Shown: positions 1 to 64,000 of the stretch, in pieces | How the letters are laid out: every line of letters starts with the position of its first letter | Position numbering within the stretch: the stretch's first letter is position 1 | Source: an uncultured Gammaproteobacteria bacterium | GTDB taxonomy: Bacteria; Patescibacteriota; Patescibacteriia; Magasanikbacterales; UBA922 | Assembly (NCBI GenBank): GCA_964345045.1 | Contig: CAYFPM010000001.1 | Coordinates: forward strand, 375,632-439,631 | Length of the DNA stretch: 64,000 nucleotides | Direction: 5' to 3' | Translations under genes and position numbers: made by a program | Notes under the pieces: model-generated | What the model saw: only the letters and a program-made list of their open reading frames with translations | Database searches by the model: none | What the model was told of the DNA's origin: nothing

Positions 1-92
1 TAGATAATAAAAATATTTTTTTCATAAGTTAATAGTTACGAATAATTTAGCTTATGGTATAATATAGCAACTTTAGCGTCAAATCAAAAAAT

Positions 93-1061
93 ATGTACGA
101 CATAATTACAATTGGAGATACTACTGTAGATGTTTTTTTGGATGTAGATGAAAAAACCAAGCTTTGCAAAATGGACAAAGATAAAGAATGGCTAAATATA
201 AGATACGCTTCCAAAGTGCCAATTCGTCATGTAAACCAAGTGGCCGGAACCGGGAACGCCGCCAATGTGGCTCATGGTACTAGTCGATTGGGACTTCGTA
301 CCGCTATCTATACAGTACTAGGTGGAGACGACAAAGGCCAAGAAATACAAACCAAATTTGTGAGTAGCAATATAGATACCAAATATATAAAAGTAGAAAA
401 AGACACCGATACCAACATGTCGGTGATAATAGATTACAAGGGAGATCGTACTGCTCTGGTTCACCACGAAGATAGAGAATACAAACTACCCCGATTTTCC
501 AAACCAAAATGGATTTATTTTTCTTCTGTTTGTGGCAATCACAAAGACATAAACAAAGAAATAAACAATTATGTAAAACAAAAAAAAGTAAAATTAGCTT
601 TTAACCCCGGATCTTTGCAAATGCGTTTGGGTGCCAAAGGACTTAGACCAATTTTGTCTGTAGCCGAAGTGGTTTTTCTCAATCGCGAAGAAGCCGAAAA
701 GTTAACTACCAAAAATAGAAATATTAGAAAATTATTACAAGCCGTAAAAAAATTAGGCCCCAAAGTAGTAGTAATTACCGATGGCCGAGAAGGTTCTTAT
801 TGCTATAATGGTAAAAACATGTATCATGTAGGTATTATAGATTTGCCAGTAGTAGAAAGAACCGGCTGTGGCGATGCTTATGCCAGTGGTTTTACTTCGG
901 CTTTGTTTTACGATTTGGATATAAGAGAAGCTATGCGATGGGGGAGTGCCAATGGAGCTCATGCCGCTATGGAGATAGGATCACAAGATGGATTACTTCA
1001 CAAAAAACAGTTAGAAAATATGTTACGCAGACATAGTCATTTGCAACCCAAAAATATATGA
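93..1061 (+). CDS. PfkB-family carbohydrate kinase (ribokinase-like)
   Basis: 322 aa with N-terminal ITIGDTTVD and C-terminal GCGDAYASGF (PfkB signature 2-like); size fits the family. Confidence 0.75.
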   Translation: MYDIITIGDTTVDVFLDVDEKTKLCKMDKDKEWLNIRYASKVPIRHVNQVAGTGNAANVAHGTSRLGLRTAIYTVLGGDDKGQEIQTKFVSSNIDTKYIKVEKDTDTNMSVIIDYKGDRTALVHHEDREYKLPRFSKPKWIYFSSVCGNHKDINKEINNYVKQKKVKLAFNPGSLQMRLGAKGLRPILSVAEVVFLNREEAEKLTTKNRNIRKLLQAVKKLGPKVVVITDGREGSYCYNGKNMYHVGIIDLPVVERTGCGDAYASGFTSALFYDLDIREAMRWGSANGAHAAMEIGSQDGLLHKKQLENMLRRHSHLQPKNI

Positions 1062-1456
1062 AGTCTATTGTATATCTAAAATTAATTTTGGTTTCTGCTA
1101 TTTTTTATTCAATTCTTATGCTACCTTTTGTAGCCAACAAATGTCTGCAAAAAGAGGTTCATATCAATTTTTTTGAAAATAATACAGAAACAGTTTGCCC
1201 CAAAATGACCAATGGCATTTTGAAAGTTGCCATGTCTCATATGAATATAGTTTTGGGAGTAATGGCCACGATTATTGTCAAATTCTTTTTTGAATTAACT
1301 GTAAAAAGAAATTTGGAAAAATTAAAATATTTTTTTGAAAATTTTTCTTATATTTCGCAAACCCTCAAAGAAAGTTTGTTATTGGCAAAGATAATCATAA
1401 GCAAATTATTTTATTTTTTATTAGGTGGTAAGCTACATCCAAAAGTCTATTATTAA
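1058..1456 (+). CDS. hypothetical small membrane protein (weak)
   Basis: 132-aa ORF overlapping the PfkB stop by 4 nt; hydrophobic, low-complexity; no recognisable motif. Confidence 0.25.
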   Translation: MKSIVYLKLILVSAIFYSILMLPFVANKCLQKEVHINFFENNTETVCPKMTNGILKVAMSHMNIVLGVMATIIVKFFFELTVKRNLEKLKYFFENFSYISQTLKESLLLAKIIISKLFYFLLGGKLHPKVYY

Positions 1457-1463
1457 TAACACT

Positions 1464-1500
1464 GATTACACAGATTTTATCGAAAGGATTACGCAGATTT
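1464..1500. promoter_or_regulatory. tandem GATTAC(A/G)CAGATTT motif (2 direct copies, 23 bp apart)
   Basis: gattacacagatttt at 1464 and gattacgcagattt at 1487, upstream of dsbB. The same 14-mer recurs near 46981, 47004 and 57652. Confidence 0.4.
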
Positions 1501-1563
1501 GAACTATCTTAATTGTTTATTAATATCCTACATAAGTATATAATAGTTATTTATTAATAGATT

Positions 1564-2127
1564 ATGCTTACAAAATATGTTACGACAGGCCTGTCTATAT
1601 TAACTATAGCAGGAGATATCATTATAGTTCTTTTTATTCTAGATTGGTTGTTTGGATTATACTCCAAAAAGAAAGAACTAACCTTGTTTCCAATGATTTG
1701 GAAAAAGATAAAGGAGAAAACAGGGGAGTATGCTTTGCTCGTGGCTTCTATCGCTACTCTGGGTAGTTTGTATTATTCCGAAGTGGCTGGTTATAACCCT
1801 TGCAAACTGTGTTGGTACCAAAGAATATTTATGTATCCACAAGTGCTAATGTTCTTGATTCATACCAAGATCCGAGACAAAACTATTTATTTATATTCTT
1901 TAGTTTTGTCTGCTTTTGGGGGTCTTATTGCAGCTTATCACTATTATATCCAAGTGTTTCCAGAACACACTCCAGAGGGGTGTTCGGTAGTAGGTTATGC
2001 TTCTAGTTGTTCGGATAATTTTTTACTACATTTTGGATATATATCTATACCCATGATGGCTTTGACAGCATTTTTGCTGTTGGTGATTTTTTCACTACTA
2101 AAGCTAGATTGGGTAAAAACAAAGTAG
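1564..2127 (+). CDS. disulfide bond formation protein B (DsbB/BdbC family)
   Basis: 187 aa, polytopic membrane protein with CKLCWYQRIFMYP (BdbC-type CxxC-WYQR motif) and a second Cys pair (CSVVGYASSC). Confidence 0.7.
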   Translation: MLTKYVTTGLSILTIAGDIIIVLFILDWLFGLYSKKKELTLFPMIWKKIKEKTGEYALLVASIATLGSLYYSEVAGYNPCKLCWYQRIFMYPQVLMFLIHTKIRDKTIYLYSLVLSAFGGLIAAYHYYIQVFPEHTPEGCSVVGYASSCSDNFLLHFGYISIPMMALTAFLLLVIFSLLKLDWVKTK

Positions 2128-2208
2128 TCTTACAAACCTTATAATCCACATTTGACGAGGATCAAAGAGGTTGTTATAGTTATTTAACTTTTAAAATATT
2201 AATAATAT

Positions 2209-2967
2209 ATGGAAAAACACTCAAATTCACCTTTGGGGGATATGTCTCCAACTAAAATGTTTGCAGTAGGAGCTGTGGCCGGGATTTTGGTACTATGTAC
2301 TATTGGATTTTTTATCCTACTCGGAATAGTGCTAAATGGGGATTCTGCCAAATCGGGTTCAAACGGCAATATAAAAGTGGTAGAACAACCAAGTAATAAT
2401 GGCGCTGGGGCAGGTAATCAAGCACCTACTCCTCCTGCCGGAGAAGTTCCTGCTGTTACAGAAGATGATCATATAAAGGGTGGCAAAAATGCCAAAGTTA
2501 CTTTGATCGAGTATTCTGATTTTGAATGTCCATTCTGTGTTAGATTTGTGCCAACTCTACAACAAGTCGAACAAGAATATGGTGATGATGTTCGTATAGT
2601 GTATCGTCACTTCCCATTGTCATTTCACCCAGAAGCTACTCCATCGGCCGAAGCTTCGGAATGTGCGGCAGAACAAGGTAAATTTTGGGAATTTCACGAT
2701 GTTTTGTTTGAAAACCAAACTAGACTTGGTAGTAGCTTCTATACAGAAGTGGCACAAGACCTAGGTCTAAACATGAACAAGTTTAATGATTGTGTAAGTT
2801 CTAGAAAATACCAACAAAAAGTGATTGATCAGCAAAATGCTGGTGCTGTCGCCGGTGTAGGAGGCACCCCTCATACCTTTGTCGTGGGCAATGATGGTAG
2901 AGCTATCCCTGTTTCAGGAGCTTTGCCATTCTCTCAAATAAAAGCAACTATTGATTCTTTGCTATAG
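2209..2967 (+). CDS. DsbA-family thiol:disulfide oxidoreductase (thioredoxin fold, membrane-anchored)
   Basis: N-terminal TM helix followed by FECPFCVRF (CPFC active site) and DsbA-like spacing; lies directly downstream of the dsbB-like gene. Confidence 0.75.
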   Translation: MEKHSNSPLGDMSPTKMFAVGAVAGILVLCTIGFFILLGIVLNGDSAKSGSNGNIKVVEQPSNNGAGAGNQAPTPPAGEVPAVTEDDHIKGGKNAKVTLIEYSDFECPFCVRFVPTLQQVEQEYGDDVRIVYRHFPLSFHPEATPSAEASECAAEQGKFWEFHDVLFENQTRLGSSFYTEVAQDLGLNMNKFNDCVSSRKYQQKVIDQQNAGAVAGVGGTPHTFVVGNDGRAIPVSGALPFSQIKATIDSLL

Positions 2968-3021
2968 GCAAGCAAACAATAAAGCAAAAAAACCAGAAAG
3001 CAATAAAAATAGAATAGTAAA

Positions 3022-3048
3022 GCACCGGGGTTGTCCTGGTGCTTTTTA
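3022..3048 (+). terminator. rho-independent terminator after the dsbA-like gene
   Basis: gcaccggggttgtcctggtgc hairpin followed by TTTTT. Confidence 0.5.
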
Positions 3049-3103
3049 ATTAGTTGATTTAATGATTTAAAGTTTTTTTGCTTTATTGTTTTCTTGATTT
3101 CAT

Positions 3104-3175
3104 GTCACCCTTCGGGTGATCCCCGCCTGCCATGGTCTGAAGCCCAAGCGACTGGCGGGCAGGAGCCGAAGGCTG
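3104..3175. repeat. GC-rich hairpin element (UUCG-tetraloop hairpin plus second GC stem)
   Basis: gtcacccttcgggtgatc (stem CACCC/GGGTG with TTCG loop) is identical to an 18-mer at 24163. It is followed by ccgcctgcc...tggcgggcagg. The motif gactggcgggca also occurs at ~14200. Confidence 0.5.
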
Positions 3176-3206
3176 GCTTTAAAGCTTTTATGTTTTTTTG
3201 CTCTCG

Positions 3207-3224
3207 TGCTATAATGTAGCTACT
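3207..3224 (+). promoter_or_regulatory. extended -10 promoter (TGcTATAAT) abutting a start codon, possibly leaderless
   Basis: gtgctataat at 3207-3216; ATG at 3225 is 9 nt downstream, so the transcript may be leaderless. Confidence 0.3.
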
Positions 3225-5237
3225 ATGACCGCCCCGCAACTAAAACCAACCCATTCTTCCGAAGAAGACAAAGAAAATTTGTGCTTGTTTGCGCAGACCG
3301 ATTTTCGCAATCAGATGCGTCGTTTTGGTATAAAAACAGACGATCGACGTCGTCATATGTATGTAGTGGGCAAAACCGGTATGGGCAAGACCACCATGAT
3401 GGAAAACATGGTACTTCATGATATTTATAATGGACATGGAGTGGGAATTGTAGATCCTCATGGAGACTTTGCCGAAAAAATAATCAATTATATTCCACCA
3501 CACAGAATCAACGATGTGGTTTATTTCAATCCGGCCGACACCAGTTTCCCCATAGGATTTAATATTTTGGAAGTAAAAAATGATGAACAAAAACACTTGG
3601 TAGCTTCTGGACTTATGGCTACTTTCAAAAAGATTTGGCCGGATGTATGGAGTTCTAGAATGGAATACATCTTGAACAACACTCTTTTGGCACTTTTGGA
3701 CTATCCTGGTTCTACCTTGCTCGGGATAAATAGATTATTGGCTGACAAAGCCTACAGAAAAAAAGTTATTAGCAAATTGAAGGATCCGGTAGTAAAAGCT
3801 TTTTGGCAAAATGAATTTGCCAGCTATAACGACAGATATGCCCAAGAAGCTGTAGCTCCGATCCAAAACAAGATTGGTCAGTTTTTGTCTGCCAGTGTGA
3901 TTAGAAATATGGTAGCTCAGGTAAAATCAACTATAAACATCCGAGAAATTATGGATGGCCAAAAGATATTTGTAATGAATCTGTCCAAAGGTAGAATTGG
4001 AGAAGACAACAGTAGACTGCTTGGTGGTATGCTTATTACCGAAATCCAATTGGCTGCTATGGAAAGAGTAGACACTCCCGAACACGAAAGAAAAGATTTC
4101 TTTTTGTATGTAGACGAATTTCAAAACTTTGCTACCCCCAGTTTTGCCAATATTTTGTCCGAGGCTCGTAAATATCGCCTTAGTTTGATTATGGCGCACC
4201 AGTATATAAAACAGCTAGACGAAATAGTGGGGGATGCTGTGTTTGGGAACGTTGGTACTATTGTAACTTTTCGGGTGGGTGGTCCAGATGCCGAAGTTTT
4301 GGTAAAAGAATTTACTCCAACTTTTATGGAAGAAGATATTGTGAATCTAGAAAAGTTTCATATATTTTTGAAATTAATGATAAACGGAGTAGCTTCTCTA
4401 CCTTTTAGCGCTATGACTATGCCGCCAATTGGCTCGCCAACCGGTAGTGCCGAAAAAGTAATAAAAGTTTCTAGAGAAAGATATGCCAAAGACAAAAGCA
4501 GTATAGAAGACAAAATCACCAGGTGGAGTGGCATGGAGCCGGTAGAATCACAAGAAGAAGAATTTGATGTGGATACTACAAAAAGACCGCCCAAGAAAAA
4601 AGAATCCTCCAAAACAATATCGCTTAGTGATTTGAAACCAAAAGAAAATAATCCTCCAAAGGATAGTTCCAAAAAAACAAGTTCACAAAAACCAAAAGAA
4701 GAACGATCCTCTGCTTCTGATCGTCCAAAAGGAGACAAAGGGGCAGGAAATTCGTCTGCCGGCTTGGGACAAGAAAATAAAAATGGCCAAGCTGTAAGTG
4801 GTGGTGAGAGCCATGATTCGGAAAAGAAAAAAAGAAAACGAAAAAGAAAGAAAAAGAGTGAAGGCCAAAATAATGCTTCTTCTACAAATAATAATGGTAG
4901 TCAACCAAAACCAGAAGACACCCAAAAATCTCTATCCGAATTGCAATCGAGTAAACAAATAGAAAAGACTAATAAACAAGAAGAAGACTCGCCAGAAAAA
5001 CAAGAAACAACCAATACAGAGTATAAAATTAAAGATAGTAAACAACAGGTAGCAGACGTTGATGAAAAAATAGAATATAAGCAAGCTGTAGTAGAGAACA
5101 AAGATAATCAAGAAGAAAAAAACACAGAACCGATGATAAGTCTGGCAGACTTGTCGGAGAAAAAAGAAGACAAACCTACAGAAAACTCTGCCCCAAAAAA
5201 ATTAGACGAAAATGATATAATTAGTTTTGATTCTTAA
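3225..5237 (+). CDS. AAA-like ATPase of the VirD4/TraG/TraD coupling-protein type (DUF87/TraM-recognition-like) with long K/E/S-rich disordered C-terminal tail
   Basis: Walker A VVGKTGMGKTT; Walker B-like FLYVDEFQNF; C-terminal ~230 aa low-complexity lysine/glutamate/serine-rich region. The ORF track starts at TTG 3198; ATG 3225 is preferred. Confidence 0.55.
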   Translation: MTAPQLKPTHSSEEDKENLCLFAQTDFRNQMRRFGIKTDDRRRHMYVVGKTGMGKTTMMENMVLHDIYNGHGVGIVDPHGDFAEKIINYIPPHRINDVVYFNPADTSFPIGFNILEVKNDEQKHLVASGLMATFKKIWPDVWSSRMEYILNNTLLALLDYPGSTLLGINRLLADKAYRKKVISKLKDPVVKAFWQNEFASYNDRYAQEAVAPIQNKIGQFLSASVIRNMVAQVKSTINIREIMDGQKIFVMNLSKGRIGEDNSRLLGGMLITEIQLAAMERVDTPEHERKDFFLYVDEFQNFATPSFANILSEARKYRLSLIMAHQYIKQLDEIVGDAVFGNVGTIVTFRVGGPDAEVLVKEFTPTFMEEDIVNLEKFHIFLKLMINGVASLPFSAMTMPPIGSPTGSAEKVIKVSRERYAKDKSSIEDKITRWSGMEPVESQEEEFDVDTTKRPPKKKESSKTISLSDLKPKENNPPKDSSKKTSSQKPKEERSSASDRPKGDKGAGNSSAGLGQENKNGQAVSGGESHDSEKKKRKRKRKKKSEGQNNASSTNNNGSQPKPEDTQKSLSELQSSKQIEKTNKQEEDSPEKQETTNTEYKIKDSKQQVADVDEKIEYKQAVVENKDNQEEKNTEPMISLADLSEKKEDKPTENSAPKKLDENDIISFDS

Positions 5238-5248
5238 TTTTTATTAAT

Positions 5249-5662
5249 ATGAATATAAAAAGAGCCCTTGGCTTTGGTGTTATGATGTGGATACTGATTT
5301 TTGTAGCAGTGTCTATTATCATGTTTTTACCTTTTTTAGAGGGGCGAGAAGTTTTGCCTTATCTTATTTATTGGGTAGTTTTGGTACCGATGGTACTTTT
5401 TTCTGCCAAGTGGTATTTTCGGGTAGATCCCCCAACTCTTAAAAAAGGGTTTTTTCTTGGAGTGATAGGTGTTTTGGTGGGAACTGTTTTGGATCTAATT
5501 ATTACAATTCCTTTGTTTATTGCCCAAGACATCTCTTATGCAGAAGGTTTGAAAGAGTTTTATGGTATTTGGCCGTTTTGGGTGTCTCTGGCCTGGTTTA
5601 TTTTGCTCTGTGCCTATGCTGGTTGGGAGTTCGATGGTACGTTTAGTAAAAAAGGAAAATAA
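5249..5662 (+). CDS. hypothetical 4-TM membrane protein
   Basis: 137 aa, four hydrophobic helices; AT-rich host-like composition. Confidence 0.45.
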   Translation: MNIKRALGFGVMMWILIFVAVSIIMFLPFLEGREVLPYLIYWVVLVPMVLFSAKWYFRVDPPTLKKGFFLGVIGVLVGTVLDLIITIPLFIAQDISYAEGLKEFYGIWPFWVSLAWFILLCAYAGWEFDGTFSKKGK

Positions 5663-5759
5663 AAGTATTTAGCTATATTAAACAGATTTGTTGGGTATAT
5701 CTTGACAAGTCTGTTTTTTTTTGATAAGTTCAAATATCGCATAGATGTGGAGGTCAAAT

Positions 5760-6260
5760 ATGCGTATCGTAGACATGTTTAGTTTTCTGTTGTTCCTTTT
5801 GGGGCTTTGTAAAAAAAGTCCGGTACCTCTGTGGTACTTGGAGATCAAGCTCAAAAGACAAAAATTCACTCCTAAGACCCCCGAATGGGCAAAGTGGACG
5901 CCCCTTGAGCCCTGCTGGCATGAGACTGGTAGAGAAAAACGGGGAGCCATAAGTTTCCGAATCAGGGGGGACTTGATTCTGAGGAACGATGGTACGGCCG
6001 TGATCTTGAGCAGAGTTTCTAGTGCTAGGACACTAGAGCTGTGTGCTCTTCACACCGGGCAAGGAGTCCCGAGTGGAGAAGAAGCCAGACTGCGTGACCT
6101 AGCCAAAGATATTTTTTCTCGAGAACTATCTGAAGTGACAATCTCACCAAATCTCACGGCAGCCGGGATCTTTCGATTTGTTCGAGAGGAAAATATGTTT
6201 TCTGCCTATGTAAATGGCATTGCTTGTGAATATCGCCAAGCACGCCAATACGGTCAGTAG
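5760..6260 (+). CDS. GC-rich hypothetical secreted/lipoprotein-like protein (foreign-looking cassette gene)
   Basis: GGAGG 6 nt upstream of ATG 5760; TTGACA-17-TAAGTT promoter at 5702-5730; N-terminal hydrophobic segment ending LLGLC; local GC about 50% vs ~33% in flanks. Confidence 0.4.
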   Translation: MRIVDMFSFLLFLLGLCKKSPVPLWYLEIKLKRQKFTPKTPEWAKWTPLEPCWHETGREKRGAISFRIRGDLILRNDGTAVILSRVSSARTLELCALHTGQGVPSGEEARLRDLAKDIFSRELSEVTISPNLTAAGIFRFVREENMFSAYVNGIACEYRQARQYGQ

Positions 6261-6369
6261 AGTTCCTTGTGTGATCTCTCCACAAAAAAATCACCCAAAA
6301 TCAAAAGAACACCATTATATGGTGTCTTTTTGTATTTGGAATGGAGTGGCTCGGATCCTACTCGAGCCG

Positions 6370-6582
6370 CTAGTGGAGGGGATCGCTGGGGTTGGGACCA
6401 GCTTGATTCTCTCCGAGATGGAGACAACGTAGCTTCCAAGTATTGAAGGCATCTTCTTGCTCCGTCATCGGAGCGGCTCTTCCAGTTCGGAAGTATCCTT
6501 TGCCCTGGAGAGCCTTTCTTATGGTAGCAGAATCGGTTCGAGGAGGTGCCTGCCTTTTTTGGGTAATGGTAGCTTGAGCCAT
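6370..6582 (-). CDS. GC-rich hypothetical small protein (70 aa), convergent with the 5760 gene
   Basis: AAGGAG 9 nt upstream of ATG (minus strand). Minus-strand TTGACA-17-TATAAG promoter lies at ~6625-6660. Confidence 0.3.
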   Translation of the reverse strand: MAQATITQKRQAPPRTDSATIRKALQGKGYFRTGRAAPMTEQEDAFNTWKLRCLHLGENQAGPNPSDPLH

Positions 6583-6709
6583 CCGTGTCTTCTCCTTCTG
6601 GAATGTCTGTGACCATCTGGTCAATTTCCTTATACCAAAAATTATATCACTTGTCAAGAGTATCGGCAAGCTTGAAAGAAAAAATTGCCTATGTTAAGGT
6701 TTAGGCATT

Positions 6710-7795
6710 ATGAATAATGCAGACAAAGAAAAACTGTTTAGATTGGCCTTTTGGGGCTTCTTTTTTGTACTCCTGTTTAACGAAGCTTTGCCTTTTGTAG
6801 CTATTGTTTTGGCAATTTATCTGTTGTACAAAAAATCCAAAGGACAAAATCCAATCCCACCAAGCTTGGGCAAACACTTGCCAGAAGATTGGTATTTAAA
6901 AATTAATAATTATTTTGGTGCCAAAAGTGCCAGAGAAGAAAATATTATGGAAACAATAAGACCAAAAAGTGTAAAAAAATTTAAAGGAGTGGTATTTTTG
7001 GCAATCGTACTCATTGTAATTTTGCCGTTTGTTGGTTCTTTTTTTACGATCATTGATGCTGGTGAAACCGGGGTAAGAAGTTTTTTTGGAAAAGTAAGAG
7101 ACAAAGAATTTTCTTCTGGTTTCCACCTAAAAAATCCTTTGGAAAGAGTTACCAAGATGAATATACGAACCCAAGAGTACACCATGAGTATTGCTCACTC
7201 CGAAGGCAAAAGAGTTGGTGATGATTCTATTGCTGCTCTTACCAAAGAAGGTCTGCAAGTAGATTTGGACATTACCGTATTGTTTAGCTTGGTAGAAAAC
7301 AAAGCTTCCGATGTGTACAAAGAAGTTGGCTTAAGTTACGAAGATGTAATAATTAGACCGCAAATAAGAAGTACGATTCGCGAGGTAATCGCCGAATACC
7401 AAGCCAAAGATATTTATTCGGAAAAACGTCAAGAAGCAGCACAAAAGATTTTGGAAAAATTGAAAAAAAGCGTAGATCCTAGAGGGGTAGAAGTAGAAGA
7501 TGTACTACTTCGAAATGTGCAGTTGCCATCTGGCTTGGCCGAAAGTATCCAAGAAAAATTACAAGCCGAACAAGATGCAGAAAGATATAACTTTGTGCTA
7601 GAAAAAGAAGCCAAAGAAGCCGAGAGAAAAAGAATAGAAGCCGAAGGGCAAAGAGATGCTCAGCAAATAATTAATCAAAGTTTGACTCCTAGATATTTGG
7701 AATTCTTGTACATAAATAGTCTAAAAGACAGAGAAGGCACTATCTATGTCCCAACAAATTCGAACAATGGTTTGCCATTATTTCGTGGTATCTAA
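6710..7795 (+). CDS. SPFH/band-7 domain protein (prohibitin/HflK/C-like)
   Basis: TM anchor then SPFH core (GETGVRSFFGKVRDKEF...LTKEGLQVDLDITVLF...) and C-terminal coiled-coil EAERKRIEAEGQRDAQ. Alternative start at METIRPK (~6949). Confidence 0.75.
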   Translation: MNNADKEKLFRLAFWGFFFVLLFNEALPFVAIVLAIYLLYKKSKGQNPIPPSLGKHLPEDWYLKINNYFGAKSAREENIMETIRPKSVKKFKGVVFLAIVLIVILPFVGSFFTIIDAGETGVRSFFGKVRDKEFSSGFHLKNPLERVTKMNIRTQEYTMSIAHSEGKRVGDDSIAALTKEGLQVDLDITVLFSLVENKASDVYKEVGLSYEDVIIRPQIRSTIREVIAEYQAKDIYSEKRQEAAQKILEKLKKSVDPRGVEVEDVLLRNVQLPSGLAESIQEKLQAEQDAERYNFVLEKEAKEAERKRIEAEGQRDAQQIINQSLTPRYLEFLYINSLKDREGTIYVPTNSNNGLPLFRGI

Positions 7796-7938
7796 AAATT
7801 GACTTGTTGATACTGGCTTGATACAATAGGCGCGCAACTAGGGTGAATAATCTAAGATGGATAAAACATCGTCTGTTGCTGTTTGGATTAGTGTCTAATC
7901 CAAAAAAAGGTCGGTTTAATAAAAAACAAGTACAATTT

Positions 7939-8223
7939 ATGGACCAAGGTGACAGACAAATGTACGAAGTAAACGAAAAATGTGCAGAATGTGGTGCGGC
8001 TATTACAAAGCTTCCATTTCAACCAAGTGGTGACAAACCGCTTTACTGCTCAGATTGTCTTCGTGCCAAACGTCAAAACAATCGCGATCGCGCTCCACGT
8101 CAAATGTTTGACGTAGATCTAAAATGTGGGGAATGTGGTGCTGCTATTACACAGCTTCCGTTCCAACCATCTGGTGATCGTCCTGTTTACTGCTTTGACT
8201 GTGTCAAAGCTAGACGTAACTAG
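7939..8223 (+). CDS. tandem zinc-ribbon protein (2x CxxC-x17-CxxC)
   Basis: Two near-identical repeats KC(A/G)ECGAAIT(K/Q)LPFQPSGD(K/R)P(L/V)YC(S/F)DC; the longest ORF starts at 7843; lies immediately upstream of the ECF sigma gene. Confidence 0.55.
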   Translation: MDQGDRQMYEVNEKCAECGAAITKLPFQPSGDKPLYCSDCLRAKRQNNRDRAPRQMFDVDLKCGECGAAITQLPFQPSGDRPVYCFDCVKARRN

Positions 8224-8313
8224 TTTGCAAAAGCAAATTAATCAAAACCACTGGAATTTCCAGTGGTTTTTTGTTTGTTGAAATAAAATAGAGAATATGT
8301 TGTAGTAAAGAGT

Positions 8314-8889
8314 ATGAAACAAGCCGAAATGCAAGCAAAAAGTGACGAGGAAATAGTGAAGATAGTTCAAAATGGGGATGTAGAGGCCTTTGGCCTATTG
8401 GTAAATAGGTTTGAAAAAAAAATGCTTAGGTATGCCAAAAAGTTTTTGTTCGATGCGACAGAGGCCGAAGACTTGGTACAAGAAGTGTTTTTAAAAGCTT
8501 ATACCAACATCCAAAGTTTTGATACTAAAAAACCTTTTTCTCCTTGGCTTTATCGCATAGCCCACAATACATATATAAATGCCGGTAAGAAGAAAAAAAA
8601 TGAACCACTGGGATTTTTTGATTTTGATTTTTTGTCTACCTTTTTTAGTCGTGGCAAAAATGTAGAAGAAAATATAAAAGAAGAAGAGATAAAAGAAATG
8701 GTAAATAAATGTTTGTTTGAACTGGACAAAAAATATCGTGAGGTGATAGTTTTGTATTTTTTGGAAGAAATGGACTACAAAGCTATTTCGGACATTTTGC
8801 ATATTCCTACTTCTACCGTGGGAGTACGATTAAGCCGAGGCAAACAAAAATTGAAAAAAATATATTTGGACAAATATGGAAAAAAATAA
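8314..8889 (+). CDS. RNA polymerase sigma-70 factor, ECF subfamily
   Basis: Region 2 (EDLVQEVFLKAY...FSPWLYRIAHNTYIN) and region 4 HTH (YREVIVLYFLEEMDYKAISDILHIPTSTVGVRLSRGKQKL). Confidence 0.85.
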   Translation: MKQAEMQAKSDEEIVKIVQNGDVEAFGLLVNRFEKKMLRYAKKFLFDATEAEDLVQEVFLKAYTNIQSFDTKKPFSPWLYRIAHNTYINAGKKKKNEPLGFFDFDFLSTFFSRGKNVEENIKEEEIKEMVNKCLFELDKKYREVIVLYFLEEMDYKAISDILHIPTSTVGVRLSRGKQKLKKIYLDKYGKK

Positions 8890-9646
8890 GCACAATTCAA
8901 TTCAAACAGAAATCTTGCAAAAGATAAAAACAGGCGAAGCCAAAATGCGTCCCAAGTGGCATTTTGTATTGAAAGGGATTTTGTTTTTGTCTGGCATTAT
9001 TACTATTAGTTTGTTCTTGTTATATATCTCTAGCCTGATGTTGTTTGCTATGCGTCAGAGTGGAATTTGGTTTGTGCCAAGTCATAGTTGGTATGCGATC
9101 AAGCTTTATTTGTTTTCCATACCTTGGCTTTTGGTTTTGCTTAGTTTGGTATTTTTAATAGTCTTGGAAATTTTGGTAAGGCATTATAAATTTGCTTATA
9201 GAAAACCAATTCTTTTAAGTCTTTTTATAATTTTGATACTGGTTGTTTTTGGCAGTTTGTTTATAAGTAAGATTGGATTACATCAAAAATATTTTAATGC
9301 TATCAACCAAAAAAGTTTTGGTATAACCAAAGATGTTTATTGTAAATATGGTGCAAAAACAGGTAAGGGGGTGCATCCTGGCAAAGTATTATCTATAGAT
9401 GGTTCGGATTTTGTTTTGGTCAATCTGAATCGAGAAAATATTTTGGTACACACAAACAAGCGAACTAGAATACCAAAATTCGAAACTATTTCGGTAGGGG
9501 ATAATCTTTTGGTAATGGGAGAAAACAAACAAGGTGAAATTGTGGCCGTAGGTATAAGAAAAATACCCAAAGATATTTTTGTTTGGCACAAATTTGCTAC
9601 CTCTTCGGCAAAAAGAAATCCGCATCCTTGTTTGCCACGTAGATAA
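8876..9646 (+). CDS. membrane protein, putative anti-sigma factor (positional inference)
   Basis: Overlaps the sigma-factor stop; short cytoplasmic N-terminus followed by several TM helices; no conserved anti-sigma motif recognised. Confidence 0.35.
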   Translation: MEKNKHNSIQTEILQKIKTGEAKMRPKWHFVLKGILFLSGIITISLFLLYISSLMLFAMRQSGIWFVPSHSWYAIKLYLFSIPWLLVLLSLVFLIVLEILVRHYKFAYRKPILLSLFIILILVVFGSLFISKIGLHQKYFNAINQKSFGITKDVYCKYGAKTGKGVHPGKVLSIDGSDFVLVNLNRENILVHTNKRTRIPKFETISVGDNLLVMGENKQGEIVAVGIRKIPKDIFVWHKFATSSAKRNPHPCLPRR

Positions 9647-9678
9647 ATGAAATATTTTATTATTATCTTTGTAGTAAC

Positions 9679-9734
9679 AAATAGAGCCTGGGGCGGCTGT
9701 GTGCCCAAATCACTTTGGGTTCCCAGGCTCTATT
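9679..9734. repeat. perfect 14-bp inverted repeat with nested hairpin (strong stem-loop)
   Basis: aaatagagcctggg ... cccaggctctattt with an internal gcccaaa/tttgggtt hairpin; lies between the membrane-protein gene and the Spy-like gene. Confidence 0.5.
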
Positions 9735-9882
9735 TCGTTCAAGACTTGTGCATTTGAACAGTATGAAATAAAAATCACAACCGACTGTAGTAATAAGTGA
9801 AGCTTCTAAAGTTTTTTACTTGGCCAGTAAAAATTTGAACGAAATTGAACAGCTTTTATTTATAAGAATTAAATTGAAAAAT

Positions 9883-10347
9883 ATGAAAAATAAAAAAATG
9901 GTTATGGCTGTAGTACCAGCTATGGCAGTAGCGCTATTGGTGGGGGCTGGCACAGCTTCGGCACATGGTATGTTTGGCGGAGGAGAAGATCTTACTCCAG
10001 AGCAAAGAGCAGAAAAAGCTAGTCTAATGTTTGAAAGAAAAGCAGAAATGCTGGGGCTAGATGTGAATGTGGTAAAAGAGGCTTGGGCCGAAGGAAAGAA
10101 TTTTCGAGAATTGGCCGAAGAGCAGGGTATAGATATGGCAGAGCTAAAAGAGAAAATGCAGGCCGAACGAAAGGCTAGACAGCAAGAAAGATTGCAAAAT
10201 TTGGTCGAAGCCGGGGTAATTACCCAAGAGCAAGCCAATTTGCGTTTGGAAAGAATGCAAGAAAAAATGACAGAGAGAGCAGAAAATGGAGATGATTTTG
10301 CAGGCAAAAGAGGAGGAAGGGGTATGCACAAAGGATTCAAATTTTAA
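9883..10347 (+). CDS. periplasmic LTXXQ-motif protein (Spy/CpxP-like envelope-stress chaperone family)
   Basis: Signal peptide MKNKKMVMAVVPAMAVALLVGAGTASA; two LTxxQ-like motifs (LTPEQRAEK, ITQEQANLRLERMQEK); helical, K/E-rich. Start moved to 9883 from the track's 9820. Confidence 0.5.
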   Translation: MKNKKMVMAVVPAMAVALLVGAGTASAHGMFGGGEDLTPEQRAEKASLMFERKAEMLGLDVNVVKEAWAEGKNFRELAEEQGIDMAELKEKMQAERKARQQERLQNLVEAGVITQEQANLRLERMQEKMTERAENGDDFAGKRGGRGMHKGFKF

Positions 10348-10367
10348 ACAATTTAGCAGATAAAAAA

Positions 10368-10392
10368 ATCCGGCCGAATAGGTCGGGTTTTT
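10368..10392 (+). terminator. rho-independent terminator
   Basis: ccggccgaataggtcggg hairpin followed by TTTTTTG. Confidence 0.5.
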
Positions 10393-10447
10393 TGTTTGAC
10401 ACAAAACTACTCTAAGGCTACGATATACAATGAATTGAATTTAATTC

Positions 10448-11845
10448 TTGAAAAATATGAGCAATAGAACTATAGGACTAGAATTTGAATTTTTGGCAAT
10501 AAATCCAAACACTGGTTTGGCTATTAATAGAAATCAAATCAAAGCTATTTGGAAAGACTGGGCAGAAAAAGAAAATATAGAGCTGTACAAAGACAAGGGT
10601 ACGGGGGAGCCGGTAGGAGTAATCTACAAACTAGAAGATGGTAGAGAATTTACCATTAATACCGATGGGGGAGTTTGCTTGGTAGAATTTAGCTTTGCTC
10701 CGTTTGCCAACCTACACAAATGCAAAGAAGTACTAGACAAAGTAGTGGCTGAATTTTTGGAAATTGGTAAAAAACATGATGTTGCTCTTATATCTCATGG
10801 AGTACAGCCAAAAACACCGTGGTACTACCCAGATCTCAAAACCGAAAAAACTTGGTACCGTAGTTTTGCCAAAATGCCATACTTTCAACTATGGCACGAC
10901 CAGTTTCACAATATCGCAGCTCACCAAGCCTGTATCGGTATGGAATACAAAGAGATTATTCCAGTTATAAATGCTATGAATGCTTTGGGCGGAGCCACAG
11001 TAGCACTCTTTGCCAATAGCTCTATTCAAGAATACGAAGTAAGTGATTACCACGAAGAAAGGGAGTTTCGTTGGGAAAGATTGGTGGAAGGTTACGAAGA
11101 AATAATTCAAAATATCCAGGGCATTCCCAAAAAGCCGTTTACCTCTTTTCGGGATTATCTAGAGTACAACTGGAGTGTATATTTGCCAGCAGCTTTTCGA
11201 GGGGCAGACTTGCACAATTTTAAACAAAGAAAAACTATTAAAGAATTTTTGTTTGGCGCCGATCAGACAAGTTTCAATATTACCCAAACCAAACCAGACA
11301 AAATCACTCCAAACATTACCGACGCCAACATGCTAAACATGTATATTTGGATTCAAGCTAGACCAAAATTATTTTTTGACAAAAGCTTAGAGCTTACAGA
11401 TTTGCTAAAAGCTTTTGAAGAAAACAAAATTGATGAATTTGCCAGTGCAGAGGGAGCAATTGACAATTTGTATGCCGAAAACAGAAACATTGCGTCTCAG
11501 CCCTGGGAAGACAGGTTGGCTGGGGCGGCCTACTGCCTAGGGATTATGGAAAATATAGAAAAGGTAGAAGAGCTGGTAAAAGAAAAAACTTGGGAAGAGT
11601 GGCGAGCTTTGCGCCTAGAAACAATGAAATCTAGTATGGAAGTGGATGAAGCTGTAGAGGTGATTGAAAAACTTTTGCCACTGGCAAAAGAGGGATTAGA
11701 AAAAAGAGGATTGGGTGAAGAAGTTTACCTGGAGCCACTTTTTGAAAGATTAGAAAAAAAAGAATCGCCGGCAATGCGAGCGATTCAAGATTTTGAAGAT
11801 AAAGGATTGGATGATTTTATAGAGTCTAGGATTATAAAGGTTTAG
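10448..11845 (+). CDS. carboxylate-amine ligase / glutamate-cysteine ligase family-2-like protein (tentative)
   Basis: N-terminal IGLEFEF motif typical of GCS2/YbdK-type ligases; 465 aa; no other motif confidently recognised. Confidence 0.35.
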   Translation: MKNMSNRTIGLEFEFLAINPNTGLAINRNQIKAIWKDWAEKENIELYKDKGTGEPVGVIYKLEDGREFTINTDGGVCLVEFSFAPFANLHKCKEVLDKVVAEFLEIGKKHDVALISHGVQPKTPWYYPDLKTEKTWYRSFAKMPYFQLWHDQFHNIAAHQACIGMEYKEIIPVINAMNALGGATVALFANSSIQEYEVSDYHEEREFRWERLVEGYEEIIQNIQGIPKKPFTSFRDYLEYNWSVYLPAAFRGADLHNFKQRKTIKEFLFGADQTSFNITQTKPDKITPNITDANMLNMYIWIQARPKLFFDKSLELTDLLKAFEENKIDEFASAEGAIDNLYAENRNIASQPWEDRLAGAAYCLGIMENIEKVEELVKEKTWEEWRALRLETMKSSMEVDEAVEVIEKLLPLAKEGLEKRGLGEEVYLEPLFERLEKKESPAMRAIQDFEDKGLDDFIESRIIKV

Positions 11846-11847
11846 TT

Positions 11848-12630
11848 TTATTTATCTACTTCTTGCATTTGTCTAATCTGTTTGAGTAGTATTTTTTTTG
11901 GCAAAAATGGAACTATAGCCATTAAAATTTTTTGCCCAAAACTAATTCCTGAAACAACATCTAGCTTGCCATCTAGCATACCTTGGTATCCATCTAGAGC
12001 AACACTCTTGGCAGAAACTGTATTGGCAAAAAGTGAAGTTTTGTCCATACCAGAAGTTTTGGCGAATTCTGTTTCTGTAGCTCCTGGCATAAGATTGGTT
12101 ATTGTAATATTGGTATCGTGTAATTCTTCTGCAATTGCATTGGAAAAAGATTGTACATAAGCTTTTGTAGCATAATATACTGCTTGCAAAGGTCCTGGAA
12201 AAAAACTAGCTGTAGAACTTACATTTAAAATTTTTCCAGAATTTTTTGATACAAAATCAGGTAAGAATAATCTACAAAGATGAGTTAATGTAGTTATGTT
12301 AAGTTCGATCATTTGTTCATCTTTTTTCCAATCTCTTTCGTAAAATTTTCCTCTACCTCCAAAACCGGCATTGTTGATTAGATAATCAATTTCAATGTTT
12401 TCTTTTTTGATTTCATCATAAATTTCTTGAGGAGAATTTTTAACTGTAAGATCTTTGGCAATTATTTTAACAGAAACATTATATAATTTTTCTAATTCAT
12501 TTTTTAATTCCTTTAGGAGATCTTCTCGTCTGGCAACAATAACCAAATCACCTCCTTGTTTGGCATGGATTTTGGCTAGTTCTCTGCCTATTCCAGAGCT
12601 GGCTCCAGTAATAAGAGCTGTTTTTTTCAT
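11848..12630 (-). CDS. short-chain dehydrogenase/reductase (SDR) family oxidoreductase
   Basis: TGASSGIGRELA Rossmann motif, NNAG motif and a YxxxK catalytic pair (YYATK). Confidence 0.85.
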   Translation of the reverse strand: MKKTALITGASSGIGRELAKIHAKQGGDLVIVARREDLLKELKNELEKLYNVSVKIIAKDLTVKNSPQEIYDEIKKENIEIDYLINNAGFGGRGKFYERDWKKDEQMIELNITTLTHLCRLFLPDFVSKNSGKILNVSSTASFFPGPLQAVYYATKAYVQSFSNAIAEELHDTNITITNLMPGATETEFAKTSGMDKTSLFANTVSAKSVALDGYQGMLDGKLDVVSGISFGQKILMAIVPFLPKKILLKQIRQMQEVDK

Positions 12631-12831
12631 AGTGTTTTAGTTTGACAAGTTAGGGATTACTTTACATTAAAATAAAGATTAGAACAATGGAGCGCAGCGT
12701 TCCTTTTTGTTTATTTTTTCAAATTACTTTTTACAACAACTTGCACTACTTGACAGTTTGCCTGCTTTCATGATAATCTGCAATGTCCCTTGGACCGTGC
12801 CTTAATATAGAGGTGCGCATGGAGGTACAAA

Positions 12832-13353
12832 TTGATGAAAAAAATCATGGTGAAGGCCTTCGCCATGGCGGCCTTGACCTTGGCTATATACTTCGCCTTC
12901 GCATGGTACTTCGGTACTGTGGAGTCCCTAAGTGTGCACTCCCTCGGGAGGCGTTACTTCGAGGGGGTCTCCACCTCCATCGTGGTATTCTGCGGCTTTG
13001 TGTTTATCTTCTTTCTAGACGATTTCAACACATTTGCCGCCTGGGTAATTGCTGTTTTTACTCCCTTTGGGAGCGTCTGTTCCTGGTTCCTGTTCAGAGT
13101 ATCAGACGAAATGCCCTTAGGTCCCTTAGGAGGTTTCCTCTTTCTTCCGAGTTTCTCCCTTCTCCTAGTCGGGATTTTATCCGATTACGTCGTTAGAAAG
13201 GAGAAGGATGATCAGTACATATCCTTCATGCTTTTGTCTGACAAGGGCTATGTGCTGAAAGAGGTGTCGTATAGGAAGGTGTTCCTCGTCTACCTCGTCG
13301 AGGTGGCGAGCATCTCGATTCCCATATTCCTCCACCTGAGAAGTCTTAGGTAG
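12832..13353 (+). CDS. GC-rich hypothetical 4-TM membrane protein (foreign-looking cassette gene)
   Basis: GGAGG 7 nt upstream of ATG; GC about 50%; hairpin gagtgcttttttt after the stop (~13425-13450); TTGACAAGT at 12651. Confidence 0.45.
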   Translation: MMKKIMVKAFAMAALTLAIYFAFAWYFGTVESLSVHSLGRRYFEGVSTSIVVFCGFVFIFFLDDFNTFAAWVIAVFTPFGSVCSWFLFRVSDEMPLGPLGGFLFLPSFSLLLVGILSDYVVRKEKDDQYISFMLLSDKGYVLKEVSYRKVFLVYLVEVASISIPIFLHLRSLR

Positions 13354-13594
13354 GATCTACAAGGAGAGCCCACTCGTGTTTGAACGTACCATTCATCGTC
13401 AGACACGGGCGGGCAGACACATTCACTCTATGGAGTGCTTTTTTTATTATAAAAAATATTCTATCACGTTCCAGAATATGCGATGTTTGCTGGTGATATA
13501 ATAGCGAACGAAGTGAGCCAACACCAGCAAATATGGGTGGAGCGACCAACGGGAGCGAAACTGCATATTCTGTGTTATACGCTGTGATTATGTT

Positions 13595-14173
13595 TCAACC
13601 TCTATATAAAGATATTCCCCAAATCAAAAATGGAATCCACATTGATATTAAGAGAAACTGTTTGATGAGAAAATATTCAGTTTCGCGGCGTTTCAAACAT
13701 AAATAAATAATTGCAATAAATGGTAATAATATACCTAGCTCAATTAACAAATTTCGATATAGATAATAATTTTGCCAATCGAGCTTACCTGCGCTTGGCA
13801 ATACTCCAAAGGGAAGGGTTAATTTGCCACTATAAAATGGCCATAGATACGCTTTTGGGAAAACTCCTACCAGTAAATCCAGAAAAAGGTGTGAGAAAGA
13901 AGCAGTAAAAAGTTGAAAGCTTTTATTTAATAAATTTCTGTTTTTTTTGTATTTAAGGAATAATACACTTAGAATTGGCAAAATTAGTACAAATCCAATT
14001 GAGTGAGAATGTTTAAGTATTGTCTGAGAACCTAATATCCACAATGCAATATAATTTATATCAGGGGAAAATGCTAAAAACATTAGCCATACTGACCATT
14101 TCCAAGAATTGCTCTTTTTAGAAAGCCGCGAAACAGATAGACCTATAATGCTATGGCCGATAAATGATGACAT
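13595..14173 (-). CDS. membrane-bound metal-dependent hydrolase (DUF457/YdjM-like)
   Basis: IGHSIIG and HSHSIGF motifs with multiple TM helices. The track ORF extends to 14254 through a GC-rich leader; the MSSFIGHS start is preferred. Confidence 0.55.
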   Translation of the reverse strand: MSSFIGHSIIGLSVSRLSKKSNSWKWSVWLMFLAFSPDINYIALWILGSQTILKHSHSIGFVLILPILSVLFLKYKKNRNLLNKSFQLFTASFSHLFLDLLVGVFPKAYLWPFYSGKLTLPFGVLPSAGKLDWQNYYLYRNLLIELGILLPFIAIIYLCLKRRETEYFLIKQFLLISMWIPFLIWGISLYRG

Positions 14174-14448
14174 AATTTTTTGATAAGCACGGCGGACGAC
14201 TGGCGGGCACCGCCGCCCATTGATTGCAATGGAGCGAAGCGACATTGCGGTCAACGTTCGCGTGTATCAGAAGTGCCGCCCCTCATCATCGCACAAAACT
14301 TTGATTTATCACAGACTCTGTTGAATGCCCCAGGCTTTGGTTTCAGCTAGCGGCATTTGGGAGAGGGGAAAAGAAGTACCTTTAAAATCAATAAACAAAT
14401 TTCTTTTTCCCGAACCTGCTATACGCTGTTAGTCGATGTTGGGTTGAT

Positions 14449-14955
14449 TTATTCTATAGCATGCAATATGACTTCACTGATACGGATGTAATTAATTTCT
14501 CCCTCATCATTCTGACTGTACATTATTATTGTATCATCTTCTGAAACCCCCACTTTATCGGGGTTAAATTTTTGTATTTTTTTGACAATATCATTATCAG
14601 GAGAAAAATCAAATTTCCCAGAATCTTTTATTCTCTGTAAGCGTTTTAATACTTGGTCTCGAGTTTCGTTTCCACAACAGCTCGTTGCCTCCAAGTAATA
14701 ATCCACGTTGTCAGCCAAAAAACTAGATATAGTTTCAAAGTTCTTTTCCTTTTGACCGAGACTTTCCTCAAACATTTGAGCCGTCTCAATTATGATGTTG
14801 TTAACTTGTGTAGCTTGAGTCTTAGTTAGATGTGCAACATTCGCGACATTTGTTTTTTCTCCATTATCTAAGTTAAAAAAATACAAAATACTACCTATTG
14901 CTATAATTATCACAATAACTACAATACCCGTTACTAATTTTACTATACTGTTCAT
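14449..14955 (-). CDS. hypothetical protein with N-terminal TM anchor
   Basis: 168 aa, single N-terminal helix then soluble domain; no recognised motif. Confidence 0.4.
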   Translation of the reverse strand: MNSIVKLVTGIVVIVIIIAIGSILYFFNLDNGEKTNVANVAHLTKTQATQVNNIIIETAQMFEESLGQKEKNFETISSFLADNVDYYLEATSCCGNETRDQVLKRLQRIKDSGKFDFSPDNDIVKKIQKFNPDKVGVSEDDTIIMYSQNDEGEINYIRISEVILHAIE

Positions 14956-15107
14956 ATATCTAAGTGATTAAAGAATAAATCAGCCTAATTTCGCCTAACG
15001 TTTCGGTATATCTGATGTTTTGCGGAACGCAGTGGAGCAAAACTAGAGATTATGCGGAATCAGTTTGCAAAAGATAACATTATGGTATATTATGCAGAAA
15101 ATTATAC

Positions 15108-15932
15108 TTGATATGTATTATGAAATCTCTAAATGATATTGTAACCCGAGAAATGGAATTAGGCAATTATAGTCAAAAAACAATCAAAACCTATCTTGGG
15201 ATATACCAAGACCTATACAAAAATTTGGGCAAACCCCCAAGAGAAGCAAGTATGGATGAACTAAAAGATTATATCCATCAAAAAACAAAGAAAAATTTAT
15301 CTTCACAAACTATAGCTTTGTATGCCAATGCCATAAATTTTTTGTATATCTCGGTATATAAGAAAAAATCATACGAAAAATTTAAAATGCCTAAAAAGAC
15401 GAAGAAATTACCAGTAGTTTTGAGTAAAAAAGAAATCGAAACAATTGCAGCTCAAACCAAAAATTCAAAACACAAGCTAATGATTTTGTTGGCCTATGCT
15501 GCCGGACTCAGGGTAAGTGAAGTTACCAATTTGCGTGCAAAAGATATAGAATGCGACGAAGCACTGCTTACAATTCGTCAGGGAAAAGGCAAAAAAGATC
15601 GAGTTACAGTATTAAGTAATAAATTAATTGAAGAATTAAGAAGTTTAACTATAAAAAAGAATTCAGATGATTATTTGTTTGAAAGTGAGAGAGGGGGTAA
15701 ACTTACAAATGCAACCCCGCAAAAAGTATTTCAAAAATGTTTGACTAGTGCGCAAATAAAAAAGTCGGCCACCTTTCATAGTCTGCGTCATAGTTTTGCT
15801 ACGCACTTACTAGAAAACGGTGTAGATGTTCGATATGTCCAAGAACTACTCGGTCATGCCAATATTCGTACTACTCAGATATATACCAAAGTAACCAACC
15901 CAGCCATAAAAAATATCCAAAGTCCCTTATGA
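15108..15932 (+). CDS. tyrosine site-specific recombinase (XerC/XerD-like integrase family)
   Basis: C-terminal HSLRHSFATHLLENGVDVRYVQELLGHANIRTTQIYTKV (R...HxxR...Y catalytic signature); N-terminal SAM-like core-binding domain; 4-nt overlap with mnmA. Confidence 0.8.
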   Translation: MICIMKSLNDIVTREMELGNYSQKTIKTYLGIYQDLYKNLGKPPREASMDELKDYIHQKTKKNLSSQTIALYANAINFLYISVYKKKSYEKFKMPKKTKKLPVVLSKKEIETIAAQTKNSKHKLMILLAYAAGLRVSEVTNLRAKDIECDEALLTIRQGKGKKDRVTVLSNKLIEELRSLTIKKNSDDYLFESERGGKLTNATPQKVFQKCLTSAQIKKSATFHSLRHSFATHLLENGVDVRYVQELLGHANIRTTQIYTKVTNPAIKNIQSPL

Positions 15933-17062
15933 TTTTCTCAAAAGCTAAAAATAAAAAAACTAAAGTTTTAGTAGGTATGAGCGGTGGGGTAGATTCTTCT
16001 CTAGCTGCGGCTCTTTTGGTTAAACAAGGATATGACGTAACCGGAGCTTTTATGAAGCAGTGGAGCGATACCAAAGATGTTTCGGGACTCTGTACTTGGA
16101 AACAAGATAGACGAGATGCTATGCGGGTAGCAGCCAAACTTGGGATTCCTTTAATTACCTTAGACTTTGAAAAAGAATATAAAGACTGGGTAATGACCTA
16201 CATGTTTGACGAATACCAGGCAGGGAGAACCCCAAATCCAGATGTGCTTTGTAATAAGTATATTAAGTTTGGCGTGTGGCTGGATAAAGCTAAGGAATTG
16301 GGGTTTGATTATCTAGCTACTGGTCATTATGCTCGCGTGAAAGCGAAAAGCGAAAAGCGAAAAGCGGAAAGTAGTCTATCAGCTGTTAACTTTCAGCTGT
16401 TAGCCGGAGTTGATAATAACAAAGACCAAACTTATTTTCTTCACCAAATTACCCAAGAACAGTTGGCTCATACACTATTCCCAATTGGAAAATACAAAAA
16501 AAGTAAAGTAAGAAAACTAGCCAAGAAGTTTGATTTGCCTACTGCAGATAGGGAAGAGAGTATGGGGATTTGTTTTGTAGGCGAGATGCCGATGAAAGAT
16601 TTTCTACTTCAAAAGATTAAGCCAAATCCAGGCAAGATTGTAAATTCAAAAGGTGAAGTGCTAGGTGAGCACGATGGCCTGCCATTTTATACGATTGGAC
16701 AAAGGAATATTGGGATAGAAGGAACAAAAAGCAAGGAACAAGATACAAAACCTTTGTATGTAGTCGCCAAAAATTTTGATAAGAACGAATTGGTGGTGGG
16801 AGAAGAAAATGATCCTCTTTTGTACAGTAAAAAAGCCGAGGTGGCAGAGGTGAATTGGGTGTCTGGACTAGAGCCTGACTTTCCGTTAGAATGTGAAGTA
16901 AGATTGCGACACAGACAGGCTTTACAAAAAGCCAAAATCATAAATCATAAATCTAAAATCATAATTGAGTTTAGAGAACCTCAAAAAGCAGTCACTCCTG
17001 GGCAGTTTGCAGTTTTTTATAAGGATAATGAGTGTTTGGGTGGGGGAGTTGTAAGACAATAA
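15929..17062 (+). CDS. mnmA: tRNA-specific 2-thiouridylase MnmA
   Basis: VLVGMSGGVDSS PP-loop; DYLATGHYAR; catalytic Cys residues; conserved C-terminal VTPGQFAVFY...CLGGG. Confidence 0.9.
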   Translation: MIFSKAKNKKTKVLVGMSGGVDSSLAAALLVKQGYDVTGAFMKQWSDTKDVSGLCTWKQDRRDAMRVAAKLGIPLITLDFEKEYKDWVMTYMFDEYQAGRTPNPDVLCNKYIKFGVWLDKAKELGFDYLATGHYARVKAKSEKRKAESSLSAVNFQLLAGVDNNKDQTYFLHQITQEQLAHTLFPIGKYKKSKVRKLAKKFDLPTADREESMGICFVGEMPMKDFLLQKIKPNPGKIVNSKGEVLGEHDGLPFYTIGQRNIGIEGTKSKEQDTKPLYVVAKNFDKNELVVGEENDPLLYSKKAEVAEVNWVSGLEPDFPLECEVRLRHRQALQKAKIINHKSKIIIEFREPQKAVTPGQFAVFYKDNECLGGGVVRQ

Positions 17063-17095
17063 ACAGTGGTACATTAAACAATTAAGAACCTATTT

Positions 17096-19123
17096 ATGTT
17101 TATAGAAAAAGGTCTAAAATCAAAATCAGAAAGGTTATTATTTCTAGGCTTAGCTTTTATCACGTCGTTTCTTTACGATTTTTTGGTTTGGGATCAAAAT
17201 CTAGGGCTTGGTTTTGTAGCTTTTATTTTAGTTTCAATACTTTTGTTTGTACTCTGCGTGGGCTTGGTAAAAAAACAAGGTTTGCGTTGGTCACTGGTTT
17301 TACTTTTGCCAATCACTGTTATGGGTTTTGACATTCTTGTATATAACAACCAATTGGTTACCATTGGTGTGCCTATATTTGTTGTAATTTTGTTATTGAT
17401 TTTTTTTAGTCTATATACTCTCAAAAATCCAAACAGATTAAAATTTTCTTTTTTGGGAGTGCCTGTTTTAAAAAGTGCTGATTTGCCCATTGCCAAGTGG
17501 GGCAAAATTTACAAAGATATCTTTGGCAAATCAGAAGATAGTGAAAAGAATATTTTTGGTAAAATATTTTTGGGTTTTATTATAGCTTTACCTATTTTGT
17601 TTATTTTTGGAATACTTTTTGCCAAAGCCGATGCCTTGTTTGCAGATTGGTTAAATAATTTTTTAAGCATAGAGCCGGTAGACTTTTGGCGTATTATTAG
17701 AACCGTTGCTATCACTCTCTTGCTCGGTGGACTTTTTTACGTAGTTATTGACAATAACTATCATCTAAAAGAAAGACTATCTTCGGTAAAAAAATTTGAC
17801 GGCCTAATAATCAGTATTGTTTTGGGAAGTATAAATTTATTATTTGCTGTATTTCTTTTTTTCCAGTTTAAGTATTTGTTTGGTGGAGTAGCGTTTGTAC
17901 TTGATAATGGATTAAGTTTTGCTGAGTACGCCAGAGCTGGTTTTTTTCAATTGTGTTGGGTGGTAGCTCTGTCTGCTCTAATGCTTATAATAATCTACCG
18001 ATCATTTGTAGCTCACAAGGGAGCTTGGTCAGTATCAATACTTCAAACTTTATTGATCGTTCAGGTTATGGCTGTGGCTGCTTCGGCTCTAAAAAGAATG
18101 AATTTATATCAAGCAGAATTTGGCTATACAGTTTTGCGTTTGTATGTAGAATGGTTTATTTATTTTACCTTGATCATACTCGCTTTGGCTGGTTTTAGTC
18201 TGCTGGCTAGATTTAGTTTCCGTCGGTTTTACCATACTTCTGTGTTAATGGGTGTTTTGGCATTTTGTTTGGTTGCTTCTGTAAATGTTGATTTGGTAAT
18301 TGCCAAAGAAAATGTCGCTAGAAGTATAAATCAAGATAAAGCTTTGGATTTGGATTATTTAAAGTCATTGTCATCAGACACCATGCCGGCATTAATGCCT
18401 TTGTTTAAAGTCGATAACTTGCAAAAGCTTGATTATTATCAAAAATTGCAACTAAAAGGGATTTTGGATGAAATAAATAATAATTTTGGAAAAAGAGATT
18501 CTTGGAGAGAAATAAATTTTGGAGCTGTTAAGAGTCAACTATTGCTTCTGCAAATTCCAGAAACAAGCACAAAAAGTTTAAATAATTTGCAAAATAAAAA
18601 TATTTCTTTTAATGAAGAATTTTCACAGTTAAGCAAACAAACGGTACTAGCAAATTGTCCATACGATTTGATGAATAAATTTAATTTAGACAATAGTGTT
18701 GGTAATTTTAGTTTTTCTTGTGTTGAAAAAAAAGACGCTGATCAGGTTTATACTATTATTTTGAAGAAACCTGTATGGCTTTTCCCAAATATTCTAGATT
18801 CTAAAAACACCTTAGAAGATCCTGAATTTTTAAAAACTTCTTATTTGGTTTATCGAAACGACAATGTTTCTAAACCAATTTTTCAAAAGGATTTTGAGTT
18901 TGATATTAAAATAGTGTCCAACAAAGACTATTACAAATTGGCAGATTACTTTGCCCCTCAATTTGTAGGTATTAGAAATAGCGATAACTATATGTCGAAG
19001 AATAATTTTTTCTTGCAAAAAGATGGTTCTATTTTGGAGTCAGATTTTTATAGTTTGGATAATTACTTATATAGCTTTACTTTTTCTAATAATATTTTAA
19101 TCAAAAAAAACATTACAAAATAA
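17096..19123 (+). CDS. large polytopic membrane protein with C-terminal soluble domain, function unknown
   Basis: About 10 predicted TM helices in the first 400 aa, then an N/K/S-rich domain. Confidence 0.45.
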   Translation: MFIEKGLKSKSERLLFLGLAFITSFLYDFLVWDQNLGLGFVAFILVSILLFVLCVGLVKKQGLRWSLVLLLPITVMGFDILVYNNQLVTIGVPIFVVILLLIFFSLYTLKNPNRLKFSFLGVPVLKSADLPIAKWGKIYKDIFGKSEDSEKNIFGKIFLGFIIALPILFIFGILFAKADALFADWLNNFLSIEPVDFWRIIRTVAITLLLGGLFYVVIDNNYHLKERLSSVKKFDGLIISIVLGSINLLFAVFLFFQFKYLFGGVAFVLDNGLSFAEYARAGFFQLCWVVALSALMLIIIYRSFVAHKGAWSVSILQTLLIVQVMAVAASALKRMNLYQAEFGYTVLRLYVEWFIYFTLIILALAGFSLLARFSFRRFYHTSVLMGVLAFCLVASVNVDLVIAKENVARSINQDKALDLDYLKSLSSDTMPALMPLFKVDNLQKLDYYQKLQLKGILDEINNNFGKRDSWREINFGAVKSQLLLLQIPETSTKSLNNLQNKNISFNEEFSQLSKQTVLANCPYDLMNKFNLDNSVGNFSFSCVEKKDADQVYTIILKKPVWLFPNILDSKNTLEDPEFLKTSYLVYRNDNVSKPIFQKDFEFDIKIVSNKDYYKLADYFAPQFVGIRNSDNYMSKNNFFLQKDGSILESDFYSLDNYLYSFTFSNNILIKKNITK

Positions 19124-19164
19124 AATTAACAAATGAGTAGATATTGTTCACTGCTCACTGACAA

Positions 19165-21489
19165 TTGTTTACTGTTATGAAAACAAACGAACTAAGACAA
19201 AAATTTCTAGAATTTTTCAAAGAAAGAGAGCATGAGATAGTGCCCTCTGCTTCGCTATTGCCAGAGAACGACCCAACCACTCTCTTTACAGGCTCTGGTA
19301 TGCAGCCAATGGTCCCGTACTTGCTTGGAGAGAAACATCCAAAGGGAGTGAGACTAGCAGATTCACAAAAATGTTTCCGAGCTCAAGACATTGAGGAAGT
19401 AGGCGACAATCGCCACACCACATTTTTTGAGATGCTTGGCAACTGGTCACTGGGGGACTACTTCAAAAAAGAACAAATTAGCTGGATGTTTGAATTTTTA
19501 ACAAAAGAGCTAAAGTTAGATCCAAAAAATATTTATATTACTTGTTTCAAAGGTAATGAAGCTTTGCAAATAGAAAGAGATGAAGAATCTGTAAAACTAT
19601 GGCAAGAAGAATTTAAAAAACTAGGTATAGAAGCTACTGTAGGAGAAAATCCAGAGGCAGATGGAATGCAAGATAATAAGATTTTTTACTACGATGATAA
19701 GAAAAATTGGTGGAGCCGCTCTGGAGTACCAGCCAAAATGCCAGAAGGCGAACCAGGTGGACCAGACAGTGAAATGTTTTGGGACTATGGCGTAGAATTG
19801 GGCTTGCACGAGAAGTCTGAGTGGAAAGATGAACCTTGTCATGTCAATTGTGATTGTGGCCGCTTTATGGAGATTGGCAATAATGTTTTCATGGAGTATC
19901 AAAAAGTTCAGAAAAAAATATTGTTCGTGGACGCGATGTATACTTTATTCGATGAAAATTGGCAACCTGTTGTTGAAGTTGTTGAAGCTGTAAAAAATAT
20001 ATCTACAAAATATGATCTAAAGGTATTTGTTATCACTAACGGACCAAAAGAGATTGTATCACAATCCATTAGCAATACTGATCTTAATGCAACAATCATA
20101 ACATACGAGAATAGCCCTAGTAAAAATAATCCGTCATATTTTGCTAAGGTTCTAGACGAATACAACTTAAATTCACTTGATATTTTATATATAGATCACA
20201 GCCAGGATAATCTTGCTTCTGCCAACCAGCACAACATTTCAGGGGTTCACTTTAAGGGGGTTGATTCACTTTCTATTGTTGACACCAAGTTGAGTGCCTT
20301 CCAAAAACTAGAACAACAAAACGTAGACGAAGGTAGTGGTCTAGAGCGAATGGTGGCAGCTACTATAAACAATCCTGATGTATTCATGATTGATGCTTTT
20401 GATAATGGACGAAGCGTATTAGAAGAGTTAAGTGGTAAAAAATATGGTGAAAGCGAAGAAGTAACCGAAGCTTTCCGCGTTATCTTAGATCATTTACGGG
20501 CTGCTACTTTCTTAATTTCCGACTCAGCTTATCCATCGAACAAAGACCAAGGTTACTTTACTCGCAGACTAATTCGCAGATCAGTACGCTTTGCTGCGAG
20601 CCTTGGTATAGAAGAAAACTTTTGTGGTAGAGTGGCCGAAGGCTTTATAGAGACTTACCAAGAAGCATATCCAAATCTAGGAGAAGAAAAGAAAAGCATT
20701 CTAGACAATATGAGTAAGGAAGAAGAGAAGTTCCGAAAAGCTCTAAAACGTGGAGCCAAAGAATATGATAAGAAAATAGATGAGATTAAAAAAAGTGCTA
20801 GCCAAGAAAATTATGGCGAGCTAGCCAAAATTGCTTTTGACCTATACCAAACCCATGGTTTGCCAGTAGAAGTATTTACAGATTACTTAAATAATATTGG
20901 TGTAGCGGTAGAAGAAATGAAAATGCTGGATGAGTTTGATAAAGTTGTCAAAGAACATCAAGCCGTATCTCGCGCCGGAGCCGAAAAGAAATTTCATGGT
21001 GGACTAGCAGATCATAGTGAAAAATCTGTGCGGGGTCATACGGCCACTCATTTGCTCCATGCAGCTCTCCGTGAAGTATTAGGCGAACATGTACAGCAAA
21101 AGGGGAGTAACATTACTCCAGAGAGAGTTAGATTTGATTTTTCTCATAGTGATAAGCTAACAGACGAAGAAGTTAAAAAAGTTGAAGACCTGGTAAACGC
21201 TGCTATAGAAAAGGACTACCCAGTGAGCTGGCACGAGATGACAGTAGACGAAGCTTACCAGAAAAAAGCCATTGGTTTTTTCCCAGAGCGGTATGATGAG
21301 ATTGTAAAAGTCTATACTATTGGCGATCCAGAAAAACCTATGAAAGCCGATCCAGAATCAGCAACTTTTTCACAAGAAATCTGTGGTGGACCTCATGTAG
21401 AACATACTAGCGTGGTAGGCAAATTCAAGATTGCCAAAGAAGAAGCTTTGGGGACAGGATTACGTAGAATAAAGGCATTATTAGAGTAG
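19165..21489 (+). CDS. alaS: alanine--tRNA ligase (short form lacking C-Ala domain) with ~145-aa internal insertion
   Basis: Class II core (FTGSGMQPMVPY, RHTTFFEMLGNWS), GSGLERMVAA, editing domain (HTATHLLHAAL, CGGPHVEH); extra block KKILFVDAMYTLF...VFVITNG...ILYIDHSQDN between FMEYQKVQ and GLERM. Confidence 0.85.
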   Translation: MFTVMKTNELRQKFLEFFKEREHEIVPSASLLPENDPTTLFTGSGMQPMVPYLLGEKHPKGVRLADSQKCFRAQDIEEVGDNRHTTFFEMLGNWSLGDYFKKEQISWMFEFLTKELKLDPKNIYITCFKGNEALQIERDEESVKLWQEEFKKLGIEATVGENPEADGMQDNKIFYYDDKKNWWSRSGVPAKMPEGEPGGPDSEMFWDYGVELGLHEKSEWKDEPCHVNCDCGRFMEIGNNVFMEYQKVQKKILFVDAMYTLFDENWQPVVEVVEAVKNISTKYDLKVFVITNGPKEIVSQSISNTDLNATIITYENSPSKNNPSYFAKVLDEYNLNSLDILYIDHSQDNLASANQHNISGVHFKGVDSLSIVDTKLSAFQKLEQQNVDEGSGLERMVAATINNPDVFMIDAFDNGRSVLEELSGKKYGESEEVTEAFRVILDHLRAATFLISDSAYPSNKDQGYFTRRLIRRSVRFAASLGIEENFCGRVAEGFIETYQEAYPNLGEEKKSILDNMSKEEEKFRKALKRGAKEYDKKIDEIKKSASQENYGELAKIAFDLYQTHGLPVEVFTDYLNNIGVAVEEMKMLDEFDKVVKEHQAVSRAGAEKKFHGGLADHSEKSVRGHTATHLLHAALREVLGEHVQQKGSNITPERVRFDFSHSDKLTDEEVKKVEDLVNAAIEKDYPVSWHEMTVDEAYQKKAIGFFPERYDEIVKVYTIGDPEKPMKADPESATFSQEICGGPHVEHTSVVGKFKIAKEEALGTGLRRIKALLE

Positions 21490-21512
21490 ATTTTAAACAA
21501 AAAGTTTAAAAA

Positions 21513-21537
21513 AGCTGGTTTTAACCAGCTTTTTTTG
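21513..21537 (+). terminator. rho-independent terminator after alaS
   Basis: agctggttttaaccagct hairpin followed by TTTTTTT. Confidence 0.55.
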
Positions 21538-21617
21538 CTCTTTATTTTGCTTGTGTGTACTATCGTTCACATCCAGGCAATGGATAAAGTGAATGAGGGG
21601 GCACTGCCAAAATTTGT

Positions 21618-22043
21618 ATGATTGTCCATAGAAAACTTATGAAAGGCTATAATTTTTCGCAAAATGGCAACATACAATACCCAGATTACGGGAAGATTTG
21701 CCCGGCCACATTTCATATAGATCTTTCTGGCTGCCAAGCAAAATTTTTGCAGAGCAGATCTGTAGAGCATTTTTTCGATAGGGTGTGCCATCTGTTAGGG
21801 GTACAAAGGAGGGGGGATGCTCTTTTGCTGTATTTTGACGAAAGTCCGGATTTCAAAGGTTACAAAGCTGTACAAATTTTATCCAAGATATTTATCACCG
21901 GTCATTTTTGCCAAAACAAAAATTCTGTTAGCTTGGATATTTATTCGTATAGAGATTTGGATATCTATAGGATAGGAGCTTGGTCCAAAAAATATTTTGA
22001 TGCCAATAACCTAGCTATTCAGGATTTTACCAGATTGGTATAG
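21618..22043 (+). CDS. hypothetical protein
   Basis: 141-aa ORF, Cys/His-containing, no motif; weak. Confidence 0.3.
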   Translation: MIVHRKLMKGYNFSQNGNIQYPDYGKICPATFHIDLSGCQAKFLQSRSVEHFFDRVCHLLGVQRRGDALLLYFDESPDFKGYKAVQILSKIFITGHFCQNKNSVSLDIYSYRDLDIYRIGAWSKKYFDANNLAIQDFTRLV

Positions 22044-22045
22044 AT

Positions 22046-22888
22046 CTATAGTGGGCCAAATATTTTTTTAAATCTATTTTTTATTTTTTGAGCATCTTTT
22101 GGATGTTTTTTTAATACCAATTTTGCTTTTATCTTTCTTTTTACTAATTCGATAATATAATCTGGGTCAATCTCATTGTAGCTAGGAAATTTTTTATAAA
22201 TCTCGTCTATAAAATTTACAGTTTCTTGATCCAAGGTAATCGTCAAAATATAATCATCTATAACTGTAAAACTTTTGTTTCGCTCTTTTTTAAAAGATTC
22301 TCCATCTGGCAAAAGAAAGTATTTTTGTCTGGGATATTTTTCCCAGATTTTTTTACTATATCGGTCGAGTGGGGTATTCCCTCCCACAATCATATAATCA
22401 TCACTTACTAGTTTGTGAAAAGAGTTCAAAAACTGATCATTTTGTTTTTGGATAATTAGATCAAACCAAGTATGAGGACAATAGCTAGTGGCATAAGTTT
22501 CTGTAGAGTCATGTGCCATAGCCAAAAGTACCTGCGCCCAAGAACCATCCAACGTAACCATATCACTAAACTGCCAACTGATTTTTTGTTTTTCGTCTTT
22601 TGGCAAAATACTTTTTAAATAATTCAAATCAAAATAAACACTCTCTGCACGTTCGGCAAATTTGGCCAGGTTGAGTATCCAAGGTATGCGCAAAGAATAA
22701 GTTGTTTTGTTTTTTATAATAACGGCGTCTTGTTCTAATTGTTTCAAGACCTTGTATACAGATTGAATAGAAACCAAAATATCGTTTTGTCTACATTTTT
22801 GGTGAATTGCTTTGGCACTAAGGTTTGGCCTTTCTGACAGGGCATGAATTATACAGTTTTCTAGTTGTAGATTTATACCCAGTAGCAT
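22046..22888 (-). CDS. winged-helix (HTH) domain protein with uncharacterised C-terminal domain
   Basis: N-terminal LSAKAIHQKCRQNDILVSIQSVYKVLKQLEQDAVI resembles a wHTH; rest unknown. Confidence 0.4.
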   Translation of the reverse strand: MLLGINLQLENCIIHALSERPNLSAKAIHQKCRQNDILVSIQSVYKVLKQLEQDAVIIKNKTTYSLRIPWILNLAKFAERAESVYFDLNYLKSILPKDEKQKISWQFSDMVTLDGSWAQVLLAMAHDSTETYATSYCPHTWFDLIIQKQNDQFLNSFHKLVSDDYMIVGGNTPLDRYSKKIWEKYPRQKYFLLPDGESFKKERNKSFTVIDDYILTITLDQETVNFIDEIYKKFPSYNEIDPDYIIELVKRKIKAKLVLKKHPKDAQKIKNRFKKIFGPL

Positions 22889-23017
22889 ATAATAATTAAA
22901 AAATAAGTTATTTAGTTTCTAATAGCTTACAAAAAGAAATTGTAAGTTGCAACTTTTTTTAAAAAGGAGTTCCAACAAGAGTTTCTTTCGTAGATTCGTC
23001 GAAAAGTAGGGAGTGCA

Positions 23018-23569
23018 ATGAATATAAGGAGACCCCCCACAAGGGGGAAATACGATCACACCTCTCTCGAGGTAAGAGATTCAAATATTCAGGGACTGGG
23101 GCTTTTTGTAACTGCCAACATCGAGCTTGGCACAAAATTGTCACCTTTTGATGGTGTTATCTATAGAGCAGATTCTGATTATCAACTTCCCACAGAAATC
23201 AGAGGTTTGCCTATCCAAATTGGAGCTGGGCTTGTACAGATGGCCACCGGTTATGCTCTTTTTGTTGCTCATAAGTGCAACACCCCGAGTGCTATAATCC
23301 AGCTAGATGCTGAGACAGGTTTTTTTTGGGTAGTCGCTCGGATAAATTTGTCGGCACAAGCAGAAGTAACCATTGATTATGGTACGATTCAGTATCCAGA
23401 TCATTTTACGCTTTATCCGGCTTATACCAAATGTAAGTGTGGCGATGCCAACTGCAGAGGTAATAGGTTGGGATTTGAATCTATGCCAGTGCCACTTCGT
23501 CGTAGTTATCGAGACGAAGGTGCTATCCCAGATTGGCTTTGGGGGTTGCAAAAAAATGACGAGACTTAA
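23018..23569 (+). CDS. SET-domain protein (putative protein-lysine methyltransferase)
   Basis: GLGLFVTANIELGTKL (GxG SAM pocket), AHKCNTPSA (NHSCxPN-like), EVTIDYG (ELxxDYG-like), post-SET CKCGDANCRG; local GC about 45%; AGGGAG SD. Confidence 0.6.
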   Translation: MNIRRPPTRGKYDHTSLEVRDSNIQGLGLFVTANIELGTKLSPFDGVIYRADSDYQLPTEIRGLPIQIGAGLVQMATGYALFVAHKCNTPSAIIQLDAETGFFWVVARINLSAQAEVTIDYGTIQYPDHFTLYPAYTKCKCGDANCRGNRLGFESMPVPLRRSYRDEGAIPDWLWGLQKNDET

Positions 23570-23668
23570 TGTTCTTTTTGCAAAGGTTTTTGGGTCAGAG
23601 GCAGACTGACCCCCAGAATTCATTAACAAATTGTTTAACAGATTAAAAAGTGTTATACTTTTTTTATT

Positions 23669-24109
23669 ATGGTAAAAAAGACAGTGTTATATTTTTGGTC
23701 TTTGCGTCGAGAATTTGCAAAGTACTTCATTATCGGCTTCAGTGGCCTTTTTTTGGATTTGGGGACATTGTATATCTTAACAGATTTGTTTGGTATTTTG
23801 GCTTATATCTCTGTTATTTTGAATCAAGCCATCGTACTAACTTATAATTTTACTCTAAACAAATATTGGGCATTTCGAAACAAAGAAGTCCCTCACAAAC
23901 AAATGGTAAGGTATGGCATACTAGCCACCTGGAATTATATTTTTTCGGTAGTGGCCATGTATATTTTCAATAGTCAACTTGGTTACGAACACAAACTGGT
24001 TAGAATTGGTAGTATTGCGGTTATGGTAAGTTGGAATTTTTTCCTATACAAGTATTGGGTTTACAAGGAAAAAGAAGAACCCGTAATGAATCCTTTGTCA
24101 GAATATTAG
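23669..24109 (+). CDS. GtrA-family membrane protein (polysaccharide synthesis-associated)
   Basis: 146 aa, 4 TM helices, YNFTLNKYWAF and WNFFLYKYWVY GtrA-type motifs. Confidence 0.65.
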   Translation: MVKKTVLYFWSLRREFAKYFIIGFSGLFLDLGTLYILTDLFGILAYISVILNQAIVLTYNFTLNKYWAFRNKEVPHKQMVRYGILATWNYIFSVVAMYIFNSQLGYEHKLVRIGSIAVMVSWNFFLYKYWVYKEKEEPVMNPLSEY

Positions 24110-24119
24110 AACATTATCC

Positions 24120-24200
24120 CGACCTTGGTCGGGACTTTGCCTCTCGGCAAAGAGCAAGAAAGTCACCCTTCGGGTGATCACCCGAAGGGTGGCAAGAAAA
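24120..24200. repeat. stack of GC-rich tetraloop hairpins (repeat family shared with 3104)
   Basis: cccgaccttggtcggg; gtcacccttcgggtgatc (identical to 3104-3121) immediately followed by its complement cacccgaagggtgg. Confidence 0.5.
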
Positions 24201-24225
24201 CATTAAAGCATTAAAAAATTGTATT

Positions 24226-24663
24226 ATGAAAGCGGGGATGGATTATATTGGAATTGGTGTTGGGGCCTTTATTTTAAACGACAAGAAACAAGTATTACTA
24301 CAAAAAAGAGGATCTAAAAGCAAAAACGAAGTAGGAGTATGGGTAAAGCCTGGAGGAGCCGTAGAGTATGGAGAAACTGCCGAAGAAGCTCTTTTGCGAG
24401 AAATAAAAGAAGAATTAGATATAGAAATCGAAATTTTGGATTTTCTAGGTTACGAAGATCATTTGTTAAAAAAAGACAAACAACATTGGATAGCCTTGTT
24501 TTTTTTGGCCAAAGTAAAATCTGGTGAAGCAAAAAATATGGAACCGAGTAAAACAGATGAAATTGGGTGGTTTGATTTGAATAATATGCCAGAAGAAAAA
24601 GGAACATTTTTGGAAACGTCTTTACCTGTTTTGGAGAAATATTTAACTGTGAATAACTTTTAG
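24226..24663 (+). CDS. NUDIX hydrolase
   Basis: Nudix box GGAVEYGETAEEALLREIKEELDI (Gx5Ex7REUxEExGU). Confidence 0.8.
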   Translation: MKAGMDYIGIGVGAFILNDKKQVLLQKRGSKSKNEVGVWVKPGGAVEYGETAEEALLREIKEELDIEIEILDFLGYEDHLLKKDKQHWIALFFLAKVKSGEAKNMEPSKTDEIGWFDLNNMPEEKGTFLETSLPVLEKYLTVNNF

Positions 24664-24802
24664 GTTTTTACTCTTGAGTCAAACAGTCTCTATAATATAT
24701 ACTAAATTAAGCCAAAAATCTGATTAATCAAACTCTGGGCTTTGTCTATTGACAAGTTTTTTAGTTTCCTGTAAACTATGCCCAGATTAAGCCAAAGTAT
24801 TC

Positions 24803-25018
24803 ATGGCAAAAGAAAATTTGATAGAAGTAAAAGGGGAAATAGAAGAACTTCTTCCGGGCGGAAAATTTCGTGTCAGATTGGAAAATGGTCACGAAGTCAC
24901 AGCCCACCTATCTGGTAAACTAAGAAAAAATAGAATCAGAATAGGTATTGGAGACGAAGTAAAGGTAGAAATGACCCCTTACGATCTTACAAAAGGTCGC
25001 ATAACATTTAGAATGTAA
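24803..25018 (+). CDS. infA: translation initiation factor IF-1
   Basis: 71-aa S1-like OB fold, [13 protein letters not shown]...[18 protein letters not shown]; TTGACAagttttttagtttcctgTAAACT promoter at ~24738. Confidence 0.9.
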
Positions 25019-25138
25019 TTAAAATTTATAACTTATATCAACCAGTGCGGTGGAGCATTCTCTTCTGTAAAAGGCAGTTAGGTCAGTTAAGAGAAGCATA
25101 GATATCGCGGCAGTGGTTGGTATTTTTTGTTTAAAAAT

Positions 25139-25276
25139 ATGAAAGTAAAGGCTTCTGCAAAAAAAAGATGTAAGAATTGCAAAACTGTCCGTCGTAGGGG
25201 AGCCATTTATGTAATTTGTGAAAATCCTCGTCACAAACAAAGACAAGGCACCAAACAACGTAAGAAATCAGCTTAA
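25139..25276 (+). CDS. rpmJ: 50S ribosomal protein L36
   Basis: Manual translation [45 protein letters not shown] (CxxC...C...H zinc ribbon); absent from the track because it is under 60 aa. Confidence 0.8.
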
Positions 25277-25283
25277 TAAAAAT

Positions 25284-25670
25284 ATGCGTGTAGCAGGTAT
25301 TACAATCCCAAAAGAAAAAAGAATCGTTATCAGCCTAACATATATTTATGGTATTGGTCCGACCACTGCCAAAAAAGTATTGTCTGCCGCTGGTATTGAC
25401 GAAACTATTAGAACCAAAGATCTAAAACCGGAACAAGAAGACAAAATTCGTAACATCATCGAAAAAGACAATAGAACAGAAGGTGATTTGCGTCGTGAAG
25501 TAGTATCAAATATCAAAAGACTAAAAGATATCAAGTGCTACAGAGGTGTAAGACACACCAGAAGATTGCCGGTACGTGGTCAAAGAACCAAAACTAATTC
25601 TCGTACTGTTCGTGGCAACAAACGTAACATGGCCACTAGTGGTAAAAAACCAGCAGCACAAAAGACATAG
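25284..25670 (+). CDS. rpsM: 30S ribosomal protein S13
   Basis: [33 protein letters not shown]... canonical S13; start moved from the track's 25218 to ATG 25284. Confidence 0.9.
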
Positions 25671-25693
25671 TACTTCTTGTTTGAATGAATTTT

Positions 25694-26089
25694 ATGGCAC
25701 AAGCTAAAAAAACAACTAAAAAGAAAAAAGCCGTAGCAAAACAAGTTAGCCACGCTAAGGCTTATATTCAGGCTACCTTTAACAACACTATTGTAAGCGT
25801 TACTGACCAAAACGGAGATGTATTGGGTTGGGCTAGCGCCGGTCAAGTAGGTTTCAAAGGACCTAAAAAAGCTACTCCTTATGCCGCCGGTCAAGTTGTA
25901 AAAAAAGTAGTTGAAAATATCAAAGATTGTGGAGTAAAAGAAGTAAGCGTATTTGTAAAAGGTATTGGTGGTGGTAGAGAAGGTGCGATTCGTGGTTTCA
26001 ACAGCAACGGTGTTTCTGTTGTTTCTATCAAAGATGTGACACCTATTCCACACAATGGTTGTAGACCTCCAAAAAGAAGAAGAGTATAA
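25694..26089 (+). CDS. rpsK: 30S ribosomal protein S11
   Basis: AYIQATFNNTIVSVTD...GFKGPKKATPYAAG...CRPPKRRRV. Confidence 0.9.
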   Translation: MAQAKKTTKKKKAVAKQVSHAKAYIQATFNNTIVSVTDQNGDVLGWASAGQVGFKGPKKATPYAAGQVVKKVVENIKDCGVKEVSVFVKGIGGGREGAIRGFNSNGVSVVSIKDVTPIPHNGCRPPKRRRV

Positions 26090-26129
26090 AAAATGTGCGA
26101 ATTACGAAATTTAGGAATATAAAATAAAT

Positions 26130-26753
26130 ATGGGAAGATATATTGGACCAAAAAATAAAATTGCTCGTCGCTTCGGCATAAATTTGGGTTTGAAAACAAA
26201 TGCTACCAAAGTTGCCAGAAGACTAAGCCAACCGCCTGGAGTGCATGGACCAAGAAAAAGACCTGGTGCCAGTTCTTCTTTTGGTAAACAATTGGCAGAA
26301 AAACAAAAAGCCAAATATATGTACGGTCTAAGAGAAAAGCAATTTAGCGCTTATGTAAAAGAGGCCAACCGTAGAGAAGGTGATTCTGGTGTTAACTTAC
26401 AACAAATTTTGGAAATGAGACTAGACAATGTTGTATACAGATTAGGTTTTGCCACTACCAGAGCTCAAGCCAGACAATTTGTAAACCACGGTATGTTTGT
26501 CCTAAATGGTAAAAAAATGGATATCCCATCTCACTTGGTAAAGGTAGGAGATGTAGTAGCTCTAAAAGAAAACAAAGCTAAGAAAAAAGCCTTTGAAACT
26601 ATAACTGATCAACTAAACAAAGTGGATTTGCCATCTTGGTTGAAAAATGATCCTGCAAAGAAAACCGGTACTGTTACTAACAAACCAGGTGAAAAAGATT
26701 TTGACAAAGTCTTTGACGTCAAACTTATCATTGAGTACTACTCTTCTAGATAA
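26130..26753 (+). CDS. rpsD: 30S ribosomal protein S4
   Basis: MGRYIGPKNKIARRFG..., S4 domain MRLDNVVYRLGFATTRAQARQFVNHG. Confidence 0.9.
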   Translation: MGRYIGPKNKIARRFGINLGLKTNATKVARRLSQPPGVHGPRKRPGASSSFGKQLAEKQKAKYMYGLREKQFSAYVKEANRREGDSGVNLQQILEMRLDNVVYRLGFATTRAQARQFVNHGMFVLNGKKMDIPSHLVKVGDVVALKENKAKKKAFETITDQLNKVDLPSWLKNDPAKKTGTVTNKPGEKDFDKVFDVKLIIEYYSSR

Positions 26754-26779
26754 GGTATTACTCTATTAACATTTGTTAT

Positions 26780-27538
26780 ATGGAACAAATTTTGCTCCCA
26801 ACAAAAATCGAATTCCAAGAAACCGATAACCCAAATGTGGGTAAGGTTGTAATTACTCCATGTCATCAAGGATATGGTACTACTCTTGGTAATGCCCTGC
26901 GTCGAGTATTGTTGTCTTCTTTGCCAGGAGCAGCAGTTGAATCTGTAAAAATAAAAGGCGTGCAGCATGAATTTTCGGCTGTAGAAGGTGTAAAGGAAGA
27001 CATGATTCAAATTATTTTAAATCTAAAGCAGTTGGCTGTTAGATCTCATTCCGATGAGGTAGTTACTTTAACCCTTAACAAAAAAGGTAAAGGTGATGTA
27101 ACTGCTGCTGATTTTGAAAAAAATTCTGATGTAGATGTAATTAGCAAAGATCTAAAAATTTGTACTGTTACAGATGCCAATATTAATTTTGAAATGGAAG
27201 TTAAAATTAGCAAAGGTAGAGGTTATGTAACTGTAGCCGAAAAAGAAACCAAAGGCCTAGACCTTGGAACTATTGCTATTGACTCACTTTATACTCCTAT
27301 TAGAGATATCGGTTACAATGTAGAAGCTACTCGTGTAGGAGACGTAACTGACTACGAAAAATTAACTTTGAGAATTGAAACCAATGGAGCTATTTCTCCA
27401 AAAGAAGCTATTTCTCAATCAACCAAAATTTTGATGGATCACTTTGCTATTGTACTAGATGCTGCTACCGAAGGTAAAAAAGAAACAGCAAAGGTAGAAT
27501 CAAAAGAAGAGGAAGAAGAAGTGCCCGCCGACGCCTAG
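26780..27538 (+). CDS. rpoA: DNA-directed RNA polymerase alpha subunit, N-terminal domain only (no alpha-CTD)
   Basis: Alpha-NTD dimerisation/assembly motifs (GYGTTLGNALRRVLLSSLPGAAV); ends after 252 aa with an acidic tail; rplQ starts 31 nt later. Confidence 0.8.
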   Translation: MEQILLPTKIEFQETDNPNVGKVVITPCHQGYGTTLGNALRRVLLSSLPGAAVESVKIKGVQHEFSAVEGVKEDMIQIILNLKQLAVRSHSDEVVTLTLNKKGKGDVTAADFEKNSDVDVISKDLKICTVTDANINFEMEVKISKGRGYVTVAEKETKGLDLGTIAIDSLYTPIRDIGYNVEATRVGDVTDYEKLTLRIETNGAISPKEAISQSTKILMDHFAIVLDAATEGKKETAKVESKEEEEEVPADA

Positions 27539-27568
27539 GCTCTGGCGTGGTAAAGAATAATTATAAAT

Positions 27569-27919
27569 ATGAGACACAGAAAAACAGGAAAAACTTTAGG
27601 TAGACCAAAAGCACAAAGAGAAGCTCTAATGAAAAATTTGGCTGAGAGTTTAATTTTGCATGGTTCAATCAATACTACCAAAGCCAAAGCTCAAGTTTTG
27701 AAAACAGTAGTAGAACCAATGGTAACAAAAGCTAAAAAAGGTGATTTGGCTGCCAGAAGACAGTTGATAAAAGGATTGTTTACAGACAAAGCTGTAAATA
27801 CTTTGCTAAAAGATATTGCCCCACGTTACAAAGATCGCAATGGTGGTTACACCAGAATTACCAAAATCGGCACCAGACAAAATGATGCAGCTGAAATGGT
27901 AAGAATAGAATTTGTATAA
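27569..27919 (+). CDS. rplQ: 50S ribosomal protein L17
   Basis: MRHRKTGKTLGRPKAQREALMKNLAESLILHG... Confidence 0.9.
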   Translation: MRHRKTGKTLGRPKAQREALMKNLAESLILHGSINTTKAKAQVLKTVVEPMVTKAKKGDLAARRQLIKGLFTDKAVNTLLKDIAPRYKDRNGGYTRITKIGTRQNDAAEMVRIEFV

Positions 27920-27923
27920 AAAT

Positions 27924-28286
27924 ATGGCTAAAGAAATAAAAAGACAAAAGCACGAAATCAATGCAGCCGGTAGAGCTGTTGGTAGAATTGCTACAGAAGT
28001 AGCCATGATTTTGCGTGGCAAAAACAAACCTGATTTTTCTCCTCATGTGGACAGTGGTGATTTTGTAACTATTCTAAATGCTTCACAAGTTAAATTTACC
28101 GGTAAAAAATTAGTTCAAAAAGATTATTATCATCACACTCTTTATCCGGGTGGTTTGAAAAGAACTCCTATGAAAAAGGTGTTTGAAGAAAAACCAGAAG
28201 AGATTTTGCGCAAAGCTGTATTTGGCATGTTGCCAAAAAACAATTTGCGTAACGAGATGATGAAAAGACTTACTATCAAAGCATAA
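27924..28286 (+). CDS. rplM: 50S ribosomal protein L13
   Basis: INAAGRAVGRIATEVAMILRGKNKPDFSPHVDSGDFV; start moved to ATG 27924. Confidence 0.9.
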   Translation: MAKEIKRQKHEINAAGRAVGRIATEVAMILRGKNKPDFSPHVDSGDFVTILNASQVKFTGKKLVQKDYYHHTLYPGGLKRTPMKKVFEEKPEEILRKAVFGMLPKNNLRNEMMKRLTIKA

Positions 28287-28288
28287 AT

Positions 28289-28690
28289 ATGGCAGATTTA
28301 AAAGAAACAATGCAAAGAGCCGTAGGTAGACGCAAAAAAGCTTCTGCTCGTGTTAGAATTACCCCTGGTAAAGGTGGTATTAATGTAAACGGCAAAGATT
28401 ATAAAGAATATTTTCCAACCGCTATTTGGCAAGAGATTGTACTCTCGCCATTGGTAGCGCTTGGCAAAGAAAAAGATTACGAAGTGAGTGTAAGAGTCGC
28501 CGGTGGTGGTGTAAAGGGACAAGCCGAAGCTGTAAGACATGGTCTTTCTCGCGCTTTGGTAGAGTGGAATGAAGATTTCAAACCAGTTCTAAAATCTCAT
28601 GGTTACCTAACTCGTGATTCTAGAGCCAAAGAAAGAAAGAAACCTGGTATGTACAAAGCTCGTAGAGCTCACCAATGGAGAAAACGTTAA
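28289..28690 (+). CDS. rpsI: 30S ribosomal protein S9
   Basis: AVGRRKKASARVRITPGKG...GGGVKGQAEAVRHGLSRAL...ARRAHQWRKR. Confidence 0.9.
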   Translation: MADLKETMQRAVGRRKKASARVRITPGKGGINVNGKDYKEYFPTAIWQEIVLSPLVALGKEKDYEVSVRVAGGGVKGQAEAVRHGLSRALVEWNEDFKPVLKSHGYLTRDSRAKERKKPGMYKARRAHQWRKR

Positions 28691-28736
28691 TATTGGATGT
28701 ACGAAATACGAAAAATACGAATTTACGAATAATTTA

Positions 28737-28767
28737 AAACCGACTTGTGTAGACAAGTCGGTTTTTG
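28737..28767 (+). terminator. rho-independent terminator after rpsI
   Basis: ccgacttgtgtagacaagtcgg hairpin followed by TTTTTG; preceded by a tacgaa-type short repeat. Confidence 0.55.
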
Positions 28768-28799
28768 TTTTTGAATGGTGGGAGAGAGTCTCCTTGATG

Positions 28800-29099
28800 T
28801 TATTGGTCTTGAGGTTTGACTGGTCGGCCATCTGGTGAAATTTCTGTAAGGGCTTTTAGCACCTTGGTTACAATGCTTTCGGACATCTCATCGGGTACCC
28901 AGTTTCCTTGCCATTTCCCACCTGCAAAAAGCAAACCAGCGTGAAAAACTACTTTTTCATCTGCGTCAACTTGTTTCAGATCGGCAATATGGGTGTCGCC
29001 CTCTCGCCAGCAGCAGGTGACTTGGTACCTGTTGCCCTCTTCTTCAAAACTCCAGGCAAAGCCTCCGTGGTCATTGTACTCAAGATCTTCTGGTTTCAC
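28800..29099 (-). CDS. GC-rich hypothetical protein (~99 aa; start uncertain)
   Basis: Start placed at GTG 29099 with a GGGAG SD. The track ORF runs to 29366, but a minus-strand terminator (caactcccaaagagttgttttttt, ~29140-29165) sits upstream, so the long form is unlikely. GC about 47%. Confidence 0.3.
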   Translation of the reverse strand: MKPEDLEYNDHGGFAWSFEEEGNRYQVTCCWREGDTHIADLKQVDADEKVVFHAGLLFAGGKWQGNWVPDEMSESIVTKVLKALTEISPDGRPVKPQDQ

Positions 29100-29230
29100 A
29101 TTTTCTCCCACTTGATTGTAATGAAAGTAAAAATTTTTTGCAATAAAAAAACAACTCTTTGGGAGTTGCTTAATTTTTGGATTGTCCTGACGAACTTGGC
29201 TTCTGTTGTAACTGCAATTCTCTAGTTTTG

Positions 29231-29590
29231 TCAGGTTTCTTCTTCTACCACTGTATAGGCGGGGAGTTCCCCATTGGGCGATAGGACTTTGATGCGAATC
29301 ATAAATGGGTTTATACAAACTTGGTGGGCATCTGGAACATTGGAGTCTCTCGATACCTCTAGCCATCTACCATCGAACCATCTGCAGATGTATTGTACCG
29401 TTGCCCCCTTGGGTCCATAGAAATCTGTCAGATTCATCTCTGCTTTGGCGCCATGCTCTCCATGAATCTTGACCAGGCAGATAGCATTCCGTCCTTTGAT
29501 AAGAGCCGCCCAACTGACAGATTCCATGAATTCAGCATCAACATAGGTTGCTTTTGTTCCGTCATGGTCGAGGGTAACTTCTATACTCAT
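29231..29590 (-). CDS. GC-rich hypothetical protein (119 aa)
   Basis: ATG at 29588-29590 with GGAG about 10 nt upstream; terminator hairpin immediately after the stop; no recognised motif. Confidence 0.4.
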   Translation of the reverse strand: MSIEVTLDHDGTKATYVDAEFMESVSWAALIKGRNAICLVKIHGEHGAKAEMNLTDFYGPKGATVQYICRWFDGRWLEVSRDSNVPDAHQVCINPFMIRIKVLSPNGELPAYTVVEEET

Positions 29591-29689
29591 GTGGTCAATC
29601 TCCTGTATAAACAAGATTAATTGAGTTATAAGTTTGTGTCAAATAATCCAACTTGAAAATTAGCTATTTTTAGAATAAAATTAGACTAT

Positions 29690-31120
29690 ATGGCAAACTC
29701 TATTACCAAAAATACCGCTTTTATGACTATGGCCTCGGTCGGCCAAAAAATAGTCGCTTTTGTATACTTTACACTTATTGCTAGAAATATCGGAGCAGAG
29801 GGAACTGGTAAGTATTTTTTCGCCTTGTCTTTTACTACTATTTTTGTAGTTTTTGTAGATCTTGGTCTTACCAATGTTTTGGTACGCGAAGCCGCTAGGA
29901 TGAAAGAAAAAATGCAGCAATATTTGTCTACTATTTTGTCGGTAAAATTATTTTTTGGGGTTATAACTTATATTGTGGCGGTTATAACCATAAATTTGCT
30001 TGGCTACCCGATAGAAACCAAACACTTGGTTTATCTCTCGGCAGTGACCATGTTGTTTGATTCTTTGCATTTGACTATTTATGGAGTTTTGCGGGCCATT
30101 GGAGATTTGAAATACGAAGCAATTGGTATTGTAAGTAGTCAATTAATTACGCTTATTTTGGGTAGTATATTCTTATATTTTGGTTACCCGCTTATTTTTC
30201 TTATTCTTGCTTTTACTATTCCTAGTTTCTTCAATGTTTTGTTTGCTGCTACAGTTCTAATAAGTAAATATAAAATAAGTCTAAAACCCAAGTTTGAAAA
30301 AGAAACTTTTTTGTTTATTTCCAAGATTGCCGTGCCTTTTGCCTTGGCCGCAGTTTTTGCGAGGGTCTATTCGTATATAGATTCAGTTTTACTTTCCAAA
30401 CTGGCAGGAGATGTGGCAGTCGGTTGGTACAGTATTGCTTACAAAATTACTTTTGCTTTTCAGTTTGTGCCGCTTGCTTTGGTGGCAGCTCTGTACCCAC
30501 GTTTTAGCGAATATTTCAAAAATAATAAAAGTAAGCTTTCCTTTGCTTTTGAACAAAGTTTAAAATATTTGTTGATAATAGCTTTTCCAATTGTATTTGG
30601 GATTTCCATACTAGCCAAGGATATTGTACTTACTCTTTATACAGAAGAATTTATAAACGCTATTTTGCCATTGCAAATTCTTTTGGCAGGTTTGATTTTT
30701 TCTTATGTTAGTTTTCCTATTGGAGCTTTTCTCAATGCTTGTGACAGACAAAAAACACAAACAACTATTGTAGGAATTGTTCTTAGTTTTAATGTAGTTT
30801 TGAATTTAATTTTGATACCCAAGTTTGGAGTAGTTGGAGCGGCCAGTGCTGCTGCTATTGGCAATGTGCTTTTGACAATTTTGGGGTATGCTGTAGCGCC
30901 AAGTATTAGCAAAATTAGACATAGTTTTATATTAAAAACTTTTATTCAACTTTTAGTTTCGGCTAGTGTAATGGGAGTATTTGTTTGGTATATCAATAAG
31001 TTATCTAATTTTATTTTGGCAATTTTGGTTGGAGCCGTGGTTTATCCGTTTATGTTATTTATAACTAGAGCTGTTACCAAAAGACAACTAAGAGAAGCTA
31101 TTTTGTTTGTAAAAAGATGA
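29690..31120 (+). CDS. polysaccharide/oligosaccharide flippase (Wzx-like, MOP superfamily)
   Basis: 476 aa with about 12-14 TM helices and a typical Wzx N-terminus (KNTAFMTMASVGQKIVAFVYFTLIAR). Confidence 0.7.
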   Translation: MANSITKNTAFMTMASVGQKIVAFVYFTLIARNIGAEGTGKYFFALSFTTIFVVFVDLGLTNVLVREAARMKEKMQQYLSTILSVKLFFGVITYIVAVITINLLGYPIETKHLVYLSAVTMLFDSLHLTIYGVLRAIGDLKYEAIGIVSSQLITLILGSIFLYFGYPLIFLILAFTIPSFFNVLFAATVLISKYKISLKPKFEKETFLFISKIAVPFALAAVFARVYSYIDSVLLSKLAGDVAVGWYSIAYKITFAFQFVPLALVAALYPRFSEYFKNNKSKLSFAFEQSLKYLLIIAFPIVFGISILAKDIVLTLYTEEFINAILPLQILLAGLIFSYVSFPIGAFLNACDRQKTQTTIVGIVLSFNVVLNLILIPKFGVVGAASAAAIGNVLLTILGYAVAPSISKIRHSFILKTFIQLLVSASVMGVFVWYINKLSNFILAILVGAVVYPFMLFITRAVTKRQLREAILFVKR

Positions 31121-31130
31121 AGTATCAATT

Positions 31131-31203
31131 ATCACTATTTTTTTGCTGCGGAATAAGGCTCACTTCGTTCTCGCAAACGTCCTCGCTGCAAAAATAGTGA
31201 TAA
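31131..31203. repeat. 72-bp GC-rich palindromic repeat element, copy 1
   Basis: atcactatttttttgctgcggaataaggctcacttcgttctcgcaaacgtcctcgctgcaaaaatagtgat; internally palindromic; about 95% identical to 32466-32539. Confidence 0.6.
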
Positions 31204-31277
31204 TTGAATTTAATATTTGTCATAATTTTTACTAAATCTATTATTTAAAAATCAGGATTCTATAAGATAATTATTAT

Positions 31278-32435
31278 ATGAAAAAAGTTTTATTAGTTAC
31301 TTTGGAGCATCCTCCACAGATTGGGGGGATTGCGACTTATTGTCATGATTTGGCAGCGGCTCTGGGCAAAGAAAATGTTGTAGTTTTGGCTCCAGCTGGC
31401 AAAGACAAGTACGCCACGCAAGCAGAAAAATTAGCTTGGGACAAAGAACAACCTTACAAAATTGTACGTAAGCGAATGTTATTGCCAAAGTTTATTTGGC
31501 CTCGTTGGATTTTGTTAGGCTGGCAGCTTTGGCGTACAGCCAAAGAAGAAAATTGTCAGATTGTATTTGTACAACATGTCTTGCCAGTAGGTTATGCCGC
31601 TATTTTTACCAAAATTATTGGCAAAATTCCGTTTTTATTATTTTCTCATGGTACAGATTTGGTAGCTGGTACAGCCAACTGGTGGAAGAAAAAAATGGTA
31701 ACCATGGTTTCGGAACATTCCGAAGAAATTATTTTTAATAGCGAATCACTCAAGCGTCGTTTTTTGCGAGTCTTGTCACAGTTCGAAAGTAAATCTTTGG
31801 TACTTTATCCTTGTCCGGAGCCGGCTTTTTTGGAGCCACCAAACGAGGCAGATTTGTTGGCCTTGCGTGCACAGTATGCGCTAGAAGGTAAAAAAGTTTT
31901 GCTTTCTATTTCTAGATTAACCGATGGTAAGGGGTTCCCACACCTTATAAATATAATGCCCGAGGTTTTGAAAAAAAATCCGAACTTGGTTTGGTTTATC
32001 GTAGGAGATGGACCAAAAAAGAATGAAATTATAAAACATATTAGAGAAAATAATTTACAAAATATTGTTCGTTTTATTGGAGAAATTCCACATATCGCTT
32101 TGCATCAATATTATTATTTGGCAGATCTTTTTGTACTGTTAACTCATCCGGACGAAGGTAAAGAAGAAGGTTTGGGATTGGTATTTTTGGAGGCTTCGGC
32201 AGCGGGTTTGCCTATAGTGGCTGGCAAAAGTGGGGGAGTAGAAGAGGCAGTATTAGACAAACAAACCGGTTTGGTGGTGGACACTCACAATGGTACAGAA
32301 GTGGCGGAAGCAATCTTGGGGATGCTAGAAAACGAGGGGCAAGCCAAACAATTTGGAAATGCTGCTAAAAATAGAATTATTAATGATTTTAATTGGCCAA
32401 AACAAGTGGCAAAGCTAGGTCCTTGGTTAAAATAG
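31278..32435 (+). CDS. glycosyltransferase family 4 (GT-B, group 1)
   Basis: C-terminal EASAAGLPIVAGKSGGVEEAV...GLVVD (EX7E-type GT1 motif). Confidence 0.8.
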   Translation: MKKVLLVTLEHPPQIGGIATYCHDLAAALGKENVVVLAPAGKDKYATQAEKLAWDKEQPYKIVRKRMLLPKFIWPRWILLGWQLWRTAKEENCQIVFVQHVLPVGYAAIFTKIIGKIPFLLFSHGTDLVAGTANWWKKKMVTMVSEHSEEIIFNSESLKRRFLRVLSQFESKSLVLYPCPEPAFLEPPNEADLLALRAQYALEGKKVLLSISRLTDGKGFPHLINIMPEVLKKNPNLVWFIVGDGPKKNEIIKHIRENNLQNIVRFIGEIPHIALHQYYYLADLFVLLTHPDEGKEEGLGLVFLEASAAGLPIVAGKSGGVEEAVLDKQTGLVVDTHNGTEVAEAILGMLENEGQAKQFGNAAKNRIINDFNWPKQVAKLGPWLK

Positions 32436-32465
32436 CCTTATAATTTTGAATTACAGTAGTATCAG

Positions 32466-32539
32466 GAATCACTATTTTTTTGCTGCGGAATAAGGCTCGC
32501 TTCGCTCTCGCAAACGTCCTCGCTGCAAGAATAGTGATT
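32466..32539. repeat. 72-bp GC-rich palindromic repeat element, copy 2
   Basis: gaatcactatttttttgctgcggaataaggctcgcttcgctctcgcaaacgtcctcgctgcaagaatagtgattc; with copy 1 it lies on both sides of the GT4 gene. Confidence 0.6.
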
Positions 32540-32610
32540 CCTTCACTTTAGAGGTAATTCAAAATAATATTTAGATAGATCACTTCATTCAGGATGGCTC
32601 TTAGAGAACT

Positions 32611-33309
32611 ATGCACGACTTAATTAGTATAATTATTCCGGTTTACAATCACGAAGCAGAACTTCGACATGCTTTGGATTCTATTTTTTTGCAAACTTAC
32701 AAAAATATAGAAGTGATTGTGGTAAACGATGGATCGCAAAAACCCTTACAACTTACAACTTATAACTTACAACTGATTAATCAGGAAAATAAAGGTGCTC
32801 CGGCAGCTAGAAACAGAGGTCTAAGAGAGGCCAAAGGAGATTATGTAATATTTTGGGATGCCGATGTGGTGGCCGAGCCAGAAATGTTAGAAAAAATGCA
32901 TCATGTGCTAGAAATACATCCAGAAGCTAGTTATGTTTACAGTGATTTTTGTTTTGGCGACAAACTAATGAAAGCCCAAAAGTTTTCTGCCGAAGCTTTG
33001 CAAAAAAATAATTTTATTCATTCTACTTCTTTGATTAGAAAAGAGGCTATGGAAAAGATTGCTTGGGACGAAAGTTTAAAAAGATTTCAAGATTGGGATT
33101 TGTGGTTAACAATGCTCAAAAAAAGAAAAGAGGGGATTTATATTCCGGAAACCTTGTTTAAGGTAGTCCCCAGAAAAACCGGCATAAGTAGCTGGTTGCC
33201 GTCGTTTGCTTACAAAAAACCTTTTAGATTTTTGCCAGGCTTTGCAAAAAGAGTTAGAGAATATGAGGAAAAGAAGGAAATTGTGATGAAGAAACAAGGA
33301 CTTCTTTAG
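32611..33309 (+). CDS. glycosyltransferase family 2 (GT-A)
   Basis: SIIIPVYNHEAELRHALDSIFLQTY...VVNDGS, DxD-like WDADVV; contains a short acaactta-type tandem repeat at ~32745-32775. Confidence 0.8.
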   Translation: MHDLISIIIPVYNHEAELRHALDSIFLQTYKNIEVIVVNDGSQKPLQLTTYNLQLINQENKGAPAARNRGLREAKGDYVIFWDADVVAEPEMLEKMHHVLEIHPEASYVYSDFCFGDKLMKAQKFSAEALQKNNFIHSTSLIRKEAMEKIAWDESLKRFQDWDLWLTMLKKRKEGIYIPETLFKVVPRKTGISSWLPSFAYKKPFRFLPGFAKRVREYEEKKEIVMKKQGLL

Positions 33310-33383
33310 TAATTTGTAAACAGTAAATTGTAAATAGATATTTACTTATCGCAGACGCTTTCTCCAAGTAACTTGTTATGTAA

Positions 33384-33446
33384 GGGATCCTTCGGCTTTG
33401 CCTCAGGATGACTCGTGTAGTCATTCTGAGCGTTAGCGAAGAATCT
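33384..33446. repeat. dispersed GC-rich repeat element (intergenic copy)
   Basis: Blocks gggatccttcg, caggatgactc, gtcattctgagcg and gaagaatctc recur, circularly permuted, inside tatD at 47533-47614. Confidence 0.5.
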
Positions 33447-33451
33447 CTAAC

Positions 33452-34909
33452 CTATAAGATCTCTCTAACCTTATCTACCAACACATCTACAAAGCTGTGT
33501 TTTTCTGTAGAAATAGTAAAAGCGTATACAAAAAAGACAATCCCAAATAAATGAAAAATAAGAGGGGCGGTAATGTTCATAAGTAAAACAGCAAACAAGC
33601 TAGCTACAACTCCAAGTTCTATAAATTGACAATGTGGATCTTTTTTGTAAATTTTTATAAGTTTATAAATTAAATAAACCAAAACAGTTAATAAAATTGC
33701 CAAACCAATGATTCCCATTTCGGCTAATATTTCTAGATAACCCCAATCAAATTGTCGAGTAGTGATTTGTGAAAATCCACCATCTGGATTGGGGGCAAAG
33801 AAGGTAACGCTGCTGCCAAGCCCATGGCCATAAAAGGGATTTTGTTTTACTAATTCTATCGCTGGTGTAAGTAATGCCGATCTGGTATAAGCACTTAGCT
33901 CTGTGCTAGGACTAGCAATGCTTCCAAAACGATTACTAATTAGTGCCAATCCAAAAGAAGTAAAATTACTAGCAACTAAGTGAATAGAGAAAAATAAAAA
34001 TATGGTAATGCCAGCTAGACTAGCAGACACTTTGAACCATTTTTTGAAATTTTGTTTGTAAAGTAGAATTAAAAATCCAAAAGCTAATCCCAAAAAGTAA
34101 GTGCGAGAAAGATTTAGTACTAGAGTAAACAAAGCTAGTGTTGCTAGGGTGTAAAAAAGTTTATTATGTTTGTCTGTTTTCATTAGTTTGGCAGCCGCAC
34201 CCAACACAATTGGTACGAGTAGCAAGTGAATAGGCTCGACAATACGAAAAAATCCAGTGCCTGTGTTTGTTATTTTGCCAGCCAGGACATCGCGAATCCA
34301 TTTGTAGTAGGGATCATGAATTATTTCCCAGCCTATAGTAAACACAACAAAATTGTATAAGCCAAAAATAGCGGTGCCGATAACAAAGGCAATTAATAAG
34401 TTTTTGCAATAGTTTATTAGTTTTTTGTCCTCGAATAATTCTGTAGAAGGAAAGACAAGTAAAATATATAGGTAAGGAATAAAATCTTGTGTGGCTGCGA
34501 AAAAACCATTGTTAATAGCTCCTAGAATCCAAAATATACCGACAAAAGCAATTAAGCCAAAGATTGCTAATCTTTGGGTTTTGTTTAGGTGTTTGCTAAG
34601 TTTTTTTCTATTGATTATTTTATCGCCAAACCAGAGAGTTACAAATGTGACAAGGAATACACTACGGAGTGACAGGCCGTAGAGTTCTAGCAGTTGCCCA
34701 GATCCCCCGAGAAGTAGTTCTGTTATAACTATAGCAAAAGCCGTTTTTGGAGATCGGTAATAAGCATAGCCTAAAGTTATGACTAATAAGAAGGTGAGGA
34801 GGGATTGAAGGATTAAATGGTTTGCAGTGAAGTAGGAAAGAATGCGAAAAGAAAAAAATGTTAACAACAAGATGATTATTTGGCTTTGTTTGTTTGGTTT
34901 CATATACAA
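33452..34909 (-). CDS. O-antigen ligase/polymerase-like polytopic membrane protein (Wzy/WaaL family, tentative)
   Basis: 485 aa, more than 10 TM helices with a central periplasmic loop; sits in the glycosyltransferase/flippase neighbourhood. Confidence 0.45.
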   Translation of the reverse strand: MYMKPNKQSQIIILLLTFFSFRILSYFTANHLILQSLLTFLLVITLGYAYYRSPKTAFAIVITELLLGGSGQLLELYGLSLRSVFLVTFVTLWFGDKIINRKKLSKHLNKTQRLAIFGLIAFVGIFWILGAINNGFFAATQDFIPYLYILLVFPSTELFEDKKLINYCKNLLIAFVIGTAIFGLYNFVVFTIGWEIIHDPYYKWIRDVLAGKITNTGTGFFRIVEPIHLLLVPIVLGAAAKLMKTDKHNKLFYTLATLALFTLVLNLSRTYFLGLAFGFLILLYKQNFKKWFKVSASLAGITIFLFFSIHLVASNFTSFGLALISNRFGSIASPSTELSAYTRSALLTPAIELVKQNPFYGHGLGSSVTFFAPNPDGGFSQITTRQFDWGYLEILAEMGIIGLAILLTVLVYLIYKLIKIYKKDPHCQFIELGVVASLFAVLLMNITAPLIFHLFGIVFFVYAFTISTEKHSFVDVLVDKVREIL

Positions 34910-34969
34910 ATATTATCTCAGAGTTTGGAGCTATTAACAAATGAAATGATCCGCTATAAGGGGAGCTTT

Positions 34970-35884
34970 TTATTTTAATTTAGAATTATCCAAATTCACA
35001 TTCCCTCTCACAAACTCCTCACCACTCATTTCTTTTTTTCCTTCTAGTTGAAGTTTTTTCGCTACTATAGATCCAGTACCACAACCAATCAAAACTTGTT
35101 TATCGACAAATCGAATAGTCCCGGTCGGGATAGATTCTTGACTGGGTTCTATTTCGGTCAATTTCAAACGCTTGTTTTCTACGGTAGTCCAAATTCCAGG
35201 CCATGGAGTAAGACCACGAAAAAGATTAAAAATTTTAATATTAGACTGATTCCAATCTATCCGACCATCTTCGCGAGAGAATTGCCCGCAGGTAGTAGCT
35301 TGGCTATTATCTTGGTCCTTTGGCATTAACTCACCAGCTACATAGGCTGGTATAGCCTCCAAAAGCGCTTCTCGGCCTATTTTGGCTAGTTTTTGATCAA
35401 CTATAGGGTAGGTGTCGTTTGCTTCTATTACAAGGCTTTTTTGCAATAGTATAGGACCTGTATCCAAGCCTTCGTCCATTTTCATAATTGTGACTCCGGT
35501 TTTAGTTTCGCCATTTATTAGAGCAGATTGGATTGGAGATGCTCCACGATATTTTGGGAGTAGAGAAGTGTGGACATTGAGTATGCCAAGTTCTGGAGCT
35601 TCTAAAATGTGTTTGGGAACTAACAAACCATATTGAGCAGTTATTCCTAGTTTGTAGGTTGTAGTTGGTAGTGAGTAATTTTTTAAACTTTTTGGCTGTT
35701 CTACTTTTAGGCCATTTTGTTCGGCTAGGATTTTTACCGGTGGGGGAGTGAGGATTTTTTTTCTACCCGCGGGTTTGTCTGGTTGGGTGATTACCAAATC
35801 AACCGAAATATTAGGGTCGTCGATTAGGCCTTGTAAAATTGTAGTGGCAAATTGATGAGTGCCAAAAAAGATTGTTTTTATCAT
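34970..35884 (-). CDS. fmt: methionyl-tRNA formyltransferase
   Basis: N-terminal IFFGT...; HTSLLPKYRGASPIQ (SLLP formyltransferase motif); C-terminal fmt domain. Confidence 0.85.
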   Translation of the reverse strand: MIKTIFFGTHQFATTILQGLIDDPNISVDLVITQPDKPAGRKKILTPPPVKILAEQNGLKVEQPKSLKNYSLPTTTYKLGITAQYGLLVPKHILEAPELGILNVHTSLLPKYRGASPIQSALINGETKTGVTIMKMDEGLDTGPILLQKSLVIEANDTYPIVDQKLAKIGREALLEAIPAYVAGELMPKDQDNSQATTCGQFSREDGRIDWNQSNIKIFNLFRGLTPWPGIWTTVENKRLKLTEIEPSQESIPTGTIRFVDKQVLIGCGTGSIVAKKLQLEGKKEMSGEEFVRGNVNLDNSKLK

Positions 35885-35885
35885 A

Positions 35886-36629
35886 TTATTTAAAAATCAA
35901 AACTGCGGCTGAAATAAGAACTACCAAACCAAATAAAATTTTCACCCATTCTGCTCCTTTTTTTAAGGCTGTATGAGCTCCTAGCCAACCGCCCACCAAC
36001 ATCCCCAGAAAAAGAGCAATTCCATATTCGATATTAACAATCCCATTCATCGTAAACATAATCAATGGAATTAAGGTTATAAAAATACCTGGAATTTTCA
36101 TGGTGGCGGCTGATTCTATTGTAGTGAATCCAAAAAAGATCATGTATACGTAGGCTGTAAGTGTAGCCCCGGCTGCTCCAAAAAAAGCTCCCCAAGTTTG
36201 GGTTAAAAAATTTAAACAGTAACCAATGAAATTTTTGAATTTGCTGTGTTCACGGTTGATAGTTCCTATTTCTTTTTTGTAAAAAAGCAAAGGTAAAAGT
36301 GCCAAGATAATAATACTAATCAAAACTTCCAAAATTTTTCTATCAATATTCAAAAGTAATTGAGCTCCTAAGTAAGAAGAAAAAATAGCCATGATAGAAA
36401 AAGCTGGCACATATTTCCATTGGATTTTGTCGCTTTTTACATATCTAGACAAAGCTCCCAACAAAAGGCCAAATCCACCAAATTTGTTGGTAGCAATAGC
36501 TACTTGTGGTGGCACACCCATAAAAATTAAAAAAGGGATAGATACTAGTCCACCACCTCCAACCATAGCGCCAAACCAGGCGGCAAATGCCCCTACAAAA
36601 AATATCGCAATGTCGGCCCCAATGTTCAT
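35886..36629 (-). CDS. TauE/SafE-family (DUF81) membrane transporter
   Basis: 247 aa, 7-8 TM helices, GGGGLVSIPFLIFMGVPPQVAIATNKF signature. Confidence 0.7.
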   Translation of the reverse strand: MNIGADIAIFFVGAFAAWFGAMVGGGGLVSIPFLIFMGVPPQVAIATNKFGGFGLLLGALSRYVKSDKIQWKYVPAFSIMAIFSSYLGAQLLLNIDRKILEVLISIIILALLPLLFYKKEIGTINREHSKFKNFIGYCLNFLTQTWGAFFGAAGATLTAYVYMIFFGFTTIESAATMKIPGIFITLIPLIMFTMNGIVNIEYGIALFLGMLVGGWLGAHTALKKGAEWVKILFGLVVLISAAVLIFK

Positions 36630-36689
36630 AAGTTTTTTTAGATAATTTTACTTTTATTACTTGACATAGATTGAAATTTATGATATTTT

Positions 36690-37135
36690 GTTTTGTCATT
36701 GTTCGTGTTCCTATTGAATGCGTTCGGACCCTCGGTATCCGACATAAGACGATGAATGATATCCGCTTCTCGTTCGACTAACCTAGAACTTTAATCAAGG
36801 AAAGTCGACATGGAATGCAGGAAAATTGACAAGGGAATCCCCCCACGCCTCGCCATGAGATTGGGACGTAGCCGATCGTTGCGCGTACTTTCTCTAGTGC
36901 TTGAAGGTGGCAAGGAGGTATCCTTTTTACCTGCCTACGTTGCGTATGCAAGAGGCCGATTCCCGAGAGGAACGCCTTGCTTCTACGCACTAGGTAAGGA
37001 TCTAATCACTGGTCGGCCGTGCAAGGTTTTTAGCCGTCGGTTCTGTGAAGGATTTTTCCTAGTTACTTGGTGAAGCCTCGTCAATGCCTTTATTTGCCCG
37101 GACGGTCTGTTTTATCGGATCGTTCGGGCTTCTTC
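36690..37135. other. GC-rich (~52%) island without convincing ORF; candidate structured RNA or degraded cassette
   Basis: Sharp composition shift. Only an 87-aa Arg-rich ORF (36810..37073) with a weak SD is present. Minus strand contains GUCCGGGC and ACAGAACCGACGGCU (RNase P P4-like words), but their spacing is wrong for RNase P RNA. Confidence 0.25.
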
Positions 37136-37147
37136 ATTTACAAAAAT

Positions 37148-37663
37148 TTAGTCTTGTCTTTTTCTAACTCTTTCAATTTTTTCTTCTGGATCAACTTCGT
37201 AAACATCTTTGGCTCTGTCGATAAATAAAATACCGTTCAAATGATCAAGTTCGTGTTGGACTACTCTGGCAAAAAAGTTTTTGGCTTCGAAATCTAGATC
37301 ACTTCCATCAACTGCCATAGCCCGTACTCGCAAATGGCTGGCTCGCTTAACTTTGCCAAAAGTATGAGGGACAGACAAACAACCTTCCGAGTCTACATTT
37401 TTTTTGCGACTAAGAATCTCTATCTCCGGATTAACCAAAATCAGATCTTCTTTCAAAGAATTGTCAGCGTCTTTGCCAATTACACAAATGCGAATATTTT
37501 TGTCTACTTGTGGAGCAGCCAGACCAATGCCTTCGTAATGGTACATGGCTGGGATCATGTCTTCGCAAAATTTTTGCATTTCTGGGGTAAGCAATTCTTC
37601 TTTGGAGACAGTCTGTGATTCTTGGCGGAGAGATTCACGAGGTAAGGTAACTAGGGGTAACAT
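37148..37663 (-). CDS. def: peptide deformylase
   Basis: GIGLAAPQV, EGCLSVP, QHELDHLNG metal-binding motifs. Confidence 0.9.
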   Translation of the reverse strand: MLPLVTLPRESLRQESQTVSKEELLTPEMQKFCEDMIPAMYHYEGIGLAAPQVDKNIRICVIGKDADNSLKEDLILVNPEIEILSRKKNVDSEGCLSVPHTFGKVKRASHLRVRAMAVDGSDLDFEAKNFFARVVQHELDHLNGILFIDRAKDVYEVDPEEKIERVRKRQD

Positions 37664-37732
37664 ACTTTCTTTATCAATTTAAGATGAAATTGTCATTGCG
37701 GTCTAAAATCGCTCGCAATGACAGAGGATAGT

Positions 37733-39595
37733 TTAGGGATTTAAAATAGAAATTGGATTAGGATCTACTTTCCAGTTGGCAGGGATTATTTTATTCAATG
37801 CTATAAGCTGTTTTTGCCAATCTTTTTTTTCTAATTTTACAGTAATTACGTACCAAAATTGTTTTCTATAAAACTTTGGTTGCATTTCTACTGGAAGACT
37901 TATTTTAGCGGCAAAATTAGTTTTTGTCAACGCAGCTTTAAGATCTTTGGCCACTCTTTCGGCTTCATTTTTGGCAATTAATTTGTCTGGGTTACCATAA
38001 AAATATCTTACCAAGTAACTATATGGTGGATAAAACGTTTTCATGCGGTAGTTAAGCTCTGTACGATAAAATCTGTCTGGTTCAATTAAAGAACGAAAAA
38101 CAAGATGATTGGGGTTGTGAGTTTGGACAAAAATTTTGCTATTGTCTCGGGTTCGAAAATCAAACTCACCCAAAGTTTGCCACAAAGATTCGGCTGCTTG
38201 AAATTCTGGGATATTTAATTCCATGTCTGGATTGATCAAAATTACCAAATCAGTTTTGTCCCAACGTACATGCCGCTTGGCCATTTGGGTGCCAATTATG
38301 ATGCGTGGTTTTTTTGTATATGGCAAATCTTCTTCTATAGAACTATCAATTCTAATAATTTCGTAAGGGCAGTCTTTGCCTAACAAGTTTTTTACTCCTT
38401 CTTCGATAAATTCTGTACCTACACCACGTAATTCTACAAACTTGTCTTTGCAACGAGGGCAAGTAAAGTTGGCTGTAATTTTTATTCTACAGTAGTTGCA
38501 AGCAAACACATTTTGTTTGGCGTGGTAGATAAGTGGTTGGTTACATTTGTGACAAGTGTTTACAAAACTACAACTAGCACAATGAACAATAGAAGAAAAA
38601 CCAAGTTTATTAATATAAAGAAAAATATCACCGGTAGCATTTTTGATAGCTTCTTTTGCTTGGTCGGCCAAAACTCCATAATGCCCGGCTTTTTTTTCGT
38701 AGAGCATGTTTAATAGTTCTATTTTTTCGAGCGGGGGTAATTTGGTGGTGTTTGTGTCCAGACCGTTTTTGTGAATATCAAAATAAGCTTCTGAGCTAGG
38801 GGAGTGAGAAACAAAAACAGTTTCAAGATTAGCTTTTTTGGCAATTAACTTGGCCAAATCTTTGGTATGAAATCTGGGGTTTTGATCCCAGTGTTTGTGA
38901 TTATTATCTCCTTCAAAAAGAATAACAATTTGATCAAAATGAAAAATTGGCAAAAGCAAAGTACCTCTAGTACCTATAATAATATTTTTTTCTTCGTTTC
39001 TAATTTCGAGCCAGCGTTCAAATTTTTGTTTGGTGCTAAGGGCACTGTGCCAAACTACAGTTTCTTTTTGTTTCTCAATAGAAAGATTTTTTTTGACTTC
39101 ATCTATCAAATAAACTTCGGGGACTACAAAAATAGTTTTTTTGTTTTTTTCCAAAAGTGTTTGGATAACTTGTTTTTGTTCATCTGGGTTTTTTACAATA
39201 AAAAATTTTTCTTTCTTGTCACCCTTTGGGGGACTTTCTTGCCCTATTATTTGTTTAAATTCTACTTTTTTAAGTTTGTTTTTTTGCAAAGGCAATAAAC
39301 TCATCTGTGCCAAAGTGGGTAGGGAAGTGGCATAAATTTGAGAAAGTTCTTTTAGATAATTTATAAAATTTTCTGTTACAATTGGTTCTTGGTTTACTAT
39401 CGATGTTACATTTTTTAATTTTGGGTCATCTTCATTTTTCAATCGCAAAACCAAGCCAAAAATTTCTGACTTGCGAAAGGAGATTTTTACCAGTTGGCCA
39501 ACTTTTATTTTTTGGGCCAAATCTGCCTCTACATTGTAATCAAAAAAAGATATTGCACGGGGCAATCTCTTTAGTGGGATAACTTCGGCAATCAT
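37733..39595 (-). CDS. priA: primosomal protein N' (PriA)-like protein lacking Walker A and with degenerate Walker B
   Basis: PriA blocks: KKTIFVVPEVYLIDEV, VVWHSALS...ERW, IIIGTRGTLLLP, VFVSHSPSSEAY, Cys-rich Zn cluster CASCSF...CHKC...CNYC...CPRC. The GxGKT P-loop segment is absent and DEEH reads FEGD. Confidence 0.55.
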   Translation of the reverse strand: MIAEVIPLKRLPRAISFFDYNVEADLAQKIKVGQLVKISFRKSEIFGLVLRLKNEDDPKLKNVTSIVNQEPIVTENFINYLKELSQIYATSLPTLAQMSLLPLQKNKLKKVEFKQIIGQESPPKGDKKEKFFIVKNPDEQKQVIQTLLEKNKKTIFVVPEVYLIDEVKKNLSIEKQKETVVWHSALSTKQKFERWLEIRNEEKNIIIGTRGTLLLPIFHFDQIVILFEGDNNHKHWDQNPRFHTKDLAKLIAKKANLETVFVSHSPSSEAYFDIHKNGLDTNTTKLPPLEKIELLNMLYEKKAGHYGVLADQAKEAIKNATGDIFLYINKLGFSSIVHCASCSFVNTCHKCNQPLIYHAKQNVFACNYCRIKITANFTCPRCKDKFVELRGVGTEFIEEGVKNLLGKDCPYEIIRIDSSIEEDLPYTKKPRIIIGTQMAKRHVRWDKTDLVILINPDMELNIPEFQAAESLWQTLGEFDFRTRDNSKIFVQTHNPNHLVFRSLIEPDRFYRTELNYRMKTFYPPYSYLVRYFYGNPDKLIAKNEAERVAKDLKAALTKTNFAAKISLPVEMQPKFYRKQFWYVITVKLEKKDWQKQLIALNKIIPANWKVDPNPISILNP

Positions 39596-39605
39596 TGTCT
39601 AATGT

Positions 39606-40379
39606 TTATATAGAAAAATGGGCAGTAAGATAGCCTACACCGTAGGGATGTTCGTACGAGTTTATAGTAAGGCGATAATTGATATTTTTCAAGATACCCA
39701 TAAGAATTAAGATAGATCTATAGCCACATTCTTCCAAATCTTTGGATTTTGACTCTAATTCTAGCAAAGACTCTATATCTTTGTCGGCTAGAGCTTGCAT
39801 TATAGTTTCGTCAAATTTTTGAGCCAAGCTGTCTTCGACATTTGCTCCATGAGCTAGATCTCCAGAAGCAATCACGGCTACTTTTTTGTTTCCTTCCATG
39901 ATTATTTCTTTGATAAGCTTACCAAAGGCAATATGGTCTGGGCCAGCCAAATTGCTATAACCTATCGGCAAAATTTTGGTTTCTTTTAAATGTTCGGTTA
40001 GATAATACAAAGGAACTGTAGATCCATGATCCAAAGTTTCATCACTTACAATTGTAATTGGGATATGTTTTTTTTTGGCACAATGATTTATTTTTGTAGC
40101 AAAGTTGGTATCTCCTTGCCAAGTTGGGTTGGTAGTTAAGTCTCCAAATTTTTGGAATTGTGATACAAAATGGGTATTTGAATTAATAGAAAAAGAATCT
40201 GCAAACAAAGCACTATGAGGAGATATAACAATTATTAAATCTGGTTTGCAGAGGTAGAGGCTTTCTTCCAATTCTTTCATGGCTTTTTGGGTGTGGGCCA
40301 AGTCAGACAATTTTTCTTTGCCTATATTTGGGATTAACACGGGTGGATGTGGGGTGATAGCAGCAAAACAAATAGACAT
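39606..40379 (-). CDS. class III extradiol dioxygenase-like / AmmeMemoRadiSam system protein B-like (LigB/MEMO fold, tentative)
   Basis: ITPHPPVLIP, VISPHSA, ASGDLAHG motifs typical of the LigB/MEMO1 family. Confidence 0.45.
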   Translation of the reverse strand: MSICFAAITPHPPVLIPNIGKEKLSDLAHTQKAMKELEESLYLCKPDLIIVISPHSALFADSFSINSNTHFVSQFQKFGDLTTNPTWQGDTNFATKINHCAKKKHIPITIVSDETLDHGSTVPLYYLTEHLKETKILPIGYSNLAGPDHIAFGKLIKEIIMEGNKKVAVIASGDLAHGANVEDSLAQKFDETIMQALADKDIESLLELESKSKDLEECGYRSILILMGILKNINYRLTINSYEHPYGVGYLTAHFSI

Positions 40380-40382
40380 ATT

Positions 40383-42632
40383 TTAAAAATTATTAATTGC
40401 CCATTTGGCAAATTTTTCTGGTTCGGCAAATTTATTGGCATGGTCAGGATTGCCCAAAGTAATTAATATAAAATTTTTCCCATCTTTTTTTCTTTTTACA
40501 TTCATTACCAAATTATCTCCAGCTTCTTCTAGATAACCGGTTTTGCTGGTAATTATATCAAAAGGTAAACCCGCTCGTCTGGTTAGATGATTACTGTGGT
40601 TGTCAAAATGTCTTGGTTTGTTGTCTAGATCCAATCTTTCGTTATATTCATATTTTTTCATCCCCAAAAATTTGGCAACATCAATGTTTTTGGTAGCGTT
40701 TCGATAAACGGTTAAATATTCTTTGGCAGTAGAAACATTGCCCACTCCACCACCAGTTGGATCATCAAAATTAGTGTGGGCTAATTTCCAAGTATCAATT
40801 TGGCTGTTCATGCGATTTATAAATTTGGATTGATTTTTTTCTACAGAATCTACCAACATTTTGGCCGGAGTATTTAGCGAAGAAATTAGAGTAGCTTGCA
40901 AGAGATGTTTGTTCAAAACACTCTCACCTGGAGCAATACGGAAGCGATGGTAAATAGACTTGTGTTCACTTGGCACATAAGTAGTACTACGGTTTAGGTT
41001 TACACCTTCTTTCATTAGTTGGTAAGCAGTCATTACTTTGGTAAGGCTGGCTAGTGGACGGACAGTATCTATGTTTTTACCGGCCAAAATTTCTCCGGTT
41101 TCTGCATCGGCAACCAAGTAACTATCTATGTCTGTATCAAATTTTTCACCTACAAATTCGAATTTTTCCCTAGGAGTTACTACCATTTTGGCGCTAGAGA
41201 TAATTTCTACTACTTCTGCTTTGTTTGTGGTTGGTTTGTCTACTATCTGCAATTCTCGACGCATATAAACAGGCTGACCGGTAGGGTGATTGAGTCCGGT
41301 AAATTCATCGGTCCAGATAATATTGCTCCAATTATAACCCAGGACATTGAAAACCGTTTCATTGGCTATATGACGTTTTTTGCTATTTTCAATTACATAT
41401 ATTTTGCTAAAGCCTTTTATCCCTAGCAAAGTTCCATCTTTGAAAAGGATTGGCTCGGCACTAGTTAAAGGGTGTAGTTCTGTAGCCGAAACTTTTTCTA
41501 CAGACAAATGCGGAAAAACAGAATCAATAATCTGTTCGTCTGTAATAGCGTGATAAGTAGTATCTGTTAGGTAGTAGTAATTATTATTTTCTTTTACTTT
41601 TACCACTCTACCTAGGGCAGAGTTGGTATTTTCTCCAATTAGGTTGCCAGATTGGTAAGTGGCCAAGTCTAAACTAGAAATTTCGATTATTTCGTCTGGG
41701 TGATAGCCTAATTTTTTAACTACATTATAATTGGCAAATTTTCTGGATTTTTCATTGTCGAGTAGATAATAATTGGGCCCAGATTTGACTACAGAATAAT
41801 TTGGCAAGCTAATGTCTGGAGCAGATTCATAACGAGATAGTTCTGTATCTGGAGCTGTAATAATGTATTTGGGATCAAATCTAGTTTGCAGAGCTGTCAT
41901 GTTGGCAAAAGCTCTTTTTTTGCCATCTTGAATTAGGTAGACAGTATTATCACTTTGACCTTTTACCAAAGTTCCATCTGGATAAACTTGTTCAAACCAT
42001 CTTTGCCAAAGGATCCAAAAATTTTTATTACCCAAGATATGGGGAGTGTAGGTATAAAGAAATCCAGTAGCGAGAGAGAGTGGTCTTACTGTAGTAGAGT
42101 CTATTCTATAACTATAACCAGTTCGTTTGATCCAAGATTCTTTGTTTAGATTGTCGTAGTACCAACGCATAATAGCGGCTGCACTATCTACCTGCACGCC
42201 AAAGCCTTTGTGTTTTTGCAAAGTTGGATCAGACTTGCTGCAACTATCACAAATACCATATCCAGTGGCCCAGTCCAATTGTTTTTGACTAGGGTTTTTG
42301 GCACTAATTAGGCTTTGTTCTTTTTGTAATTTTACGAGTATATATTTGGGATTTATTTGGTGTTCTTTGGCTGCTCTGGCGATAATATCGGCAACTGTTC
42401 TTTGGGTTCCTTTGTAATCGGTTGTTTTGTAGTTGGCAATAAAACCAGATTGATCATCCAAAAAAGCTTGGATATCGGCTCTATTCATACTTTGCCAATT
42501 TTGCAGCTCAAAGTCGCTTAGCAAAAAATTGGGATCAAAATCTTCTTCGGCAGCCGCCAAAGAGGTAAATGGAGTTAGTAGCAAACTTAGCACTACTACA
42601 AAATTTGTCAGTTTAAAAGCTGTTTTTTTCAT
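40383..42632 (-). CDS. serine-type D-Ala-D-Ala carboxypeptidase (PBP5/DacA-like, S11) with ~450-aa N-terminal extension
   Basis: Signal peptide; C-terminal SLTK (SxxK), SSLN (SxN), KTG triad; long N-terminal domain of unknown function. Confidence 0.6.
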   Translation of the reverse strand: MKKTAFKLTNFVVVLSLLLTPFTSLAAAEEDFDPNFLLSDFELQNWQSMNRADIQAFLDDQSGFIANYKTTDYKGTQRTVADIIARAAKEHQINPKYILVKLQKEQSLISAKNPSQKQLDWATGYGICDSCSKSDPTLQKHKGFGVQVDSAAAIMRWYYDNLNKESWIKRTGYSYRIDSTTVRPLSLATGFLYTYTPHILGNKNFWILWQRWFEQVYPDGTLVKGQSDNTVYLIQDGKKRAFANMTALQTRFDPKYIITAPDTELSRYESAPDISLPNYSVVKSGPNYYLLDNEKSRKFANYNVVKKLGYHPDEIIEISSLDLATYQSGNLIGENTNSALGRVVKVKENNNYYYLTDTTYHAITDEQIIDSVFPHLSVEKVSATELHPLTSAEPILFKDGTLLGIKGFSKIYVIENSKKRHIANETVFNVLGYNWSNIIWTDEFTGLNHPTGQPVYMRRELQIVDKPTTNKAEVVEIISSAKMVVTPREKFEFVGEKFDTDIDSYLVADAETGEILAGKNIDTVRPLASLTKVMTAYQLMKEGVNLNRSTTYVPSEHKSIYHRFRIAPGESVLNKHLLQATLISSLNTPAKMLVDSVEKNQSKFINRMNSQIDTWKLAHTNFDDPTGGGVGNVSTAKEYLTVYRNATKNIDVAKFLGMKKYEYNERLDLDNKPRHFDNHSNHLTRRAGLPFDIITSKTGYLEEAGDNLVMNVKRKKDGKNFILITLGNPDHANKFAEPEKFAKWAINNF

Positions 42633-42662
42633 AGGTCTTTATTATAGCATATTTTGTAGGGT

Positions 42663-42759
42663 GTAGGCAGGAGGGAATAGGCAATAGGGTTTAAAGTTTA
42701 TTTCTATTCTCTATACCATATGTTTTTGGCAATAACCAATACTATTGCCTACTGCCTGT
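42663..42759. promoter_or_regulatory. imperfect ~25-bp inverted repeat in divergent promoter region
   Basis: gtaggcaggagggaataggcaatagg ... ctattgcctactgcctg between the dacA-like gene (minus) and rsmI (plus). Confidence 0.3.
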
Positions 42760-42843
42760 TGCCTCTTATCTTCTAAATTTATTAAAAAGTATCTCAACCT
42801 AAAAAGTTGAAATAAGTTACTTATTTGTTATACTTACCTCCAT

Positions 42844-43512
42844 ATGACAGGAAACTTATACATGGTTGCCACTCCGATTGGCAATTTGGGGGATATTAGT
42901 GTTCGGGCTTTGGCTACCTTGAAAGAGGTAGATTTAATTTTGTGCGAAGACACCAGAGTTACGAAAAAACTTTTGAATCATTTTGAAATAAATACTCCAA
43001 CCAAGAGTTATCATCAACATAGCAATGTAAAGAAGTACAAAGAAATATTGAATTTGCTTGAGAATGATCAAAGCATAGCTCTCGTTACAGATGCTGGTAC
43101 GCCTGGGATTTCGGATCCTGGCAACGAACTAGTTGCTTATTTAACAGAAAATTTGGAAGATCTAAAAGTAATTCCCGTGCCTGGTGCATCTGCCATGGTT
43201 TCCGCGCTATCTATTTCTGGTTTTCCTACAGACAAATTTATTTTTCTCGGTTTTCCACCACACAAGAATAAGCGTAAAAAATATTTTGAAGAATTGGCCA
43301 AAGAAAAAAGAACCGTTGTTTTTTACGAGTCGTCTCACAGAATTAAAAAAGCTTTGGCAGATTTGCAAAGTGTTTTGAGTAAAGACAGAAAGGTAATGAT
43401 TGCTAGAGAATTAACTAAAAAATTTGAAACTATATACAGGGGGACAATTGAAGAATTGTTGGAAATGAATATTTCGGAAAAGGGAGAGTTTGTGGTGGTG
43501 GTAGGAAAATAA
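42844..43512 (+). CDS. rsmI: 16S rRNA (cytidine1402-2'-O)-methyltransferase RsmI
   Basis: LYMVATPIGNLGDISVRALATLKEVDLILCEDTR... tetrapyrrole-methylase fold of the RsmI type. Confidence 0.8.
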   Translation: MTGNLYMVATPIGNLGDISVRALATLKEVDLILCEDTRVTKKLLNHFEINTPTKSYHQHSNVKKYKEILNLLENDQSIALVTDAGTPGISDPGNELVAYLTENLEDLKVIPVPGASAMVSALSISGFPTDKFIFLGFPPHKNKRKKYFEELAKEKRTVVFYESSHRIKKALADLQSVLSKDRKVMIARELTKKFETIYRGTIEELLEMNISEKGEFVVVVGK

Positions 43513-43592
43513 ATTTTGTTAATTAAAAATAATTAAATCAAGCTTTGGCTTGATTTTTTTGTGTATTTGTTTTAGGTTTAGATTAAGGAGGT

Positions 43593-44006
43593 GTGTCTAT
43601 GACACCCAAAGAAATTGAGAGAAATAGGATTAAATTCCTTTTGGATGTTCTTTCTGTTGATAAGCCCAATGGTTGGAGGGTTCTAGAGATCCCAAAGGAC
43701 AAAAGAGGAAATTGGCTTTGCCAAAGTCCGGGTTCTCCATTTACAAACTTTTCACAATTAAATCCAATATTGAGTGATTTGAGATTTTTTGGTTATCTTG
43801 GTCAAAGAAAATCCAGATCCCCGTGGCACTGGTGGAGGTGGAACCCTTTTACCAAAGAACCTATGGCTGAAAAAAATCCCTATAACGAGGCCTATGCCAA
43901 ACAAAGGAACGCTGCGATTGTAGCATCCAGAGGTAAAAGAGGTGTTCCTTTCCAGGATCCGATTAATTGGAGCCTTATTGATTTTGGGGGAAATAATGGG
44001 GTTTAG
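43593..44006 (+). CDS. hypothetical protein (Trp-rich)
   Basis: Strong AAGGAGG SD 8 nt upstream; 137 aa with SPWHWWRWNPF segment; no recognised family. Confidence 0.4.
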   Translation: MSMTPKEIERNRIKFLLDVLSVDKPNGWRVLEIPKDKRGNWLCQSPGSPFTNFSQLNPILSDLRFFGYLGQRKSRSPWHWWRWNPFTKEPMAEKNPYNEAYAKQRNAAIVASRGKRGVPFQDPINWSLIDFGGNNGV

Positions 44007-44166
44007 TTTTTTGTGCCTTATCCCGAATCGTTTAGGAGTCATTACCGAACTTGCCGTGCCTTTGTAAGTCGGTCAAATCCCATTATTTATGAATGATCGT
44101 AAATAGTGGGTTTTTTCTTGTAATTTATAGGCTTTTTTGCTAATCTTAGTTGGTTAACAAAAGTTT

Positions 44167-45666
44167 ATGAAACCATTTTATATCACTACAACTCTGCCAT
44201 ATGTAAACGCTGATCCACATATTGGCTTTGCTTTGGAAATTATCCAGGCCGATGCTGTAGTTCGCTACCAACGCCTGCTTGGTAACGAAGTTTTTTACAA
44301 CACTGGTACAGACGAACATGGTCTAAAAATTTATAGAAAAGCTGTAGAAGCAGGCCAAGATCCGCAAGCATATTGCGACGAGTATGCTGCCAAGTTTCGT
44401 GAATTGGAAAATCTTTTAAATTTAGACAATCCAACCTTTATTCGCACTACCGACGAGCATCATGTAAAAGCAGCACAAGAGTTTTGGAAGCTGTGCGAAG
44501 CCAAGGGAGATATTTACAAAAAAAATTATCAAGTAAAGTATTGTGTTGGTTGTGAATTAGAAAAAACAGATTCCGAATTGGTCGATGGCAAATGTCCTAT
44601 TCACCCTAGCTACGAATTGGAATTGATTGATGAAGAAAATTATTTTTTCAAATTTTCCAATTATCAAGATAAACTTTTGGAATTTTATGACAATAACCCA
44701 AATTTTGTAATCCCTACCCACAGACAAAAAGAAATTGCTGCTTTTGCAGAGCGTGGCTTACAAGATTTTTCAATTTCCAGAATCAAAGAAAAAATGCCTT
44801 GGGGCGTGCCGGTTCCAGGAGACGACGAGCATGTAATGTATGTTTGGTTTGATGCACTTGTAAATTATATTTCCACCCTTGGTTGGCCTGGTGACCAAGA
44901 AAATTTTGATAAGTTTTGGGGCACAGAAGAAAGCCCAAATGCTATTCAAGTGGCTGGCAAAGATAATTTGCGTCAGCAAACTGCGATGTGGCAAGCCATG
45001 CTTATGTCTGCCGATTTGCCAAGCAGCAAGCAGGTTTTTATACATGGTTTTGTTACTAGCGAAGGCCAAAAGATGAGCAAGAGTGTGGGCAATGTTGTAA
45101 ACCCATACGATGTGGTAGAAAAGTACGGAGTCGACGCTTTGCGTTACTACATTTTGGGAGCTGTACCAGCTAGCGAAGATGGAGATTTTTCTGTAGCTAG
45201 ATTCGAAGAGTTTTATACAGCTCATTTGGTAAATGGGGTAGGGAACCTAACTTCTCGGGTTCTAACAATGCTAGAAAAATACTGCAATAATTGTTTGGAA
45301 GAAAAATCGGCGGATAATTTTGATATTAAAAAATATTGGGATAGATATACTAACCATGTTGAAAATTACGAATTTGAAGAAATGGTAAAAGTTTCACAGG
45401 ATTTGGTTTGTGTATGTGACAAGCTTATAAATGAAGAAAAGCCCTGGGAGAAAGTAAAAAATGGTGAAAATATTGATGGCTTAATTTATCAGCTTGCAGA
45501 ATCGCTTCGTCATATAGCTCTTATGTTACTTCCAATTATCCCAAACGCTGCCGAGAAAATTTTGGAGCAACTTGGAGCAGGGGAAATTAGAAGTCGAGAT
45601 TGGGGAGGATTGCCAGAAGGTGGTATAATAAAAAAAGGAGAAATACTTTTTCCTAGATTGAATTAA
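44167..45666 (+). CDS. metG: methionine--tRNA ligase
   Basis: HIGH-type PHIGF, KMSKS, single CxxC...CPIH zinc knuckle; 499 aa (no C-terminal tRNA-binding extension). Confidence 0.9.
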   Translation: MKPFYITTTLPYVNADPHIGFALEIIQADAVVRYQRLLGNEVFYNTGTDEHGLKIYRKAVEAGQDPQAYCDEYAAKFRELENLLNLDNPTFIRTTDEHHVKAAQEFWKLCEAKGDIYKKNYQVKYCVGCELEKTDSELVDGKCPIHPSYELELIDEENYFFKFSNYQDKLLEFYDNNPNFVIPTHRQKEIAAFAERGLQDFSISRIKEKMPWGVPVPGDDEHVMYVWFDALVNYISTLGWPGDQENFDKFWGTEESPNAIQVAGKDNLRQQTAMWQAMLMSADLPSSKQVFIHGFVTSEGQKMSKSVGNVVNPYDVVEKYGVDALRYYILGAVPASEDGDFSVARFEEFYTAHLVNGVGNLTSRVLTMLEKYCNNCLEEKSADNFDIKKYWDRYTNHVENYEFEEMVKVSQDLVCVCDKLINEEKPWEKVKNGENIDGLIYQLAESLRHIALMLLPIIPNAAEKILEQLGAGEIRSRDWGGLPEGGIIKKGEILFPRLN

Positions 45667-45671
45667 AAAAT

Positions 45672-46052
45672 ATGGACAAAAAAATCCATACAGAACTTTC
45701 TACATTTTTGGTAAAAAAAGGTAAAGAAGCTAGAGCAGAAGAATGGATGAAACTTTTGCAAGAAAAACAGGCAGAATGTGTAGAAACTTTACCAAGAGAA
45801 CAAATGCTTTTTGAATCAGTATTTAAATTTTATAAAAATGAAAGAATGTATTTGACTTGGTTTTCTGTGCAAAAAGAAGGTCATAAAAAGATTGATACTT
45901 CTGAACATGAAATTGATAAACTCCATTTACAATTTTGGAATGAATGTTTGGAAAGAAATAAAGAAACAGGGGAATTTCCTTCTGATGATCATCAGCATGT
46001 GGTTTCTTTTTTACCAAAAGAATTAGAAGAAATTTTTAATAAACTATATTAG
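45672..46052 (+). CDS. hypothetical cytoplasmic protein
   Basis: 126 aa, helical; 5-nt gap after metG. Confidence 0.4.
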   Translation: MDKKIHTELSTFLVKKGKEARAEEWMKLLQEKQAECVETLPREQMLFESVFKFYKNERMYLTWFSVQKEGHKKIDTSEHEIDKLHLQFWNECLERNKETGEFPSDDHQHVVSFLPKELEEIFNKLY

Positions 46053-46055
46053 TTT

Positions 46056-46613
46056 ATGCCACTAGAAACAGTAGATGTAATTCTACTTTTAATCATTGCC
46101 GGTTTTGCTTTGGCCGGACTTTGGTTTGGATTTGTACATGCCTTGGGATCTCTGCTTGGAACCGTTTTGGGAGTTTATTTGGCAGCTCGTTACTTTACAG
46201 TGCTAGCTGGTTGGCTAACTAATATTTTTGGTTGGGAAGGTAACGCACCAAAAGTATTGGCTTTTGTAGTTTCTTTTTTTGTAATAAATAGAGTAGTTGG
46301 ATTCGCGTTTTGGTTTTTGGAAAAATTTATAGGATTTTTTACCAGATTACCTTTTGTTCGTTCGCTAAACAGATTATTAGGATTACTTCTAGGGGCAGCC
46401 GAAGGGATAATTTCGGTTGGTATAGTGCTTTACTTTATAGAAAGGTTTCCTTTGTCTTTGCCATTTATGAGTCACTTGGCCAATTCGCAAGTGGCTCCAT
46501 ATGCTGTGTCGGTAGTATCTGTATTTTTGCCACTTGTGCCAGAGGCAATCAAATTTTTGGAATCCACGGTTGATTATGTAGAAAATAGAGTGGTAGAGGT
46601 GGTAGCTTCGTAG
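46056..46613 (+). CDS. CvpA-family (colicin V production) membrane protein
   Basis: 4 TM helices; VILLLIIAGFALAGLWFGFVHAL CvpA-type N-terminus. Confidence 0.7.
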   Translation: MPLETVDVILLLIIAGFALAGLWFGFVHALGSLLGTVLGVYLAARYFTVLAGWLTNIFGWEGNAPKVLAFVVSFFVINRVVGFAFWFLEKFIGFFTRLPFVRSLNRLLGLLLGAAEGIISVGIVLYFIERFPLSLPFMSHLANSQVAPYAVSVVSVFLPLVPEAIKFLESTVDYVENRVVEVVAS

Positions 46614-46672
46614 TTGTAAATTGACTTTTGTAAAAAAATGTTTTAAATTCTTTTTTAGAAAGGGGCAAGAAG

Positions 46673-46828
46673 GTGTCTGACAAAAGCAAAAAAACAGGAA
46701 AAGTGAAAGAACAGTCAAAATGTGGACGTTGCCAAGGTACGGGAATAGATCCTATTCCTCTTTTACCGCCAGGAGCAAAAAAGAAAGAGTCGTGCATTCG
46801 ATGCCATGGTACCGGAAAGAAAAAATGA
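46673..46828 (+). CDS. mini zinc-finger protein with two DnaJ-type CxxCxGxG motifs (51 aa)
   Basis: Manual translation VSDKSKKTGKVKEQSKCGRCQGTGIDPIPLLPPGAKKKESCIRCHGTGKKK; GTG start with AAAGGGG upstream; absent from the ORF track. Confidence 0.3.
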   Translation: MSDKSKKTGKVKEQSKCGRCQGTGIDPIPLLPPGAKKKESCIRCHGTGKKK

Positions 46829-46967
46829 GATATGATTTTCAATTGGTGGGCATTTCTCAAACGGCACCTCCATTCAAAATAAGAATACACTCGACAAGAG
46901 TGTTTTTTGGTTCTATACTTTCAACTATAGATTTCACCCCGACACTCACTGCGTTCGGTCGGAGCAG

Positions 46968-47034
46968 GCAGATTAAAAAAGATTACGCAGATTTAAATTC
47001 AAAAATCTGCGTAATCTTAAATAATCTGCGCAAT
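46968..47034. promoter_or_regulatory. cluster of GATTACGCAGATTT motifs (1 direct, 2 inverted)
   Basis: gattacgcagattt (46981), aaatctgcgtaatc (47004), taatctgcgcaatc (47021); ends 9 nt upstream of the tatD start. Confidence 0.4.
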
Positions 47035-47042
47035 CAACTTAT

Positions 47043-47975
47043 ATGATGATAGATACTCACTGCCATGTGCAGTTCAAAGCTTTTAAAGATGATTACGAAG
47101 AAGTAATAAAAAAGTGCCTCGACAAAGGCATGATTTTGAATTTGGTGGGTACACAAAAAGACACTAGCCAGTGGGGCGTAGAATTGGCAGAACAGTATGA
47201 CAATGTTTACGCTAGTATAGGCACACATCCATTACACCTGCATCCTACTCATGTAGACGAAGAAGAAACACATTTTATGTCTCGCGAAGAAAGTTTTGAT
47301 TGGGAACATTACGAAAAATTAGCCAAATCAAAAAAAGTAATCGGAGTGGGGGAGTGTGGGCTAGAACTTTTTCATGTACCAAAAGACAAAACCAAAGAAG
47401 AAGTTTTGGCCAAACAAAAAATAGTATTTTTAGATCATGTGCGGTTTGCTAGCCAACACAACTTACCATTAGTAGTGCACTGCCGTGATGCCCACGACGA
47501 GATGATTGAATTGTTACAAAATTATTTGACCAGTCATTCTGAGCGAAGCGCAGCGGAGTCGAAGAATCTCGGTGAATTACCAAAGGGATCCTTCGTTAGC
47601 ACTCAAGATGACTCTGGAAAATTTAGAGGAACAATCCACTGCTTCACCTCCAACTGGGATCATGCTCAAAAATATTTGGATATGGGATTTAATCTAGGTT
47701 TTACCGGAGTAGTGACTTTTCCACCAAAAAAGACCGATCCCCAGCCACAGCTGGATCTAGAAGAAGTAATTCAAAATATACCGCTAGATAAAATAGTGGT
47801 AGAAACAGACTCTCCATATCTAGCCCCACAGGCCTATAGAGGCAAGCGATCCGAACCCTGGATGGTAGAAGAAGTAATCAAAAAATTCGCTAAAGTAAGA
47901 GGAAAAAGTCAAAAAGAAATGGAAGACATTATAGCCGAAAATACCCTTCGATTATTTACACACATACAAGCTTAA
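47043..47975 (+). CDS. tatD: TatD-family metal-dependent hydrolase (DNase)
   Basis: IDTHCHV, GVGECGLE, HCRDAHDE, HCFTSN, ETDSPYL motifs; an extra ~30-aa segment (TSHSERSAAESKNLGELPKGSFVSTQDDSGKF) precedes HCF and is encoded by a dispersed repeat. Confidence 0.85.
   Translation: MMIDTHCHVQFKAFKDDYEEVIKKCLDKGMILNLVGTQKDTSQWGVELAEQYDNVYASIGTHPLHLHPTHVDEEETHFMSREESFDWEHYEKLAKSKKVIGVGECGLELFHVPKDKTKEEVLAKQKIVFLDHVRFASQHNLPLVVHCRDAHDEMIELLQNYLTSHSERSAAESKNLGELPKGSFVSTQDDSGKFRGTIHCFTSNWDHAQKYLDMGFNLGFTGVVTFPPKKTDPQPQLDLEEVIQNIPLDKIVVETDSPYLAPQAYRGKRSEPWMVEEVIKKFAKVRGKSQKEMEDIIAENTLRLFTHIQA
47533..47614. repeat. dispersed GC-rich repeat element inserted in-frame within tatD
   Basis: gtcattctgagcg, gaagaatctc, gggatccttcg and caagatgactc blocks shared with 33384-33446; GC-rich relative to the rest of tatD. 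Confidence 0.45.
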
Positions 47976-48028
47976 AAATACATTGACGAAAGACTAAATT
48001 TCGTATATACTAGTGCCGTTCAAAACTT

Positions 48029-48328
48029 ATGAAAGAATTAGAAAAACAAAAGGAAGCTTTGATGCACAAGTCCTTTACCATGATGTTTAGGGTAGCTTTG
48101 ATATTTGGATTACCGGCTGCTGCTGCTTTTTTTGTAGGTCGATATTTGGACACTACTTATAGTATTAGACCTTGGGGTAGTGTAGGGGTATTGGCTGTTA
48201 CTTTTTTAGGTTCTTGGATAGCCGTGATAAAAATGTATCTAAAATTGGACAAAGAATTAAGAGAGTTTCGTCAAAAAGAAGATGAAGCCGAAGAACAAGA
48301 AAAAAAAGAGTTAGAAATTAAGAGTTAG
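48029..48328 (+). CDS. AtpZ/AtpI-like small membrane protein preceding the atp operon
   Basis: 99 aa, 2 TM helices, located directly upstream of atpB. Confidence 0.4.
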   Translation: MKELEKQKEALMHKSFTMMFRVALIFGLPAAAAFFVGRYLDTTYSIRPWGSVGVLAVTFLGSWIAVIKMYLKLDKELREFRQKEDEAEEQEKKELEIKS

Positions 48329-48339
48329 GAATTACAAAT

Positions 48340-49134
48340 TTGGTTATAAATATGATTTTTCAAGTAGCCGCCGAACAACCTCCAGTAAAACCAGAAACAA
48401 TTTTTTCAATTGGTTCTCTTGATTTTACCAACGCCATGATTACAGGCGTGGCTATTACATTGTTATTTTTGTTAATTAGTTTAATTATAAAAAACAGAAG
48501 CAAATTGCTACCAAGTAAATTTCAAACAATTATAGAACTAACAGTAGAAGCTTTTCTTACTTTGCTAGAACAAATATCTGGAGACAAGAAAAAAGCAGAA
48601 AAACTTTTGCCGTTAGTCGGAACTATCTTCTTGTTTTTTGGACTTTCCAATATTATTACTTTGTTTCCTTTTATTGGTTCGTTTACATACAATGGAGTAC
48701 CTCTTTTTCGTACCCCAACCAATGATTTCAACATGACCTTTAGCGTGGCTACAGGGATTGTTATCCTTACCCAAATTATGAGTGTAAAAGTATTTGGTTT
48801 TTTGGGACACTTGGGCAAGTATTTCAAATTCAAAGATGTGTACTTGGGATTCAAAAAAGGAATTGGAGCCGGAGTTTTGTCTATCGTAGATTTTCTAATT
48901 GGTTTGCTTGATATTATTTCCGAGATTGCGAAGGTGGTATCTTTGTCCTTACGTCTGTTTGGTAATATGTACGCCGGAGAAGTTTTGGCAGCTATTCTTT
49001 TGGGAGCATTTGCTCTGGCTGTGCCATCGGCTTGGCTGGGTATGAATTTGTTAGTAGGGTTGCTACAAGCTATGGTATTTGGAGCTTTGACTGCGGCTTA
49101 TTATACTTTGTCTACAGAGGTAGAGGAGAGTTAA
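48340..49134 (+). CDS. atpB: F0F1 ATP synthase subunit a
   Basis: LSLRLFGNMYAGE (essential Arg region), 5-6 TM helices. Confidence 0.85.
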   Translation: MVINMIFQVAAEQPPVKPETIFSIGSLDFTNAMITGVAITLLFLLISLIIKNRSKLLPSKFQTIIELTVEAFLTLLEQISGDKKKAEKLLPLVGTIFLFFGLSNIITLFPFIGSFTYNGVPLFRTPTNDFNMTFSVATGIVILTQIMSVKVFGFLGHLGKYFKFKDVYLGFKKGIGAGVLSIVDFLIGLLDIISEIAKVVSLSLRLFGNMYAGEVLAAILLGAFALAVPSAWLGMNLLVGLLQAMVFGALTAAYYTLSTEVEES

Positions 49135-49203
49135 TTTCTATTTGATATCTATTAATATTAGTGGGTATCAACCAGTAATTAATAAGTTATTAATAATAGA
49201 CAT

Positions 49204-49419
49204 ATGGACATTGAAGCAGCTCGTCTTATTGCCAAAGGTCTTTGTACTGTATCCATGTTTGGATCTGGTATTGGAGAAGGTTACTTGGTAGGTAAGGCTC
49301 TAGAAGCTATTGGACGTAATCCAAAAATGGAAGGTAGCATCTTTTCAAAGATGATTATCGGTGTGGCGCTAGCAGAATCTACTGCTATCTACGCTTTCGT
49401 AGCTTTCTTTATCGTATAA
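49204..49419 (+). CDS. atpE: F0F1 ATP synthase subunit c
   Basis: 71-aa hairpin with GIGEGYLVGKALEAIGRNP loop and conserved carboxylate (AESTAIYAFVAFF). Confidence 0.9.
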   Translation: MDIEAARLIAKGLCTVSMFGSGIGEGYLVGKALEAIGRNPKMEGSIFSKMIIGVALAESTAIYAFVAFFIV

Positions 49420-49471
49420 TTAATTACGACCACTCGTCTTGAGTGGAGAGGCAAGAACTTCTCCATTCAAG

Positions 49472-49993
49472 ATGAATAAAAAATTTATGAATTACATTTT
49501 AGAAACATTGGGTAAGGTAGGGTTTGAGTGGCAAATGGGTTTGTTCAACCTTATTAACTTTTTGATTATCTTTTTTATTCTCAAAAAGTTTTTCTTTGCT
49601 TCTGTAACAAAAACTATTAACGAAAGACAACTAAAAGCAAAAGAGGCTGTAGAAAACTTTGAAAGAGCCAAAACCGAACTTGGTATGGCTACCAAAAAAT
49701 CTCAAGAAATTATCGATGGTGCCAAGGTAGAAGCCAACAAAATTGTAGAAAAAGCCAGTGACGAATCTAAAGCAGAATCTGAACGAAACAAAGAAAAAGC
49801 TAAAAAAGAAATTGAAATGTTGGTAACTCAAGCCAAAAAGAATATTGAAATTGATAAAAAAGAAATGAAAGAAGAAATTAGCAAAGAAACTGCTAATTTG
49901 GTGGTAGCTGCTGTAGAAAAAATTATCGGTGAAAAAATGGATCAAAAGAAAGATACCAAAATCATAGAGGAGACTTTGACTGAATTAAACTAG
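49472..49993 (+). CDS. atpF: F0F1 ATP synthase subunit b
   Basis: Single N-terminal TM then long charged helix (ERQLKAKEAVENFERAKTEL...); start moved to ATG 49472. Confidence 0.7.
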   Translation: MNKKFMNYILETLGKVGFEWQMGLFNLINFLIIFFILKKFFFASVTKTINERQLKAKEAVENFERAKTELGMATKKSQEIIDGAKVEANKIVEKASDESKAESERNKEKAKKEIEMLVTQAKKNIEIDKKEMKEEISKETANLVVAAVEKIIGEKMDQKKDTKIIEETLTELN

Positions 49994-49996
49994 TTT

Positions 49997-50377
49997 ATGA
50001 AGTTATTACCAAAACAGTACGCTAAAATTTTGTACGATTTGACTATCAACAAAACCGGAAAAGATTTGGATACCGCTATAAAAGAATTTGCTCTTTTTTT
50101 GAGAAAAGAACAAATGGCTTCTAAGCTAAGCTATATAGTGGATGAGTTTATTAGTTATTCCAAAAAAATGTCTGGCGTAAAACAAATTACTATAAAAAGT
50201 GCCAGAAAACTTACTGAAGCTCAAATAAAAAAGATTTCCAAACAATTTGCTAACAAAGTAGAAGCAGATGTTATAGTAGAACCTCGATTGGTGGGAGGTA
50301 TTATTGTAAAAGATGGAAATAGAGTATTAAACGGAAGTGTAAAAAAACAAATTGAGAATTTAAAAACTCGATTATAA
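49997..50377 (+). CDS. atpH: F0F1 ATP synthase subunit delta (short form)
   Basis: Position between b and alpha; C-terminal EPRLVGGIIVKDGNRVLNGSVKKQIENLK matches the OSCP/delta C-terminus. Confidence 0.7.
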   Translation: MKLLPKQYAKILYDLTINKTGKDLDTAIKEFALFLRKEQMASKLSYIVDEFISYSKKMSGVKQITIKSARKLTEAQIKKISKQFANKVEADVIVEPRLVGGIIVKDGNRVLNGSVKKQIENLKTRL

Positions 50378-50436
50378 TTCGTACATTCGCCTGCCTATCG
50401 GCAGACAGGTACTATTCGTAATTCGCAAATAATAAT

Positions 50437-51933
50437 ATGTCGTATACAGATCAAGTTGTAAAAACTTTAAAAAAGAATATTGAATCTTTCAAAAAAGAAG
50501 TCCAAGTAGAAGAAGTTGGTACTGTTATTCAAATTGGAGACGGTATCGCTCGCATGACCGGATTAGACAAATGTCAGGCCATGGAGATGCTAGAATTCCC
50601 AGGTGGAACATACGGACTGGCTCTAAATCTAGAAGAAGAAACTGTCGGGGCTATTATCCTAGGTGAGTACAAACACATCAAAGAAGGGGATGAAGTAAAA
50701 AGAACTGGTAAGATTATGTCTGTACCTGTAGGAGAATCTTTGGTAGGTAGAGTAGTAAACGCTATTGGTGAGCCAATTGATGGAGCCGGAGAATTGAAAA
50801 CTAAAGAATTTTATCCTGTAGAGAGAGTAGCTCCTGGTGTAATGACCCGTCAGCCGGTAGATACGCCTGTACAAACTGGTATCAAAGCCATTGATGCGCT
50901 TATCCCCGTTGGTCGTGGACAGCGTGAACTTATTATTGGAGACCGCCAAACTGGTAAAACTGCGGTAGCTGTAGACACCATTATCAACCAAAAAGGCCAA
51001 GACATGATTTGTATCTATGTTGCTGTTGGTCAAAAAGAATCAAAAGTAGCTCGTTTAGTAGCCAAGTTAAAAGAAACTGGGGCTATGGATTACTCTATAG
51101 TAGTTTCTGCCGGTGCTAGTGAGCCGGCTCCTATGAGTTACTTGGCTCCATACGCTGGTGTGGCTATGGCCGAATACTTTGCCGATCGTGGCAAGGACGT
51201 ACTAGTAGTATACGATGACTTGACCAAACAAGCTTGGGCATACCGTGAAATGTCGCTACTACTTCGCCGTCCACCAGGACGCGAGGCCTACCCAGGTGAT
51301 GTGTTCTACCTTCACTCACGCCTACTTGAACGTGCTTGTAATTTAAACGAAGAAAACGGTGGTGGTTCTATTACTGCGTTGCCTATTATCGAGACTCAGG
51401 CTGGCGACATTTCTGCTTATGTTCCAACCAATGTAATTTCTATTACCGATGGTCAGATTTTCTTGGAAACAGATCTATTCTACCGTGGTATTCGTCCAGC
51501 TCTTAATGTAGGACTGTCTGTATCTCGTGTAGGTGGAGCTGCCCAGACCAAACCAATGAAAAAAGTGGTTGGAAGTATGAAACTTTCATTGGCTCAATTT
51601 CGTGAACTAGAAGCTTTTGCTCAATTTGCTAGTGATCTTGATCCAGAAACCAAGAAACAAATTGACCGTGGTAGCAGACTTACCGAACTATTAAAACAAG
51701 GTCAATTTGCTCCGCTAGCTGTAGAAAAACAAGTTATCTCAATTTTTGCAGCTTCCAATGGTTATTTTGATGATGTAGAAGTCTCCGAAGTAAAAGAAAC
51801 AGAAGAAAAACTTCTTAATTTTTTTGAAAAGAGTAAAGGTAATGTACTAGAAAAAATTGCTAGTGGAGATTGGAGTGATGAAACACAAACTGCCATTAAA
51901 GAAGGCGTAGAAGAATGGAAAAAATCAATATAA
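50437..51933 (+). CDS. atpA: F0F1 ATP synthase subunit alpha
   Basis: GDRQTGKT Walker [42 protein letters not shown]. Confidence 0.95.
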
Positions 51934-51986
51934 CAATTTAGCCAGATAACAATTAATTGTTAAATTGTTATATTGTTAATAAGCTT

Positions 51987-52979
51987 ATGCCCGTAAACAC
52001 AAAGGCCATTAAAGGCCGCATAAAATCAGTTAAAAACACCAAGAAAATTACCAAGGCAATGGAAATGGTGTCGGCCGCCAAGATGCGCAAAGCTGTGCAG
52101 GCTGCTTTGGATACTAGAGAATATGGAAATTTGGCAAGAGAATTAATGCAACATCTATCAAAAATCAATGAGCCTAATTATGCACTATTAGAAACTCGCC
52201 CTGTTAAAAATCTTTTAGTAGTTTTGATTAGTTCAAACAGAGGCTTGTGTGGTAGTTTTAATTCCAATGTTTTCAAAAAAACCGGTCAAATTTTGGCTGA
52301 CAAAGAAAACCTTGGTAAACACAGAATAGAAGATGGTGAAGATATATTGCCAGAAAAAGACTTTAATATAAATGTAATTGGTGTTGGTAAGAAGAGCGCC
52401 AGTTTTGCCAAGAAAAATGGTTACAACTTGGTAGCTGTGTTTGATTCACTAAGTGAAAAAAGAGATTTTGACGAAATTGTGCCGATTGGTCGAATGATAA
52501 TAGAAGAATACAAAAAAGGAACTTATGACAAAGTAGTAGTAGCTTATACAGATTATGTTTCCAGTCTTTTGCAAGTTGCCAAAGTTAGACAACTTTTGCC
52601 AATATCACCAAAAGATTTGGAAAAAATGATGGATATTGATCTTGGTAAAAATAAATCTGCCGACGTTCGTTTGGAGACAGACTCTAGCGAGGCAAAAGAA
52701 GAAGGGGAATATCCATTGGAAAATTATTTGTTTGAGCCAGATACAGAAGCTATTGTAGAGTATGTTTTGCCTAGATTAGTAGAAATCCAAATCTTCCAAG
52801 CTGTACTAGAATCTGCTGCTAGTGAACATAGTGCCAGAATGATGGCCATGAGAAATGCCAGTGATTCTGCCGGAGAAATGATAGAAAACTTAAATCTTAC
52901 TTTTAACAAAGCTAGACAAGCGGCCATTACCCAAGAAATTGCCGAGATTGCCGGTGGTGCAGCAGCGTTAAGTAGTTAA
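51987..52979 (+). CDS. atpG: F0F1 ATP synthase subunit gamma
   Basis: ITKAMEMVSAAKMRKA N-terminus and ASDSAGEMIENLNLTFNKARQAAITQEI C-terminus; start moved to ATG 51987. Confidence 0.85.
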   Translation: MPVNTKAIKGRIKSVKNTKKITKAMEMVSAAKMRKAVQAALDTREYGNLARELMQHLSKINEPNYALLETRPVKNLLVVLISSNRGLCGSFNSNVFKKTGQILADKENLGKHRIEDGEDILPEKDFNINVIGVGKKSASFAKKNGYNLVAVFDSLSEKRDFDEIVPIGRMIIEEYKKGTYDKVVVAYTDYVSSLLQVAKVRQLLPISPKDLEKMMDIDLGKNKSADVRLETDSSEAKEEGEYPLENYLFEPDTEAIVEYVLPRLVEIQIFQAVLESAASEHSARMMAMRNASDSAGEMIENLNLTFNKARQAAITQEIAEIAGGAAALSS

Positions 52980-52982
52980 TAA

Positions 52983-54431
<1,449 letters not shown>

Positions 54432-54469
54432 TTAGTAACTTTTAATAATTATTTTTTGCAACGATTTGT

Positions 54470-55135
54470 ATGAATAAAATTATTTTACTAACTTTTAGTT
54501 TAATACTGATTGGTCAGGGTTGTGCTTCTTCTCTGCCAGATGCAAAAGTACAAACCAAATCGGCCAATTTGGAGACTAATGTTAGTGTAACTAATAAACA
54601 AGAAAAAATATCAAAACGTATGATAGATGGACAAAAAGACTTGGTAAAAGAATACAAACAAGCTGTTCTAAAAACCAACAAGGGAGATATCGTAATAGAA
54701 TTTTACGGAGAAGCTTCTCCTGTTACTGTAAATAATTTTTTGAATTTGGCAGAATCAGAATTCTACAATGGTACAACCTTTCACAGAGTTATAAAAGATT
54801 TTATGATCCAAGGTGGTGACCCAAATAGCAAGGATCAATCAAAAAGATTTTTGCATGGTACCGGTGGCCCAGATTATCGTTTTGCCGATGAATTTAATAA
54901 TGAAAAATTAGTAAGAGGAAGCCTCGCTATGGCCAACTCTGGTCCAGACACCAATGGCTCTCAATTTTTTATTGTTACTGCTGCCGAAACTCCATGGTTG
55001 GATGGCAAACACACTAACTTTGGTAAAGTAGTTTCTGGTATGGAAATAGTGGATTTAATTGAAAATGTAGAAGTTGATCCAAATGATAATCCTGTCCAGC
55101 CTGTGATCGTAGAAAGTATTAGTCTACTACCTTAA
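54470..55135 (+). CDS. cyclophilin-type peptidyl-prolyl cis-trans isomerase, lipoprotein
   Basis: Lipobox LIGQGC; FHRVIKDFMIQGGDP, FFIVT...WLDGKHTNFGKVV cyclophilin core; inserted between atpD and atpC. Confidence 0.85.
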   Translation: MNKIILLTFSLILIGQGCASSLPDAKVQTKSANLETNVSVTNKQEKISKRMIDGQKDLVKEYKQAVLKTNKGDIVIEFYGEASPVTVNNFLNLAESEFYNGTTFHRVIKDFMIQGGDPNSKDQSKRFLHGTGGPDYRFADEFNNEKLVRGSLAMANSGPDTNGSQFFIVTAAETPWLDGKHTNFGKVVSGMEIVDLIENVEVDPNDNPVQPVIVESISLLP

Positions 55136-55198
55136 TCTAGTAGCAATTAACAATGGAACAATTCATACATGAAGTTAATCCATTGTTTATAAATTTAT

Positions 55199-55633
55199 AT
55201 GAGTGAAAAAAAATCCACAATGCAATTTAAGATAGTAACTCCAGAAGGAGTAGTTTATGATAGTGAGATAGAAAAAGTTACTATTCCTACCGAAGCGGGT
55301 GAAATTACCGTACTGCCAACTCATGCTCCAATTGTATCTGTTTTGAAACCCGGTGAATTATTGGTTTACAAAGAAGGACAAGCTTACAGCCTGGCTGTTT
55401 CTGGTGGAATCCTAGAGATCAGGCCAACCGGAGAAGTGATTATACTGGCAGACACTGCCGAGAGAGCCGAAGATATTGATGTTTCTAGAGCCGAGGAAGC
55501 CAGGAAGCGTGCCGAAGCCTTGCTCAAAGAGCAAGAGAATGTAGCCGATGTGGATTTTGCCAGACTCCAAGCTGCTATTGAAAAGGAGTTGGCGAGAATC
55601 AGTATTGGGAAGAAATATAAAAATGTAAAATAA
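55199..55633 (+). CDS. atpC: F0F1 ATP synthase subunit epsilon
   Basis: MQFKIVTPEG...ITVLPTHAPIVSVLKPGEL, C-terminal helical hairpin. Confidence 0.85.
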   Translation: MSEKKSTMQFKIVTPEGVVYDSEIEKVTIPTEAGEITVLPTHAPIVSVLKPGELLVYKEGQAYSLAVSGGILEIRPTGEVIILADTAERAEDIDVSRAEEARKRAEALLKEQENVADVDFARLQAAIEKELARISIGKKYKNVK

Positions 55634-55635
55634 AA

Positions 55636-55662
55636 AGAAGAGCCGGAAGGCTCTTTTTTTTT
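55636..55662 (+). terminator. rho-independent terminator after atpC
   Basis: agagccggaaggctct hairpin followed by 9 T. Confidence 0.6.
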
Positions 55663-55849
55663 ATAGGTAGAAGTAGTTAATCCGATAAGTTTTTATCTTG
55701 AAAAAAGACTTTTTGTAACAATTTACCTTGTTTTACGTCTACTATATATAACCCCACATTCTGGTGGGGCTAATTGCTTTTTTATGAGCATACGCGAATG
55801 CAAGGAGGACCACCCAACCCGGGTGGGTGGAAGGAGGGTAATATAGATT

Positions 55850-57610
55850 ATGAAATATCACACCAAACTCACATTCAAGATATATCTACAACATGCTTTG
55901 CGCTACAAGCTAATGTTTTTTGTAATACTTGCTAGTGCTGTTTTTGCTTCTGTTTCAGATTTGGTAGCTCCATTTTTGTATAAAGAATTTTTTGATATCC
56001 TTACAGATTCAAGCATTACAGAGGCAAAAGCTGAACTGATAAGAATTCTACTTTTTATTCTGGGGATTCACATGCTTACTACTTTGTTTTGGCGAATTAG
56101 TTTTTTTACCAACAACAGATTTCAACCAAAGGTGATGGCAGATTTGGCCAACACTTGTTTTGCATATTTGCACAAGCATTCTTTTTCATTTTTCAACAAT
56201 AATTTTGTAGGTTCTCTGGTCAAAAGAGTAAACCGTTTTTATAGAGCTTTTGAAGCTTTGTCAGATCGGTTAATGTTTGACCTCTTGAAACTAGCTATCG
56301 AAGTAACAGTAATTACTGCTGTTTTGTTTACAAAAAGTGTAATCCTCGGTATTTCAATTTTACTTTGGACGATACTTTTTGTAGCTTTGAATTATTTTTA
56401 TAGTGTTTTCAAATTAAAATACGATATAGAGCGTAGCGAACAAGACACCAAAGTAACTGGTGTTTTGGCAGATTCTGTAACCAATCAATCAAACATAAAA
56501 CTTTTTGCAGGGTACGATAGAGAAAGAAAAAGATTTGGTTCTGTAACAGAAGAGCTGCGTAGATTAAGAACCTTAACTTGGGATTTGGGGCAAATTGCCG
56601 AGTCTGTGCAGATTTTGCTTATGATTGCTCTTGAAGTGATCTTAATGTACTTTGCCATAGGTTTGTGGGAACAAGGCGTTTTGAGTATTGGAGACTTTGT
56701 GTTATTGCAGGCTTACCTAATGTCTTTGTTTAACCATATTTGGAGCTTTGGTCGTATTATAAGAGACTTTTACGAGCAGCTTGCCGATGCCGAAGAAATG
56801 ACTGTAATACTCGACACGCCACACGAAGTAAAGGACAAAAAAAGAGCTGGTTTGCTAGATGTAAAAAAAGCCAAAATAAAGTTTGATAATGTGGATTTTT
56901 ATTATCATAAAACTCGCAAGGTTATTGATAAATTAAAACTTATTATAAAACCAGGAGAGAAAGTGGCTTTGGTAGGACCTTCGGGAGCTGGTAAATCTAC
57001 TATAATAAAACTTTTACTTAGAATACACGATGTTTCTGGTGGTAAAATTTTTATTGATGAACAAAATATTGCCAATGTGAGTCAAGATAGTTTGCACCAA
57101 GCCATTAGTTTAGTTCCTCAAGATCCGATTTTATTTCATAGAACATTGCTCGAAAATATTAGGTATGCCAAACCAAATGCTACAGAAGAAGAAGTTATAA
57201 AAGCAGCAGAATTGGCTCATTGTCACGAATTTATCAAGGATTTCCCAGAAGGTTACAACACTTATGTTGGAGAAAGAGGGGTAAAATTGTCTGGTGGAGA
57301 AAGACAGAGAGTAGCTATTGCTAGAGCAATTTTGAGCAATAGCCCAATTTTAATTTTGGACGAAGCTACATCTAGTCTTGATTCAGAATCAGAAAAATTG
57401 ATTCAAGATGCACTGGACCAACTAATGAAGAAAAAAACAGTAATCGTTGTGGCTCATAGATTGTCTACTATTATGAAAATGGATAGAATTCTTGTAGTAG
57501 AAGGAGGTAAAATAGTAGAACAAGGTTCTCACAAAGAACTGTTAAAGAAGAAAAAAGGCATCTATAGTCGTTTGTGGAAATACCAAGCCGGTGGATTTAC
57601 AAAGACTTAA
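55850..57610 (+). CDS. ABC transporter, fused permease/ATP-binding exporter (MsbA-like type I)
   Basis: 6-TM domain then GPSGAGKST, LSGGERQRVAIARA, ILILDEATSSLD; GGAAGGAGGG SD; two GC hairpins (ccccacattctggtgggg, ccacccaacccgggtgggtgg) in the leader. Confidence 0.9.
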   Translation: MKYHTKLTFKIYLQHALRYKLMFFVILASAVFASVSDLVAPFLYKEFFDILTDSSITEAKAELIRILLFILGIHMLTTLFWRISFFTNNRFQPKVMADLANTCFAYLHKHSFSFFNNNFVGSLVKRVNRFYRAFEALSDRLMFDLLKLAIEVTVITAVLFTKSVILGISILLWTILFVALNYFYSVFKLKYDIERSEQDTKVTGVLADSVTNQSNIKLFAGYDRERKRFGSVTEELRRLRTLTWDLGQIAESVQILLMIALEVILMYFAIGLWEQGVLSIGDFVLLQAYLMSLFNHIWSFGRIIRDFYEQLADAEEMTVILDTPHEVKDKKRAGLLDVKKAKIKFDNVDFYYHKTRKVIDKLKLIIKPGEKVALVGPSGAGKSTIIKLLLRIHDVSGGKIFIDEQNIANVSQDSLHQAISLVPQDPILFHRTLLENIRYAKPNATEEEVIKAAELAHCHEFIKDFPEGYNTYVGERGVKLSGGERQRVAIARAILSNSPILILDEATSSLDSESEKLIQDALDQLMKKKTVIVVAHRLSTIMKMDRILVVEGGKIVEQGSHKELLKKKKGIYSRLWKYQAGGFTKT

Positions 57611-57651
57611 CAAAAAGCTATACTTAGGTAGATTATAAGTTAATAAACATT

Positions 57652-57686
57652 GATTACGCAGATTATTTTAAGATTACACAGATTTG
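57652..57686. promoter_or_regulatory. tandem GATTAC(G/A)CAGATT motif (2 direct copies, 21 bp apart)
   Basis: gattacgcagatt at 57652 and gattacacagattt at 57673, about 100 nt upstream of the lipoprotein operon. Confidence 0.4.
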
Positions 57687-57784
57687 AATTGATTTAATCC
57701 CTCAATGTTTACATTGGAAAATAATAATTATTCAAGTTTATACCCTGTTTCTTACGGTGGGTATATTCATTTAATAGTCTACCT

Positions 57785-58384
57785 ATGTATATGGCTAAAA
57801 ATTTACACAAGAATAACAAGTATGGATTACTGGTTCTGTTATCAGTAGTTTTTTTATTATCTGGCTTTGGTTGCAATAGCAAAGACAATGTAGAAAAAGA
57901 AACAATGACTGGAAAAATGGAATTGGGTGAGTTTGTAGGGGATATGCAAACAAAAGAAAAAATGGAAGAAAGTACAGTTTCTACAGATAAAATGATGAAG
58001 AAATTTAATGGAACAGAAACCGGAATGATGATGACAAAAACAGATTATCAGTACGAAGGCTTTTTGGAAGATGTAAGTGGAGGAAATGCTTCTGGTGTCG
58101 CCAAAGCTAGTTTTGAGGATGGAACTTACAAATTGTTAGCTAGTTTTTCCGATTTGCCACCACTTGAAAAAGATTATTTTTACGAAGGTTGGGTAGTCAG
58201 AAAAAATCCATTCGATTTTATTAGTACCGGAGCTGCCAAAAATATGGGGGGAATATACAACAATCTTTATCAATCCGATCAAAATCTAACAGATTATGAT
58301 TTTTATGTGCTTACCTTGGAACCGGACGATGGAGACCCTGCTCCGGCAGCTCATATAGTAGAGGGAACAATGAAGAAAAAATAA
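57785..58384 (+). CDS. hypothetical lipoprotein
   Basis: Signal peptide with lipobox LLSGFGC; Met/Lys-rich mature region. Confidence 0.5.
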   Translation: MYMAKNLHKNNKYGLLVLLSVVFLLSGFGCNSKDNVEKETMTGKMELGEFVGDMQTKEKMEESTVSTDKMMKKFNGTETGMMMTKTDYQYEGFLEDVSGGNASGVAKASFEDGTYKLLASFSDLPPLEKDYFYEGWVVRKNPFDFISTGAAKNMGGIYNNLYQSDQNLTDYDFYVLTLEPDDGDPAPAAHIVEGTMKKK

Positions 58385-58391
58385 TTAGTAA

Positions 58392-59057
58392 ATGAAATTT
58401 CGGCAACAAAAAAATTTAATATTGCTTCTAACACTATTTTTGGGTACGGTTGCACTGTATCTTTGGTTTGCCGATAGCCAATATTATCAAGAATTTATTA
58501 TTTGGATTGAGAGTAATATGTTACTTTTTTTCTCGATCCTTTTTTTAATAAAATTTTTGGGGCTAGTTTGGCCGCCAATACCCGGAGGGGTACTTACCTT
58601 GGGAGCAATCCCTATTATTGGTTGGCAAAAAGCTTTTTTGATAGATTTTTTGGGAGAGTTAGCCGGTAGTGTAGTAGCTTATTATTTGGCTTTGTATTGG
58701 GGAGAGACTTTGGTAAAAAAGGTGGTAGATAAAAAAAATTACGAAAAGATCAAAAATTTTAAAGTAAAAAAGAATAGAGAATTTGAGTTGGTATTTTTGC
58801 TTAGAGTATTTGGGGGGACTCTAATAGAAATAGTTTGTTATGCAGCTGGTCTTATGAAAGTCAAATTCAAACCTTTTTTCTTGGCTTCTTTTATTGGTTA
58901 TGCATTGGTTGGTTCATTTACTTTTTACTTTGCAGGGGCTGCTATCCAAAGAGAAAATCTATTAGTCAATACATTTTTACTAATTGTGGCTGCCGTTATA
59001 TTTATTTCTTTTCGAAAGAGATATTTTGAGCTTAATAGCCTAAATAAGAAAAAATAA
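58392..59057 (+). CDS. DedA/TVP38/TMEM64-family membrane protein
   Basis: VWPPIPGGVLTLGAIPIIG and ...LLRVFGGTLIEIVCYAAGLMKVKF re-entrant-loop motifs. Confidence 0.7.
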   Translation: MKFRQQKNLILLLTLFLGTVALYLWFADSQYYQEFIIWIESNMLLFFSILFLIKFLGLVWPPIPGGVLTLGAIPIIGWQKAFLIDFLGELAGSVVAYYLALYWGETLVKKVVDKKNYEKIKNFKVKKNREFELVFLLRVFGGTLIEIVCYAAGLMKVKFKPFFLASFIGYALVGSFTFYFAGAAIQRENLLVNTFLLIVAAVIFISFRKRYFELNSLNKKK

Positions 59058-59058
59058 T

Positions 59059-59508
59059 ATGAGCAAAAAAGTAATTATAATTTTTTTATTAGGAATTTCT
59101 TTTTTGATTGCTTTTTGGTTGATTTCGCCTCTTTTTATAGACAAAGAAGTAAATGAAAGTTTAACAGATATATTAGGGGAAAATGAAGATTTGGAAGTAA
59201 TTTCAAAAGGTGATTTTGTAGGATTGGATAATCATAGAGCTACAGGGACTGCCACACTGCTAAAATCAAATGAGAATTATTTTATTAGATTTGAAGATGA
59301 TTTTGATATTACCAATGGTCCGGATCTGTTTGTAGATCTGGGAAAAAGTGGTCAACATGATTCAGAAGCAAGATTAGGTAAATTAAAGGGGAGTATTGGT
59401 AGCCAAAATTATAAAATTCCAACGGATTTAAATATAGATGAGTACAATGAAGTTTGGGTGTGGTGCCGAGCTTTTTCTGTGCCATTTGGAAAAGTAACTT
59501 TTAAATAA
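59059..59508 (+). CDS. DM13-domain protein (membrane-anchored)
   Basis: TM anchor; GTATLLKS...YFIRFE...ITNGPDLFVDLG...YNEVWVWCRAFSVPFG. Confidence 0.45.
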   Translation: MSKKVIIIFLLGISFLIAFWLISPLFIDKEVNESLTDILGENEDLEVISKGDFVGLDNHRATGTATLLKSNENYFIRFEDDFDITNGPDLFVDLGKSGQHDSEARLGKLKGSIGSQNYKIPTDLNIDEYNEVWVWCRAFSVPFGKVTFK

Positions 59509-59512
59509 TTTT

Positions 59513-60373
59513 ATGCATAAGAAAGAAATTATCAAGAATATAGCCAGAGGTTTTGTAATGGGGAGTGCCGATGTCGTTCCTGGAGTTTCTGGTGGAACTA
59601 TGGCACTTATATTGGGGATTTATGAAAAATTAATAAATTCAATTAGAACTATAAACAAAAAAACTTTAAAACTTTTTTTTAATTTCAAATGGAAAGTTTT
59701 TTTCAAAGAAATCCCAACTATTTTTTTGGGTTCTTTGGCTTTTGGGATACTCTTGGCAGTTTTTACTTTGGCCAAACCAATCGAATGGTTACTAGATCAC
59801 AATCCTAGTTTGGTTTGGGCGTTTTTCTTTGGTTTGGTCTTGGCTTCTATACTTGTGGTAAAAAATAGAATAAAAACTCATTCTTTTTATACGCTGATCG
59901 TGTTTTTGATAGGAGTTGTAGTGGCTTACATTATTGCCGGTCTCTTGCCGGCCGAGACAGCTGCTACTCCGATTTTGTTTTTTATTTCCGGAGCAATCGC
60001 TATTTCGGCTATGATTTTGCCTGGTATTTCTGGATCATTTTTGCTGGTTATAATGGGCAAATACGAACAAGTTCTTTCGGCAGTTAATAATAGAGAAATA
60101 GATACTCTTTTTATTTTTTTATGTGGAATTATTGTAGGTTTACTTTTGTTTGCCAAGTTTTTGTCTTGGCTTTTGCATAATTATCATGATTTAACCATGG
60201 CTACTTTGGTAGGACTTATGTTTGGTTCATTACGCAAGATTTGGCCGTGGAAAATTGGCGAAGCCAATATTGTTCCAACTGATTTTTCTATAAATAATTT
60301 TTATTTGCTTTTGCTTGTCATTTTGGGAATGGCGACGGTTTTTCTTTTGCAAAAGTTAGCAAACAACAAGTAA
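59513..60373 (+). CDS. DUF368-family membrane protein (putative polyprenyl-phosphate transporter)
   Basis: Duplicated (V/I)PG(V/I)SG(G/S) motif: VVPGVSGGTMALILG and ILPGISGSFLLVIMG. Confidence 0.8.
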   Translation: MHKKEIIKNIARGFVMGSADVVPGVSGGTMALILGIYEKLINSIRTINKKTLKLFFNFKWKVFFKEIPTIFLGSLAFGILLAVFTLAKPIEWLLDHNPSLVWAFFFGLVLASILVVKNRIKTHSFYTLIVFLIGVVVAYIIAGLLPAETAATPILFFISGAIAISAMILPGISGSFLLVIMGKYEQVLSAVNNREIDTLFIFLCGIIVGLLLFAKFLSWLLHNYHDLTMATLVGLMFGSLRKIWPWKIGEANIVPTDFSINNFYLLLLVILGMATVFLLQKLANNK

Positions 60374-60377
60374 TTTT

Positions 60378-61271
60378 ATGAAGAAATTATCTAAAGAAAG
60401 AGTAGGAGAATTAAATTTGTTGGGGACAGCTGTTTTGTGGTCTTTTTTCCCAATTATTTCTATTTTGATTATTTCAGGACTCGCACCTTTGGCTGCGGCT
60501 GCTGTTAGTACTTTTTTTTCTACTTTTTTCTTTCTTTTGATCATGATCAAAAAAAGATTGTTTGCAGAGTTAAAAATAAAAGAAGCTTGGCCAGATATAC
60601 TAAAAGCTACTTTTATTATAGGATTTTTGGTTTATTTTTTTATCTTTATAGGTTTAAAATTTACTAGTGCCGGCAACATGATTATTATATCCCAATCAGA
60701 ATCCTTGTTTGCCATTTTTATAATGTATTATTGGAAAGGAGAAAAACTTACCAGACCTCAACTCTATGGAGCCTTACTTATGCTTCTGGGGGTTGGGTTG
60801 GTTCTTTACAACGGGGCTTTTGAATTGAATAGGGGAGATGTATTGGTTCTTTTGGCTGCGGCCGTAGCTCCGGTTGGAAATTATTATGCCAAAAGAGTAA
60901 TGAGATTGGTTAGTAGTCATACTCTAATGTTTGTAAGAAGTATTATTAGTTTTATCTTGTTATTTTTTTCTGCCCTTCTTTTGGAAGGTATGCCAAGCTT
61001 TTCGGCTATTGAAGCTTCGTTATTGTTTTTGTTAATAAATGGTTTTTTGCTTTTAGGATATTCCAAACATTTGTGGTTAGAAGGCTTGAGAAGATTGTCT
61101 GTTTCCAAAGCTACCGCCATGATGCCGATTATTCCAGCTTTTACCTTGCTCTTTGCTATTCCTATCTTAGGTCAAATTCCTACTATTTATCATCTTTTGG
61201 GTTTGGTGATTATTATTTTTGGTCTGTATCTTATTACATTTAACAATGGTAAATTACCAAAAACAACTTGA
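60378..61271 (+). CDS. EamA/DMT-family transporter
   Basis: 297 aa, 10 TM helices arranged as two EamA repeats. Confidence 0.7.
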   Translation: MKKLSKERVGELNLLGTAVLWSFFPIISILIISGLAPLAAAAVSTFFSTFFFLLIMIKKRLFAELKIKEAWPDILKATFIIGFLVYFFIFIGLKFTSAGNMIIISQSESLFAIFIMYYWKGEKLTRPQLYGALLMLLGVGLVLYNGAFELNRGDVLVLLAAAVAPVGNYYAKRVMRLVSSHTLMFVRSIISFILLFFSALLLEGMPSFSAIEASLLFLLINGFLLLGYSKHLWLEGLRRLSVSKATAMMPIIPAFTLLFAIPILGQIPTIYHLLGLVIIIFGLYLITFNNGKLPKTT

Positions 61272-61290
61272 TTTTAGTAACTTTTAAATT

Positions 61291-61854
61291 ATGAAATTAA
61301 AATTAACTATCTTGCTTGGTACTGCCAGAGAAGGTAGACAAAGCGAAAACGTGGCCAAGTTTGTAGAAACAGAGGCCAAAAAATTGGATAATGTAGAAAT
61401 TACTTATGTAGATGTAAAGGATCACCCTATGACAGCTACAGTGCCAAACTGGCAACCTGGTTTGGCCGAACCATCTGCTTGGTCAAAAATCGCCAAAGAG
61501 TCTGATGGTTTTATATTTGTAGTGCCAGAATATAATCATAGTTTTCCTGGGGAATTTAAGCTCCTTTTTGATACGGCTTTTGAAGAATATAAGCACAAAC
61601 CAGTAGCTATAGTACCAGTGTCTTCTGGTGGGTTTGGTGGTACTAGACTGGTAGAAACTTTGCAAAATGTATTGATAGAAACTGGGGCGATTCCGGTTTC
61701 TACAGTTTGGAATGTGTCCAAAGTGGGGGATATGTTTGATGAGTCTGGTAAAGTGATAGATGAAAAAGCTTCGGGGAGACTTAAAAAAGTTTTGGATGAA
61801 CTAGTTTGGTTTGGAAGAATTATGAAAGAAGCAAGAGAGAAACAGGTAAAATAA
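61291..61854 (+). CDS. NADPH-dependent FMN reductase family flavoprotein
   Basis: LTILLGTAREGRQSE, FIFVVPEYNHSFPGEFKLLFD flavodoxin-like motifs; terminator aacatctgatgaggatgtt at ~61862. Confidence 0.8.
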   Translation: MKLKLTILLGTAREGRQSENVAKFVETEAKKLDNVEITYVDVKDHPMTATVPNWQPGLAEPSAWSKIAKESDGFIFVVPEYNHSFPGEFKLLFDTAFEEYKHKPVAIVPVSSGGFGGTRLVETLQNVLIETGAIPVSTVWNVSKVGDMFDESGKVIDEKASGRLKKVLDELVWFGRIMKEAREKQVK

Positions 61855-61935
61855 AAAACATCTGATGAGGATGTTTGGATAGTTGGTTTTTCAAGCTTCG
61901 AGGAGATCGTGACCTCCCCGAAGCTTGTAGCTTGA

Positions 61936-62070
61936 TCAGCCTTTTCGGACGTTGCCGCATTTCGTGCAGACGTAGTCCCTGCCGCTTTGGTCATGATCCG
62001 TGTCATCGTAGCAGTTAGTGCAGTACAGCGTGACTGCTTTGTATAGGGCTATCGCGATGAGCTTGATCAT
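61936..62070 (-). CDS. GC-rich small zinc-ribbon protein (44 aa)
   Basis: MIKLIAIALYKAVTLYCTNCYDDTDHDQSGRDYVCTKCGNVRKG (CxxC-x17-CxxC); AAGGAG 6 nt upstream; followed by long hairpin caagcttcgaggag...ctccccgaagcttg. Confidence 0.35.
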   Translation of the reverse strand: MIKLIAIALYKAVTLYCTNCYDDTDHDQSGRDYVCTKCGNVRKG

Positions 62071-62140
62071 TTCTTCTCCTTCGCTCCCAATGTTGTGGGG
62101 AGCTGAGGAGATCTTATTGTATTTTTTTGATTTTGTCAAT

Positions 62141-62209
62141 ATGTATTTAGAAATTAAAAAAGACCTTCGCAATTTAGCACACCTAGAAAAGAAAAAGCTA
62201 TACAAGTAG
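62141..62209 (+). pseudogene. truncated duplicate of the alkD 5' end (22 codons then stop)
   Basis: aaaaaagaccttcgcaatttagcacacctagaaaagaaaaag is about 90% identical to 62858-62900 at the start of intact alkD; encodes MYLEIKKDLRNLAHLEKKKLYK*. Confidence 0.5.
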
Positions 62210-62335
62210 TTTTTTAAGATTGGAAAATGGCACTATGCTGAGGACGTAAATATGTCACAGACAGACGCTTGACAAATGATTAATAACCTTTTATCTTTTA
62301 AGCGGATCAATAGATCCCCATAGGAAGGAGAAATC

Positions 62336-62668
62336 GTGCAAAATCTGGAAACCTCTAGAAAAGATCTGGAGAGTACCTACAAGGCCTACTATAGGGCCCT
62401 CCGGGGGAGAGACCAAAAAGAATCCCTCACGCCGGAGAGATTCATGCAGATCATGGGAGGGGGGCCAAACTCGGGTCAGGAGCTTCGCCTCAAAGGAGGA
62501 GATGATCCCAAGTTGGTCCAGGCCGTAGTAAAGGCCGTTCAGGTCTATACTTCTGCCGTCCAGAGTCACAATGCCTCAGTGGGGGATAGGTACGTCGTGA
62601 ACCTCAATGACCCCGTCTCGCGAGGCCTGGCCGATGACGCACCTGGCCGGTACAGGTACCGACGGTAG
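62336..62668 (+). CDS. GC-rich hypothetical protein (110 aa) on an inserted cassette
   Basis: GTG start with AGGAAGGAG SD; TTGACA-17-TATCTT promoter at ~62269; 10-bp-stem hairpin cccagagtgc...gcactctggg at 62684-62719; GC over 55%. Confidence 0.45.
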   Translation: MQNLETSRKDLESTYKAYYRALRGRDQKESLTPERFMQIMGGGPNSGQELRLKGGDDPKLVQAVVKAVQVYTSAVQSHNASVGDRYVVNLNDPVSRGLADDAPGRYRYRR

Positions 62669-62732
62669 CTCGAATTCAAGAATCCCAGAGTGCATGAATA
62701 ATTTTCAGGCACTCTGGGAGATCGATCATTAT

Positions 62733-62762
62733 TTTGTAAATATAAAAATTCATATTTACAAA
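62733..62762. promoter_or_regulatory. perfect 11-bp inverted repeat upstream of alkD (operator-like)
   Basis: tttgtaaatat-aaaaattc-atatttacaaa. Confidence 0.4.
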
Positions 62763-62840
62763 ATAATAAGATAGTTTAATTTTTTATTTTTTCGTATAGT
62801 ATTTTTCTGTGCTAGTCGAGGTATTTACTTAAAAGTTTTT

Positions 62841-63548
62841 ATGAGTGTAGCAAAAATAAAAAAAGACCTTCGCAATCTAGCAGACCCAGAAAGAAAAAAA
62901 GTTTATGAGTGGTTTTTTAAGACTGGTCGAGGCCAATATGGGGAAGGGGATAAATTTTTGGGAGTAGTGATGCCAAACATTCGTAAAGTTGCCAAAAATT
63001 ATGTAGAAATGGATTTAGAGAATATAGAAAAGATTTTACAATCTTCATTTCACGAAGATCGGATGTGTGCTTTGGTAATAATGACTTATAAATTTAAAAA
63101 AGTTGATGAAAAAGAACAGAAGAAAATTTATAATTCTTATCTAAAACATATAAAAAAGTATGTAAATAATTGGGATTTGGTAGATGTAAGTGCCCATAAG
63201 ATTGTGGGGGAGTATTTGTTAGACAAAGATAGGAATATACTTTACAAATTAGCTAAATCAAAAAATTTGTGGGAAAGACGAGTAGCAATTGTAGCTACTT
63301 ATCAATTTATAAAAAATAAAGAATTGGAAGATACTTTGAAAATATCAAAAATATTGCTAGAAGATAGTCATGATCTAATCCACAAAGCTGTGGGGTGGAT
63401 GTTGCGAGAGGCTGGGAAAAAAGATGTAAAAGTTTTGGAAAAATTTTTGAAAAAATATTATAAAAAAATGCCACGGACTATGCTTCGTTATTCAATAGAA
63501 AAATTCCCAGAAAAAATTAGAAAAGATTATTTGGTTGGTAAGATATAA
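62841..63548 (+). CDS. DNA alkylation repair protein (AlkD/AlkC-like HEAT-repeat glycosylase family)
   Basis: LRNLADPERKKVYEWFFKTG..., WDLVDVSA, WERRVAIVATY HEAT-like repeats typical of AlkD. Confidence 0.7.
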   Translation: MSVAKIKKDLRNLADPERKKVYEWFFKTGRGQYGEGDKFLGVVMPNIRKVAKNYVEMDLENIEKILQSSFHEDRMCALVIMTYKFKKVDEKEQKKIYNSYLKHIKKYVNNWDLVDVSAHKIVGEYLLDKDRNILYKLAKSKNLWERRVAIVATYQFIKNKELEDTLKISKILLEDSHDLIHKAVGWMLREAGKKDVKVLEKFLKKYYKKMPRTMLRYSIEKFPEKIRKDYLVGKI

Positions 63549-63629
63549 AAATTCAATAAAAATCTAGACTGCCAAGGTCTTGATTTTTTTGTTTATTTCT
63601 GGTAGCGTCTCAATTGGAGGTAGTTAGAC

Positions 63630-64000
63630 ATGTGTATTGAAAAGAGTGAGGTTTTGTCGGGTGGGTACCCTATGTTGGCTTATTTGCCTAGGCAAACAAA
63701 CTCTCAGTTTCAAGATCCTCAAAGACTCTTGATTTTTCATGGAGGTATCCCTTGTGCCCCCATGGAGGTTCTAATGCGCCACGCCGCTCATCGGTTGGGG
63801 TATACCAGTCTATGGGTAGGAAGAGGTCGTCAAAGAGAAGAGGCTCTTTGGTTGTATGATTTGGGACAAGCTGCAAATGGCTTGGGTTATGATTCTCAAT
63901 ATTTGCATAGAGCAAGTCACCTCAGTTTCAGCATGGGATCTTGTTTTGCCCTGCGTGCTATTTTGCATTTTGGTGGAGCCAATTCTTTATATGCCCTGCA
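63630..64000 (+). CDS. GC-rich alpha/beta-hydrolase-like protein, 5' partial (runs off window)
   Basis: GGAGG 9 nt upstream of ATG 63630; manual translation MCIEKSEVLSGGYPMLAYLP...LLIFHGG...SFSMGSCFAL (HGG oxyanion and GxSxG-like nucleophile elbow); GC about 50%. Confidence 0.4.
   Translation, partial: MCIEKSEVLSGGYPMLAYLPRQTNSQFQDPQRLLIFHGGIPCAPMEVLMRHAAHRLGYTSLWVGRGRQREEALWLYDLGQAANGLGYDSQYLHRASHLSFSMGSCFALRAILHFGGANSLYAL

Follow-up and report, generated by a model that had tools for sequence, protein, structure and literature searches.

A divergent SET-domain protein paired with a winged-helix protein family in a Magasanikbacteria-like CPR bacterium

Introduction

Bacterial SET methyltransferases are mostly discussed as histone-mimicking pathogen effectors, and yet the small SET proteins of environmental prokaryotes are far more numerous than these effectors. 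The described nucleomodulins, among them Chlamydia NUE, Legionella RomA/LegAS4 (PMC2904774 and PMC3980110) and Bacillus anthracis BaSET, are secretion-system substrates, and RomA/LegAS4 carry an ankyrin domain in addition. Environmental bacterial and archaeal SET proteins are likewise already on record (PMC3980110); one of them, Go1-SET of Methanosarcina mazei, is described there as methylating the chromatin protein MC1-alpha. The closest characterised protein of the architecture reported below is BurB, a 172-aa SET enzyme of Burkholderia thailandensis that S-methylates free methionine (PMC12542666) and is encoded in a malleicyprol/DMSP secondary-metabolite cluster. The eukaryotic SET1/MLL (KMT2) enzymes possess N-SET, WIN and other flanking regions and act with WRAD partners.

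Our literature search returned no substantive link of SET domains with CPR bacteria. Here we describe a SET gene found in a 64,000-nt stretch of DNA (hereafter the window) from such a bacterium. The new elements are a SET subclade specific to CPR bacteria, a catalytic motif that has degenerated in the window protein, and the recurring pairing of the SET gene with an undescribed wHTH family and a palindrome. The locus offers a concrete handle, in that this subclade repeatedly occurs together with a winged-helix protein not described before and with a clearly defined palindrome.

Results

The SET gene and its genomic setting

The SET gene extends from 23018 to 23569 on the plus strand (23018..23569), starts with ATG and encodes a 183-aa protein (pI 5.9) consisting of a SET domain, a post-SET segment and a C-terminal helical extension; both the reading frame and its length are as given in the initial annotation of this DNA. 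That annotation had also described the gene as compositionally atypical, which holds for total GC and for the leader, and does not extend to the third codon position. The GC content is 44.0%, compared with 36.6% in the whole window, placing the gene in the top 5% among 552-nt windows of the 64,000-nt stretch and fifth among its 68 long ORFs (z +1.4). The surplus resides in codon positions 1 and 2 (GC2 z +1.8). At the third position the gene has 35.9% GC, where the 68 long ORFs average 31.4% (z +0.5), and because this value is ordinary, codon usage is not clearly foreign. An AGGGAG Shine-Dalgarno (SD)-like motif can be read from the sequence at 23008..23013 on the plus strand, 4 nt 5′ of the ATG. 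As had been claimed, it is unlike the neighbours: of the 24 genes called in the 20 kb around it, those for ribosomal proteins among them, only the SET gene has a strong motif of this kind. G-rich or SD-like leaders also precede the SET orthologs of loci L012, L006, L004 and L018, all of them otherwise SD-poor. A hairpin at 23592..23612, after the SET gene, was considered as a terminator and rejected, as it has no T-tract and folds no better than shuffled sequences (z -0.29).

Three kilobases downstream of the SET gene lie genes for RpoA and S4, whose products are 69% and 72% identical, respectively, to those of a Ca. Magasanikbacteria MAG. This MAG belongs to the Patescibacteria/Parcubacteria group, and CPR bacteria are often episymbionts. 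On the strength of the RpoA and S4 identities, a CPR context and the earlier description of the source as a putative episymbiont are reasonable; the SET gene lies on the chromosome of a Magasanikbacteria-like CPR bacterium. After alaS come, in order, an AdoMet_dc-like gene, the minus-strand gene for a 280-aa protein (the partner, below), SET, gtrA, NUDIX, infA, rpsM, rpsK, rpsD and rpoA. The AdoMet_dc-family gene (pyruvoyl decarboxylase-like; PF02675, E 6.5e-8) occupies 21639..22043 on the plus strand and is convergent with the partner. Neither the Rfam models, at their gathering thresholds, nor a tRNA scan gave any match in the whole window, and PADLOC defence models gave no match for the SET, partner or AdoMet_dc-like proteins.

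The 183-aa protein has a SET fold

The HMM search that had been proposed as a check formally failed: Pfam PF00856 scored 17.1 bits (E 0.0075), under the 22.4-bit gathering threshold, with a match covering the entire model (1-105 of 105). The precomputed Pfam annotation of the protein is empty ('-'), NCBIfam has no family for it or for its L012 ortholog, and a phmmer search of the PDB gave weak matches to MLL/KMT2 proteins (best E 0.013). In a word-indexed search of 5.8 billion proteins it matched itself alone, as a singleton cluster found on contigs of up to 621 kb, and a scan of GTDB species genomes gave no match. A phmmer search of 1.84 billion representatives, by comparison, returned 254 matches at E<=1e-3, the best non-self match at 3.6e-28. 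Two of these relatives are about 40% identical to the window protein (E 1e-27 to 1e-28); the others are for the most part stand-alone and ~150-200 aa in length, a minority being longer or multi-domain, and alignment with most matches runs to residue ~174.

When 60 relatives were aligned, 59 of them matched PF00856 (best 3.8e-17), and the family profile matched the MLL1 SET domain in the PDB at E 8.7e-30. An AlphaFold model built on the family alignment was confident throughout (AF2; pLDDT 93, pTM 0.89), as against a pLDDT of 30 for a single-sequence model. This predicted model has the SET beta-fold; Foldseek matched it to MLL1 at 3e-9, and its best structural match is yeast Set1. SET identity is therefore settled by profile, transitive and structural evidence and not by the single-sequence Pfam match. 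The 183-aa protein combines a SET fold with a post-SET cluster of four Cys, as originally proposed from the letters, and the gene encodes an unusually divergent member of the SET-domain methyltransferases, with relatives that are small SETs spread widely among CPR, DPANN and free-living bacteria.

Motifs and architecture

Conservation was scored on the 60-sequence family alignment and on 303 family domains. H85, C87, D120, C139, C141 and C146 are invariant in the 60-sequence alignment, and all six are kept in the window protein. Motif I, the GxG of the AdoMet pocket (G26-L-G28; 23093..23101, plus strand), is at least 90% conserved in the 60-sequence alignment, with G26 found in 259 and G28 in 256 of the 303 domains. 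Motif IV reads EVTIDYG (E116-V-T-I-D120-Y121-G; 23363..23383, plus strand), in which Y121 is nearly invariant in the smaller alignment and a Tyr in 288/303 domains. The GxG, ELxxDYG-like and CxCxxxxC motifs named in the initial annotation are thus all present, well beyond what chance would give; its 'NHSC-like' motif, in contrast, reads AHKC and lacks the Asn, a replacement that the annotation had overlooked. In terms of what marks a catalytically competent lysine methyltransferase, the protein has motif I and motif IV with its Tyr, and does not have an N-H-x-C motif III with the AdoMet-contacting Asn.

The linker from the DY of motif IV to the CxC is lengthened (23384..23431, plus strand), comprising 17 residues that include F-T-L-Y-P. 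Linkers of 16-17 residues characterise the window clade, defined on a rough neighbour-joining (NJ) tree without bootstrap, compared with 11-14 in most of the family. The post-SET motif CxCxxxxC follows (C139-K-C141-GDAN-C146; 23432..23455, plus strand) and aligns to the MLL post-SET. Together with C87, its three cysteines are invariant in both the family and the clade alignments, and the four are predicted to form a Zn(Cys)4 site.

From R147 onwards there is a C-terminal extension (23456..23566, plus strand) with the sequence 'LGFESMPxxxRRxY' and two helices, placed by the AF2 model at residues 158-166 and 172-182. Residues 148-183 form a conserved extension with the consensus 'LGxESLP...R..Y', which is common to the prokaryotic small-SET family and BurB; eukaryotic SETs are without it, and profile matches to eukaryotic SETs in the PDB stop at profile position ~132-137. 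The window protein accordingly has the small-SET architecture, namely a stand-alone SET of ~150-200 aa with CxCxxxxCR and a helical tail of the form 'G-x-[FY]-x-x-LP...R-x-x-Y'. Compared with SET1/MLL, it is without N-SET, WIN, other flanking regions and WRAD partners, adds the helical extension, has Ala for the Asn of NHSC and a DY-to-CxC loop that is 5-6 residues longer, and belongs to a bacterial context with no histones.

A degenerate motif III

Where the consensus of the 303 family domains is N-H-S-C-x-P-N, the window protein reads AHKCNTPS (23267..23290, plus strand, by family alignment comparison): Asn84 is changed to Ala, Ser86 to Lys and Asn91 to Ser, and one residue is inserted, while His85 and Cys87 are retained. 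Position 84 is Asn in 265 of the 303 domains and Ala in 14, P0003 among the Ala carriers; Ser86 is found in 278/303 and Asn91 in 266/303, and the one-residue insertion is unique to the window protein. All six aligned members of the SET clade (L012, L014, L004, L006, L019 and L018), five of which are partner-linked, keep NHSC-PN, so that AHKCNTPS occurs in the window ortholog alone. An engineered change of the same Asn in yeast Set1, N1016A, is a null allele (PMC3585878). The catalytic competence of the window SET, which its other intact motifs would suggest, is for this reason uncertain.

A winged-helix partner gene

The partner gene (22046..22888, minus strand) is divergent from SET and encodes 280 aa, comprising a FUR/TrmB-like wHTH at residues ~8-65 and a C-terminal part of ~215 aa. 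The FUR-type match of the wHTH is weak: its ~55 residues can be aligned with the DNA-binding domain of Fur (2xig, E 7e-4), and 14 of the 21 members of the partner family match Pfam FUR at E<0.1 and 5 match TrmB. Unlike Fur, the partner has no Fur dimerisation and metal-binding domain; its C-terminal ~215 residues have no detectable relatives. In 5.8 billion proteins the family amounts to 21 clusters, all of ~280 aa and without a Pfam domain. One cluster is annotated Magasanikbacteria, and the members of checkable origin come from CPR-like genomes.

On an unrelated metagenomic contig (L006), the divergent neighbour of a SET gene is a 305-aa protein 35% identical to the window partner over its full length (E 4e-69). 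We scanned all retrievable partner loci uniformly with SET and partner HMMs, which gave 19 distinct loci, 18 of them with assessable flanks. A SET gene adjoins the partner in 7 of the 18 (the window, L006, L012, L014, L018, L019 and L025) and is absent from the other 11, so the pair is not obligately coupled. Orientation is divergent in every paired locus, with one gene inserted between the two in L019. SET orthologs of several related genomes occupy the same slot, from alaS to the infA/rpsM ribosomal cluster. Since most SET-positive loci share this synteny, they are not independent observations; the presence of syntenic orthologs in related CPR genomes also speaks against a recent, isolated arrival of the gene in this one. 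The exception to the synteny is L018, in which the divergent pair lies among GNAT-like, glycosyltransferase and lipoprotein genes without alaS or infA, and whose SET falls outside the window's subclade on the rough NJ tree. Across the six loci in which both genes are complete, the pairwise identities of SET co-vary with those of the partner (r = 0.80). The window SET therefore belongs to a gene pair that is lineage-specific and often lost, and is not an isolated import. There are signs of lateral movement of SET in its GC, which is higher than the partner's in 5 of 6 loci, and in its own SD-like leaders; L012 is the extreme, with 57.8% for SET (GC3 62%) and 39.5% for the partner.

A further locus, L005, was considered for partner relatives and set aside. 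The proteins paired with SET there (a TrmB and one of 318 aa) have no homology to the window partner, and hhalign of the partner against the TrmB neighbour of other SET genes was not significant; this TrmB-SET-SET locus is therefore a separate case.

A palindrome associated with the partner family

The partner loci carry a 17-bp palindrome, TTAAAC-N5-GTTTAA (typically TTAAACAAATTGTTTAA), of which 155 kb of non-redundant loci contain 7 arms-intact sites where 0.065 would be expected. In L008, L012, L014 and L018 it precedes the partner start codon by 1-14 nt, and it occupies the equivalent place in L022, L024, L027, L028 and L029; the copy at the partner start in L017 has one arm mismatch. A palindrome at a factor's own start is typical of autoregulated dimeric wHTH factors. 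Going by its sequence and placement, we infer that TTAAAC-N5-GTTTAA is a candidate operator of an autoregulated, dimeric partner.

In the window, an arms-intact copy (TTAAAC-AAAAA-GTTTAA; 21493..21509) lies after the alaS stop and before the AdoMet_dc-like gene. A tentative degenerate copy with one base deleted from the left arm, T-TAACAAATTGTTTAA, is found at 23623..23638 between SET and gtrA, where it abuts a promoter-like site at 23643..23670; a tentative parallel is TAAACAATTCGTTTA, downstream of the SET of L006. The 129-nt divergent intergenic region between SET and partner (22889..23017) is without the family palindrome, which weakens the operator model in the window. This spacer contains a local palindrome, CTTACAA-N7-TTGTAAG (22926..22946), of putative function, and GTTGCAAC at 22946..22953 overlaps it by one base. 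The putative recognition helix of the window partner is QSVYKVLKQLE, compared with QGIYRVLRKLQ in the family consensus. When up to 3 mismatches were allowed, the palindrome was not enriched in the window alone (4 sites against 2.8 expected); significance is confined to the arms-intact form counted over all loci.

Discussion

The reading that we favour, and to which we would give about an even chance, is that the SET protein is a cytoplasmic AdoMet-dependent methyltransferase with an endogenous target, the wHTH partner being its regulator and/or its substrate. The partner would be a dimeric transcription factor acting on TTAAAC-N5-GTTTAA, usually right at its own start, and SET would be an accessory gene within the locus of this regulator. 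The substrate of the enzyme would be endogenous and would most likely be a lysine in a protein that binds DNA or is associated with translation, the partner itself being the obvious candidate. Methylation of an endogenous protein is favoured by the precedent of Go1-SET and MC1-alpha (PMC3980110); by its description, Go1-SET resembles the window protein in being a stand-alone, small SET of a prokaryote that lacks histone H3/H4, and the passages on Go1-SET consulted make no mention of a conserved wHTH pairing. If the partner is a substrate or regulator of the SET protein, the locus would represent a rare case of endogenous lysine-methylation-based regulation in minimal-genome bacteria. Several results weaken this model, among them the SET-less partner loci and the shared synteny of most paired ones. 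Two further results stand out: BurB, the one characterised enzyme of the same architecture, methylates free methionine and not protein, and in the window ortholog only, Asn84Ala is accompanied by altered Ser86, Asn91 and motif spacing.

The first of these bears on a small-molecule alternative that we consider unlikely, namely that the protein, like BurB in converting Met to S-methylmethionine, methylates a free metabolite; it may then work with the AdoMet_dc-like decarboxylase on sulfonium or aminopropyl compounds. BurB and the window protein share CxCxxxxCR and the 'G..ELP' tail, and the tail segment has BurB as its top match in the PDB (E 5.6e-5). The BurB structures are PDB 9l4t/9l4v. Overall identity, however, is about 21%, no higher than that to lysine methyltransferases. 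In BurB the substrate is held by the loop equivalent to the linker, through Val130 and Met132 (PMC12542666); this loop has 12 residues in BurB and 17 in the window protein, and the adenine-contacting His138 of BurB (C-H-C) is a Lys. The gene context differs as well, being a wHTH regulator in a CPR genome, and a search near the window SET found no bur or DMSP pathway genes. In its loop, its SAM contacts and its context, then, the protein departs from a BurB-type methionine S-methyltransferase. BurB contacts methionine through main-chain atoms, so sequence is no arbiter against a BurB-type function. As to the decarboxylase, its adjacency to SET occurs in the window only, and the AdoMet_dc genes that flank the partner in L026 and L028 encode proteins only 15-19% identical to the window's.

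The second result could mean that this SET is catalytically impaired or non-catalytic, serving as a binding or scaffolding protein or being on the way to loss, a possibility we regard as decidedly unlikely. The equivalence of Asn84Ala to the Set1 null allele speaks for it, as do the confinement of AHKCNTPS to this one ortholog and the prevalence of Asn84, Ser86 and Asn91 across the family; moreover, the lack of SET from 11 of the 18 partner loci indicates that loss is frequent. Against it, the ORF is intact and has a strong SD, the protein retains GxG, His85, Tyr121, the four predicted Zn cysteines and its C-terminal extension in full, AF2 confidence is high along the entire model, and Ala84 recurs naturally in 14 family domains, P0003 included.

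It is also conceivable, although improbable, that the pairing reflects synteny only, SET having been laterally inserted in a permissive slot beside a housekeeping regulator to which it is functionally unrelated. Of the six SET-positive loci whose flanks are long enough, five share the alaS...infA arrangement (L006 and L025 are too short), the position of SET relative to the palindrome varies between lineages, and the gene is richer in GC than the partner, strikingly so in L012, and has its own SD in SD-poor genomes. An unrelated insertion would fit less well with L018, where the divergent pair persists outside this synteny, with the co-variation of SET and partner identities, with the constant divergent orientation, or with the other methyltransferases that adjoin the partner in SET-less loci.

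The initial annotation's suggestion of a secreted, host-directed effector, by which an episymbiont would export the SET protein to methylate host proteins, is the least credible: the bacterial SET effectors Chlamydia NUE and Legionella RomA/LegAS4 (PMC2904774 and PMC3980110), the episymbiotic habit of many CPR bacteria and the slightly atypical GC and separate SD of the gene lend it some plausibility, but the signal and secretion check that had been proposed found by hydropathy neither an N-terminal hydrophobic signal (maximum 0.52 within the first 30 aa) nor a TM segment, there is no ankyrin or other targeting Pfam domain and no secretion-system gene in the neighbourhood, so that the features of a secreted nucleomodulin are lacking, the relatives are widespread, in DPANN and free-living bacteria as well as in CPR, there is tight linkage to the gene of a cytoplasmic-type wHTH regulator, and the known effectors act on eukaryotic histones where here nothing points to a eukaryotic host. 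The alternative that the annotation had offered, a DNA-binding or nucleoid protein of the bacterium itself as the target, would fit the context better. 'Histone methyltransferase-like effector' would be an unsafe annotation, given that BurB methylates a metabolite and that the catalytic Asn is lost here.

A more far-reaching proposal, which we offer as speculation with a small chance of being right, is that SET and the 280-aa partner constitute a self-contained methylation switch of CPR bacteria, made up of a writer and a methylated transcription factor. SET would methylate the regulator, or the C-terminal domain of the regulator would sense an AdoMet-derived signal, and methylation would alter partner binding to TTAAAC-N5-GTTTAA operators. 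In some lineages the SET writer might be replaced by unrelated class-I protein methyltransferases beside the same regulator. The AdoMet_dc-like gene is possibly part of the same SAM-related neighbourhood as SET and partner, a weak association; the enzymes concerned are non-homologous and methyltransferases are common, so such a neighbourhood is suggestive at most. L010 and L007 each have a class-I methyltransferase gene convergent with that of the partner; the enzyme of L010 bears no relation to the class-I methyltransferase beside the partner in L028. In L026, L028 and L029 the slot divergent from the partner holds an operon of cupin, AdoMet_dc and PrmC/HemK-like protein methyltransferase genes; the PrmC/HemK-like enzyme of L028 may be a housekeeping one.

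A palindrome at the start of the winged-helix gene

The SET gene is divergent from a gene for a 280-aa winged-helix protein (the partner), and in most of the related loci a 17-bp palindrome lies nearly on the start codon of the latter. This candidate operator, TTAAAC-N5-GTTTAA, was observed 7 times against 0.065 expected over 155 kb of loci; the palindrome loci are L008, L012, L014, L017, L018, L022, L024, L027, L028 and L029, together with window positions 21493..21509 and 23623..23638. Because it ends 1-14 nt before the ATG of the winged-helix gene, the palindrome could overlap the -10 box of a leaderless transcript. A second copy occurs in L018 (3305..3321), between two GNAT-like genes.

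SET and partner both look derived in the window genome. The window partner (22049..22888, minus strand) departs from its family at four positions within the putative recognition helix, residues 40-52 (G43S, R46K, R49K and K50Q). These changes coincide with two others: the canonical palindrome has been lost from the region upstream of the partner gene, and motif III of the window SET protein is degenerate.

Leaders and composition of the SET genes

Shine-Dalgarno motifs are nearly missing from the genes of the window, where AT-rich upstream regions are also found at ribosomal-protein genes. A strong Shine-Dalgarno motif precedes SET alone among 24 window genes, and likewise SET alone among 14 genes in L012, a locus with a SET ortholog. 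The near-absence of such motifs outside SET suggests that initiation in this genome is usually SD-independent or leaderless, and that the SET genes bring their own leader.

The L012 ortholog (4230..4769) is strongly atypical for its locus in composition, with a GC content of 57.8% vs 39.5% for the partner gene and a GC3 of 62%. In L014, the close relative that shares 62% identity with it is rich in AT, with a GC3 of 26%. This contrast between close relatives suggests recent lateral replacement at the same site, or very different histories of amelioration there.

Other gene arrangements and features of the window

In L005 (1702..3528), two small SET genes in tandem (164 and 176 aa) come after a gene for a TrmB-family winged-helix protein and adjoin a HicAB toxin-antitoxin pair; this is a second case, non-homologous to the first, of a wHTH regulator beside SET genes. 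In L026, L028 and L029, the place of SET is taken by a conserved divergent operon upstream of the partner gene, encoding Cupin_2, an AdoMet_dc-family protein and a PrmC/HemK-like protein methyltransferase. The product of the window AdoMet_dc-like gene (21639..22043) shares only 15-19% identity with the AdoMet_dc of those operons and lacks the canonical E-S processing site context.

Three window stretches (5745..6616, 12832..13353 and 62336..62668) have a GC content of 0.48-0.57, above that of the SET gene, and a GC3 of up to 0.67. Their ORFs gave no Pfam match, and scans of the whole window detected no Rfam family and no tRNA. Unannotated RNAs may account for these stretches, or the DNA may be foreign.

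The catalytic domain of the window alanyl-tRNA synthetase (770 aa; 19177..21489) is interrupted by a HAD-like hydrolase domain of ~120 aa (Pfam PF00702, residues 251-351; 28.3 bits, above the GA of 26.4). The synthetases of related loci are 602-644 aa long, without this insert, and in L008 a HAD gene stands separately, nearby.

Follow-up and report, generated by a model that had tools for sequence, protein, structure and literature searches.

Two minus-strand ORFs lie between rpsI and wzx

The DNA analysed here, called the window throughout, is a stretch of 64 kb from a low-GC CPR/Patescibacteria bacterium, and in a comparison of S9 its nearest genome was a Candidatus Magasanikbacteria MAG (L006), at 65% identity. 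The gene order around the locus is infA, rpsM, rpsK, rpsD, rpoA, rplQ, rplM, rpsI, the insert, wzx, GT4, GT2, a gene for a Wzy_C protein, fmt, TauE, def and priA, with a ribosomal-protein operon on one side of the insert and a cell-surface sugar gene cluster on the other. The two flanking genes, rpsI (28289–28690) and wzx (29690–31120), the latter encoding a Wzx/MurJ-type flippase, are both on the plus strand, and the intergenic interval between them measures 999 nt (28691–29689). An earlier note on this DNA had described two minus-strand ORFs between the rpsI terminator and wzx, and we found them as described: gene A (29231–29590), with 119 aa from an ATG, and gene B (28800–29099), with 99 aa from a GTG. 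Their GC content, which had been put at about 47%, is 46.7% in A and 47.7% in B, in a window of 36.6% GC. An assembly chimera at the rpsI–wzx junction was considered and rejected, since assemblies of four different runs (ERR2281800-803) reproduce it base for base; a 6-kb comparison of their contigs showed one mismatch, which lies outside the junction. No publication on the source project, PRJEB17505, came up in the literature.

Both ORFs have a Shine–Dalgarno sequence and a terminator

Both ORFs can be opened further upstream than we have drawn them. The NCBI call for A (P0006) begins at a TTG at 29614 and gives 127 aa, and the public call for B (P0002) begins at a GTG at 29111 and gives 103 aa. 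Neither of these longer starts is preceded by a Shine–Dalgarno (SD) sequence, and we therefore preferred the shorter ones. AGGAG stands 9 nt before the ATG of A (29600–29604, minus strand) and GGGAG stands 5 nt before the GTG of B (29105–29109, minus strand), which locates the GGAG and GGGAG sequences that had been noted before.

The terminator reported between the two genes was also recovered. An intrinsic-terminator-like hairpin with a 9-bp stem, a 5-nt loop and a U7 tract (29142–29171, minus strand) ends A and separates it from B; the hairpin proper (29171–29149, minus strand) has a folding energy of -10.9 kcal/mol with a z score of -3.8, and 1 of 200 shuffles folds equally well. The spacer between A and B, 131 nt at 32% GC, contains this terminator and a promoter-like site for B (TTGCAA, a 17-nt spacer and TACAAT; 29115–29143, minus strand), a consensus match only, which sits between the terminator of A and the SD of B. 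Upstream of A a possible promoter was read by eye on the minus strand (29614–29642), with a perfect -35 TTGACA (29642–29637), a 17-nt spacer and a weak -10 TAATCT (29619–29614). This site scored under the threshold of the promoter scan, and we take it as a tentative candidate; it would be divergent from a promoter-like site for wzx at 29653–29681 on the plus strand. Promoter-like sites are no more numerous in the region than in shuffled sequence.

At the other end of the insert, the hairpin of rpsI lies 35 nt beyond the end of B. It is a bidirectional intrinsic terminator with a 13-bp perfect stem and a T-run on the plus side (28736–28765), common to the convergent rpsI and B. Its folding energy is -25.9 kcal/mol (z -4.0) on the plus strand and -22.8 kcal/mol (z -7.8) on the minus strand, and because the hairpin folds on the minus strand as well, it can end B too.

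The frame of B remains open upstream and gives an ORF of 188 aa (28800–29366), which the earlier note suspected to be over-extended. The suspicion was borne out. The extension runs through the terminator of A and over the last 45 codons of A, it has no SD, and its GC at the three codon positions (0.42, 0.43 and 0.34) is without coding-type periodicity. The 89 codons left open upstream in the frame of B might suggest that A and B are one gene broken by a frameshift; this was rejected on the same evidence of absent periodicity, a crossed terminator and a missing SD.

Codon-position signals support two coding genes

ORF length by itself is modest evidence for coding at this locus. When the 871-nt stretch was simulated 2000 times with a first-order Markov model, a pair of ORFs reaching at least 119 aa and at least 99 aa turned up with P ~0.015 (1.45%), which is only mildly unusual. 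The composition of the codons is more telling of frame. G occupies codon position 1 at a frequency of 0.38 in A and 0.43 in B, compared with 0.16–0.27 in the other five frames, and purine at the same position reaches 0.67 in A and 0.64 in B, an enrichment limited to the called frames. Considering these codon-position signals together with the SDs, the terminators, the fold of B described below and the reproduced junction, we conclude that A and B are best read as real protein-coding genes. The earlier note had allowed for a lack of coding potential; what we found instead is a codon-position bias, SDs and terminators that point to coding. The evidence is weaker for A than for B, as the structure model of A has a pLDDT of 40 and its only similarity to other proteins is inflated by repeats. 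No Rfam family reached the gathering threshold in the window, and in the region the only matches at E <= 1 were chance-level ones on the rpsI terminator.

A and B differ from the host genes in composition and in translation signals

The composition of A and B was compared with that of 35 host genes in the window. The host genes have a GC content of 36.5±2.8%, with a maximum of 41.5%, so both ORFs exceed the highest of them. The difference extends to third codon positions, where GC3 is 45% in A and 43% in B, 4–4.6 standard deviations above the host mean of 29±3.5% (maximum 35.4%), and to the choice among synonymous codons, for which A scores -0.11 and B 0.007 (host mean 0.19±0.06, minimum 0.08). 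The intergenic DNA around and between the two genes is AT-rich like that of the host, at 25–35% GC.

The SDs set A and B apart as well. A look at the 20 nt before each of 44 ATG-start host genes found GGAG, GAGG, AGGA or GGGA in only 4 of them, mostly at distances that would not be functional, and no SD precedes the ribosomal-protein genes, rpoA, wzx or the glycosyltransferase genes. Among 69 ORFs of the window, 7 have an SD placed 4–10 nt before the start codon. GC3 is at least 0.40 in five of these seven, versus one of the 62 ORFs without an SD (Fisher p = 1.1e-5), and none of the seven matches a Pfam family above threshold. A and B show no similarity to the other SD-led orphan ORFs of the window. 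As the best reading of this pattern, A and B are two of a larger set of orphan islets in the genome, GC-rich and SD-led, as seen in the window.

According to a published survey (PMC9297842), only 48% of Parcubacteria carry the anti-SD motif at the 3' end of their 16S rRNA. If the host ribosome is without a usable anti-SD, the SDs of A and B may do nothing, and the two genes may be poorly translated.

The rpsI–wzx junction is conserved in relatives without A and B

A synteny check of the junction, which the earlier note had proposed, was carried out with L006 and ten further loci obtained from a metagenome scan with Wzx alignment, so that eleven related loci carry wzx. The order rpsI, wzx, GT4, GT2 is kept in seven of them (L006, L088 and L090–L094). 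The gap between rpsI and wzx is 73–76 nt in L091, L092, L093 and L094 and 214 nt in both L088 and L090; in L006 it is 953 nt and holds an unrelated plus-strand DUF218 gene. The two closest relatives by Wzx, L087 and L095 (68–69% identity), are arranged differently, with dnaG and rpoD upstream of wzx in L087 and three small ORFs without a Pfam family upstream of wzx in L095.

None of the eleven related wzx loci contains a homologue of A or B, the best of these relatives being distant ones with a Wzx identity of at most 69%. The rpsI–wzx gaps of the relatives were also searched for remnants of A and B, and the sole match, 32 nt long, AT-rich and terminator-like, was to L095. Because the order is conserved, the gaps are short and the relatives are without A and B, we take the adjacency of rpsI and wzx to be ancestral and the A–B pair to be a derived insertion. 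That the insert is unusual in a conserved neighbourhood, as had been supposed from the window alone, is thus upheld by a gap of 999 nt versus 73–214 nt in six relatives. The possibility of two ORFs conserved across the clade with host-like composition, also raised in advance, does not describe what we found, which is ORFs absent from the relatives and atypical in composition. From the gene contents compared here, the space upstream of wzx has gained different genes more than once in the lineage.

Two of the related loci show the same contrast, with SD-led, GC-richer genes beside core genes that have no SD. In L006 the core genes are without an SD, and the inserted DUF218 gene has GAGGGG and a GC content of 45.7% versus 35.5% for the locus. 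In L095 the three small ORFs have 37–44% GC versus 28% for wzx, and their SDs are GGAGG, GGGGGG and GGGGGAG.

The products are orphan proteins with predicted beta-rich folds

Profile searches of both products, another of the checks proposed beforehand, yielded no credible family for either. Neither A nor B gave anything significant against Pfam, NCBIfam, PADLOC or PHROGs, a PADLOC match of A to Csx1 (E 0.032) being at chance level. A word-indexed search of 5.8 billion clustered proteins returned only the self-matches, and a sequence search of the PDB returned no match. Among viral contigs of IMG/VR there were no relatives of A or B, tblastn of both in 50,697 phage records (INPHARED) found no match, and plasmid tblastn found nothing significant, with one match of B at E 0.8. 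The two proteins are not paralogues of each other, and neither has a paralogue in the window.

An exhaustive HMMER search (phmmer) of A against 1.84 billion representatives returned A itself and three weak matches, with E from 2.4e-6 to 6e-4. One of them, P0003, is a secreted protein of four 85-aa repeats that matches PF23623 GBD_IRG7_N, and its repeat aligns with residues 3–81 of A at 31% identity; the other two, P0004 and P0005, are giant FG-GAP/Big_5 surface proteins, with Big_5-like repeats that align with residues 54–100. These matches amount to 5–12 bits per repeat, with a per-domain score of 11.8 bits, and the totals sum several repeats, some of them identical. A profile of the P0003-type repeat family gave a weak hhalign probability of 55% against A and no match against the PDB. 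Homology of A to Ig-like repeat proteins was not accepted, as the scores are inflated by summed repeats and the hhalign probability is 55%. The AlphaFold2 model of A is all-beta at low confidence (pLDDT 40). This predicted fold class, like the weak alignments, is a likeness to the repeats of Big_5 and GBD_IRG7_N, and it gives a hint that A may be a small Ig-like beta-sandwich. Those repeats differ from A in that they occur in large number in secreted proteins, whereas A would be a single cytosolic domain and has no Pfam match.

For B, AlphaFold2 gave a confident model from the single sequence (pLDDT 79.7, pTM 0.74), in which a five-stranded antiparallel sheet (strands 14–20, 23–29, 37–44, 50–59 and 62–67) is followed by a C-terminal helix (74–87). 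No significant fold match was found for this model, the best in a Foldseek search of BFVD, a library of predicted viral protein structures, having E 0.024; the closest solved fold is that of the p32/gC1qBP/MAM33 acidic proteins, again with no significant match.

Both proteins are acidic (pI 5.1 for A and 4.6 for B) and hydrophilic by GRAVY, and inspection by eye found no signal peptide or membrane segment in either. The products are probably small, acidic, soluble cytosolic and beta-rich proteins, and neither shows a catalytic or DNA-binding signature. Proteins of this sort, when they lack signatures of catalysis and of nucleic-acid binding, mostly bind macromolecules, as inhibitor, immunity or decoy proteins. 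Judging from size, charge and predicted fold class, we suggest with low confidence that A and B most likely work by binding another macromolecule and are accessory proteins of an inhibitor, immunity or decoy type, and with equally low confidence we favour such a binding role over that of an enzyme, a regulator or a toxin–antitoxin pair.

A recent acquisition is the favoured origin of the insert

Taken together, the 999-nt interval probably holds a derived insertion with two real orphan coding genes, each in a transcription unit of its own, and the insertion was probably acquired recently. The unit of A would consist of its SD, the ORF and the hairpin-U7 terminator, and that of B would consist of the promoter-like site, the SD and the ORF, ending at the bidirectional terminator of rpsI. 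The donor would have had a higher GC content and used SDs, and A and B would probably have been acquired from it recently. They possibly came together, because their GC and GC3 match, and perhaps arrived as one piece of roughly 0.9 kb. The landing place would be a permissive gap between two operons; in relatives, either this gap or the region upstream of wzx has received other genes that are SD-led and richer in GC.

Neither orphan genes nor small foreign islets are rare, least of all in CPR genomes. The A–B pair shares with small acquired orphan islets between operons the atypical GC, GC3 and codon usage, the absence from relatives, the position from terminator to promoter and the lack of homologues. 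It differs from them in having no integrase, transposase, tRNA, direct repeats or attC and a length of only ~0.9 kb, and it has as an extra hallmark a canonical SD where core genes lack one. A mobility gene, a flanking repeat, an att site or a tRNA that would mark the insert was not found: flanking direct and inverted repeats gave chance-level matches only, and there are no tRNA genes in the 64 kb. Protein searches gave no homologues of A or B that would point to a donor. An integron cassette likewise found no support, as 28650–29720 contains no attC-like pair (RYYYAAC ... GTTRRRY) and no IntI lies nearby; the only tyrosine recombinase in the window (15108–15932) is 13 kb away.

Other origins were weighed as well. 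Phage accessory genes typically encode small acidic orphan proteins, and it is conceivable, though we consider it unlikely, that A and B are a moron-like cassette from a CPR phage or all that is left of a decayed prophage, perhaps with a role in counter-defence or in modulating the host. Like phage morons, they are self-contained units of atypical composition that encode small proteins of unassigned function: each ORF has an SD and a terminator, and B has a promoter-like site, the promoters being consensus matches only. CPR phages are poorly sampled, so absent matches are weak evidence here. The phage-derived module suggested in the earlier note nevertheless found nothing positive in its favour. 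The best PHROG match has E 0.024, IMG/VR, the INPHARED phage records and BFVD gave no support, and integrase, transposase, capsid, terminase and other phage Pfam families are absent among the genes called within 10 kb, as are att-like repeats and tRNA genes at the insert. A and B thus differ from phage morons in having no surrounding phage genome and no match to a phage family or viral contig. We also regard it as improbable that the pair is native, that is, made up of lineage-specific genes, fast-evolving or arisen de novo, which form a special SD-led class with GC-rich codons and are not imports. Genes of this kind, SD-led, GC-richer, small and without a family, recur in the window and in two relatives, and the missing mobility signature would fit such an origin. 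However, the SD-led ORFs are unrelated to each other, A and B are missing at the syntenic sites of relatives, the differences lie at synonymous sites, as transfer predicts, and intergenic DNA of 25–35% GC would not yield ORFs of 47% GC de novo.

Two further readings concern what the ORFs are. That they are no genes at all, and arose by chance in an insert that is GC-rich but non-coding, for instance a fragment in decay or an RNA that has escaped recognition, is very unlikely in our view: the missing homologues, the modest ORF-length probability and the low-confidence model of A would suit it, but it does not account for the frame-specific codon-position signals, the correctly spaced SD on both ORFs, the terminators exactly after each or the confident single-sequence fold of B, and an RNA finds no family in the Rfam search. 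The toxin–antitoxin-like module that the earlier note had offered, a type II pair made up of a toxic product and its neutralising partner, is the least likely of the readings, and we give it hardly any weight. Like the genes of such modules, A and B are neighbours in accessory DNA, share an orientation and encode ~100 aa each. Yet the 131-nt spacer, with its hairpin-U7 terminator and promoter-like site, makes an operon unlikely; Pfam, NCBIfam and PADLOC show no toxin or antitoxin family; and both proteins are acidic and beta-rich, without a recognisable DNA-binding antitoxin fold. With these alternatives weighed, we retain the acquisition of two separately transcribed orphan genes as the favoured account.

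SD and GC3 as a possible joint mark of accessory genes

The direct impact of the A–B pair is small, as its two products are hypothetical proteins, of which genomes of this type have a great many. The rpsI–wzx junction itself is a clean example of a conserved, normally tight gap that has repeatedly received unrelated accessory genes in this lineage. It is a further case of an orphan islet, and the pairing of an SD with high GC3 is the more interesting by-product: together the two features separate accessory orphans from SD-less core genes in this genome and in two relatives, and if the split holds genome-wide, they would serve as a cheap flag for recent imports in CPR genomes. The pattern also invites one to ask by what means, if at all, ribosomes that normally work without SDs translate SD-led genes.

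A stronger proposition, which we consider doubtful, is that A and B are members of a distinct class of small GC-rich orphans that keep SDs where core genes start translation without them. If in addition the anti-SD were missing or hidden, A and B could be very recent imports that record DNA from the host of the episymbiont or from its phages, or they could form a specially translated set that is expressed only when SD recognition by the ribosome changes. In both cases an SD combined with high GC3 would offer an easy genomic label by which to follow genes that pass into CPR genomes.

Shine-Dalgarno sites and GC-rich ORFs across the window

Across the whole window, a Shine-Dalgarno (SD) site is essentially absent from core genes, including those for ribosomal proteins, rpoA, wzx, glycosyltransferases and others. 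Only 7 of the 69 window ORFs have one, and these carriers are GC-rich ORFs without a Pfam family. GC at the third codon position (GC3) reached at least 0.40 in five of the seven window ORFs with an SD site versus one of the 62 without (Fisher p = 1.1e-5). The same split was found in two related loci, L006 and L095, where core genes lack SD sites while GC-richer genes, a DUF218 gene in L006 and three small ORFs in L095, are led by them.

The GC maximum of the window (62261-62760; GC 56.5%, GC3 65%) holds a 110-aa ORF at 62336..62668 on the plus strand, with a strong SD site, GAAGGAG, at 5 nt from a GTG start, a TTGACA-type promoter and a hairpin 3' of the ORF. Pfam and PHROG searches returned no family for it, and the region looks like a further self-contained orphan islet. 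A second GC-rich islet (12741-13560; 47-49% GC, GC3 67% in the called frame), with a gene for a tyrosine recombinase (15108..15932) some 1.5 kb away, contains a 172-aa ORF with the SD site GGAGG (12835..13353, plus strand). The product of this ORF appears hydrophobic as judged by eye, and Pfam and PHROG again gave no family. Two SD-led plus-strand genes are of intermediate GC: one of 183 aa at 23018..23569 (44%), whose product has a sub-threshold SET-domain match (E 0.0075), and one of 135 aa at 43599..44006 (41%), for which no family was found.

The relative with the closest Wzx, L095, is a 1.7-kb contig on which the match, at 69% identity, spans only the first 89 residues. Upstream of its wzx (L095:1-1424) are three small SD-led ORFs of 95, 76 and 121 aa, none with a family in Pfam or PHROG. 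Since these show no relationship to A (29231..29590) or B (28800..29099), the two minus-strand orphan genes between rpsI and wzx in the window, the site upstream of wzx is suggested to gather different orphan genes in different strains.

GC-rich stretches without convincing genes and the rpsI 3' region

The gene for a TrwB/VirD4-like type IV coupling protein (3198..5237) is followed directly downstream by a 940-nt stretch of 47% GC (5741-6680), whose ORFs are overlapping and unconvincing, two of them having an SD site (5760..6260, plus; 6370..6582, minus); Pfam and PHROG gave no match there, and Rfam nothing better than E 0.5. The 519-nt TauE-def intergenic gap (36630-37147) is also unusually GC-rich (47%, peak 55%), with no called gene, no Rfam match at E <= 1 and no excess of folding energy on the minus strand (z -0.44). 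The 64-kb window contains no tRNA or tmRNA gene, nor did any Rfam model match it at gathering score.

In two other relatives, L088 and L090, the rpsI stop is followed at once, at the head of the 214-nt rpsI-wzx gap, by an element of about 120 nt that is conserved and very GC-rich (GCGGCAGAGGGGGG...GAGCAGCGAAGCGCTGAGAACC...; L088:629-750 and L090:1547-1665). It matched no Rfam family at gathering score and may be an unrecognised small RNA. In the window itself, TACGAA occurs four times at a spacing of 8-9 nt (gTACGAAaTACGAAaaaTACGAAttTACGAAta) between the rpsI stop codon and the rpsI terminator (28700-28732).

Follow-up and report, generated by a model that had tools for sequence, protein, structure and literature searches.

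The 81-nt repeat that stands on either side of a GT4 glycosyltransferase gene in a Candidatus Magasanikbacteria (CPR) bacterium is, on balance, probably a small non-coding hairpin palindrome that was copied, in this Magasanikbacteria lineage, into both intercistronic junctions of an envelope-glycan operon (flippase, GT4, GT2). It belongs to a familiar kind of small palindromic repeat, selfish or regulatory, and is not a gene-swapping cassette; the best reading is that of a low-copy non-coding palindrome of the MITE/ERIC/Correia type.

Copy 1 lies at 31121-31201 and copy 2 at 32458-32538 of the window (the whole stretch of 64 kb that was analysed), both on the forward strand, in direct orientation and 1337 nt apart from start to start. 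Each comprises a 5' AGTATCA heptamer, 3 variable nt and a 71-nt palindromic core (31131-31201 and 32468-32538), and the edges of the homology are sharp. Copy 1 starts directly 3' of the flippase stop codon (31118-31120). The full copies are identical at 75 of 81 positions and the cores at 68 of 71 (95.8%), in agreement with the identity of about 95% given in a preliminary description of this DNA. The coordinates in that description were correct overall, although its second copy began 2 nt too early, and it had rightly placed one copy on each side of the GT4 gene (31278-32435). It had also called the element GC-rich. This is true of the 45-nt interior, with a GC content of 58–62% where the window has 36.6%. 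The whole core has only 42–46%, since its outer stem is A+T. A search of the 64 kb for a 45-nt core pattern, as many as 3 mismatches being tolerated, gave exactly these two sites, with 0 expected from 100 shuffles. Independent assemblies from three sequencing runs each contained the repeat, which is thus not an assembly artefact. When two assemblies were compared, a single SNP was observed over 21 kb and its position was within copy 2; an A/T polymorphism is present at 32489.

As the preliminary description had it, each copy is internally palindromic, and RNA structure prediction, which it had proposed, gave a strong hairpin for both. In copy 1 the arms at 31125-31142 and 31190-31207 (18 nt) are 100% complementary and the stem extends over 31125-31207; in copy 2 the arms at 32464-32479 and 32527-32542 (16 nt) are 94% complementary, with the stem at 32464-32542. 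The RNA folds of the copies have energies of −29 to −35 kcal/mol with z from −4.2 to −6.3, and the DNA folds have z of −5.1 and −7.3. The predicted structure is an imperfect hairpin with a stem of about 21 bp and a 33-nt apical region, this region being predicted differently for copy 1 and copy 2 in the minimum free energy folds. An outer inverted repeat at 32439-32569 on the forward strand (arms 32439-32454 and 32554-32569, 16 nt, 94% complementary) encloses copy 2 and makes its hairpin 131 nt long (−42.6 kcal/mol, z −5.1).

Pairing is kept at all 9 of the positions that differ between the copies (alignment columns 7-85), the differences being four compensatory pairs and one change from U-A to U-G. 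Three of the compensatory pairs sit at the base of the stem, ATT/AAT against GGA/TCC, and the fourth is found at the apex, A-T against G-C. Paired cells amount to 100% with the true partners and 38–64% with the partners slid. A covariation test on just two sequences has low power: 32 of 500 shuffles matched the observed value, which is about the chance level for two sequences with four covarying pairs (roughly 1 in 16). Compensatory changes in a DNA palindrome need no selection and can arise through template switching in quasi-palindromes or through insertion at targets that are themselves palindromic.

The operon into which the repeats are placed is a conserved one. The upstream gene, at 29690-31120, encodes a Wzx/MurJ-type polysaccharide flippase, the gene between the copies encodes the GT4 glycosyltransferase (Glycos_transf_1, 7.7e-37; Glyco_transf_4, 1.3e-14) and the downstream gene, at 32611-33309, encodes a GT2 glycosyltransferase, all three on the forward strand. 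Six contigs of relatives (L008-L011, L114 and L115), representing five distinct sequences, were compared with this locus. They have in common the gene order rpsI, flippase, GT4, GT2 and then a convergent Wzy-like gene, so that the flippase and GT2 positions are conserved, and their GT4 orthologues, 59–71% identical, are likewise bracketed by the flippase and GT2 genes. Homologues of GT4 and of the flippase also occur on the same contigs across Magasanikbacteria. Junction 1, between flippase and GT4, is 157 nt long here and 19–35 nt in the relatives; junction 2, between GT4 and GT2, is 175 nt here and 8–31 nt in the relatives, and no hairpin or repeat was found at either junction of the six contigs. 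Since the relatives have the same gene order with short junctions free of hairpins, it follows that GT4 is an ancestral member of the operon at this position and that the repeats entered two gaps between cistrons of a conserved operon as insertions specific to this lineage. The junctions have grown by about 130–160 nt, more than the 81–92 nt of the element account for, a point against the favoured reading.

This synteny bears directly on the preliminary suggestion that the repeats serve cassette exchange or inversion. On that account the copies are recombination substrates that mediate loss, exchange or inversion of GT4 and so give rise to surface-glycan variation, either by homologous recombination of the 81-nt direct repeats or through the action of a site-specific recombinase on the palindromes (attC/pdif-like). 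Several features would suit such a role: exactly one gene is bracketed by the direct repeats, the imperfect palindromes are about as long as attC sites, a gene for a tyrosine recombinase is located 15 kb away and the sole SNP in 21 kb falls in copy 2. However, GT4 holds its position in all of the relatives, which do not have the repeats, and on contigs with the flanking genes from three runs there was neither a deleted, replaced or inverted arrangement nor the alternative gene content between the repeats that the preliminary description had proposed to look for. The nearby recombinase is a 270-aa Xer-type protein adjoining mnmA and not an IntI, and there are two sites only, with no array. Neither R'' (RYYYAAC) nor R' (GTTRRRY) boxes were found by inspection on either strand of 31100-31230 and 32440-32570; the only GTT/AAC triplets near the repeats (GTTTGTA, GTTCTCG and CGCAAAC) do not match the R-box consensus. 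As the copies are in direct orientation, recombination between them would delete GT4 and not invert it, and loss of GT4 in this way would be irreversible. A role in cassette exchange or inversion is thus contradicted by the synteny of GT4 in the six repeat-free contigs, and recombination at the repeats in any form is very improbable.

A further preliminary suggestion was that of a bidirectional terminator. As a terminator or insulator each hairpin would stop transcription of the upstream gene, perhaps on both strands, and every gene would become a transcription unit of its own. The strength of the stems, their location immediately 3' of stop codons (1 nt past that of the flippase for copy 1) and a sigma70-like promoter 16 nt beyond copy 1 are consistent with this, but copy 2 is not followed by a promoter-like site. 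A terminator scan of 30500-33500 gave no site at either copy and there is no T-run after the stem on either strand, whereas the genome's own rpsI terminator (28738-28775) consists of a canonical GC stem of 7–8 bp and a T-run. The element, at 71–131 nt with a 33-nt apical region, is moreover far above the size of an intrinsic terminator. Lacking a U-tract on both strands, the element is improbable as a terminator and the suggestion is not supported. It is scarcely credible that the repeat is a duplicated micro-ORF encoding a small protein on the minus strand, even though the frame SLFLQRGRLRERSEPYSAAKK is identical in both copies, with all three core substitutions synonymous in it (TTT/TTC, GAA/GAG and AGT/AGC), and a GTG-initiated ORF of 24 aa is present in copy 2. 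Copy 1 has an upstream stop codon and no equivalent start, no ORF has a start conserved in both copies, and the frame is antisense to the operon with no promoter seen. Five reading frames of the element, joined into a query of 121 aa, gave no match among 5.8 billion proteins at E up to 10. The period-3 pattern of the substitutions is largely a by-product, because two of the three, 6 nt apart, face each other across the apex.

The possibility of a dedicated cis-regulatory RNA or DNA hairpin, kept by selection as a binding or processing site about 72–76 nt upstream of the GT4 and GT2 start codons and controlling their expression, has to be weighed against the junction sequence outside the hairpin. 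This comprises an A+T-rich 76 nt in junction 1 (31202-31277) and 72 nt in junction 2 (32539-32610), so that the hairpin ends 76 nt before the ATG of GT4 and 72 nt before that of GT2. On the forward strand of junction 1 there is a sigma70-like site, TTGTCA-16-TATTAT, at 31217-31244 (10/12), 16 nt 3' of copy 1; no promoter-like site was found downstream of copy 2. The heptamer TCAGGAT is at +51 from the hairpin end in both junctions (31252-31258 and 32589-32595; p = 0.013). With the exception of this 7-mer, the junctions show no significant homology beyond the hairpin (p = 0.145 downstream and 0.84 upstream), the core being 96% identical and the remaining junction sequence 32%, which is the background level. 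The conserved core and spacing, the promoter-like site after copy 1, and the nature of the differences, which comprise four compensatory pairs and a single wobble change but none that disrupts pairing, argue for selection on the hairpin. Against it, the hairpin is absent from every relative, where the same genes are separated by junctions of 8–35 nt, the promoter-like site is lacking after copy 2, no candidate regulator was found, and two sequences give the covariation test little power. A recent duplication with sharp edges, furthermore, resembles the spread of a repeat. Selection for a cis-regulatory function is therefore rather unlikely, though worth bearing in mind.

Further copies were searched for in the window with 10 kb added on each side (84 kb in total) using blastn-short and a covariance model, R1, with filters off, the loci of the relatives being included. 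No third copy was found in the 84 kb, and the only additional hits were generic terminator-like hairpins with E above 0.01. As these 84 kb contain just two copies, separated by 1.3 kb, dispersal and mobility of the element are conjectural. Precomputed Pfam lists showed no integron-type integrase, transposase or RAYT within the 84 kb (no Y1_Tnp family). There was no Rfam match at the gathering score in the whole window, and within 30000-34000 none overlapped a copy even when E values of up to 10 were admitted. Public nucleotide collections were scanned with exact patterns only. A 17-mer from the left half gave three matches in IMG/VR, all due to chance on inspection, a 20-mer from the right half gave one chance match among the GTDB species representatives, in an Anaerolineae gene, and a 25-mer from the left core gave no match in the JGI metagenomes. 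A terminal-repeat pattern for either arm gave 0 matches in IMG/VR and 35 in JGI, none of them with the partner arm or with further similarity. The preliminary description had considered that the element might be one present at hundreds of random intergenic sites; this was not what was observed, with two copies in 84 kb and none in the public collections scanned.

The genome contains other palindromes as well. A second palindrome family, with the sequence GTCATYCTGAGCGAAGCGAAGRATC, is located between GT2 and the Wzy-like gene, and another copy of it lies in frame in tatD as a 28-aa insert. Its 25-nt unit recurs without any change in 58 IMG/VR contigs that differ widely in base composition. A further hairpin is found between atpG and atpD. 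The sequence GATCACTTCATTCAGGATGGCTC, around the TCAGGAT of junction 2, resembles a decayed half-site of the second family, and the apex of copy 2 shares with this widespread family the 11-mer TCGCTTCGCTC. The similarity is not collinear beyond 11 nt, and a chance match has a probability of about 1e-3 by a back-of-envelope, post hoc calculation, making it a lead only. The second family may hold more general interest than the repeat described here.

Non-coding imperfect palindromes of about 70–150 nt in transcribed intergenic or intercistronic regions are known as ERIC/IRU in enterobacteria and Correia/NEMIS in Neisseria. These are lineage-specific insertions with tens to hundreds of copies, with a TA target duplication in Correia; the RNA hairpins are processed by RNase III in Correia and by RNase E in ERIC, and the stability of the flanking cistrons is changed. 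Like them, the element is an imperfect palindrome of about 70–150 nt between operon genes of the same strand, judged from its position to be transcribed, and it is non-coding, lineage-specific and matched by empty sites in relatives. Unlike them, it has only two copies in the 84 kb, no TA target duplication and a CPR host, and it has no sequence similarity to ERIC or Correia. The element also resembles MITEs in being small, non-coding and sharp-bordered, with perfect 12-nt terminal inverted repeats ATCACTATTTTT, and in being present or absent between lineages. It differs from MITEs in its copy number of two in the 84 kb, in an asymmetric extra 7 nt, AGTATCA, on the left side only, in having no parent IS with its ends, either within the window or among the JGI metagenomes scanned, and in the absence of a direct target-site duplication. 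The flanks of copy 2 are complementary and not direct (AGGA...TCCT), while those of copy 1 (AATT...AATT) are uninformative on target duplication because AATT is its own reverse complement.

REPs are 20–40 nt long with hundreds of copies and are known as 3' mRNA stabilisers (malE-malF). The preliminary description had called the element REP-like, and the broad category of REP-like palindromic repeats does fit these real hairpin-forming copies: like REP/BIME, the element is an intergenic hairpin in an operon with a short 5' motif (GTAG in REP, AGTATCA here). It is unlike REPs in its length of 71–92 nt, its two copies and the lack of a RAYT gene in 84 kb, and GTAG is absent at copy 1 and stands beside copy 2 by chance only. 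As with integron attC sites or CALINs, mutually similar imperfect palindromes (57–141 nt in attC) stand in direct orientation on either side of a single ORF. However, the R''/R' boxes, IntI and array of such systems are missing, and the flanked GT4 is conserved and syntenic. Rickettsia palindromic elements (RPEs) are likewise palindromic repeats in a reduced genome, and the different palindrome family of this window sits in frame in tatD exactly as RPEs do in genes. The two copies of the repeat described here, by contrast, are both intergenic, and their sequence is unrelated to that of RPEs. TIGR arrays, which are tandem arrays of short units, were dismissed since the repeat consists of two copies 1.3 kb apart that are not in tandem.

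The element would have spread by a transposition-like event or by template switching or gene conversion, as MITE, ERIC, Correia and REP-type elements do. With three genes on the same strand and no terminator between them, its position suggests that it is transcribed within the operon mRNA, which would carry it as the stem of about 21 bp with its apical region. The most plausible role of the long double-stranded stem would be processing by an enzyme of the RNase III type, stabilisation of the upstream cistron at its 3' end, or partial attenuation. The intercistronic stem-loop, probably transcribed within the operon, would thus affect processing, stability or attenuation, and expression would be uncoupled among three genes which are tightly packed, 8–35 nt apart, in the relatives. 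The element may equally be selectively neutral selfish DNA.

A more ambitious proposal is that the hairpin is a structure-selected element of the CPR lineage, either a module for RNA processing or for binding a regulator, through which the relative amounts of flippase, GT4 and GT2 are set, or a pair of recombinase sites that switches GT4 off and on. This is distinctly unlikely. If it were true, a reduced-genome episymbiont could vary its surface glycan by either role, and the pairing-preserving differences and the TCAGGAT at +51 would be signs of function.

The invasion of intercistronic gaps by small palindromic repeats is familiar from proteobacteria, Neisseria, streptococci and Rickettsia, and no description of such repeats in Candidate Phyla Radiation genomes was found in the literature searchable here. 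If the element is a low-copy palindrome of the MITE/ERIC/Correia type, it would be a modest addition to these. For annotators, repeats around a gene in a polysaccharide locus are not in themselves evidence of cassette exchange; the synteny of relatives settles the question. For the organism, this reading would mean that a reduced genome with packed operons (longest assembled contig 621 kb) tolerates or exploits insertions in a conserved envelope-glycan operon.

In a single lineage, two adjacent gaps between the cistrons of a conserved operon have each received a copy of a hairpin-forming, non-coding repeat. Copy 1 (31121–31201) and copy 2 (32458–32538), each 81 nt long and in direct orientation, match at 75 of 81 positions (region 30900–32800), and their 71-nt palindromic cores (31131–31201 and 32468–32538) match at 68 of 71. 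The preliminary description of two near-identical palindromic copies around the GT4 glycosyltransferase gene (31278–32435, + strand) is borne out by this core identity and by inverted arms of 18 nt (100% complementary) in copy 1 and 16 nt (94%) in copy 2. Its term 'GC-rich' fits the hairpin interior (58–62% GC against 36.6% for the window) but not the outer stem, which is A+T-rich. Three runs of ENA project PRJEB17505, each assembled independently, yielded the repeat sequence, as did Logan contigs, and it is therefore no assembly artefact. Short Logan contigs break at k-mers common to both copies. Over 21,158 bases aligned between the window and L001, an ENA contig from run ERR2281802, the sole difference was A to T at 32489 in the internal loop of copy 2 (GGAATAAGG to GGTATAAGG), which may be genuine variation or may have arisen at the repeat during assembly or consensus calling.

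Across the 64-kb window a 45-nt core pattern allowing up to 3 mismatches hit only these two sites (chance expectation 0), and a window-wide repeat search found no third member. No further copies were found by blastn-short or an unfiltered covariance model in 84 kb (the window plus 10 kb on either side). Exact-pattern scans of IMG/VR, GTDB species representatives and JGI metagenomes gave chance matches only, five reading frames of the element had no match among 5.8 billion protein clusters, and Rfam had none either. Since these searches gave no relatives, the element appears, as far as can be seen in the 84 kb, to be low-copy and confined to this lineage.

The operon genes all lie on the + strand. 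A Wzx/MurJ-type flippase gene (29690–31120), itself downstream of an rpoA-rplQ-rplM-rpsI ribosomal cluster, precedes copy 1, and a GT2 glycosyltransferase gene (32611–33309) follows copy 2; 3' of GT2 are a convergent Wzy-like gene, then fmt and a TauE gene. The best-named homologues belong to Candidatus Magasanikbacteria (Patescibacteria/CPR), and identical proteins are also encoded on contigs of up to 621 kb. The closest relatives available have GT4 proteins of 59–71% identity and flippases of about 70%. Six relative contigs (L008, L009, L010, L011, L114 and L115, representing five distinct sequences) were compared, and all six have the order rpsI, flippase, GT4, GT2, followed by the Wzy-like gene and fmt on the opposite strand. 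Their flippase/GT4 gaps are 19, 27, 27, 20, 35 and 33 nt and their GT4/GT2 gaps 16, 31, 31, 10, 8 and 9 nt, none with a hairpin, against 157 and 175 nt in the window. Given this shared order and these short, hairpin-free gaps, GT4 belonged to this conserved operon ancestrally and has stayed in synteny. Together with some extra A+T-rich sequence, the repeats are lineage-specific insertions in two consecutive intercistronic gaps.

Other differences are found nearby. Between rpsI and the flippase gene the minus strand holds two hypothetical ORFs of 103 and 127 aa (28800–29614) with no Pfam match at E up to 0.1. This gap is only 15–86 nt in most relatives and contains a different 362-aa minus-strand ORF in L114, so that it looks like an insertion hotspot. 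A TauE/SafE-family gene (35886–36629) lies between fmt and def, which adjoin in L009 and L011, and is another lineage-specific insertion near the repeats.

The RNA structure prediction proposed in the preliminary description gave strong hairpins for both copies on either strand (–29 to –35 kcal/mol, z –4.2 to –6.3), and the DNA folds have z of –7.3 and –5.1. An outer inverted repeat (32439–32454/32554–32569) encloses copy 2 in a 131-nt stem-loop of –42.6 kcal/mol. The order of homology is AGTATCA, which in copy 1 is immediately 3' of the flippase stop codon, then 3 variable nt, the 71-nt core ATCACTATTTTTTTGCTGCGG...CGCTGCAA(A/G)AATAGTGAT and 3 variable nt. Beyond the hairpin, the two junctions show no relation to each other (32% ungapped identity; p = 0.145 for local alignment), with one exception: TCAGGAT, which each junction has exactly +51 from the end of the hairpin (31252–31258 after copy 1; p = 0.013 at the same offset, 0.086 if a 3-nt shift is allowed). 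The hairpin ends 76 nt from the GT4 start codon and 72 nt from that of GT2. A sigma70-like site (TTGTCA-16-TATTAT, 31217–31244) follows copy 1 and none follows copy 2. The GT4/GT2 junction also carries GATCACTTCATTCAGGATGGCTC (32576–32600), which, compared with GGATCCTTCGGCTTTGCCTCAGGATGACTC at 33384, seems to be a decayed half-site of a second palindrome family.

That the copies are a dedicated, selected regulatory structure is unlikely, though pairing is well preserved between them. In a structure whose 26 pairs were defined by hand, every pair is standard in both copies and all nine differing positions (columns 7–85) fall in pairing-preserving changes. The base of the stem has three fully compensatory pairs, with ATT/AAT in copy 1 against GGA/TCC in copy 2, and one A-T to G-C change lies across the apex (ACTTCGT against GCTTCGC) at a pair outside the MFE folds, which themselves differ between the copies. 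On the minus strand GCTTCGC becomes GCGAAGC, a sequence that makes a very stable DNA mini-hairpin. A further change, U-A to U-G, keeps pairing only in + strand RNA. Sliding the 3' partners reduced pairing to 38–64% and compensatory pairs to 0–1, while 32 of 500 shuffles reached the observed value, a control of little power with two sequences only. Without any selection, quasi-palindrome template switching can produce compensatory changes in a DNA palindrome. The stem-base block could reflect insertion into palindromic targets; the common AGTATCA outside the block argues against a simple target explanation. No direct target-site duplication surrounds the copies. A regulatory or recombination module under selection for its structure, by which an episymbiont would control a surface-glycan gene, is distinctly unlikely.

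A bidirectional terminator, as the preliminary description had proposed, or an insulator is quite improbable, as no U-run follows the stem on either strand and a terminator scan finds no site at either copy; the terminator that this genome has downstream of rpsI is of the canonical form. Recombination at the repeats is very improbable. There are no R boxes, array or IntI to indicate an attC site, and the 84 kb encode a single recombinase, a 270-aa Xer-type protein whose gene adjoins mnmA. The suggested cassette exchange for surface variation is contradicted by GT4 being ancestral and the repeats lineage-specific, and contigs with an identical flippase, GT4 or GT2 protein all show the same arrangement, with no alternative gene content between the repeats. 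A micro-ORF is hardly credible. The minus-strand frame SLFLQRGRLRERSEPYSAAKK is the same in both copies because the three core substitutions are all synonymous there, but the 6-nt spacing of two of these has a structural cause, the copies lack a common start and the protein collection contains no such peptide. Of the proposed likeness to REP, membership of the broad class of small palindromic repeats survives; REP/RAYT itself does not, the element being too long and too rare, with no GTAG head at copy 1 and no RAYT in the annotated 84 kb.

Other palindromes are present in the window. The second family, different from the focal repeat, has the unit GTCATYCTGAGCG..GCGAAGRATC and forms a full hairpin at 33383–33447 (GGGATCCTTCGGCTTTGCCTCAGGATGAC-tcgtgta-GTCATTCTGAGCGTTAGCGAAGAATCTC; –36 kcal/mol, z –4.9) in the gap where GT2 and the Wzy-like gene converge; two Logan contigs, each from a different run, terminate precisely inside it. 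An exact match to its consensus 25-mer GTCATYCTGAGCGAAGCGAAGRATC occurs in 58 IMG/VR contigs that differ widely in GC content, and an inverted partner frequently lies 15–60 nt away. The 25-mer, thus conserved exactly across unrelated genomes, was not found in the literature searched. Another copy (47533–47615) lies in frame in tatD (ORF 47043–47975), adding about 28 residues (SHSERSAAESKNLGELPKGSFVSTQDDS) and resembling the Rickettsia palindromic elements in coding genes; the 310-aa protein still matches the 253-position TatD_DNase profile end to end (1.3e-67). Long hairpins between atpG and atpD, the ATP synthase gamma and beta genes (52986–53044), and in the 430-nt gap upstream of tatD (46968–47029) are both built from (A/G)GCAGATTA motifs and may be a third small family. 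A 128-nt hairpin (2969–3096; 39-nt arms, 85% complementary, 50-nt spacer) separates a DsbA-like gene from a TraG/TrwB-like coupling-protein gene. Diverged direct repeats also occur: 87 nt with 78% identity, 703 nt apart (62151–62237/62854–62940), near and within a DNA_alkylation-repair gene, suggesting a partial tandem paralogue, and 117 nt with 74% identity, 144 nt apart (within 7957–8217). The second family and the other intercistronic hairpins, such as that of atpG/atpD, indicate that palindromic insertions are a general feature of this genome.

In appearance the focal element resembles the small palindromic repeats of the ERIC/Correia/MITE class, and by analogy it would work as they do, though it has no sequence in common with them and differs in lacking a direct target-site duplication and, over the 84 kb covered, in copy number. 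The searchable literature yielded no account of such elements from CPR genomes. Correia elements are processed by RNase III and ERIC elements by RNase E, and REP sequences are 3' stabilisers in malEFG. The reading we favour, with little more than even confidence, is a copied palindromic repeat that is co-transcribed and affects processing, stability or attenuation of the operon mRNA. It would have spread through a copying event, either transposition-like or template-directed, and would be transcribed with the three same-strand genes, probably forming in the mRNA a stem of some 21 bp, interrupted by one 2-nt bulge and one U-U mismatch and topped by a 33-nt apical region. Such a stem, judging from Correia, ERIC and REP, would be expected to give processing sites, 3' protective structures or attenuated read-through, and expression of genes that are 8–35 nt apart in relatives would be uncoupled.

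Follow-up and report, generated by a model that had tools for sequence, protein, structure and literature searches.

Can a PriA protein serve its host once the motor has been lost? The question is raised by a gene in the 64,000-nucleotide stretch of DNA analysed here, hereafter the window, which comes from a Candidatus Magasanikbacteria-like genome of the Patescibacteria, the ultra-small bacteria of the candidate phyla radiation (CPR). A sequence-only reading had described the gene product as a PriA homologue with a Cys4-Cys4 zinc module, no P-loop and a degenerate DEEH box. It had also predicted a scaffold that is dead as an ATPase and helicase.

The locus encodes a PriA orthologue

The priA gene is one unbroken ORF. 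The positions of all features are listed in Table 1. The TIGR00595 model, for PriA (primosomal protein N′), matches residues 142–615 with a score of 247.1 bits, above the cutoff of 230.35. Pfam family PF17764 (PriA_3primeBD) is found with an E-value of 5e-13. In phmmer comparisons, the PriA structures of K. pneumoniae and E. coli were matched with E~1e-33. The N-terminus, MIAEVIPLKRLP, agrees with the consensus of the clade. Together with the Foldseek matches described below, these results bear out the assignment as a PriA homologue.

The genomic position is also that of priA. Related loci were collected using a pattern search from an 18-sequence subset, biased towards relatives with the aromatic-rich loop (ARL) or linker motifs of the clade; a degenerate PriA is encoded at 51 of 51 GTDB species-representative loci, def adjoins priA in 47 of the 51, and in about 40 priA is directly followed by both def and fmt. 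The order in the window is identical, and the arrangement S11 peptidase-Memo-priA-def-fmt recurs in almost every related locus. The gene studied here therefore occupies the orthologous priA-def-fmt position.

The remainder of the window was searched for genes that might compensate for, or partner, the protein. With intact PriAs as tblastn queries only the gene in Table 1 was matched, and the 64 kb hold no second priA. Among the 30 further window ORFs, Pfam searches found none of RecG, Rep, UvrD, PcrA, DnaB, DnaC, DnaI, DciA or SSB. No other replication genes were found within the window, and Rfam and tRNA scans of the 64 kb gave no matches.

Table 1. Positions of priA, its neighbours and the parts of its product within the window.
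Feature	Positions	Strand	Basis or remark
priA orthologue, predicted motor-less (pseudohelicase), 620 aa	37733..39595	-	ORF list, TIGR00595, PDB and Foldseek matches
def, peptide deformylase	37148..37663	-	Pfam; directly downstream of priA, marks the priA slot
fmt, methionyl-tRNA formyltransferase	34970..35884	-	Member of the priA-def-fmt synteny
Memo/LigB-like gene	39606..40379	-	Ends 10 nt upstream of priA; conserved neighbour
3′-DNA-binding domain (3′BD), aa 1-100, with 3′-end pocket D19, Y20, K61	39296..39595	-	PF17764
Short linker, aa 101-129, in place of winged-helix domain and LNxxQ (Q-motif) helix	39209..39295	-	AF2, alignment
Motif I (Walker A) remnant KFFIVKNPDEQK, aa 130-141	39173..39208	-	Strand, 3-residue turn, helix
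Motif Ia VVPEVYLIDE	39098..39127	-	VPE retained, canonical LTPQ lost
Motif Ib IIIGTRG, conserved	38963..38983	-	G208 and R210 at least 85% in motif-dead and canonical groups
Motif II (Walker B) remnant LFEG, residues 226-229, in place of DEEH	38909..38920	-	Alignment
ARL HKHWDQNPRFHTKD, aa 233-246	38858..38899	-	Best-conserved stretch of the clade
Motif III remnant SHSPS, in place of SATPS	38795..38809	-	Alignment
Motif IV YINKLGF (canonical LNRRGF/Y), ssDNA-pore contact	38597..38617	-	N329, position 330
Cysteine-rich region (CRR), eight zinc-ligand Cys, aa 339-382	38450..38581	-	All eight at least 85% in both groups
Motif V IIIGTQMAKRHVRWD	38258..38302	-	GT retained, KGHHFP lost
Motif VI remnant WQTLGEFDFRTR	38147..38182	-	Q..GRxGR and both arginine fingers lost
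C-terminal domain (CTD), aa 504-620, conserved	37736..38086	-	TIGR00595 match reaches 615

The nucleotide site has been erased

The sequence GxGK[TS] is absent throughout the 620-aa protein, as had been claimed. In a six-frame scan of positions 37600–39750, the other coding-strand frames contained no P-loop; the single match is antisense, in a frame interrupted by 36 stops. The motif I remnant contains no glycine and no GK[TS], and the site reads V-K-N-P. Counting along the sequence, a strand (K130–I133) is followed by a turn (K135-N136-P137) and then a helix. DSSP assignments from the predicted structure place the loop at 134–136 and begin the helix at 137. Thus, the eight residues of the P-loop (xVTGSGKT in canonical PriAs) are reduced to three (KNP), a net loss of five, with no Gly, Lys or Thr left. 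The sequence-only reading had located the lesion elsewhere, as a gap of ~25 aa between QTLLEKN and KKTIFVVPE. No such gap exists: the P-loop site lies upstream. In canonical PriA the helix that follows the P-loop (SVLENVLAQG) also abuts GKQALVMVPE, with no intervening segment.

Motif II is degenerate, as the same reading had recognised, but the residues aligned with DEEH are LFEG and not FEGD. The only conserved residue is E228. Motifs III, V and VI, on which that reading was silent, are altered as well. At motif VI, QxxGRxGR has become EFDFRTR, with a 3-residue deletion. At motif V, the canonical GTQMLAKGHHFP reads GTQMAKRHVRW. None of the nucleotide-site motifs of an active SF2 helicase (motif I, DExH, Q motif, SAT and QxxGRxGR) is present.

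Compared with E. coli PriA, the large missing piece is the winged-helix (WH) domain together with the LNxxQ helix. In their place, the 29 residues between the 3′BD and helicase lobe 1 form only one 4-residue helix in the AF2 model, with lower pLDDT. The LNxEQ columns are gapped, and the conserved Gln of canonical PriAs is lost. This short, poorly conserved linker has no counterpart of the E. coli linker motif Trp186/Arg187/Tyr190. The WH domain is not a universal part of PriA, since intact CPR PriAs such as P0222 likewise have only a short one or none.

Parts that contact DNA in E. coli PriA are retained

The 3′BD is present with conserved pocket residues (D19, Y20 and K61), whose roles in binding the 3′ end have been reviewed (PMC5778457). 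Y20 is found in 203 of 205 clade members, and K61 in at least 85% of motif-dead and of canonical PriAs. The motifs that contact nucleic acid (Ia, Ib, IV and V) keep VPE, IIGTR, N-K-x-G and GT, respectively, and motif IVa is conserved in the clade.

We mapped experimentally defined residues of E. coli PriA onto the clade, namely the ARL, R427/R428, H455 and E492. The E. coli ARL crosslinks to the fork junction (PMC5175346). In the clade it carries K234 (204/205), R241 (193/205) and D237 (179/205), and an automated pick of the most conserved clade pattern returned HK[HS]WDQxPR, which is the ARL. R427/R428 bind ssDNA in the pore of E. coli PriA (PMC13594977). Motif IV of the clade has N329 in 165 of 205 members and R or K at position 330 in 192. 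Also conserved is the pair of residues stabilising CRR-UP, the state that encircles ssDNA.

The zinc module had been correctly identified. All eight cysteines were found (C339, C342, C348, C351, C366, C369, C379 and C382). In some relatives, zinc cysteines or the entire CRR are missing too. In the CTD, R517, P523, P524, D611 and P614 are conserved in motif-dead and canonical groups alike. The E. coli residues that dock PriB (D438, S481, T482 and H483) are not conserved in the clade; this is uninformative, because the canonical sample likewise lacks conservation there.

Altogether, 35 positions reach at least 85% in both motif-dead and canonical PriAs, including Y20, K61, G208, R210, K234, the eight Cys, G391/G393 and G435/T436. 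The motif-dead clade has lost the nucleotide-site positions, and the pattern points to purifying selection on the DNA-binding parts. In a comparison of 205 motif-dead with 42 canonical proteins, groups unequal in size and depth, the mean conservation of the helicase lobes fell from 0.60/0.61 in canonical to 0.43/0.41 in motif-dead PriAs, while the 3′BD and CTD held or rose (CTD, 0.44 in the motif-dead clade and 0.37 in canonical PriAs). At the column of E. coli K230 the 205 clade members have no consensus (E 54, K 33, Q 28). Glutamate is the commonest residue both here and at the motif I Gly column. The former P-loop is thus acidic, without glycine.

The predicted fold is that of PriA

The AlphaFold model (pLDDT 91.6, pTM 0.90) is predicted to contain two RecA-like lobes, a two-zinc Cys-rich insertion in lobe 2 and the CTD. 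E. coli and K. pneumoniae PriA were matched by Foldseek over the full length, with TM 0.67–0.79. The best match was fork- and PriB-bound E. coli PriA (8fak_H; E=2.8e-40, TM 0.79, rmsd 5.2 Å). Apo PriA was farther away (TM 0.69, rmsd 10 Å). This is only a hint that the predicted structure favours the fork-bound conformation.

Loss of the motifs is shared by a large clade

The missing motifs are not peculiar to this genome. GxGK[TS] was found in 0 of the 67 closest matches, and motifs I and VI were both missing from 135 of 136 additional representatives of 50%-identity clusters. All five motifs were missing from 192 of 251 sampled proteins. Motif-dead PriA is common to one large clade of Parcubacteria/Paceibacteria. 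The ORFs of this clade are intact and full length (~600–640 aa), fall into over 200 clusters at 50% identity and diverge to ~23–25% identity. A single motif-dead locus was labelled Saccharibacteria (TM7). The label is doubtful, because the relatives of the locus are all Sungbacteria, and extension of the clade to the Saccharibacteria was dropped.

In NJ trees, the motif-dead PriAs form one branch beside the intact CPR PriAs. This suggests a single origin of the motif-dead form within the CPR, from crude trees in which long-branch attraction could inflate monophyly. The protein encoded in the window departs from its own clade at two motifs. The clade consensus at motif II is D-[YFD]-E-H, to which LFEG is an outlier, and at motif IV the protein has K-L where the clade has R-R/K. 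Constraint at motifs II and IV may be weaker in this genome.

Proposed function and alternatives

We consider it likely (probability about 0.7) that the protein is an orthologous PriA turned pseudohelicase, that is, a motor-less, PriA-shaped clamp for DNA forks. The prediction of a scaffold dead as an ATPase and helicase is supported by the alignments, in which motifs Q, I, II, III and VI are lost and the DNA-contact and zinc sites are conserved. On the same basis, the best reading is an ATP-independent scaffold that would recognise forks and recruit the helicase. PriA would bind abandoned forks or D-loops via the 3′ end of the nascent leading strand, the junction and the single-stranded lagging template, and this step should need no ATP. 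The fork-bound protein would then act as a platform for recruitment of the replicative helicase, either directly, as reported for Deinococcus PriA and DnaB, or via a separate, putative loader. Since such a PriA could not unwind a duplex lagging arm, it would be restricted to forks exposing ~9–11 nt or more of lagging-strand ssDNA, except where another enzyme clears the arm.

A stronger version of this proposal is more tentative, and we hold it to be possible with the odds somewhat against it. In Magasanikbacteria, Sungbacteria and other Parcubacteria/Paceibacteria, PriA could be a permanently ATP-free clamp that encircles ssDNA and recruits the helicase without PriB, DnaT or unwinding. The clamp may be biased to the CRR-UP state of the pore. 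If this is true, the clade would have a natural minimal system for replication restart, limited to forks or D-loops where lagging-strand ssDNA is already exposed.

We regard it as unlikely that the PriA fold was retained for a changed job, as a sensor of other DNA structures (for instance in recombination, competence or genome defence) and not in replication restart. The helicase lobes are under less constraint than in canonical PriA, the WH domain and the E. coli Trp186 linker motif are missing, the ARL has a new Trp (W236, 151/205) and an Arg replaces the canonical Gly of the 3′BD (R41, 158/205), all of which would fit such a change. Conversely, only P12, P463 and Y510 are newly fixed in the clade, which argues that no new active site has arisen. 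Furthermore, the ancestral priA-def-fmt slot is retained, the window holds no second priA, and the conserved residues are those with which E. coli PriA recognises forks.

Continued NTPase or helicase activity, via a non-canonical or relocated nucleotide site, is less probable again. All five nucleotide-site motifs have been lost at once, the Gln that reads adenine and both arginine fingers among them, and the former P-loop is acidic and glycine-free. The lack of consensus in the P-loop columns points to relaxed selection and not to a new catalytic site. Moreover, a K-to-R change alone abolishes the E. coli and Deinococcus enzymes (PMC5778457, PMC4504706). Against this stand the near-invariance of E228 and K234, an 'E-H-K' patch conserved at the former P-loop helix, and the proposal that E. 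coli PriA holds a second, unlocated nucleotide site (PMC5778457).

The idea that PriA is a functionless relic decaying in a reduced genome draws on the lost catalytic motifs and on the relatives that also lack zinc cysteines or the whole CRR. We give it very little weight: over 200 clusters have full-length ORFs with numerous invariant residues, the fold is predicted with confidence and the synteny is fixed. Lastly, a sequencing, assembly or frameshift error that conceals an intact Walker A, for which a check had been proposed, is rejected as practically negligible: the frame scan was negative, the relatives share the motif-dead state and the identical 620-aa protein is present in three independent assemblies (ENA and two from Logan, of different runs).

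Implications of a predicted motor-less PriA

Read as a pseudohelicase, the CPR protein would be a natural separation-of-function experiment. It is much larger in scale than the Deinococcus case: over 200 sequence clusters and no fewer than 51 genomes at the species level show an erased nucleotide site and intact fork-gripping surfaces. This supports the view that what makes PriA indispensable is not unwinding but the structure-specific recognition of forks and the nucleation of the primosome. Evolution has flagged the residues likely to be needed for the fork job, which are those of the 3′-end pocket, ARL, motif IV, CRR and CRR-UP interface. A WH-less PriA of 620 aa that is predicted to be ATP-independent could also make fork recognition easier to study by structural and single-molecule methods. 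For genome maintenance in the CPR, the question is raised of which factor clears the duplex lagging arm and which loads DnaB. Finally, the automated labels 'primosomal protein N′' and 'replication restart helicase' overstate the likely activity of the clade proteins.

Comparison with known PriA proteins

Our literature search found no paper on a PriA from the CPR/Patescibacteria, and nothing relevant on DciA or a helicase loader in these organisms. The closest intact relatives are short canonical CPR PriAs of ~665–675 aa, which lack a full WH domain and are presumably active helicases. One example is P0222 (PIZ56789.1, from Candidatus Torokbacteria). It aligns with the protein studied here from end to end (26% identity, E=1.5e-65) and shares the CPR-type ARL, 'WDQxPR'. 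Unlike that protein, P0222 has intact LNxxQ, GSGKT, DEEH, SAT and QxxGRxGR sequences. In the further examples P0303, P0305 and P0329, motifs I, II and VI score as intact.

Engineered E. coli proteins resemble the CPR protein in part. The WH-deleted PriA (PDB 6dcr) has the same architecture, 3′BD-HD1-HD2/CRR-CTD, and was the second-best structural match (TM 0.70), but its ATPase site is active. The K230R, K230A and K230D (priA300-type) proteins show that a motor-less PriA can function. These are laboratory point changes with the rest of the site intact, whereas the CPR protein is natural and multiply degenerate. The K230 mutants also depend on PriB and DnaT, neither of which would be expected in CPR organisms, and they are not functional in the PriA-PriC pathway.

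The Deinococcus precedent cited in the sequence-only reading is real, and experimental. In D. radiodurans, PriA lacks both ATPase and helicase activity and still binds ssDNA, forks and DnaB (Lopper, Boone and Morrow, 2015; PMC4504706). As in Deinococcus-Thermus, the CPR protein is a natural orthologue under selection, with Walker A and B off consensus across the lineage. By analogy, Deinococcus PriA is probably a model for how the CPR protein works. The two differ in phylum and in the extent of loss. The P-loop of the Deinococcus-Thermus proteins can still be recognised, an arginine having taken the place of the GKT lysine (PMC4504706). In the CPR protein only three residues of the loop are left, and the losses extend to the Q motif, motif III and the two arginines of motif VI. 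Our NJ trees, built without Deinococcus sequences, suggest that the motif-dead CPR PriA arose independently of the Deinococcus clade. The predicted motor-less PriA of the CPR would be the second natural case after Deinococcus, apparently independent, and the most extreme.

Identity and genomic setting of the priA ORF

The query ORF (Table) encodes PriA by every test used. The protein scored 247.1 bits against the NCBIfam family TIGR00595, 'replication restart helicase PriA' (cutoff 230.35). In Pfam, the PriA 3′-DNA-binding domain (3′BD) was matched with E=5e-13; DEAD and Helicase_C matches were below threshold only. A phmmer search of PDB sequences matched PriA of K. pneumoniae and of E. coli (E~1e-33). 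We modelled the protein with AlphaFold2 using a 64-sequence alignment (pLDDT 91.6, pTM 0.90). The top Foldseek matches were exclusively PriA structures, the best being 8fak_H (E=2.8e-40, TM 0.79). The engineered winged-helix-deletion PriA 6dcr gave a TM of 0.70 and non-PriA SF2 helicases ~0.3. The N-terminus agrees with the clade consensus. The closest relatives, at no more than 49% identity, are PriA proteins of Candidatus Magasanikbacteria (Patescibacteria, or candidate phyla radiation, CPR).

The window is housekeeping DNA of ~36% GC. Downstream, def lies 70 nt from the end of priA and is followed by fmt; genes for a Memo/LigB-like protein and an S11 peptidase lie 5′. By tblastn, almost every one of 51 related genomes has this five-gene order. 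Thus, the ORF occupies the orthologous priA slot and is not a stray paralogue. No second priA was found within the 64-kb window.

Features of the window
Feature	Position	Strand	Remarks
TrwB/VirD4-like type IV secretion coupling ATPase	3198-5237	+	679 aa; PF10412 E=9e-16, TraG-D_C, HerA/DUF87
Xer-type tyrosine recombinase	15108-15932	+	
RNA polymerase alpha subunit (RpoA)	26780-27538	+	252 aa; RNA_pol_A_bac, RNA_pol_L
TauE/SafE-family membrane protein	35886-36629	-	between def and fmt
priA	37733-39595	-	uninterrupted, start at 39595, 620 aa
AlkD-like DNA alkylation repair protein	62841-63548	+	

No TauE/SafE homologue occurs at the def-fmt position in any of the 51 related loci, so insertion of this gene into the priA-def-fmt block is lineage-specific. 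Around the coupling ATPase gene, this reduced genome otherwise carries housekeeping DNA. RpoA matched N-terminal-domain families only and, with no alpha-CTD family at E<=1e-4 in Pfam, may lack its C-terminal domain (CTD). Besides priA, the recombinase and AlkD-like genes are the sole DNA-metabolism genes that could be recognised in the window. Neither tRNA genes (ARAGORN) nor Rfam families at gathering threshold were found in positions 1-64000.

The nucleotide site has been dismantled

As the sequence-only reading had it, the query has no GxGK[TS] motif and a degenerate DEEH box, and the Cys4-Cys4 module is present. The lesions themselves lie elsewhere than it supposed. The DEEH box aligns with L226-F227-E228-G229, not with FEGD. 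Nor has a ~25-residue segment dropped out between QTLLEKN and KKTIFVVPE; the post-P-loop helix of canonical PriA (SVLENVLAQG) likewise runs straight into that strand, (K/R)QALVMVPE. The P-loop position is upstream of this helix. Here, the model has strand β1 (residues 130-133), a short loop and a helix from residue 137. By residue count against four intact PriAs, 'xVTGSGKT' (8 residues) is reduced to 'KNP' (3 residues), which is 5 fewer. The large-scale gap is between the 3′BD and helicase lobe 1, where a poorly conserved 29-residue linker replaces the winged-helix (WH) domain (residues 109-181 of E. coli PriA; PMC5778457) and the conserved LNxxQ helix. Further changes had gone unremarked. Motif III reads SHS rather than SAT, the KGHHFP of motif V is lost and, at motif VI, EFDFRTR replaces QxxGRxGR; three residues are deleted there and the arginine fingers are lost. 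Given the losses in motifs Q, I, II, III and VI, every SF2 nucleotide-site element is gone. A search for compensating helicases, also proposed earlier, was run on the 64-kb window and found none there.

Loss of the motor motifs extends across a clade

A Walker A motif is absent from all 67 nearest database matches; both GSGKT and DEEH are found in the canonical PriAs that rank lower among the matches. Searching 1.84 billion cluster representatives with a profile yielded 150 representatives at 50% identity, each scoring more than 526 bits. Of these, 136 were new, and 135 of the 136 lacked motifs I and VI alike. We scored motifs Q, I, II, III and VI in 251 proteins. All five were lost in 192 and 38 were fully canonical, with a few intermediates. 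One intermediate, early-branching subgroup of ~650 aa (proteins P0070, P0085, P0087 and P0246) reads 'GSERH...DEEH...SPT'. DEEH is kept, GSERH is a relic of GSGKT, SPT stands for SAT and motif VI is absent. This looks like an early stage of a decay series, with a K-to-R change reminiscent of the one in Deinococcus.

All motor-less forms fell into one clade in two neighbour-joining (NJ) trees, although these are crude, distance-based trees in which long-branch attraction could make the clade look more monophyletic than it is. The nearest neighbours are short, fully intact CPR PriAs (P0222, Candidatus Torokbacteria PIZ56789.1; P0303; P0305; P0329); the partly degenerate P0086 is also placed beside the clade. 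The intact neighbours are already without a full WH domain. Hence, WH loss preceded motor loss.

Each of the 51 recovered species-representative genomes of GTDB carried a degenerate PriA. Their labels are Magasanikbacteria, Paceibacteria, Parcubacteria or Sungiibacteriota, with several evidently mislabelled 'Gammaproteobacteria'. The public MAG loci titled 'uncultured Gammaproteobacteria bacterium' (L005, L014, L016, L020, L021, L023, L026, L027, L034, L041, L044, L045, L047, L048 and L050), and L053 ('Candidatus Saccharibacteria'), combine a CPR-type priA with that same CPR synteny; the organism labels of these records look wrong. In a second homology search, started from L053, the PriA of this most distant locus belonged to a Sungbacteria subgroup. 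With the 'Saccharibacteria' label doubtful, extension of the clade to TM7 was dropped.

Some motor-less members have also lost zinc-ligand cysteines, and in others (556-585 aa, profile matched in two stretches) the whole cysteine-rich region (CRR) is apparently absent (P0032, P0038, P0040, P0041, P0052, P0059, P0061, P0194, P0220, P0221 and P0236). These losses suggest a further step of PriA reduction.

DNA-binding surfaces are retained

We compared conservation in 205 motor-less and 42 canonical PriAs. The same residue was at least 85% conserved in both groups at 35 positions. These include Y20, G33, K61 and Y88 (3′BD), P159, G208 and R210 (motifs Ia/Ib), E228 and K234 (motif II and the start of the aromatic-rich loop, ARL), G391, G393, G435 and T436 (motifs IVa/V), all eight zinc-ligand cysteines and several CTD residues. 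Conversely, residues conserved only in canonical PriAs are those of the nucleotide site: the Q-motif Gln, G-S-G-K-T, 'TPQ' of Ia, the motif II glutamate, the A and T of SAT, Q/M/K/G of motif V and Q..GRAG of motif VI. Mean top-residue frequency in the helicase lobes fell from 0.60/0.61 in canonical to 0.43/0.41 in motor-less proteins; for motor-less versus canonical it was 0.47 versus 0.44 in the 3′BD and 0.44 versus 0.37 in the CTD.

Experimentally defined E. coli residues were mapped via a Vibrio PriA, with numbering verified as that of E. coli from K230 to E492. D17 and Y18 of the 3′-end pocket (PMC5778457) correspond to D19 and Y20, the latter in 203/205 members. The ARL, which in E. coli forms crosslinks with the fork junction (PMC5175346), corresponds to HKHWDQNPRFHTKD, the best-conserved stretch of the clade (K234, 204/205; R241, 193/205). 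Motif IV residues R427/R428, which contact ssDNA within the E. coli pore, correspond to K330 and L331; the first position is R or K in 192/205. H455 and E492, which stabilise the pore-forming CRR-UP state (PMC13594977), are retained as H358 and E395. The K230 column is without any consensus. Taken together, these sequence comparisons show a dismantled ATP site in an orthologous priA whose DNA-gripping surfaces and zinc module are under purifying selection.

Might the fold have been kept for a changed function? This reading, rather unlikely, is favoured by the new residues W236 (ARL) and R41 (3′BD); retained synteny, the kept fork-recognition residues and the scarcity of newly fixed positions speak against it. 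Only three such positions were found (P12, P463 and Y510), so a new active site has not emerged. A cryptic nucleotide site is distinctly improbable. That the protein is a decaying relic is very improbable and contradicted by its conservation. A frameshift or assembly artefact is excluded, since the identical protein, here on a 621-kb contig, was recovered independently in an ENA assembly and in two Logan assemblies of different runs, and the other coding-strand frames at priA hide no Walker A.

Discussion

We propose that motor-less CPR PriA would recognise abandoned forks and D-loops, independently of ATP, via the leading-strand 3′ end, the junction and lagging-strand ssDNA. Once fork-bound, it may nucleate reloading of the replicative helicase. 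On a fork, the CRR of E. coli PriA shuts over the lagging strand, creating a pore around ~9 nt of its ssDNA; if the lagging arm is duplex, PriA must unwind it beforehand (PMC13594977). Being predicted unable to unwind, CPR PriA would thus be restricted to substrates already exposing lagging-strand ssDNA, or depend on another enzyme. The model is closer to fork/PriB-bound E. coli PriA (8fak_H; rmsd 5.2 Å, TM 0.79) than to apo or ADP-bound PriA (rmsd ~9-10 Å, TM 0.67-0.70). This is a hint, nothing more, that a CRR-UP-like pore conformation may be the default.

No relevant paper came up in full-text searches pairing PriA with Patescibacteria or 'candidate phyla radiation'. The clade amounts to a large, naturally occurring separation-of-function dataset; proteins of the query type offer a compact PriA, predicted to be ATP-independent, for mechanistic work. 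Motor-less PriA is not a new principle; the kind is already known from Deinococcus-Thermus, where pseudohelicases were described in 2015. In D. radiodurans, PriA occurs naturally as a pseudohelicase that keeps ssDNA, fork and DnaB binding (PMC4504706), and a 2017 review names Deinococcus as the sole exception to conserved PriA helicase activity (PMC5778457). The CPR form differs in degree, architecture and lineage. Its P-loop is excised, whereas Deinococcus-Thermus has a K-to-R change, and the Q motif and motifs III and VI are also gone. Unlike Deinococcus-Thermus PriA, it is without the WH domain. Finally, it belongs to a different phylum, nested in NJ trees beside intact CPR PriAs.
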